DNA of 31,112 nucleotides from Macrostomum lignano (GCA_002269645.1 NIVC01004930.1:1-31112), one strand, 5' to 3'; positions 1-31,112 are shown, counted from the first letter of the stretch. The notes: generated by a model not told the origin, from the letters alone. A program made the numbers and translations.

Positions 1-470
1 AAGTAGACAGGCGAGACTGTTGAGTAGACAGGGAGACTGTTGAGTAGACAGGGAGACTGTTAAGGGTAGACAGGGAGACTGTTGGTAGACAGGGAGACTG
101 TTGGGTAGACAGGGGACTGTTGGGTAGACAGGGAGACTGTTGGGTAGACAGGGAGACTGTTGGGTAGACAGGGAGACTGTTGGGTAGACAGGGAGACTGT
201 TGGGTAGACAGGGAGACTGTTGGGTAGACAGGGAGACTGTTGGGTAGACAGGGAGACTGTTGGGTGACAGGGAGACTGTTGGGTAGACAGGAGACTGTTG
301 GGTGAACAGGGAGACTGTTGGGTAGAGACAGGGAGACTGTTGGGTAGACAGGGAGACTGTTGCGATAGTTGGGTAGACAGGGAGACTGTTGGGTGGACAG
401 GGAGACTGTTGGGTAGACACGGAGACTGTTGAGTAGACAGGGAGACTGTTAGGTAGATAGAAAGACGATA
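1..470. repeat. 20-bp minisatellite (GGGTAGACAGGGAGACTGTT)n, truncated by window edge
   Basis: Period-20 repetition read directly (three units per 60-nt line at 121-240). Confidence 0.95.
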
Positions 471-504
471 GACATAGTTGGTAGACAGGGAAACAGACAC
501 AAAA

Positions 505-985
505 TAGCAGGGTCACAGACACAGGATAGCAGGGTCACAGACACAGGATAGCTGGGTCACAGACACAGGATAGCAGGGTCACAGACACAGGATAGCAGGG
601 TCACATACACAGGATAGCAGGGTCACAGACACAGGATAGCAGGGTCACAGACACAGGATAGCAGGGTCACATACACAGGATAGCAGGGTCACAGACACAG
701 GATAGCAGGGTCACAGACACAGGATAGCTGGGTCACAGACACAGGATAGCTGGGTCACAGACACAGGATAGCAGGGTCACAGACACAGGATAGCTGGGTC
801 ACAGACACAGGATAGCAGGGTCACAGACACAGGATAGCAGGGTCACAGACACAGGATAGCTGGGTCACAGACACAGGATAGCTGGGTCACAGACACATGA
901 TAGCTGGGTCTCAGACACAGGATAGCTGGGTCACAGACACAGGATAGCAGGTTCACATACACAGGATAGCAGGGTCACAGACACA
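505..985. repeat. 22-bp minisatellite (ACAGGATAGCAGGGTCACAGAC)n
   Basis: Units start at 543, 565 and so on; A/T variant gcag/gctg. Confidence 0.95.
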
Positions 986-1102
986 TTGACAGATAAATGG
1001 ACAGACAGGATCAGTGAGTGACCAGGTACATCAGGTATTTCCCTAATCCCTAATCAGCCAGGCGAATCCCCTGTTCATGCAAGTGCACTCTCAGCGCACT
1101 CG

Positions 1103-1522
1103 ATGGCCATCTCCGCCGCAGCGTCCTGCCTGTTCTCCAGCCTGTTCTCCCTGCTGCTGTTCGCCGGCATGCAGCTGTTCAAGGCCCAGCTAGCCGACAG
1201 CAAGCTCGGCACCATTCTTGGCGGCGGCCTTGGCTCCCTGCTATTCATCCTGCTGCTCACGGCTGTGAATAACTTTGAGAACGCCTTCATTCAGCGCGGA
1301 TTCCAGTCCCAGCTGTTCCCAGAGGTGGTTGGCAGCCTCGCACTGGCCTGCATCGCCTCTGGCATGGTGCACCGGGTCTGCATCACCACCTGCTTTATCT
1401 TCTCGCTGGTGGCTCTTTACTATGTCAACAGCCTGTCGCAGAAGATCTACGCTGCTCCCGTTGAAGCCGCCGCCGCTGCCGCCCTCGCCAGCGCCAATTC
1501 CAACAAGAAGAAGCGAAAGTAG
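1103..1522 (+). CDS. KRTCAP2: Keratinocyte-associated protein 2 (KCP2, oligosaccharyltransferase accessory subunit), single coding exon, 139 aa
   Basis: Colinear with recalled human KRTCAP2: SLLLFAGMQ, LTAVNNFEN, FPE, GMVHRVCITTCFIFS, LYYVN. Hydrophobic TM segments, C-terminal KKKRK (di-lysine ER-retrieval type), strong C/G codon bias. Confidence 0.93.
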   Translation: MAISAAASCLFSSLFSLLLFAGMQLFKAQLADSKLGTILGGGLGSLLFILLLTAVNNFENAFIQRGFQSQLFPEVVGSLALACIASGMVHRVCITTCFIFSLVALYYVNSLSQKIYAAPVEAAAAAALASANSNKKKRK

Positions 1523-1584
1523 ACATTTGACCTTCTTTGTCCGGGTTGACTAGGGGCGTTTGGGTAGTTTATTGGTCTTATCTG

Positions 1585-3022
1585 GATGGTCTGACAGATG
1601 TGTCTTATCTATGGTCTGACAGATGTGTCTCATCTATGGTCTGACAGATGTGTCTTATCTATGGTCTGACAGATGTGTCTTATCTATGGTCTGACAGATG
1701 TGTCTCATCTATGGTCTGACACATGTGTCTCATCTATGGTCTGACACGTGTCTCATCTATGGTCTGACAGATGTGTCTCATCTATGGTCTGACACGTGTC
1801 TCATCTATGGTCTGACAGATGTGTCTCATTTATGGTCTGACAGATGTGTCTCATCTATGGTCTGACAGATGTGTCTCATCTATGGTCTGACAGATGTGTC
1901 TCATCTATGGTCTGACAGATGTGTCTCATATATGGTCTGACAGATGTGTCTCATCTATGGTCTGACACATGTGTCTCATCTATGGTCTGACACGTGTCTC
2001 ATCTATGGTCTGACAGATGTGTCTCATCTATGGTCTGACACATGTGTCTCATCTATGGTCTGACACGTGTCTCATCTATGGTCTGACAGATGTGTCTCAT
2101 CTATGGTCTGACAGATGTGTCTCATCTATGGTCTGACAGATGTGTCTCATCTATGGTCTGACACGTGTCTCATCTATGGTCTGACAGATGTGTCTCATCT
2201 ATGGTCTGACACATGTGTCTCATCTATGGTCTGACACGTGTCTCATCTATGGTCTGACAGAAGTGTCTCATCTATGGTCTGACAGATGTGTCTCATCTAT
2301 GGTCTGACACGTGTCTCATCTATGGTCTGACAGATGTGTCTCATCTATGGTCTGACAGAAGTGTCTCATCTATGGTCTGACAGATGTGTCTCATCTATGG
2401 TCTGACAGAAGTGTCTCATCTATGGTCTGACAGATGTGTCTCATCTATGGTCTGACACGTGTCTCATCTATGGTCTGACAGATGTGTCTCATCTATGGTC
2501 TGACAGATCTATGGTCTGTCTCATCTATGGTCTGACAGATGTGTCTCATCTATGGTCTGACAGATGTGTCTCATCTATGGTCTGACACGTGTCTCATCTA
2601 TGGTCTGACAGATGTGTCTCATCTATGGTCTGACACGTGTCTCATCTATGGTCTGACAGATGTGTCTCATCTATGGTCTGACAGAAGTGTCTCATCTATG
2701 GTCTGACAGAAGTGTCTCATCTATGGTCTGACAGATGTGTCTCATCTATGGTCTGACACGTGTCTCATCTATGGTCTGACACGTGTCTCATCTATGGTCT
2801 GACACGTGTCTCATCTATGGTCTGACACGTGTCTCATCTATGGTCTGACACGTGTCTCATCTATGGTCTGACACGTGTCTCATCTATGGTCTGACACGTG
2901 TCTCATCTATGGTCTGACACGTGTCTCATCTATGGTCTGACACGTGTCTCATCTATGGTCTGACACGTGTCTCATCTATGGTCTGACACGTGTCTCATCT
3001 ATGGTCTGACAGATGTGTCTCA
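1585..3022. repeat. Mixed 25-bp/23-bp minisatellite (TATGGTCTGACAGATGTGTCTCATC / TATGGTCTGACACGTGTCTCATC)
   Basis: Read directly; the 23-bp variant forms a pure block at about 2750-3000. Confidence 0.95.
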
Positions 3023-3904
3023 TTTGTAGCATTATTATCCTCTATAGATATGTCTGATCCGGATACAGAGTTCAGCTATTGTACAACAGTTAAGAGAATT
3101 CTCATACGAGTTCTGTCTATGAGTTTGGAAATTACTCTGATCTATATATGAATCAAATTAGGCGTTCAACATTATTAATTATCGCCGTTTTGCTTTATTA
3201 TCACTAATCCCATTTCTTTATTTATAAAATTAGAATTCTTTATTCCTGAACAAATTGGCTAATGTTTTATCACTTCTAGCGTTTTCTACAGCATGTTATT
3301 CTCTGTTCTGTAGCAAAATGTAACAAAAACTTGGTTGGTCACATGTTTATTTAATAAGTAGCAATGAATTAGCTAGTAATTAGTTAGGTTTGGCTAAAAA
3401 TATTTGCCATAATTTCCTTGTCCAATCGCAATATCAAATTTGATTTCTTTTTGCCTTTTATGTTGAAAATTCTCATCAATATTTGTCTTCTCAGACTACT
3501 CAGTTATTAGTAGTCTAAAATGGGATATTTTCAAACGAAAGAAACAAATTATAAATTTGAATCGATGAATGCCAAAACGTGCCAATTCTAATGCCGGTTG
3601 CCTCACCCTTGCTTGGCGTGAGCCTTGGTTTCGGTTGACTCGCGCTGAATTTTTTTATCTGGCTGGCTTGAGACCGAGTTTCCTCATCTGGTGTCGGGTG
3701 TGCCTAATTTATTATTTGTCATTTCTGCTCTACTCTTGTCAAGTTTTGTCTGCTATGATACCATTAGCTAGTTTTTGTGTGTCTGTCGGTTCATTTTATT
3801 TGGCTAGCTATCGTATAACTAAATATAAAGCATTCTAGGATTTGCAAAAAAATCGTTTTAATTCTTCTATTTTGTAAGCGATAAATACTTCTAGTCAGGC
3901 TTGC

Positions 3905-4330
3905 CAACCACTCTCCCAGATCCTCAGACTGAGCAGCCAGCCTCCCAGATCCTCAGACTGAGCAGCCAGCCTCCCAGATCCTCAGACTGAGCAGCCAGCC
4001 TCCCAGATCCTCAGACTGAGCAGCCAGCCTCCCAGATCCTCAGACTGAGCAGCCAGCCTCCCAGATCCTCAGACTGAGCAGCCAGCCTCCCAGATCCTCA
4101 GACTGAGCAGCCAGCCTCCCAGATCCTCAGACTGAGCAGCCAGCCTCCCAGATCCTCAGACTGAGCAGCCAGCCTCCCAGATCCTCAGAAAGCTGCAGTG
4201 CAGCGTTGCAGCCAGCCTCCCAGATCCTCAGTTGCTGTAGAGTTTTGCCAGCCTCCCAGATCCTCAGTTGCCCAGCCTTTCAGTTGCCCAGCCTCCCAAA
4301 TGCTTCGATCCTCAGTTGCTGGCCAGCCTT
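3905..4330. repeat. 29-bp minisatellite (CCCAGATCCTCAGACTGAGCAGCCAGCCT)n, perfect to ~4190, degenerate copies run into the PCCB start
   Basis: About ten identical units, then diverged copies at 4210-4330. Confidence 0.93.
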
Positions 4331-4737
4331 CGTGGCCTGCTGTCCTTGCCCGGCTCCGCCAGCTGCCCGGCGCCCTGTCGCTGCGCACCACCTACTCGGC
4401 GGCGCTGACCCTGCGAGTGCGCGAAAAGATCGCGGATACCCGTCGCCGATCGCAAGAGGGCGGCGGCGCCAAGCGAATCGACGCCCAGCACCAGAAGGGC
4501 AAGCTGACCGCCCGGGAGCGAATCGAGCTTCTCATGGACCCTGGCAGCTTTCGCGAATACGACGCCTTCGTTGAGCACGACTGCATCGACTTCGGCATGG
4601 AAAAGTCCAAGACCCCGGCCGACAGCGTGGTGACGGGGCACGGCCTCATCCACGGCCGGCCGGCGTTCGTGTTCAGCCAGGACTTCACCGTCTACGGTGG
4701 CAGCCTCTCACTGGCCCACGCCAAGAAGATTTGCAAG
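4300..4737 (+). CDS. PCCB: Propionyl-CoA carboxylase beta chain, exon 1 (mitochondrial presequence plus start of carboxyltransferase domain)
   Basis: [22 protein letters not shown]... is Arg/Ser/Leu-rich and lacks acidic residues. Then [27 protein letters not shown] and [12 protein letters not shown]...KICK match recalled PCCB. Donor AAG|gtctgc, phase 0. Join 4300-4737,5267-5543,6195-6364,7816-8273,8789-9071 = 1626 nt = 541 aa + stop. Confidence 0.93.
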
Positions 4738-4787
4738 GTCTGCTCGCTGAAAAGTTTTCTTCCGGCATCTTTGTTACATTTTATTTG

Positions 4788-5231
4788 TGACGTCATTATT
4801 CATTATGACGTCATTTTTATCTTGGGTTACGTAATCCACCCGTGCAAGCTAAATGGCGTCAAATTTAGAGATTCTTTGTCGAAGTGTCGGACTGTGAATA
4901 ATTTTCAGAGAACTATTTCTTTTAGTTAAATCAGGGGTGGGAAAACTCCAACCTGTGGGCCATATGCGGCGCTATATCCGGCACTCAGGTCCTTGGACAC
5001 TTTAGACTGGCAATCCGCTCTTCTCAGTTATCTCCTCTCCCCTCCTCCCTCTCCTCTTCTCTCCTCTCATCCCATGTAAACTCTCTTATCTTATCTCCTC
5101 TTCTCTCCCCCCCTATTTCCCCCCCCCCTATCTCGTATCTTTGATGACGTCATTGTAGTTCTTCTATCTATGACATCATCTTTGGCATGTTTTTTGTTGG
5201 ATGAAGTCATCGTCGTCTAGTTATGACGTCA
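4788..5231. promoter_or_regulatory. Cluster of CRE-type palindromes (TGACGTCA) in PCCB intron 1
   Basis: Perfect TGACGTCA at 4788, 4806, 5145, 5224; one-mismatch TGACATCA at 5171 and TGAAGTCA at 5202. Function unproven. Confidence 0.35.
4932..4970 (+). mobile_element. Possible hAT-type DNA transposon/MITE 5' terminus fragment
   Basis: CAGGGGTGGGAAAACT...GGGCCATATGCGGC resembles hAT MITE ends (CAGGGGT...AAAC, GGGCCACATGCGGC). I found no matching 3' TIR or TSD. Confidence 0.3.
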
Positions 5232-5266
5232 TCGTGTCTACTAAGTCTCCCCCCATCGCCCCATAG

Positions 5267-5543
5267 GTGATGGACCAGGCCATGGTGGTCGGCGCCCCGG
5301 TCATCGGCCTCAACGACAGCGGCGGCGCCCGCATCCAGGAGGGCGTGGCCAGCCTGGCCGGCTATGCCGACATCTTCGAGCGCAACGTGCTGGCCTCCGG
5401 CGTGGTGCCGCAGATCTCCATGATCATGGGACCCTGCGCCGGCGGCGCCGTGTACTCCCCTGCCCTCACCGACTTCATCTTCATGGTGGAGCAGTCCTCC
5501 TACCTGTTCATCACCGGCCCCGATGTGGTCAAGACTGTTACTG
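5267..5543 (+). CDS. PCCB: PCCB exon 2
   Basis: cccatag|GTG ATG GAC; VMDQA...[14 protein letters not shown]...[17 protein letters not shown]...[12 protein letters not shown]; donor G|gtgagc, phase 1. Confidence 0.95.
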
Positions 5544-5579
5544 GTGAGCCCTGCTGCCCAGCGCCTTCGCCCGGCTCTC

Positions 5580-6090
5580 TGACTCTCCGTCTGACTCTGA
5601 CTTCTCTCTTGCTGACTCTCTGACTCTGATATCCCTCTGTCTGACCCTCAGACTCGGACATCCCTCAACCTGACTCTCTGACATCCTTCTACCCGACTCT
5701 CTGACATCCCTCTACCTGACTCTCTGACATCCCTCTACCTGACTCTCTGACATCCCTCTACCTGATTCTCTGACATCCCTCTACCTGACTCTGACATCCC
5801 TCTACCTGACTCTGACATCCCTCTACCCGACTCTCTGACATCCCTCTATCTGACTCGAACATCCCTCTGACTCTGACATCCCTCTACCTGACTCTGACAT
5901 CCCTCTACCTGACTCTGACATCCCTCTACCTGACTCTGACATCTCTCTATCTGACTCTCTAACATTCTCTAACTGACTCTGACATTCTCCATCTGACTCT
6001 CTAACATTCTCTATCTGACTCTGACATTCTCTATCTGACTCTCTGACATCCTCTATCTGACTCTCTGACATTCTCTATCTGACTCTCTAA
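5580..6090. repeat. Pyrimidine-rich ~23-25-bp minisatellite (TCTGACATCCCTCTACCTGACTC[TC])n in PCCB intron 2
   Basis: Read directly. Confidence 0.9.
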
Positions 6091-6194
6091 CATTTAATCT
6101 GCTCGCAGCAATCTTCACAGTTTATTTATCACAAACTCTGGGCCTTATGGTTTGCGTCTCCACCTCACCGTCGCTTCCTTCCCGCCGCACCCAG

Positions 6195-6364
6195 GCGAGA
6201 ATGTCACCCAGGAGGAGCTGGGCGGCTCCAAGACCCACACCGTCACCTCGGGCGTGGCGCATCGCGCCTTCGAGAACGACGTCGACGCTCTGGCTACCCT
6301 GCGCGAGCTGTACACCTTCTTGCCGCTGTCCAATCGCGACAGGGCCCCCATCCGCGAGTGTCAG
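6195..6364 (+). CDS. PCCB: PCCB exon 3
   Basis: cccag|GC completes Gly; [32 protein letters not shown]...PIRECQ; donor CAG|gtgagt, phase 0. Confidence 0.95.
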
Positions 6365-6419
6365 GTGAGTCCGTTCTCGGAGTTCTCAACCTCTTGATCA
6401 ATTTTCTAGCAGTTTTACA

Positions 6420-7070
6420 CAGTTGTTGACTCGCTGACCCAGTTGTTGGGTCCCCCTGACACAGTTGTTGACTCGCTGACCCAGTTGTTAAGTCCCTGAC
6501 CCAGTTGTTGACTCGCTGACCCAGTTTTCGAGTCCCTGACCCAGTTGTTGACTCGCTGACTCACTGTTTACTCACTGACCCAGTTGTTAAGTCCCTGACC
6601 CAGTTGTTGACTCGCTGACCCAGTTGTTGAGTCCCTGACCCAGTTGTTGACTCGCTGACCCAGTTGTTGAGTTCCTGACCCAGTTGTTTACTCGCTGACC
6701 CAGTTGTTGAGTTCCTGACTCAGTTGTTGACTCGCTGACCCAGTTGTTGAGTTCCTGACCCAGTTGTTGACTCGCTGACCTAGTTGTTGAGTCCCTGACC
6801 CTGTTGTTGACTCGCTGACCCAGTTGTTGAGTTCCTGACCCAGTTGTTGACTCGCTGACCCAGTTGTTGAGTCCCTGACCCAGTTGTTGACTCGCTGACT
6901 CACTCTCACTGTTTACTCACTGACCCAGTCGTTGACTCGCTGACCCAGTTGTTGACTCGCTGACCCAGTTGTTGAGTTCCTGACCCAGTTGTTGACTCGC
7001 TGACCTAGTTGTTGAGTCCCTGACCCAGTTGTTGACTTGCTGACCTAGTTGTTGACTCGCTGACGCGCTG
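6420..7070. repeat. Alternating 20+20-bp minisatellite (CTGACCCAGTTGTTGACTCG / CTGACCCAGTTGTTGAGTCC) in PCCB intron 3
   Basis: Read directly; dimeric 40-bp higher-order period. Confidence 0.92.
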
Positions 7071-7339
7071 ATAAATAATAAATAATAAATATTATAATAA
7101 TAAAATAAATATAAATATTTTTATATTAAAACAACATTTAAACTTGTAGGGTATGGTAAGTGCTTGCAGTTCAAAATTCGCAATTCAAATCCTTTGTGGG
7201 AGGAGCAGACAGCTGATTTTATTTAAATCCACGTATATTAAAATAAATAAATAATGTAATAATTATGATTCGTACTGTGTGTGGGTACATATTTGCAATT
7301 TGATTCGCAAAAATTGCCCTTGACAAATGCATTGGCTTG

Positions 7340-7800
7340 TCTTAATTGACCTATCCCCTGATTCATTGACCCACTCACTTGCTCATTTATTGACCCAACC
7401 ACTGATTCATTGACCCACCCACTGATTCATTCACCCACCCACTGATTCATTGACCCACCGGCACCCACTGATTCATTCACCCACCCACTGATTCATTGAC
7501 CCACCCACTGATTCATTGACCCACCGGCCACTCCCTGATTCATTGACCCACCGGGCACTCCCTGATTTTCATTGACCCACCGGCCACTCCCTAATTCATT
7601 GACCCACCGGCCACTCCCTGATTTTCATTGACCCACCGGCCACTCCCTGATTTTCATTGACCCACCGGCCACTCCCTGATTTTCATTGACCCACCGGCCA
7701 CTCCCTGATTCATTGACCCACCGGCCACTCCCTGATTCATTGACCCACCGGCACCCCTTGATTCATAGACCCACCGGCCACCCCCTGACTCATTGACCCA
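7340..7800. repeat. ~18- to 29-bp minisatellite (CCACTCCCTGATTCATTGACCCACCGG)n ending at the intron 3 acceptor
   Basis: Read directly; the last unit grades into ...gttgacccgcag. Confidence 0.9.
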
Positions 7801-7815
7801 CACGTTGACCCGCAG

Positions 7816-8273
7816 GACTCGCCAGACCGCGTGGTGCCGGCCCTGGACACGGTGGTGCCCCTGGAGACGACCAGCGCCTACGACATGCTCGACGTGATTC
7901 GCGGCATCGTTGATGAAGAGGAGTTCTTTGAAATCATGCCCAAGCACGCCAAGAACATCGTGATCGGCTTCGGCCGGATGCACGGCCAGACGGTTGGTTT
8001 CCTTGGTAACCAGCCCAAGGTGGCCGCCGGCTGCCTGGACATCAACGCGTCCGTTAAGGGCGCCCGGTTTGTCCGCTTCTGCGACGCCTTCAACATCCCG
8101 CTGGTGACGCTGGTTGACGTGCCCGGCTTCCTGCCCGGCACCCAGCAGGAGTTCAATGGCATCATCAAGCACGGCGCCAAGCTGATCTACGCCTACGCCG
8201 AGGCCACCGTGCCGAAAATTACCGTCATCACGCGCAAGGCCTACGGCGGCGCCTACTGCGTTATGAGCTCCAA
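7816..8273 (+). CDS. PCCB: PCCB exon 4
   Basis: ccgcag|GAC TCG; [19 protein letters not shown]...[45 protein letters not shown]...[14 protein letters not shown]; donor AA|gtgagt, phase 2. Confidence 0.96.
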
Positions 8274-8348
8274 GTGAGTTTTGCACGCCTGCTTTTAGTG
8301 TATGTGACTAGCAGACAAGCCCTCCTTTGGGGTTTCTGACGCTTACTC

Positions 8349-8531
8349 TAGCCTAGTGGTTAGAGCGTTGGACTCACAACTGAGTGGTCGGGGGTTCGAT
8401 TCTCGACCCAGTCGGAACAATTTGTGTCCTCAAGCAAGACACTTAACTCTGCATTACGTCAGTTCACCCAGCTGTAAAATGGGTACCAGCTTTAGCTGGG
8501 GTAATTCAGGGTGTGTGGCGACCCCCCCCCC
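8349..8531 (+). mobile_element. tRNA-derived SINE with a CORE-like central domain, in PCCB intron 4
   Basis: A-box TAGCCTAGTGG (8349-8359) and B-box GGTTCGATTCT (8393-8403). 8423-8483 aligns without gaps to the recalled MIR CORE consensus at 43/61 identities by my count. Confidence 0.8.
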
Positions 8532-8788
8532 AGTCCTTGAATTATATTAATTTATGAAAAAAATCCAATCAGCTTGGTATATTTTTGATACACATCGGCA
8601 ATAGAGCCCTCAAAAAGTGTCAATCATCTAGCTATATGCCGTACTGCAAAGTGTTTTTTAGATACATATCGAACATCTTTGCCTAGAGTCTGAAAAAAGG
8701 CTTGTAACATTACAGTATCAAAATCATCTCTCTGTGAAGTATGTTTTCGATACATATCGTCGCAAACTAAACTACGTCTACGTTTCAG

Positions 8789-9071
8789 GCACCTCCGCGG
8801 CGACGTGAACTACGCCTGGCCAAGCGCCGAAATCGCCGTGATGGGCGCCCAGGGTGCCGTTAAAATCATCTTCCGCGGCAAGGACCAGGCTCAGGCCGAG
8901 ACTGACTACGTTGACAAGTTCGCCAACCCGTTCCCGGCCGCTGTCCGCGGCTACGTTGACGATATTGTGCAGCCGCGCTTCACTCGCCAGCTGATCTGCC
9001 GCGACCTGGAGCTGCTGCGCACCAAATCCCAGACCAACCCGTGGCGCAAGCATGGCAACATGCCGCTGTGA
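8789..9071 (+). CDS. PCCB: PCCB exon 5 (terminal)
   Basis: tttcag|G completes Lys; [24 protein letters not shown]...[17 protein letters not shown]...[10 protein letters not shown] matches the PCCB C-terminus. Confidence 0.96.
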
Positions 9072-9928
9072 TGAGGAATGGACTCCGACCGTCTGCTATG
9101 ATGCAGCTTGCGTTAAACTACTGACAGTAGCGTGTTCTCCCCGTAGGCTCTCTATATACGAGTACGAGTAGATAGTTTTTTATTGAGTAATAGTTATTGT
9201 CATATTTGCACCGCATACTACTGATCCACTTTTTGACATTTTCTAATCCAAATTAAAAGATAATACTCGTTCGCTTTTTATATTACTTTTATTAGATAAA
9301 GTTGATCAGCAGTATAATATAATTAGTTTGGCATTATAAATTAGCAGCTCCTATCTCTGGCTTCAAAGCCCAATAGCTACAGTTATAGATGTTGTGACGA
9401 AGATCTACTTATTATATCTTGCCATTTTTTGTTCGCTAGCAGCTCAACTTTGAGCACTAAAATAATTGTCAATGCTCCCAGACAGACAACTGACTGTCTC
9501 TGACTCTGTGTGGCTCAGTTCGGACCCCTTCTCTCCCCAATGTGTTTTTGTCTTTGTTCGTTTGCTTTCAGTAGACATCTGTGCAGTCTGTGGCCTAGCT
9601 CACTGCTCTAGACAATATTTATATTTGCAATGGATGGAAAATTCGTTAAACAGAAACACACTGCAACAAAGATCGCAAAGTCTTTGTCCTACTTCTAAAG
9701 AATCTGAATCCTACAGAAAAATACACGACCGCTCCGCATCGTTTCCAATTAGCTGTGTTGTTTTCAAGCTTAGAAGCATTAGTAAAAAAAATATTCAGTA
9801 TCGGTCCGTTAGTTTTTTATTTTAAAGGCCCACTAAAAAAGCTTTTAACTATAATCCGTGTGCTTAAAAGCGCTGCATGTCTCAGAGCCGGCAACTTTTC
9901 TACACCAATAGCAGCAATGCAAAGTCAG

Positions 9929-10314
9929 TATAAGCTCGATATAGCGTTGATGAGTCCGGGAGGCCCGTGGGACCCAGTGACCCCGGCAAATATCTGCACT
10001 GTGTCCAGCATGGCTGAGAGGCTGATGAGCGAGTGACCTACCAGTAGATTTAGTAGCTGAAGGCGGGAGTTGGATCCGGCAGGTGCATGCCATGCCATCT
10101 TGCAAGAACAGCGAAAGCTGGACACCCGAGTATCTTGGGTGCCGAACCATGCTGGTAAAATTTGCCTATGGCAGCGACCGAGGGATCTGGCTGGGAAATC
10201 CTCGCTGGTGATCAAGCATTGATCTACAGTATAGAAGTACGATCCCAAGAACGAGCGCCAGTCGATCAGCCGTTTGTACTTTTCGGACGAAACGACGAAC
10301 GAATAATGCTTATA
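9929..10314 (+). ncRNA. Candidate structured non-coding RNA (box C/D-like motif order plus multiple helices); class unassigned
   Basis: GC-balanced island in AT-rich DNA with no convincing ORF. TGATGA 9948, CTGA 10014, TGATGA 10023, CTGA 10057. Nested helices are listed in the findings. Confidence 0.35.
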
Positions 10315-10560
10315 ATATTATTTATTACTATAGTTAACAATTTTGTAAATAAAACCTTAGAGAATCATAAATAAATGATACGTATCAGGGACGTTCCTGA
10401 AAGCAAAAAAATTACGTATCGGATAGGTAATTTTGCTGCTCTGGCATAACTATATATTACATGAATGTGTGCAGTTACGTGCAGAACTTCGAACCAAGGA
10501 CGACTTTAATAGAAGGCGGGAAACTCCATTTCTTAGAAAATTTTAGAAGGCAGGTTTTCC

Positions 10561-11099
10561 CGAAAATATACACTACGGAGATCGAAGTTTTCATTTTTTC
10601 AGTACAAAAGTACTATTGCTTTTAATAGGATCGAGTGTTCATCTTTTGATATTTTGTGCCTTTCTTATTGCTCTATTGATATATTCATAAAGCTTTTTAT
10701 TCAATGAATTAGGATTCTACGTGAATTTTTTATTCTACGTACATTTTCCGTAACTAAAAATCATTAAAATGCATGGCACAGCTTGAATCTTTGGTTTTAT
10801 AAATCTATTTTATCATTCTTAGCTGACTGTATAACAAATATTTGTACCAGATGTGATAAAATAGATTCATAAAACCACAGATTCGAGATGTGCCATGCAT
10901 TTTAATGATTTTTAGTTACGGGAAATGTACGTAGAATAAAAAATTCACATAGAATCCTAATTCATTGAATAAAAAGCTTTATGAATATATCAATAGAGCA
11001 ATAAGAAAGGCACAAAATATCAAAAGATGACACTGGATCCGCAATACGATTTTTGTGCTGAAAAAATGTAAACTTCCGATCTCCGTATTGTATTTTTCG
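10561..11099. mobile_element. ~540-bp foldback (long palindromic) element, MITE-like
   Basis: Left arm CGAAAATATACACTACGGAGATCG... is the reverse complement of the right arm ...CGATCTCCGTATTGTATTTTTCG. Arms are near-identical through the middle; centre is palindrome ACAAATATTTGT (10834-10845). No TSD identified. Confidence 0.8.
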
Positions 11100-12287
11100 T
11101 AGTTTTATTTTTCCGTAGTGTATTAATTAAGGTCCTGTTTTAGTTAGAATAAGACAGCTGGCAAAGTGTGAACAGAAAAGTTCTCGAATATCGTAACGTT
11201 CATAATTCTGTTGGTTATAGACCAAGAAACTTTTGCACATTCATGATAACTTTAAATTCTTTGGAGTTAAATCTGAGTTAAATATAACAAAAATGCTTTC
11301 TTTTTGGAATATGCACTTGTCAAATACTTTTTTAACGAAATTTAAGTAGCTATTTGATTTAATGAAAGTAAAAAATCATATAGTTAATTTATTATTTCCA
11401 TTGTCAGTGTCAAGATAAAGGTACCAACTTAGTTTTTTCTGTGCATGCGATTTTTTGTATCCTAGTAGCTTTTGCGACTGTTACTTTTTAGATTTCCATA
11501 TATTTATTTTATGCAATAGAGAAATTTAAGGAAAAAGCTATACACAGGTACTTCAAAGTCTTTTTTCTTAGTCTCGATCTGATAATAAAAATCTTGGATT
11601 AAACTGCATATAAATGTATTCTAACAGAGAGATGCTTAAAAATTAATTTACTATAAGTCCTAAACCAGGTAAGCCTTTTTGGCGAGCTGATGTGGCTTTC
11701 AATTGAGGATATTGTAGACTAAAAAAATAATTCGTTTTTTGTCCTAACTTCTACATAGCATCATATTCTTAAGAAAAATGACATGTAAAGTATAGTTTTG
11801 TTTTAGAATCTATTTCTAATTGGCTATATGGCTATATCTATTTGGCTATACTTGTACATTGTACTCTTTGCCTTGAATTGCCTTTTAGAGCAGACAGCTG
11901 GCCCAGAACTTTTCTATAACAAAAATTACTCTGGATTTTTTAATTTTTTTCCTGAAAGTATTTAATATTTATTTTTTATATTTATATTTATATATATCTA
12001 AAATTTTCATTTTATAAATAATAATATATAATATAATATATAAATAATAATAATATAATATATATTATGAAAATTCTCACTCTTTAAAAAAAGTTTTATT
12101 GTTATTAAAATAAATTTGTTTTATTCAAATTTTGCTAAATAATATTTCATTAATTTTGAAGCAAAAATTAAAACAGCTAACAAAAGATCAAAAAAATGAA
12201 CACACAACTTTTAAACAAGTATACAAATTGAAACCTTCAGTAATTTTTTAATTTCTTTTTAAATTTTTTATTGAAATTTTTAGCCTA

Positions 12288-12534
12288 ATGGACCAGTCTT
12301 CACGTCCGGAATTGCCTGTGGATTTCTATTCCGCCCTGCAAGAATCAAAGCAGAGCCTTGACACTGAATTTGAGAACAATACAAATCTGCGGCACCATGT
12401 GCGTCAGCTGGTGCAAGCTTTGAAGTGCAGGACAGATGATGCGGCAGCTGCAAGGCAGCGCATGGCAGCTGCCATTGCTGCTGAGAACATCCTGCCAGAC
12501 TTGAGCAAGCTGTCGATGGCCTGTCTTAGCAAAG
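12288..12534 (+). CDS. ARM-repeat/TIR/SAM-like protein, exon 1
   Basis: ATG 4 nt after TTTTTAG; helical MDQSSRPELPVDFYSALQESK...LSK; donor G|gtgaaa, phase 1. Join 12288-12534,13155-13697,14023-14280,15352-15485,16011-16116,16257-16726 = 1758 nt = 585 aa + stop, all phases consistent. Confidence 0.75.
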
Positions 12535-12669
12535 GTGAAATGGCAGGATTATAATTTATTTTTAGACTCCTTCATTCGCTTGAAGGGGTGTGTATGGCCT
12601 ACAGCAGGACCACCAATAACATCTAGTTTGACACCTGGTCTGGTGCCCCTGTCACTTGATCTGACTCTT

Positions 12670-13050
12670 CTGACACCCTATTTAGCAGTCCTGACACCTG
12701 ATTTAGCAGTCCTGACACCTGATTTAGCAGTCCTGACACCTGATTTAGCAGTCCTGACACCTGATTTAGCAGTCCTGACACCTGATTTAGCAGTCCTGAC
12801 ACCTGATTTAGCATTCCTGACACCTGATTTAGCAGTCCTGACACCTGATTTAGCAGTCCTGACACCTGATTTAGCAGTCCTGACACCTGATTTAGCAGTC
12901 CTGACACCTGATTTAGCATTCCTGACACCTGATTTATCAGTCCTGACACCTGATTTAGCAGTCCTGACACCTGATTTAGCATTCCTGACACCTGATTTAT
13001 CAGTCCTGACACCTGATTTAGTAGTTTTGAAGCCCAATTTAGCATTCCTG
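12670..13050. repeat. 21-bp minisatellite (CCTGACACCTGATTTAGCAGT)n in intron 1
   Basis: Read directly; it generates the spurious LAVLTPD and LNQVSGL ORFs. Confidence 0.95.
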
Positions 13051-13154
13051 ACACACCCGGTCGGTAGTTCTGACATCCTAGTTGTCTCCTGACGCACCCA
13101 ATTTGGCACTCCCGATCCCCCTATAATCTGACAACCTGTGAACCCCAAACGCAG

Positions 13155-13697
13155 CTGGTCAGCAGCAGCTCACCAAAGGCGAGTTCCAGCTGCTGCTGTG
13201 CACCCTGCACCTCTGCCACACCTGCACGGACGCCAGCCCTGAGTTCTCGGCTCATCTGGTCGGCTCGGGTGACGCTCTGCAGCTGCTGAAGTCCCTGCTG
13301 GCCGCGTGGGTGCAGCCACACCTGGAGAAACGGCTTGAGCAGCAGTCGGTCAGAGGCCTCAAAAGCTGCTTGAGCACCGTGTACAACGCGCTGTGGCAGG
13401 GCGAGGCCCGTGAACTCTGCAGCCTGCTGGCACTGAAACAAATCGGCATTGTGGAAGCAGCCAACCAGCTGTTTCAACTGTCTGACAATAAGTACATCGT
13501 CCAGTTCAGCTTCCTCATTCTGGTGTACAGCTGCTCGGATGATGAGGCAGCCAGATTCCTGCAGCCGGGCGACTCCGGCCAGCAGCAGGAGCGGGTCGGG
13601 CGCCAGTTGCGCCAGCTGGTGGCCGGGCTGGGCCGGGCCTGCGCCGCCAAGCACCTGAGAACAGAAGACGGCTTTAGCATGGATGAGCTGCTTGCCT
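13155..13697 (+). CDS. ARM-repeat/TIR/SAM-like protein, exon 2 (ARM-like helical repeats)
   Basis: acgcag|CT completes Ala; CHTCTDASPEFSAHLV, SCLSTVYN, DGFSMDELLA; donor T|gttagc, phase 1. Confidence 0.8.
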
Positions 13698-14022
13698 GTT
13701 AGCGGCGGGTCTCTGTGGAATCTTTGTTGTTGAGTTGCAGACTTTGTAGTTGAGCTTGGACAAGCAATAGACTCTCCGGTGGTGCATAAATATTTGTAGA
13801 AGCTGGGCTCTGTTGGAGTCGAAAAATGAAGACAGTTGATTGAGTGGAAAATTCCGCACATTTATTTACTACTCTACTAATAGCAAAAATACAGGGATAA
13901 AAGCGTTAAATAAAACACGAGTACATAATGCAAGTATTTTCTATATGCTACTAATATAAAATTTTCCAGTGAATTTTCTTAGAAATTAATCTGCACTACA
14001 CGGCCCCACTTTCCCGCCGCAG

Positions 14023-14280
14023 GCGTCCGGCGGTTCAGCCGCCGCCCCGACCACCGCCCGCTGGTGCTCCGCCAGGACTGTCTGGCTGAGCTGCAGCGGC
14101 TGCTGCAGACGGCGGCCGAGCGACCCGCCAGTCAGATCGTTGCCGCCCTCGAAATCGCGCTCTCGCTTTCATTGCACCCGACATGCGTCGACGCAGTCAG
14201 GCGGAGCCTCGGCTCGGAGCTGCAGTCGCTGGTAGTTGAGGGCGGCGGGCGGCTGGCGGACGCTGTCCGGTGCCTCTTGG
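14023..14280 (+). CDS. ARM-repeat/TIR/SAM-like protein, exon 3
   Basis: ccgcag|GC completes Cys; VRRFSRRPDHRPLVLRQDCLAELQRLL...AALEIALSLSL...ADAVRCLL; donor G|gtgagg, phase 1. Confidence 0.75.
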
Positions 14281-14969
14281 GTGAGGATGATGGACAGCTG
14301 CAACCAGGGCGTCGCCATGGACTTTATGGTGGTGGGAAACAGTCGGGAATTCTACATGACTAAATTCCTACATTAATTTGGGAATCGGTGTTGTTGGCAC
14401 TCATTTTGGCGCCGCAGGCACTCATTTTGGCGCGACAGACAGGCACTCATTTTAGAGATAGGGATTAGAGAGGAATAGAGATAGGATTGAGATAGGAAGC
14501 TGTCGGTTTTACAAGAACTATGATTGGGCATTGCCAATTTCTCACAGTTTGAAAAAAATTGCTGTTTTTTCTTTTGCTTTCTACTTAAAGTAGTCTGTCG
14601 CTGATTATTTTAGAATCGCCAGAGTCTGACTCGAAAGAGCAGCCGCGGTGGACAACTGATGCTTTTTCCGGTCCAAATGAAGGTCAGCCATCGCTTTCGC
14701 TTTGTCGAGTCGATTGTTGAATGTTTTTAGATAAGTTGTTTAATCAAGTTTTCTGATACCTGGTATTTTAGAACTCCGAACTTCACAACGCAAAGCAAGG
14801 AGCATAAATGAGAGACAGTCGAATTCTCAGGCATCAGGTGAGAACTGGGAAAGAACTGGGTTTTTTCTTCTCAGAACTTCTCAGAACTGGGTGGGCCCTG
14901 TCTTCGTTTCAACAAGTTAGCGGACTCAAAACGATCTGCTTTAGACTGCGGGGCTCCGTAAAGCGAGGC

Positions 14970-15290
14970 TGTAACTATACTGTAAACGAAGCTGTAGCTT
15001 CTCTACGCGAGGCTGTTGCACTGTAGACAAGGCTGTAACTGCTGTAGCTAAGCGAGGCTGTAACTACTGTAATCGAAGATTTAATTGCTGTAGGCGAGGC
15101 TGTAATTCCTGTAGGCAAGACCGTAACTACTGTAGGTAAGGCTGTAACTACTTTAGGTGAGGCTGTAACTACTGTAGATAAGGCTGTAACTACTGTAGTC
15201 GAGGCTGTAACTACTGTAGACGAGGCTGTAACTACTGTAGATAAGGCTGTAACTACTGTAGTCGAGGCTGTAACTACTGTAGTCGAGGAT
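14970..15290. repeat. 21-bp minisatellite (GAGGCTGTAACTACTGTAGTC-like)
   Basis: Read directly, with variant units. Confidence 0.88.
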
Positions 15291-15351
15291 AGGCTTACTA
15301 TCTGCTGTCACGCACCGATCATAAAAGCCTACCAATTGAATCGATTCCCAG

Positions 15352-15485
15352 GCCAGAAACCCAGCGTTCTCCCATTGGAAAATGGCGCAGCCAGCGCCTA
15401 CCTGGTGCTGAGCTGGTCCAGACAAGATTCCGATGCCGCATTTGCCAGATGGCTGGTCGCTAAGCTGAATGAAAACTGGCATCGG
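15352..15485 (+). CDS. ARM-repeat/TIR/SAM-like protein, exon 4 (TIR betaA-alphaA)
   Basis: ttcccag|GC completes Gly; AYLVLSWSRQDSDAAFARWLVAKLNENWHR; donor CGG|gtgagc, phase 0. Confidence 0.72.
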
Positions 15486-15514
15486 GTGAGCGCAGAGAAA
15501 TCCACATCGTATTG

Positions 15515-15920
15515 AAGCTGTCTAGCCAGCCTGCAGTTGTCCGGGTCTGTCTAGCCAGCCTGCGGTTGTCCGGGTCTGTCTTAGTTAGCTTGTAGCTGTC
15601 CGAGTCTGTCTTAGTTAGCTTACAGCTGTCCGAGTCTGTATTAGTTAGCTTACAGCTGTCCGAGTCGGTCTTAGTTAGCTTACAGCTGTCCGAGTTTGTC
15701 TTAGCTAGCTTTCAGCTGTCCGAGTCTGTCTTAGTTAGCTTACAGCTGTCCGAGTTTGTCTTAGCTAGCTTACAGCTGTCCGAGTCTGTCTTAGTTAGCT
15801 TACAGCTGTCCGAGTTTGTCTTAGCTAGCTTTCAGCTGTCCGAGTTTGTCTTAGCTAGCTTTCAGCTGTCCGAGTCTGTCTTAGCTAGCTTACAGCTGTC
15901 CGAGTCTGTCTAGTCAGCCT
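15515..15920. repeat. 30-bp minisatellite (TTAGTTAGCTTACAGCTGTCCGAGTCTGTC)n
   Basis: Two units per 60-nt line. Confidence 0.95.
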
Positions 15921-16010
15921 ATAACCATTCGCTTGTTTTTGCTCTCCAATTACTTTGTAGCAACGTTTCAAAACAATAGTTCCTTTGGCCTTTTTCAAAT
16001 ATTTCCCCAG

Positions 16011-16116
16011 ACTATCGACTTGAGCACAGACTCAACTGCCGGACTCATCGATGGCTGCCGTGCCGTGATTCTGTGCGTCTCCAAGCCATACGAATTAAAC
16101 AGCCTGTGCGAGTTTG
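16011..16116 (+). CDS. ARM-repeat/TIR/SAM-like protein, exon 5 (TIR betaC-alphaC)
   Basis: ttccccag|ACT; TIDLSTDSTAGLIDGCRAVILCVSKPYELNSLCEF; donor G|gtgagc, phase 1. Confidence 0.82.
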
Positions 16117-16256
16117 GTGAGCTCGGCATCCTTGATAACTTACTTCAATCTGAATTATTATTTTCTCATAAAAAAGAAACAATACGCTAAAAAGCTACTT
16201 GTTAGTAGTTAACTCGCTCACTAAATCGGTAAAAATCTGGAATTTTTAATTTCCAG

Positions 16257-16726
16257 AAGCGCACCGGGCGGAGGTGCTGGAAAAACCGCTGGTGCCTCTG
16301 CTGTGCGGCGAAGGCTACCAACCGGGAAGCTGGCTGAGCCCCATCCTGGCCAGGTACTCAGCTCAGGCCGACCTGCTAATTGACTTCTCTAAACAGAGGG
16401 ACCGCGCCAAGTCATTCAGCACTTTAATCGGTCGCCTTAACGGTCAGCTTGTCGCCACGTGGACAAAGACTGCTGCGCCAGCAGTTTCAGCAGTAGCTGT
16501 CGGTGACTTCAGCGGCTGGAGCTCCGCCGAGGTCGGCAGGTGGCTGTCCGGGCACCAGCTTCCAGCTCAGCGGCTGGGCTACCTGAACGGCCGGCACCTG
16601 GAATTCCTGGTGGAGCTGAAGCGGGAAGCGCCCGAGGCATTTTACAGGATGCTGCGAGAGGACCTACGGCTGGACAACTTCGAGTTGGTGTTTCGCTTCA
16701 CCACTGCGGTGAAGAGCCTCGGCTGA
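16257..16726 (+). CDS. ARM-repeat/TIR/SAM-like protein, exon 6 (end of TIR plus C-terminal SAM-like domain)
   Basis: ttccag|AA completes Glu; EAHRAEVLEKPLVPLLCGEGYQPGSWL...LLIDFS (TIR betaD-betaE); WSSAEVGRWL...YLNGRHL...EAPEAFY (SAM-like). Confidence 0.85.
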
Positions 16727-16739
16727 GAGGGCGCTCGGA

Positions 16740-18040
16740 AATGTAGATGAAGATGGGAAGCTGGGGAAGATGTGACGATGAGGGAGATAAAAGGATGAAA
16801 GAGATGGGAGGATGAGTGAGATGGGAGGATGAGGTAGATGGAAGGATGAAGGAGATGGGAGGATGAGGTAGATGGGAGGATGAGGGAGATGGGAGGATGG
16901 GGGAGATGGGAGGATGAGGGAGATGTGAGAATGAGGGAGATGTGAGAATGAGGGAGATGAGAGGATGAGTGAGATGGGAGGATGAGGGAGATAGGAGGAT
17001 GGGGGAGATGAGAGGATGAGGGAGATGGGAGGATGAGGGAGATGGGAGTATGAGGGAGATAGGAGGATGAGAGAGATGAGAGGATGAGGGAGATGGGAGG
17101 ATGGGGGAAATGAGAGGATGAGTGAGATGAGAGGATGAGAGAGATGAGAGGATGAGGGAGATAGGAGGATGGGGGAGATGAGAGGATGAGGGAGATGGGA
17201 GGATGGGGGAAATGAGAGGATGAGTGAGATGGGAGTATGGTTGAGATGAGAGGATGAGAGAGATGAGAGGATGAGGGAGATGGGAGGATGGGGGAGATGA
17301 GAGGATGGGGGAGATGAGAGGATGAGGGAGATGGGAGGATGGGGAGATGGAGGATGGGGGAGATGAGAGGATGAGGGAGATGGGAGGATGGGGGAGATGG
17401 GAGGATGGTTGAGATGAGAGGATGAGAGAGATGAGAGGATGAGGGAGATAGGAGGATGGGGAGATGAGAGGATGAGGGAGATGGGAGTATGAGGGAGATA
17501 GGAGGATGGTTGAGATGAGAGGATGAGAGAGATGAGAGGATGAGGGAGATGGGAGGATGGGGGAAATGAGAGGATGAGTGAGATGGGAGTATGAGGGAGA
17601 TGTGAGGATGGTTGAGATGAGAGGATGAGAGAGATGAGAGGATGAGGGAGATGGGAGGATGGGGGGATGGGAGTATGAGGGAGATGGGAGGATGGTTGAG
17701 ATGAGAGGATGAGAGAGATGAGAGGATGAGGGAGATAGGAGGATGGGGGAGATGAGAGGATGAGGGAGATGGGAGTATGAGGGAGATGGGAGGATGGTTG
17801 AGATGAGAGGATGAGAGAGATGAGAGGATGAGGGAGATTGGAGGATGGGGGAGATGAGAGTATGAGGGAGATGAGAGGATGAGGTAGATGGGAGGATGAA
17901 GGAGATGGGAGGATGAGGGAGATGTGAGGATGGTTGAGATGAGAGGATGAGGTAGATGGGAGGATGAGGGAGATGGGAGGATGAGGGAGATGGGAGGATG
18001 AAGGAGATGGGAGGATGAGGGAGATGGGAGGATGAGAGAG
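16740..18040. repeat. Purine-rich 17-bp minisatellite (TGGGAGGATGAGGGAGA)n
   Basis: Read directly; about 1.3 kb, starting just after the stop codon. Confidence 0.93.
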
Positions 18041-18404
18041 GTAGATGATAAAAGAACAGAGGCTGCGATGGTTACTAAGGACTAAATATTGCCTTGCTAC
18101 TCTCCCACAGTTTTCTATTTATAACCATGTGAGTACGTGAGCGCATACACGTATTTCTTTGCAGTATTCAGGCTGAATATTTATACTATTTATCATTTAA
18201 AAATCTGTGATTTTGAATTCTGACTCTGCTCATATCTTAGATATATTTTTATTGTCTTTATTGGACTCTGACAGCTGAAGCTTATAATAAATTTCTCGAA
18301 TCAGCTTCCATGAACTGCTTTTTAATTGAGGAGCTTTCAAATATTTGCGCGCTTTGTGACTTTTTGCTGGTCATTTTTAGTGCATCATGCACAGGTATTG
18401 AAAT

Positions 18405-19395
18405 CCCCCTCAGCAATCCCCATCTCCATCAGCAACCCCCCAAATCCCTATCAGCAATCCCCAATCCCTATCAGCAATCCCCAATCCCTATCAGCAATCC
18501 CCAATCTCCATCAGCAATCCCCAATCCCTATCAGCAATCCCCAATCTCCATCAGCAATCCCCCATCTCCATCAGCAATCCCAAATCCCTATCAGCAATCC
18601 CCCATCCCCATCAGCAATCCCCCATCCCTATCAGCAATCCCCAATCTCCATCAGCAATCTCCCATCTCCATTAGCAATCCCCCATCCCCATCAGCAATCT
18701 CCCATCTCCATCAGCAATCCCCCATCCCCATCAGCAATCCCCAATCCCCATCAGCAATCTCCCATCTCCATCAGCAATCCCCCATCCCCATCAGCAATCC
18801 CCCATCCCTATCAGCAATCCCCCATCCCTATCAGCAATCCCCGATCCCCATCAGCAATCCCCAATCTCCATCAGCAATCTCCCATCTCCATTAGCAATCT
18901 CCCATCTCCATTAGCAATCCCAAATCCCTATCAGCAATCCCCCATCCCCATCAGCAATCCCCCATCCCTATCAGCAATCCCCAATCTCCATCAGCAATCT
19001 CCCATCTCCATTAGCAATCCCCCATCCCAATCAGCAATCCCCATCCCCATCAGCAATCCCCCATCCCCATCAGCAATCCCCAATCCCCATCAGCAATCTC
19101 CCATCTCCATCAGCAATCCCCCATCCCCATCAGCAATCCCCCATCCCTATCAGCAATCCCCCATCCCCATCAGCAATCCCCAATCCCCATCAGCAATCTC
19201 CCATCTCCATCAGCAATCCCCCATCCCCATCAGCAATCCCCCATCCCTATCAGCAATCCCCAATCTCCATCAGCAATCTCCCATCTCCATTAGCAATCAC
19301 CCATCCCCATCAGCAATCCCCCATCCCCATCAGCAATCCCTTATCCCCATCAGCAATCCCCAATCCCCATCAGCAATCTCCCATCTCCATCAGCA
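18405..19395. repeat. 20-bp minisatellite (TCAGCAATCCCCCATCCCCA)n
   Basis: Three units per 60-nt line; source of the P/S/I/Q-rich ORFs. Confidence 0.95.
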
Positions 19396-19466
19396 ATCGA
19401 CTCAGGCTCCAAATCACCTCGACCATTCAGATTTTACAATTCAGTTCAAATTTGAAGTCTATAAAT

Positions 19467-19472
19467 TTTATT
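19467..19472 (-). terminator. Polyadenylation signal AATAAA of the minus-strand EF-hand-like gene
   Basis: TTTATT on the plus strand, about 45 nt past the stop at 19515. Confidence 0.6.
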
Positions 19473-19514
19473 GAGAATTTCACGCTATTAGTTTATAATC
19501 TTGGCTACGCGCTA

Positions 19515-19763
19515 CTAGAAGTAGTGCAAAATCTCGGTGGTGTTGACGAAATTGGCGAACAACATCATGGCCTGGCACAGGGTGAGGCGGTGGATGCCGT
19601 GCAGGTCGTACTGGCTGAGGATGCCCTCGGCCTCCTTGTGCTTCAGGTCCACTCCGTTCTGAGCGTACAGGTACACCAGCTTGCGGAGGCTGAGCAGCTG
19701 GAACTTGTCCAGCAGCTGGGCGATGCTCTGGTACATCAGCTTCATCTTGCGCAGTGTGATCAC
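19515..19763 (-). CDS. Degenerate EF-hand (calmodulin-like) protein, terminal exon
   Basis: cactcag|GTG; LSLRKLVYLYAQNGVDLKHKEAEGILSQYDLHGIHRLTLCQAMMLF follows calmodulin-lobe spacing with non-canonical loop ligands. Join 25005-24671,20993-20795,19763-19515 = 783 nt = 260 aa + stop. Confidence 0.75.
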   Translation of the reverse strand: MITLRKMKLMYQSIAQLLDKFQLLSLRKLVYLYAQNGVDLKHKEAEGILSQYDLHGIHRLTLCQAMMLFANFVNTTEILHYF

Positions 19764-19804
19764 CTGAGTGAAGACCGGGCGGCGAGGGTCTCGCGGTGGG
19801 GGGG

Positions 19805-20765
19805 GGGCGAAACAACAGACACAACAACCCATCAGACACATCACAACAGACACAACAACCCATCAGACACAACAACCCAGCAGACACATCACAACAGACA
19901 CAACAACCCAGCAGACACAACACAACAGACACAACAACCCAGCCGACACAGCACAAGAGACACAACAAGCAAGCAGACAGAATTCAACAGACAACAACTC
20001 AGCAAACACAACAACCCATCAGACACAACACAACAGACACAACAACCCAACAGACACAATAACCTCAGACACAACACAACAGACACAACAACCCAACAGA
20101 CACAACACCCCATCAGACACAACAAGCCATCAGACATAACACAACAGACACAACAACCCAACAAACACAACACAAAAAGCACAACAACCCATCAGACACA
20201 ACACAACAGACACAACAACCCATCAGACACAACACAACAGACACAACAACCCAAGAGACACAACACAAAAGGCACAACAACCCAGCAGACACATCACAAC
20301 AGACACAACAACCCAGCAGACACAACACAACAGACACAACAACCCAGCCGACACAGCAGAAGAGACACAACAACTCAGCAAACACAATACAACAGACACA
20401 ACAACCCAGCAGACACAACAACCTATCAGACACAACACAACAGATACAACAACACAACAGACACAACACAACGGACACAACAACCCATCAGACACAACAA
20501 GCCATCAGACACAACACAACAGACACAACAACCCATCAGACACAACACAACAGACACAACAACCCAACAGACACAACAACCCAACAGACACAACAACCCA
20601 ACAGACACATCACAACAGACACAACAACCCAACAGACACAACAACCCAACAGACACATCACAACAGACACAACAACCCAACAGACACAACAACCCAACAG
20701 ACACAACAACCCAACAGACACATCACAACAGACACAACAACCCAACAGACACAATAACCTCAGAC
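19805..20765. repeat. CA-rich composite repeat (CAGACACAACAACCC and variants)
   Basis: Read directly; intronic. Confidence 0.9.
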
Positions 20766-20794
20766 ACAATGCTCCAAACTTCCTCACTGCCTAC

Positions 20795-20993
20795 CTGACT
20801 CTCAGTGCTGAGAATGCCGAAGAAGCCGTCCACCAGCTGCTGGAAGGTGAGCTCCAGGTTGCCCATGGACACCAGCGGCAGTTCGTCGGGCTGAGGCGAG
20901 TAGTGGCTGTAGAAGCCGGAGGCGAACTGCAGCAGCCGGCGAGAGGAGCAGTTCACGCCGAACAGGCAGAGGCAGTAGGCCAGCTGGGGCAGC
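20795..20993 (-). CDS. Degenerate EF-hand protein, middle exon
   Basis: gccgcag|G completes Arg; LPQLAYCLCLFGVNCSSRRLLQFASGF...LSTESQ; donor CAG|gtaggc, phase 0. Confidence 0.75.
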
Positions 20994-21084
20994 CTGCGGC
21001 GCAAGAATTCACATTTGAAGTCTTTCTTTAAGTTCATAGATAGGCTGTGGCCACCCAACCACATCGTTGACATCATCCCACAAT

Positions 21085-24000
21085 CAGGGCTGATGCCCCG
21101 AGTCCCTCCGATCCCCGAATTCCAAAACTGGGATTCTGATCCCCGTGTCTCGATCGGATCCCCGAATTCCCAGACTGGGATTCTGATCCCCGTGTCCCTC
21201 CGATCACCGAATTCCCAAACTGGATTCTGATTCCCCGAGTCCCTCCGATCCCCGATTTACCAAACTGGGATTCTGATCCCCCTAGTCCCTCCGATCCCCG
21301 AATTCCCAATCTGGGATTCTGATCCCCCTAGTCCCTCCGATCCCCGAATTCCCAAACTGGGATTCTGATCCCCCTAGTCCCTCCGATCCCAGAATTCCCA
21401 AACTGGATTCTGATCCCCGTGTCCCTCCGATCACCGAATTCCCAAACTGGATTCTGATTCCCCGAGTCCCTCCGATCCCCGATTTACCAAACTGGGATTC
21501 TGATCCCCCTAGTCCCTCCGATCCCGAATTCCCAATCTGGGATTCTGATCCCCCTAGTCCCTCCGATCCCCGAACTCCCAAACTGGGATTCTGATCCCCG
21601 TGTCTCGATCGGATCCCCGAATTCCCAAACTGGGATTCTGATACCCGTGTCTCGATCGGATCCCCAAACTCCCAGACTGGGATTCTGATTCCCCGAGTCC
21701 CTCCGATCCCCGATTTCCCAAACTGGGATTCTGATCCCCCTAGTCCCTCCGATCCCAGAATTCCCAAACTGGATTCTGATCCCCGTGTCCCTCCGATCAC
21801 CGAATTCCCAAACTGGGATTCTGATCCCCGTGTCTCGATCGGATCCCCGAACTCCCAGACTGGGATTCTGATTCCCCGAGTCCCTCCGATCCCCGAATTC
21901 CCAATCTGGGATTCTGATCTCCGTGTCTCGATCGGATCCCCGAATTCCCAAACTGGGATTCTGATACCCGTGTCTCGATCGGATCCCGAATTCCCAAACT
22001 GGGATTCTGATACCCGTGTCTCGATCGGATCCCCGAATTCCCAAACTGGGATTCTGATACCCGTGTCTCGATCGGATCCCCGAATTCCCAAACTGGGATT
22101 CCGATCCCCGTGTCTCGATCGGATCCCCGAATTCCGAAACTGGGATTCTGATCCCCGTGTCTCGATCGGATCCCCGAACTCCCAAACTGGGATTCTGATC
22201 CCCGTGTCTCGATCGGATCCCCGAACTCCCAAACTGGGATTCTGATCCCCGTGTCTCGATCGGATCCCCGAATTCCGAAACTGGGATTCTGATCCCCGTG
22301 TCTCGATTGGATCCCCGAACTCCCAGATTGGGATTCTGATTCCCCGAGTCCCTCCGATCCCGAATTCCCAATCTGGGATTCTGATCTCCGTGTCTCGATC
22401 GGATCCCCGAATTCCGAAACTGGGATTCTGATCCCCGTGTCTCGATCGGATCCCCGAATTCCCAAACTGGGATTCTGATCCCCGTGTCTCGATCGGATCC
22501 ACGAATTCCCAAACTGGGATTCTGATACCCGTGTCTCGATCGGATCCCCGAATTCCCAAACTGGGATTCTGATCCCCGTGTCTCGATCGGATCCCCGAAC
22601 TCCCAAACTGGGATTCTGATACCCGTGTCTCGATCGGATCCCCGAATTCCCAAACTGGGATTCTGATACCCGTGTCTCGATCGGATCCCCGAACTCCCAA
22701 ACTGGGATTCTGATCCCCGTGTCTCGATCGGATCCCCGAATTCCCACACTGGAATTCTGATCCCCGTGTCTCGATCGGATCCCCGAACTCCCAAACTGGG
22801 ATTCTGATCCCCGTGTCTCGATCGGATCCCCGAACTCCCAAACTGGGATTCTGATCCCCCTAGTCCCTCCGATCCCAGAATTCCCAAACTGGATTCTGAT
22901 CCCCGTGTCCCTCCGATCACCGAATTCCCAAACTGGATTCTGATTCCCCGAGTCCCTCCGATCCCCGATTTACCAAACTGGGATTCTGATCCCCTAGTCC
23001 CTCCGATCCCCGAATTCCCAATCTGGGATTCTGATCCCCCTAGTCCCTCCGATCCCCGAACTCTCAAACTGGGATTCTGATCCACGTGTCTCGATCGGAT
23101 CCCCGAATTCCCAAACTGGGATTCTGATACCCGTGTCTCGATCGGATCCCCAAACTCCCAGACTGGGATTCTGATTCCCCGAGTCCCTCCGATCCCCGAT
23201 TTCCCAAACTGGGATTCTGATCTCTCTAGTCCCTCCGATCCCCGAATTCCCAAACTGGATTTTGATCCCCCTAGTCCCTCCGATCCTCGAATTCCCAAAC
23301 TGGGATTCTGATCCCCGTGTCTCGATCGGATCCCCGAATTCCGAAACTGGGATTCTGATCCCCGTGTCTCGATCGGATCCCCGAATTCCGAAACTGGGAT
23401 TCTGATTCCCCGAGTCCCTCCGATCCCCGAATTCCCAATCTGGGATTCTGATCTCCGTGTCTCGATCGGATCCCCGAATTCCCAAACTGGGATTCTGATA
23501 CCCGTGTCTCGATCGGATCCCCGAATTCCCAAACTGGGATTCTGATACCCTTGTCTCGATCGGATCCCCGAATTCCCAAACTGGGATTCTGATACCCGTG
23601 TCTCGATCGGATCCCGAATTCCGAAACTGGGATTCTGATCCCCGTGTCTCGATCGGATCCCCGAACTCCCAGACTGGGATTCTGATTCCCCAAGTCCCTC
23701 CGATCCCCGAATTCCCAATCTGGGATTCTGATCTCCGTGTCTCGATCGGATCCCCGAATTCCCAAACTGGGATTCTGATACCCGTGTCTCGATCGGATCC
23801 CCGAATTCCCAAACTGGGATTCTGATACCCGTGTCTCGATCGGATCCCGAATTCCCAAACTGGGATTCTGATACCCGTGTCTCGATCGGATCCCGAATTC
23901 CCAAACTGGGATTCTGATACCCGTGTCTCGATCGGATCCCGAATTCCCAAACTGGGATTCTGATCCCCGTGTCTCGATCGGATCCCGAATTCCGAAACTG

Positions 24001-24628
24001 GGATTCTGATCCCCGTGTCTCGATCGGATCCCCGAATTCCCAAACTGGGATTCTGATCCCCGTGTCTCGATCGGATCCCCGAATTCCGAAACTGGGATTC
24101 TGATCCCCGTGTCTCGATCGGATCCACGAATTCCCAAACTGGGATTCTGATCCCCGTGTCTCGATCGGATCCCCGAACTCCCAAACTGGGATTCTGATTC
24201 CCCGAGTCCCTCCGATCCCCGAATTCCCAAACTGGGATTCTGATCCACGTGTCTCGATCGGATCCCCGAATTCCGAAACTGGGATTCTGATCCCCGTGTC
24301 TCGATCGGATCCCCGAACTCCCAAACTGGGATTCTGATCCCCGTGTCTCGATCGGATCCCCGAACTCCCAAACTGGGATTCTGATCCCCGTGTCTCGATC
24401 GGATCCCCGAACTCCCAAACTGGGATTCTGATCCCCGTGTCTCGATCGGATCCCCGAACTCCGAAACTGGGATTCTGATACCCGTGTCTCGATCGGATCC
24501 CCGAATTCCGAAACTGGGATTCTGATCCCCGTGTCTCGATCGGATCCCCGAACTCCCAAACTGGGATTCTGATCCCCGTGTCTCGATCGGATCCCCGAAC
24601 TCCCAAACTGGGATTCTGATTCCCCGAG
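21085..24628. repeat. 3.5-kb intronic composite satellite of 47-bp type A (TGGGATTCTGATCCCCGTGTCTCGATCGGATCCCCGAATTCCCAAAC) and ~45-46-bp type B (...GAGTCCCTCCGATCCCC...) units
   Basis: Read directly; higher-order block duplication 21365-21755 vs 22850-23240. Confidence 0.95.
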
Positions 24629-24670
24629 TTAAGCGGGGAAGCACCGCAGACGGTGCTGCCCAGTGTTGAC

Positions 24671-25005
24671 CTGAGCTTCTCGTCCAGGTCGAATCTCTGG
24701 TCCAGGATGAAGCGCAGCAAATCGGTCAGGGACTCCTTCTCCCCGCCAGTCATGTACAGGTCGCTGGCAGGGTAGGCCAGCACGTTCAGCCGGTTGCTGC
24801 GCATGATTTTGCCCTTGACGAAGTAGAGCTTCTGGCGCAGGATGGTGAGCTTGTTGACGCCCTCGTTGAGCATGAGCAGCTGCGGCTCGCCCAGATTGCT
24901 GGCGTAGTGAACAGCAATGCACTCGCCGGCTGAGTACACCTGCGAGATCTTGGCATCCAGCTCGGCCAGCTGCTGCATCAAATCCGAGCTGAATCCCGTT
25001 GACAT
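24671..25005 (-). CDS. Degenerate EF-hand protein, first exon (or an internal exon starting at 25027 if spliced to the zinc-finger gene)
   Basis: MSTGFSSDLMQQLAELDAKISQVYSAGEC...FILDQRFDLDEKL with strong C/G codon bias; acceptor ccacag at 25028; donor AG|gtcaac, phase 2. Confidence 0.72.
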
Positions 25006-25328
25006 CTGAGCTGTTGAGCTGCCCAATCTGTGGCAGTCTTGAATAGGAATTGCCTGGCTTGTCAGCTAAAGTTTTGCACTGCTTTTACATCTGTAGCCGT
25101 TTCTTTAATTTAAACTGGGTCCGAATGCAGAGCTGCTATTTTAGGCCATAGACATACTCGATGCCGATCGACTATTCGATGTTGACTACCCCTGACTGTA
25201 GCAAGGGATGCTACTCAGACCAGAGGATGTTACTCAGGGAGCAGTTTTATTGGTGCGGTGCATAGTGGGGTTTAAAGAACAAAAAGAAAGGGGTTCACCA
25301 TGGTCTCAGAGGGCATTCGGCGCCATGC

Positions 25329-25352
25329 AGACAGACAGACAGACAGACACTA

Positions 25353-25447
<95 letters not shown>

Positions 25448-25448
25448 A

Positions 25449-25529
<81 letters not shown>

Positions 25530-25594
25530 CTGAGACAGGCAGACAGACACTGAGACAGGCAGACAGACACTGAGACAGGCAGACAGACAGTGAT

Positions 25595-25675
<81 letters not shown>

Positions 25676-25683
25676 AAGACACT

Positions 25684-25717
<34 letters not shown>

Positions 25718-25740
25718 AAGACACTGACAGACAGACAGAG
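25329..25740. repeat. (GACA)n tetranucleotide microsatellite
   Basis: Read directly. Confidence 0.97.
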
Positions 25741-26064
25741 TAATCTACAACAAGATTTTGTTTGGAATAGTTTTAGTCAAAATTCTAAGATTTAATTGAT
25801 GCAGCCAAATAAAGAAAAGCACGTATTTTTATACACTGGGGCATACCATGGAACCTTACATTGTATTCAGAAAATATCGTGTTTCTAGGGAAACTCTTGC
25901 AATGAACTCGGCAAGCTCGAACATAAGACTGAGTGGCACTGGCTGCTGAAATTTGGTTTGATCAGCGAATCTCGCTGCAGGCAAGGAAAAAGACCCTGTT
26001 GAAAAAAACTGAAACAGGGTGAGAGGTTGAGACCGTCGGTGAAGTCTAGCACAGCAGTTTAGTA

Positions 26065-26286
26065 CTAATAGTAGCCAGACGTGGGCGTGGTGCCGTACAT
26101 GATGGAGCGGCACTCGTCCTCGTGCTGACTGAGCGCGTGCCAGGGCACGGCTGAGTGGCAGTAGCGGCACTCCTTCACGTGCCGGTTCTTCTCCAGCCGC
26201 TTGAGCGGGTGGTTGCGGCTGTACCAGTTGCGGATGAGGTAGCCGGGCTCCGTGCCTCTGGCCGTGTCGTTCGTGGCCGCCTCCAC
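26065..26286 (-). CDS. C2HC zinc-finger protein, exon 2 (second finger)
   Basis: ttccag|GTG; CRYCHSAVPWHALSQHEDEC = C-x2-C-x11-H-x3-C; stop at 26065, or alternative donor AC|gtctgg at 26080. Confidence 0.75.
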   Translation of the reverse strand: MEAATNDTARGTEPGYLIRNWYSRNHPLKRLEKNRHVKECRYCHSAVPWHALSQHEDECRSIMYGTTPTSGYY

Positions 26287-26354
26287 CTGGAAGGCGTCAA
26301 TCAATAACATTGCCTTTGTTCAGTATGCCAAGCCGTCCAGAAATTATTGACATA

Positions 26355-26845
26355 ATGAGGCGGGTGGATAATGAGGTGGGTGGATAATGAGGTGGGTGGA
26401 TAATGAGGTGGATGGATAATGAGTTGGGTGGATAATGAGGTGGGTGGATAATGAGTTGGGTGGATAATGAGTTGGGTGGATAATGAGTTGGGTGGATAAT
26501 GAGGTGGGTGGATAATGAGGTGGGTGGATAATGAGGTGGGTGGATAATGAGGTGGATGGATAATGAGTTGGGTGGATAATGAGGTGGATGGATAATGAGT
26601 TGGGTGGATAATGAGGTGGGTGGATAATGAGTTGGGTGGATAATGAGGTGGGTGGATAATGAGGTGGATGGATAATGAGTTGGGTGGATAATGAGTTGGG
26701 TGGATAATGAGTTGGGTGGATAATGAGTTGGGTGGATAATGAGTTGGGTGGATAATGAGGTGGGTGGATAATGAGTTGGGTGGATAATGAGGTGGGTGGA
26801 TAATGAGGTGGGTGGATAATGAGGTGGGTGGATAATGAGGTAGGT
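26355..26845. repeat. 16-bp minisatellite (ATAATGAGGTGGGTGG)n
   Basis: Read directly; intronic. Confidence 0.95.
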
Positions 26846-26879
26846 AAAGCAGTGGAGGTATTTGAGCAAAGAGGCATAT

Positions 26880-27240
26880 AGGGATGAGGCAGATGGTGAT
26901 GAGGTAGATGCTGATGAGGTAGATGGTGATGAGGTAGATGGTGATGAGGTAGATGGTGATGAGGTAGATGGTGATGAGGCAAATAGTGATAAGGCAGATG
27001 ATGATGAGGCAGATGTTAATGAGGCAGATGTTGATGAGGCAGATAAATATGAGGCAGATGATGATGAGGCAGATGTTGATGAGGCAGATGTTGATGAGGC
27101 AGATGGTGATGAGGCAGATGTTGATGAGGCAGATAGTGATGACGCATATGGTGATGAGGCAGATGATGATGAGGCAAATGGTGATGAGGCAGATGGTGAT
27201 GAGGCAGATGGTGATGAGGCAGATGGTGATGAGGCGGATG
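26880..27240. repeat. 15-bp minisatellite (GATGAGGCAGATGGT)n
   Basis: Read directly; intronic. Confidence 0.93.
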
Positions 27241-27285
27241 AGTGACAACACCTGCGCCCGAGTGCAGACGCAGCGCATCGCTCAC

Positions 27286-27704
27286 ATCCTTCTTGCACTT
27301 GGCCTGGTGGGTGAGCAGCGAGGCGGAGCCGAACTCCACGCCGCAGTAGCGACACGGCGTGCCTTGGACTGCGAGTCGGCGAAGTCGAACTCCAAGTTGC
27401 GCTTGAGAACCTCTGGGATCGTGGCGCCCATGTCGCGCAGGTATTTCTGCTCCCCGTCCTGCCCGGAGGACCAGCTGAGCGGCACCGGCATCATGATGGC
27501 CGGCTCCTCGCCGAGGAAGTTTCGAACCCCGGACGGCAGCTCGCTGGTCAGCTGGAACTGGCCGACATTCGTCAGCTGCTCGGGGCCGAACGGGCTCGGG
27601 CGCGAGTAGGTCGACTGACGCGACGACGAGGCCTTCTCCGCTGAGCTGTCGAATTTCACCCGGCGGCTGCTGCCGGCGCTGTTGCGGCTGTTGCTGACCG
27701 ACAT
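27286..27704 (-). CDS. C2HC zinc-finger protein, exon 1, with an apparent 1-nt deletion at ~27362 (assembly error or recent pseudogenisation)
   Basis: MSVSNSRNSAGSSRRVKFDSS...FDFADSQSK. Adding one G (AAG GGC ACG) restores TPCRYCGVEFGSASLLTHQAKC (C-x2-C-x11-H-x3-C). Donor GAT|gtgagc is phase 0 and matches exon 2. Confidence 0.7.
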
Positions 27705-27994
27705 CTCTTGAGTTCAGGGCGAATTTGCTTGGTGAGTTTTTTTAACTGAAACTGCACCGCCACAACGCTTGGCACTCGAGTTGTACTTTTAATAGCCGGA
27801 TTAGATATGAGTATCCCGGTCTCGGACATAGACTATAGATGGGGCCTTTGGTGTGTCTGCCATTTTCAGGGCTCAGAGCAGAGAAGCGCAAAGTGTTCTA
27901 CAAGCTCGAAATTTTATTTGAAGTGTTGAACTCGTTAAGTGAAGAGTCTTCAAGGATGTGAAATTTTGAGCTTCCCAAAACGGTGTCCCAAGGA

Positions 27995-28395
27995 GGCGGG
28001 GGTCAGGAGGTGCATGGAGAGTGTCAGGAGGTGCATGGAGAGTGTCAGGAGGCAGAGGTCAGGAGGTGCATGGAGACTGTCAGGAGGCAGAGGTCAGGAG
28101 GTGCATGGAGACTGTCAGGAGGCAGAGGTCAGGAGGTGCATGGAGAGTGTCAGGATTCAGAGGTCAGGAGGTGCATGGAGAGTGACAGGAGGCAGAGGTC
28201 AGGAGGTGCATAAAGAGTGTCAGGAGGCAGAGGTCAGGAGGTGCATAAAGAGTGTCAGGATTCAGAGGTCAGGAGGTGCATAAAGAGGGTCAGGAGGCAG
28301 AGGTCAGGAGGTGCATAAAGAGTGTCAGGATTCAGAGGTCAGGAGGTGCATAAAGAGTGTCAGGAGGCAAGGGTCAGGAGACAGGGGTCAGGAGT
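27995..28395. repeat. 35-bp minisatellite (GGAGGCAGAGGTCAGGAGGTGCATGGAGAGTGTCA)n
   Basis: Read directly. Confidence 0.93.
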
Positions 28396-28645
28396 TACTT
28401 GATCTACGGCATCTCTTGAACCAGCTTACAACTTTCATTTTGATTTTGGTAGTTCACAGCTGAACTTCAAAACGAATTTGGTCACCATGCTGCAGCAGTT
28501 ATATTTAGAATCGATTTTTTCTGGCAGTCGATGACTAAAAAATAAAGAATAGAAAAACAGTGCCAAGAAAATGATCAACTGAGCCCTTCTTTTCTTTCAG
28601 CGATTGTTGGCCAGTTAAAGTCAAAGAAAAAATGACGACAACTGC

Positions 28646-28792
28646 TCAAGCATCGGACTCGGTCACCATGGACTTCCTGGCGGGAGGGGTCCGGCAGCTG
28701 AACACCGCGGACACCAGGCCGATGAAGGCCAGCAGGATGAGGCAGAGGCTGCCGGTGGAAATGCCGGCGTGCACGTACGGGCTTCTGGTGAT
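28646..28792 (-). CDS. Small single-pass membrane protein, terminal exon
   Basis: cgcctcag|ATC; ITRSPYVHAGISTGSLCLILLAFIGLVSAVFSCRTPPARKSMVTESDA*; hydrophobic helix and strong C/G third-position bias. Confidence 0.65.
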   Translation of the reverse strand: MTRSPYVHAGISTGSLCLILLAFIGLVSAVFSCRTPPARKSMVTESDA

Positions 28793-28824
28793 CTGAGGCG
28801 ATGGTGAGTGAGGCGTTAAGGTGC

Positions 28825-29455
28825 GTCAGGGGACAGTGGGTGTGTCAGAGGGACAGTGGGTGTGTCAGAGGGACAGTGGGTGTGTCAGAGGGACAGTGGG
28901 TGTGTCAGTGGGACAGTGGGTGTGTTCCAGAGGGACAGTGGGTGTGTCAGAGGGACAGTGGGTGTGTCAGAGGGACAGTGGGTGTGTCAGGGGGACAGTG
29001 GGTGTGTTCCAGAGGGACAGTGGGTGTGTCAGTCAGAGGTGGGTGTGTCACAGTGGGTGTGTCAGAGGGACAGTGGGTGTGTCAGGGGGACAGTGGGTGT
29101 GTTCCAGAGGGACAGTGGGTGTGTCAGGGGGACAGTGGGTGTGTTCCAGAGGACAGTGGGTGTGTCAGGGGACAGTGGGTGTGTCAGGGGGACAGTGGGT
29201 GTGTCAGGGGGACAGTGGGGTGTGTCAGAGGGACAGAGGGTTTCAGGGGGACAGTGGGTGTCATAGAAGGCATAATAAGTGTGTCAGGGAGACAGTGGGT
29301 GTCATAGAAAGCATAATAAGTGTGTCAGGGGAACAGTGGGTGTCATAGAAAGCATAATAAGTGTGTCAGGGAGACAGTGGGTGTCATAGAAAGCATAATA
29401 AGTGTGTCAGGGGGACAGTGGGTGTCATAGAAGGCATAATAAGTGTGTCAGTGGA
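28825..29455. repeat. G-rich 20-bp minisatellite (GGGACAGTGGGTGTGTCAGA)n grading into a longer derivative unit containing CATAGAAAGCATAATAA
   Basis: Read directly; intronic. Confidence 0.92.
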
Positions 29456-29507
29456 CGCCATAGTAATTCTCAGGCCTCTTTGTGTCCAGATCAAAAAACT
29501 CACTCAC

Positions 29508-29525
29508 TTTAGACCCGTACGCCAT
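29508..29525 (-). CDS. Putative first coding exon (MAYGSK) of the small membrane protein
   Basis: ATG GCG TAC GGG TCT AAA|gtgagt: strong donor, phase 0, matching the 28792 exon. Two in-frame stops lie upstream. An acceptor at 29570 could instead make this an internal exon. Confidence 0.45.
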
Positions 29526-30054
29526 ATTGTACAGTCGCCTTTGAGTCCGGGACTGTCTTGAGTCAGCGCCTGTGCGGTTGTCATGACAACAGGCAGCAGT
29601 GACAAATGTCGCCACATCTCACCGTAGTCCTCACAACAATCCTAAGCTAGTTGCTACGTGTTTAGTGAGCTCGTAGGCAACGAGAGAAATCGGTTTCATA
29701 ATTATATTTATCAGCTAAGCTTTAGTGACGGACTGTCTATGGCAATTCTTGATTGAACTACTTGAACTTTGAAATTAAAATTTAAAATTCGAACAAAGAA
29801 CACCGCAATGGTAAGGGGTGGCGTCTGGCGTGGCTCTGACAAATATTTTATTTGTCATTGATTTTTTGAACGAGAGATATTTTAGTCAAGCGAAAATCAA
29901 TAAGAAAAACGGCAACTTTTCCCAGTGTCAGGTGTAGATAAAAGTTGTAAACTCACTGCCTCCAAACAGTTAGCTTCAGAAGATCTCCAAAATAGAAACC
30001 TGAAAATAATCAATCATACCAGTGTTTTGAAATTCGAATTTCATACTTAATCTA

Positions 30055-31022
30055 TCTATGGTCAAAGCTATGGTCTATGGCCAGTTGACCATTAGTCTAT
30101 GGTCAAAGCTATGGTGTATGGCCAGTTGACCATTAGTCTATGGTCAAAGCTATTTATGGTGTATGGCCAGTTGACCATTAGTCTATGGTCAAAGCTATTT
30201 ATGGTCTATGGCCAGTTGACCATTAGTCTATGGTCAAAGCTATGGTCTATGGCCAGTTGACCATTAGTCTATGGTCAAAGCTATGGTCTATGGCCAGTTG
30301 ACCATTAGTCTATGGTCAAAGCTATGGTCTATGGCCAGTTGACCATTAGTCTATGGTCAAAGCTATGGTCTATGGCCAGTTGACCATTAGTCTATGGTCA
30401 AAGCTATGGTCTATGGCCAGTTGACCATTAGTCTATTGTCAAAGCTATGGTCTATGGCCAGTTGACCATTAGTCTATGGTCAAAGCTATGGTCTATGGCC
30501 AGTTGACCATTAGTCTATTGTCAAAGCTATGGTGTATGGCCAGTTGACCATTAGTCTATGGTCAAAGCTATGGTCTATGGCCAGTTGACCATTAGTCTAT
30601 GGTCAAAGCTATGGTGTATGGCCAGTTGACCATTAGTCTATGGTCAAAGCTATGGTCTATGGCCAGTTGACCATTAGTCTATGGTCAAAGCTATGGTGTA
30701 TGGGCAGTTGACCATTAGTCTATTGTCAAAGCTGTAAGAGTTCAAGTCATGATTTGGTAGAACGGGCCGAAGAGAAAAAGCTCAGAGCCCCTACACGGGC
30801 GGTGCGGTTATATTTATTTAAAATATTAGATTGTTGCCGATATTGAGCATTGAGCAATGTACATTCAATGCGAGCTAGAACTGCGATCAGGCAACGTACG
30901 CTGAGTCATGCGCGGGGTGGAGAATGGTGCAACACAGGTCGCCAACTAGTCAAATAAAGTGCATCACAAAAGCTATGGTCTATGGCCAGTTGACCGTTAG
31001 TCTGTGGTCAAAGCTATGGTCT
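30055..31022. repeat. 41-bp satellite (CTATGGTCAAAGCTATGGTCTATGGCCAGTTGACCATTAGT)n, interrupted by a solo LTR
   Basis: Read directly; resumes in register after 30968. Confidence 0.95.
30733..30968 (+). mobile_element. Solo LTR, 236 bp, with 5-bp target-site duplication
   Basis: Termini TGT...ACA; AAAGC at both 30728-30732 and 30969-30973; AATAAA at 30953; AT-rich TATA-like tract near 30810. Confidence 0.82.
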
Positions 31023-31112
31023 ATAAATAGCCCCAAGTACAGCATTTATAAACCAGCCAATATAATTCGGTTGGGTGTAAATCGCTGAAAGAGCCGTCGA
31101 GCATTGATCATG

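Follow-up and report, generated by a model that had tools for sequence, protein, structure and literature searches.

A diverged Macrostomum lignano member of a large, uncharacterised family of ARM-TIR-SAM-like proteins

In the window analysed here, a 31,112-bp contig of Macrostomum lignano, BOX15_Mlig004768g1 is an intact, transcribed and already annotated gene. Its product, PAA46322.1, is a cytosolic protein in which an armadillo-repeat (ARM) domain is followed by a TIR domain and, at the C-terminus, by one domain of SAM fold. Profile comparisons place it as a diverged member of a large, uncharacterised ARM-TIR-SAM-like family that represents an independent combination of the three folds. With modest confidence, we read it as a diverged ARM-TIR-SAM paralogue that acts as a SAM-assembled TIR protein of uncertain catalytic capacity.

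Gene structure and genomic copies

The deposited annotation of M. lignano is based on RNA-seq-guided transcript assembly (PMC5730564). In it, BOX15_Mlig004768g1 comprises eight exons and encodes 630 amino acids, from an ATG at 12288 to a TGA at 16724-16726, and all of its splice sites are GT-AG. Our translation of the eight exons matched PAA46322.1 at every residue. The features of the locus are listed below.

12282..12283, + strand, AG splice acceptor: 4 nt 5' of the ATG; used by the fused older model P0002
12288..12534, + strand, exon 1: holds the initiation codon (12288) and the N-terminal ARM-repeat helices; GT donor at 12535; agrees with PAA46322.1
13155..13697, + strand, exon 2: ARM-repeat core; family N-terminal HMM over residues 88-317; helical repeats in AlphaFold2, pLDDT above 90 for the most part
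14023..14280, + strand, exon 3: final ARM repeats; agrees with PAA46322.1, the AlphaFold2 model and the family HMM
14614..14682, + strand, exon 4: 69 nt, ag/AATCGC...ATGAAG/gt, in phase; disordered linker; present in all deposited models and paralogue loci
14772..14837, + strand, exon 5: 66 nt, ag/AACTCC...CATCAG/gt, in phase; disordered linker; present in deposited models and paralogue loci
15352..15485, + strand, exon 6: TIR betaA-alphaA (AYLVLSW...), the divergent N-terminal third; pLDDT 59-80
16011..16116, + strand, exon 7: TIR betaB to alphaC; the last base is the G that begins the Glu475 codon
16257..16726, + strand, exon 8: AA completes Glu475; TIR betaD-alphaE, a short linker, the SAM-like domain (~560-629) and the stop codon at 16724-16726

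In P0002, a donor (GC/gt) at 9111/9112 is spliced to the acceptor at 12282..12283. This AG is possibly a spliced-leader or polycistronic acceptor.

The sequence-only reading had assembled six exons, which are indeed in phase and give exactly 585 amino acids, but this falls short of the eight exons and 630 amino acids of the deposited model. What had been taken for a single intron between the exons at 14280 and 15352 holds two in-phase exons (14614-14682 and 14772-14837), both of which occur in each of the five further deposited models spanning the linker. Because these exons lie upstream, the intron that splits the Glu codon of the C-x-x-E motif as G/AA, between 16116 and 16257, is intron 7 rather than intron 5. 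The domain reading is unaffected, since the extra 45 amino acids sit in the disordered ARM-TIR linker, and every motif quoted earlier (YLVLSW, RAVILCVS, KPLVPL, GSWL, LLIDFS, WSSAEVGRWL...LNGRHL and NSLCEFEAH) was found in the translation.

The eight-exon structure is repeated in three other genomic copies, and three of the four copies combine an intact reading frame with canonical splice sites. One copy carries a 1-nt deletion that causes a frameshift and ends the protein before the SAM domain; this may be a long-read assembly error. Occurrence of the same eight exons in three other copies, along with 272 homologues at E ≤ 1e-3, argues that the gene is not a chance reading. Divergence between copies amounts to 1.37% in exons vs 2.9% in introns. 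Two diverged copies differ at 19 non-synonymous and 6 synonymous codons (13 vs 3 in the ARM region), for a pN/pS of ~1.0, a ratio whose 25 differences give low power and cannot tell 0.4 from 2. Such near-equality of pN and pS is compatible with relaxed constraint. Canonical members of the family form at least three paralogue groups in M. lignano, two of them listed in TIR cluster A0A0B7AZE4_1. Paralogues include Mlig009876, Mlig002835 and A0A1I8H3D3. PAA46322.1 shares ~31% identity with its nearest paralogue, and protein database searches turned up no orthologue of intermediate identity. By these sequence comparisons, PAA46322.1 is a strongly diverged paralogue that is so far Macrostomum-only.

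A family-typical SAM tail beside diverged ARM and TIR domains

PAA46322.1 consists of an ARM domain (~10-350), a disordered linker of ~55 residues, a TIR domain (~410-541) and a single SAM-fold domain (~560-629). An AlphaFold2 model computed with the family alignment as input reached a pLDDT of 81.5 and a pTM of 0.75, with pLDDT below 50 at residues 366-408 of the linker. The proposed ARM-TIR-SAM order is real, as seen with family profiles, TIR_2, Foldseek and AlphaFold2. Structure prediction and Foldseek returned a five-strand TIR, SAM helices and ARM-repeat matches, while the corresponding Pfam search of PAA46322.1 recovered TIR_2 and neither Arm nor SAM.

An amphioxus member of the family has 603 relatives at E ≤ 1e-20 in many phyla, from cnidarians to lungfish, and all three modules are present in 245/289 family proteins. 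The earlier suggestion that proteins of this domain order occur in invertebrates and are poorly characterised thus understates their range: they are widespread, and all are named "uncharacterized" in the source records, but they also occur in lamprey, gar, eel and lungfish. A Pfam scan of 40 relatives matched TIR_2 in all 40, Arm in 23 and SAM models weakly and in few (SAM_3 in 4, SAM_2 in 2, SAM_1 in 1). The SAM tail is missing from the family's Pfam annotations, and among the rows listed for cluster A0A0B7AZE4_1 it does not appear in the domain column (10.64898/2026.04.20.719644). A myristoylation-type MGxxxS/T N-terminus is frequent without being universal (135/225 full-length members); it is absent from PAA46322.1, which begins MDQSSR.

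The ARM region of PAA46322.1 scored 66.8 bits (E = 1.8e-20, residues 88-317) against a leave-one-out family HMM, ranking 124/146 in a family whose median is 205. Pfam Arm did not match PAA46322.1 alone; Foldseek on its model gave ARM-repeat matches, including APC-ARM with a target-normalised TM-score of 0.59. The top matches of the family ARM profile were Vac8 (1.5e-27), ARMC4 and beta-catenin.

In the TIR domain, Pfam TIR_2 matched residues 414-531 with 29.6 bits when the domain was searched alone (cut-off 28) and 26.2 bits in the full protein, and the family TIR HMM gave 47 bits (family median 197; rank 173/177). This HMM aligned only at its positions 47-137, leaving the N-terminal third unaligned, in agreement with the earlier remark that the betaA and BB-loop region is divergent. 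The near-invariant family motifs GHxMISY, VWMD, GSTLxAMAxAVE, NCRxEAEYA and PDGWLG were not matched by PAA46322.1, whose counterparts read AYLVLSW, (N)WHRTID, DSTAGLIDGC, LCEFEAHRA and PGSWLS. With these replacements and its rank, PAA46322.1 is an outlier of the family and still a member. Relative to the family, its BB-loop/alphaB segment is short by 4 residues, in a stretch where two alignments differ and pLDDT is 59-62. The modelled TIR has the canonical five-strand fold with E475 in the alphaC helix (470-481). The alphaC Glu, which is kept in 283/285 aligned family members, had been reported as retained and is so: E475 aligns with SARM1 E642, with the corresponding residue of animal TIRs of demonstrated activity and with the Glu that serves catalysis in Cat1, RPS4 and TIR-1, and both C472 and E475 (LCEFE) fall in the family's invariant columns.

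The SAM tail scored 74.5 bits against the family HMM, next to a median of 74.6 (rank 81/159), with the match ending 1 residue before the C-terminus. In the family this tail is a ~70-residue module at the extreme C-terminus with the pattern W..V..WL ... G..L.FL ... APEFFY, to which PAA46322.1 complies. Pfam SAM models gave no match to PAA46322.1. The family C-terminal profile, however, returned 84 matches at E ≤ 10, all of them SAM/PNT chains, among them liprin-beta1 (4.7e-10), the SMS1 SAM (5.5e-7, full-length, 75/83 positions) and the SARM1 SAM (1e-4). Helices in the model span 564-573, 586-598, 600-609 and 616-629, with pLDDT 91-96. The C-terminus is thus a predicted SAM fold, seen by the family profile and AlphaFold2 only. 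PAA46322.1 is a mosaic, with a family-typical SAM domain and with ARM and TIR domains near the bottom of the family.

Assembly, catalysis and alternative readings

In the reading we favour, the SAM tail, the sole module at family-typical conservation, would by analogy drive self-assembly or co-assembly with canonical paralogues, and such assembly would bring TIR domains together. The TIR probably still binds NAD+, because it keeps E475 in alphaC along with C472, and it may cleave or cyclise NAD+. Its activity could be weakened, changed or gone, since many near-invariant residues have been replaced and 4 residues are missing from the BB-loop/alphaB segment; conservation of the Glu and activity are not always coupled in TIRs (PMC7075850). 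By analogy, regulation or partner binding probably falls to the ARM domain. As the earlier reading had allowed, PAA46322.1 could be a scaffold instead of an enzyme.

Whether the TIR is catalytic separates two alternatives. One, which we hold only tentatively, takes the protein for an autoinhibited NADase or cADPR synthase acting in flatworm immunity or cell death, in which the ARM domain would sense a ligand and release the TIR, the SAM oligomer would form composite active sites and E475 would be catalytic. Retention of E475 and C472 despite heavy divergence elsewhere speaks for it, and Glu in 283/285 members argues for selection for catalysis in the family. The domain set parallels that of SARM1, and neighbouring clusters with a GHxMxSY...C-x-x-E...GWL layout are active: the TIR of oyster A0A8W8J0Z4 makes cADPR and that of Latimeria H2ZXV5 depletes NAD+ (10.64898/2026.04.20.719644). 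However, in E. coli four isolated core-cluster TIRs (Chlamydomonas, Branchiostoma, Lepisosteus and Phallusia) neither produced cADPR isomers nor depleted NAD+ (10.64898/2026.04.20.719644, Table S4); these are the sole published data on this cluster, to which the canonical M. lignano paralogues also belong. Moreover, PAA46322.1 has replaced WMD, GSTLxAMAxAVE, the G of GWLG and the R and Y of CRxEAEY, and has a shortened BB-loop/alphaB segment; the ARM ligand pocket and ARM-TIR lock are proposed by analogy with SARM1. The same mosaic (SAM 81/159 vs TIR 173/177 and ARM 124/146) would suit a non-catalytic modulator, possible if somewhat doubtful, whose SAM domain co-assembles with the canonical paralogues of the same genome while its degenerate TIR and ARM domains would cap, dilute or redirect the assemblies, as a dominant-negative or decoy subunit. 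Absence of the MGxxxS/T N-terminus suggests a different localisation, which would fit this role, but hetero-association between paralogue SAM domains is an assumption, and a pure decoy would have no need of the kept Glu and Cys.

We consider it improbable that the gene is a duplicate in decay that is still transcribed but, in a recently polyploid genome, drifts under relaxed constraint and has no maintained function. The pN/pS of ~1.0 and the 13 non-synonymous vs 3 synonymous differences in the ARM region, the copy truncated before SAM and the lack of an intermediate-identity orthologue in the databases searched all point that way. Yet the substitutions number only 25, the frameshift may be an assembly error, and divergence in exons is half that in introns. 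At ~31% identity to the nearest paralogue, the intact eight-exon frame in 3/4 copies, the full-score SAM and the invariant TIR core residues require long-term purifying selection. Very unlikely indeed is a SARM1 orthologue, a domain-shuffled SARM1 descendant or a classical Toll-pathway adaptor, despite the same three fold types, the match of the SAM profile to the SARM1 SAM and Foldseek matches to full-length SARM1 (E ~1e-4). The latter are local only, as TM-scores of 0.22-0.29 and an rmsd above 17 Å, mostly ~25 Å, indicate. The domain order differs, there is a single SAM, the ARM is of Vac8/beta-catenin type, and the family TIR profile places human SARM1 (2e-3) after Cat1 (2.3e-9), RPS4 (3.7e-5), TIR-1 (7e-4) and MyD88 (8e-4). 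The description "SARM1-like in permuted order" therefore fails as a statement of kinship: there is no tandem SAM pair, and the TIR and ARM profiles favour other proteins. M. lignano, like other flatworms, has no Toll-like receptors (PMC8609888), which makes a role as TLR adaptor unlikely for PAA46322.1.

Comparison with known TIR proteins

Closest to our favoured reading of a SAM-assembled TIR protein is the family itself. The ARM-TIR proteins known from immunome surveys of invertebrates, among them the Aplysia 'ARM-TIR' and the 'ecTIR-DC' families credited to Gerdol et al. 2017, correspond to A0A0B7AZE4_1, a TIR cluster in Hurieva et al. 2026. PAA46322.1 shares with this cluster the N-terminal ARM, the TIR_2-type TIR with C-x-x-E and the ~70-residue C-terminal SAM-like domain, but its TIR and ARM scores lie far below the median and it lacks the MGxxxS/T start.

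By sequence, the solved TIR nearest to the family is bacterial Cat1 (CRISPR-associated TIR 1), not SARM1. Both show a TIR_2-like pattern (S..Y..S.xC..E) in which the Glu residues align, the match having an E of 2.3e-9. Cat1, however, is bacterial and without ARM or SAM, and what it matches is the profile of the family, not specifically the divergent PAA46322.1. Animal non-TLR TIRs that make cADPR or deplete NAD+ also include Clupea A0A6P8EVF3 and Adineta A0A814VN55 (10.64898/2026.04.20.719644). The whole TIR can be aligned with the active animal proteins, which share the S-Y after betaA, the C-x-x-E and the WL, but they belong to other TIR clusters than the canonical M. lignano paralogues.

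The NAD+ hydrolases SARM1, dSarm and TIR-1 have the same three fold types, and their alphaC Glu aligns at the E642 position. Whereas SARM1 is ARM-SAM-SAM-TIR, PAA46322.1 is ARM-TIR-SAM with a single SAM and ~12% sequence identity to SARM1; by profile E-values its family's TIR falls outside the SARM1 clade, and its ARM is nearer to Vac8 and beta-catenin. SARM1 has an NMN/NAD+ allosteric site in its ARM domain and forms an octameric ring, features that the comparison does not extend to PAA46322.1. The logic of SARM1, with a regulatory ARM, an oligomerising SAM and an effector TIR, is a plausible parallel for PAA46322.1.

Gene model, copies and surroundings

The gene BOX15_Mlig004768g1 occupies positions 12288-16726 (+) of the window as an interrupted reading frame with GC-rich exons. 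Joining the six segments proposed in the sequence-only reading gave exactly its 585 residues and all the motifs it had quoted, but that count had overlooked two small exons, both within its third intron:

14614-14682, + strand, small exon with AG/GT borders and a length divisible by 3
14772-14837, + strand, small exon with AG/GT borders and a length divisible by 3

The full eight-exon model encodes 630 residues and is identical to GenBank PAA46322.1 (UniProt A0A267DCL6, 'TIR domain-containing protein', Macrostomum lignano). Because the GenBank annotation of this assembly was built from genome-guided RNA-seq transcript assembly (PMC5730564), the eight-exon structure is transcript-based. The two small exons are included in every other deposited model spanning the linker, and a gene-prediction artefact was considered and rejected. 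As had been noticed, an intron interrupts the Glu codon of the C-x-x-E motif (G|AA, 16116/16257), but this is intron 7 rather than intron 5. The gene is already annotated, and is an atypical new member of a catalogued but uncharacterized family.

The assembly holds four copies of the gene, as expected from the partly polyploid genome of M. lignano. Two of these, L002 and L003, hardly differ from the window copy, and L001 is the sole diverged one, differing at 26 of 1893 coding bases (1.37%; introns, 2.9%). Its 19 non-synonymous and 6 synonymous codon differences (13 versus 3 in the ARM region, 2 versus 2 in the TIR plus C-terminus) give a pN/pS of ~1.0; with 25 differences in all, from one diverged copy, we rejected dN/dS as a ground for any claim about selection. 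Exon 8 of L003 carries a 1-nt deletion that yields a 553-aa product lacking the SAM domain (PAA55904.1). L003:6969-7437 (NIVC01002690.1) corresponds to window exon 8 near 16440, and the deletion, GG to G in ...AACGGTCAG..., shifts the frame; it reflects either a pseudogenized copy or a long-read assembly indel.

The upstream neighbors are housekeeping genes, and there is therefore no immune gene cluster:

1103-1522, + strand, single-exon KRTCAP2 homologue (Pfam Keratin_assoc, 5.7e-49)
~4500-9071, + strand, multi-exon carboxyltransferase, propionyl-CoA carboxylase beta-like (Carboxyl_trans, 6e-71)

In L001, too, this carboxyltransferase lies upstream of the paralogue, which makes the duplication segmental or whole-genome. 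An older UniProt model (P0002, A0A1I8IYH0) fuses this upstream gene to the ARM-TIR-SAM gene through a canonical GT-AG intron (window 9110-9113 and 12282-12287), whose donor, GC|gt at 9111/9112, lies in the 3' UTR of the carboxyltransferase and whose AG acceptor stands 4 nt ahead of the ATG. Polycistronic units and spliced-leader acceptors are common in M. lignano, and the fusion suggests a polycistronic transcriptional unit, a spliced-leader acceptor, or both.

Tandem repeats of 21-30 bp fill the introns of the gene. Arrays with units of 17-30 bp occupy introns 1, 5 and 6 as well as the 3' flank, where they produce long spurious ORFs on both strands; array length varies among the copies (intron 5, 514 versus 641 bp; intron 6, 525 versus 677 bp). 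A longer array lies downstream:

12670-13054, tandem-repeat array
14964-15288, tandem-repeat array
15534-15918, tandem-repeat array
16751-18040, tandem-repeat array
21110-24626, 3.5-kb array of a 47-bp tandem repeat (~76 copies, 90% matches)

The 47-bp array yields a spurious 1180-aa minus-strand ORF, whose 5' end (~24650-25026, minus) could be a genuine first exon belonging to a gene without a Pfam match.

An ARM-TIR-SAM family with a cryptic SAM domain

Family profiles, an AlphaFold2 model and, for ARM, Foldseek confirmed that the three modules first recognized in the sequence-only reading are real and stand in the order ARM, TIR, SAM. Pfam recovered little of this. On the whole protein it matched TIR_2 alone, at 26.2 bits against a cut-off of 28, and neither Arm nor SAM; TIR_2 passed, at 29.6 bits, when the TIR domain was scanned alone, and the C-terminal 84 residues alone gave zero matches, as did a phmmer search of the protein against PDB sequences. 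An exhaustive HMMER search returned 272 relatives at E <= 1e-3, most of them 600-850 aa with a common layout. Among the 289 fetched sequences showing a TIR match, 245 carried all three modules, and in the fetched family the C-terminal module stops a median of 2 residues short of the protein end. When 40 relatives were scanned with Pfam, TIR_2 matched in 40, Arm in 23 and ARM_ARMC5 in 20, while SAM matches were weak and few (SAM_3, 4; SAM_2, 2; SAM_1, 1).

We found that a profile of 80 C-terminal segments matched exclusively SAM/Pointed domains among solved structures, including liprin-beta1 (4.7e-10), the SMS1 SAM (5.5e-7, 75 of 83 positions covered), ETV6, SHANK2 and the SARM1 SAM (1e-4). The full-family profile matched Vac8 (1.5e-27), ARMC4/ODAD2, beta-catenin and APC. 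AlphaFold2 was useless on the single sequence (pLDDT 38), and reached pLDDT 81.5 and pTM 0.75 with a 40-sequence alignment. This model has stacked helices at residues 11-349, disorder at 366-408, a five-strand alpha/beta TIR with E475, the Glu of C-x-x-E, inside helix 470-481, and a helical bundle at 564-629 (pLDDT 91-96). Foldseek with the whole model returned designed armadillo proteins, APC-ARM (target-normalized TM-score 0.59), beta-catenin, importin-alpha and Vac8; ARM matches filled the list, and the structural ranking speaks to the ARM domain.

Seeding a search with an amphioxus member retrieved 603 proteins (E <= 1e-20), whose sources are corals, molluscs, a brachiopod, echinoderms, hemichordates, amphioxus, tunicates, lampreys, gar, eel and lungfish. 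Each bears the name 'uncharacterized' or 'hypothetical', and their precomputed Pfam lists hold Arm-type and TIR domains, with SAM absent. A cryptic C-terminal SAM domain, overlooked by Pfam-based annotation, is thus a feature of the family, and this by-product is more useful than the flatworm gene itself. The family also occurs in basal vertebrates (Petromyzon, Lampetra, Lepisosteus, Anguilla, Protopterus), which contradicts a survey in which families of this kind were said to be missing from vertebrates. An MGxxxS/T start is present in 135 of 225 full-length members (P0009-P0293), a motif suggestive of N-myristoylation and hence of possible membrane anchoring.

In immunome surveys, such proteins are called 'ARM-TIR' or placed among 'ecTIR-DC' classes (Gerdol et al. 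2017, as represented in citing papers), their adaptor role being a guess. Enzyme activity of animal TIR domains beyond SARM1 is only now being demonstrated (Hurieva et al. 2026, 10.64898/2026.04.20.719644). This preprint assigns at least two canonical M. lignano paralogues to TIR cluster A0A0B7AZE4_1, whose other members include proteins from Chlamydomonas, Gonium, amphioxus, gar and tunicates; by this clustering, green algae have the TIR type too. For this cluster it predicts a catalytic Glu and, in the rows covered, lists a TPR-clan (ARM) domain as the sole extra one. The large and old ARM-TIR family is wholly uncharacterized; the Glu is kept in 283 of 285 aligned sequences (99%), with Cys three residues before it in 278, yet four isolated TIR domains of the cluster were inactive in E. 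coli, and neighboring clusters (oyster, Latimeria, herring, rotifer) produced cADPR or depleted NAD+ (Hurieva et al. 2026, Table S4). A testable reason would be that the constructs were without the adjoining SAM, that is, the assembly module.

Mosaic divergence of the flatworm copy

Besides this copy, at least three canonical paralogue groups (P0009, P0010 and P0019) exist in M. lignano. Scored with leave-one-out family HMMs, the divergence of the present copy is a mosaic.

Module scores against leave-one-out family HMMs (module; this protein; family median; rank)
SAM; 74.5 bits; 74.6 bits; 81/159
ARM; 66.8 bits; 205 bits; 124/146
TIR; 47 bits; 197 bits; 173/177

TIR scores of the canonical M. 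lignano paralogues lie at 177-205 bits; in the present copy the family HMM covers only the C-terminal two-thirds of this domain. Near-invariant residues are changed (GHxMISY to AYLVLSW, CRxEAEY to CEFEAHR, GWLG to SWLS). The BB-loop/alphaB segment lacks 4 residues relative to the family, at a gap position that differs between two alignments and where model confidence is lowest, and the protein starts MDQSSR, without MGxxxS/T. Word-indexed homologue searches with the protein and then with the family alignment returned M. lignano copies alone, and searches of protein databases found no orthologue of intermediate identity, the closest non-self relative being 31% identical. This copy is atypical and alone a modest catalogue addition.

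Possible function and relation to SARM1

The SAM tail may associate with itself or with canonical paralogues and so cluster the TIR domains; NAD+ processing through E475 may persist, perhaps weakly or with a different product, and the ARM domain would serve regulation or recruitment. A SAM-assembled TIR protein of uncertain catalysis is the description to which we incline, by a little. A fully active SARM1-style enzyme would fit the retained E475 and sits poorly with the changed near-invariant residues of this TIR; we regard it as possible but unlikely. Those same changes beside a family-typical SAM would suit a non-catalytic co-assembling modulator, which the kept Glu makes a similarly doubtful proposal. 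Decay of a duplicate would hardly account for a SAM at the family median, and we consider it very unlikely. An adaptor role for Toll-like receptors was rejected as unlikely, since flatworms, including M. lignano, lack these receptors (PMC8609888).

The role of such proteins can be studied cleanly in M. lignano because it combines RNAi and transgenesis with the absence of Toll-like receptors.

The alphaC Glu noticed in the sequence-only reading is retained; in alignments, E475 falls on SARM1 E642 and on the Glu that is catalytic in Cat1, RPS4 and TIR-1 of C. elegans. The description of the protein as SARM1-like in permuted order did not hold. SARM1 has two SAMs, whereas the flatworm protein has one; its ARM is of the Vac8/beta-catenin kind; and bacterial Cat1 (2.3e-9) and plant RPS4 (3.7e-5) stand above TIR-1, MyD88 and human SARM1 (2e-3) in the scores of the family TIR profile. 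The Foldseek list also held full-length SARM1, at TM-scores of 0.22-0.29 and rmsd >17 Å, mostly ~25 Å, a resemblance that is local only. SARM1 orthology was rejected on SAM number, TIR profile ranking and ARM type, and any direct relationship is extremely improbable. As judged from these comparisons, the protein is an independent assembly of ARM, TIR and SAM folds and not a permuted SARM1. It is a long shot, but the family could be a second SAM-assembled animal TIR enzyme system, independent of SARM1 and spanning cnidarians to lungfish, in which the flatworm copy, with its canonical SAM and remodelled sensor and effector, would be a natural hetero-oligomerizing regulator or product-switched enzyme in an animal without Toll-like receptors.
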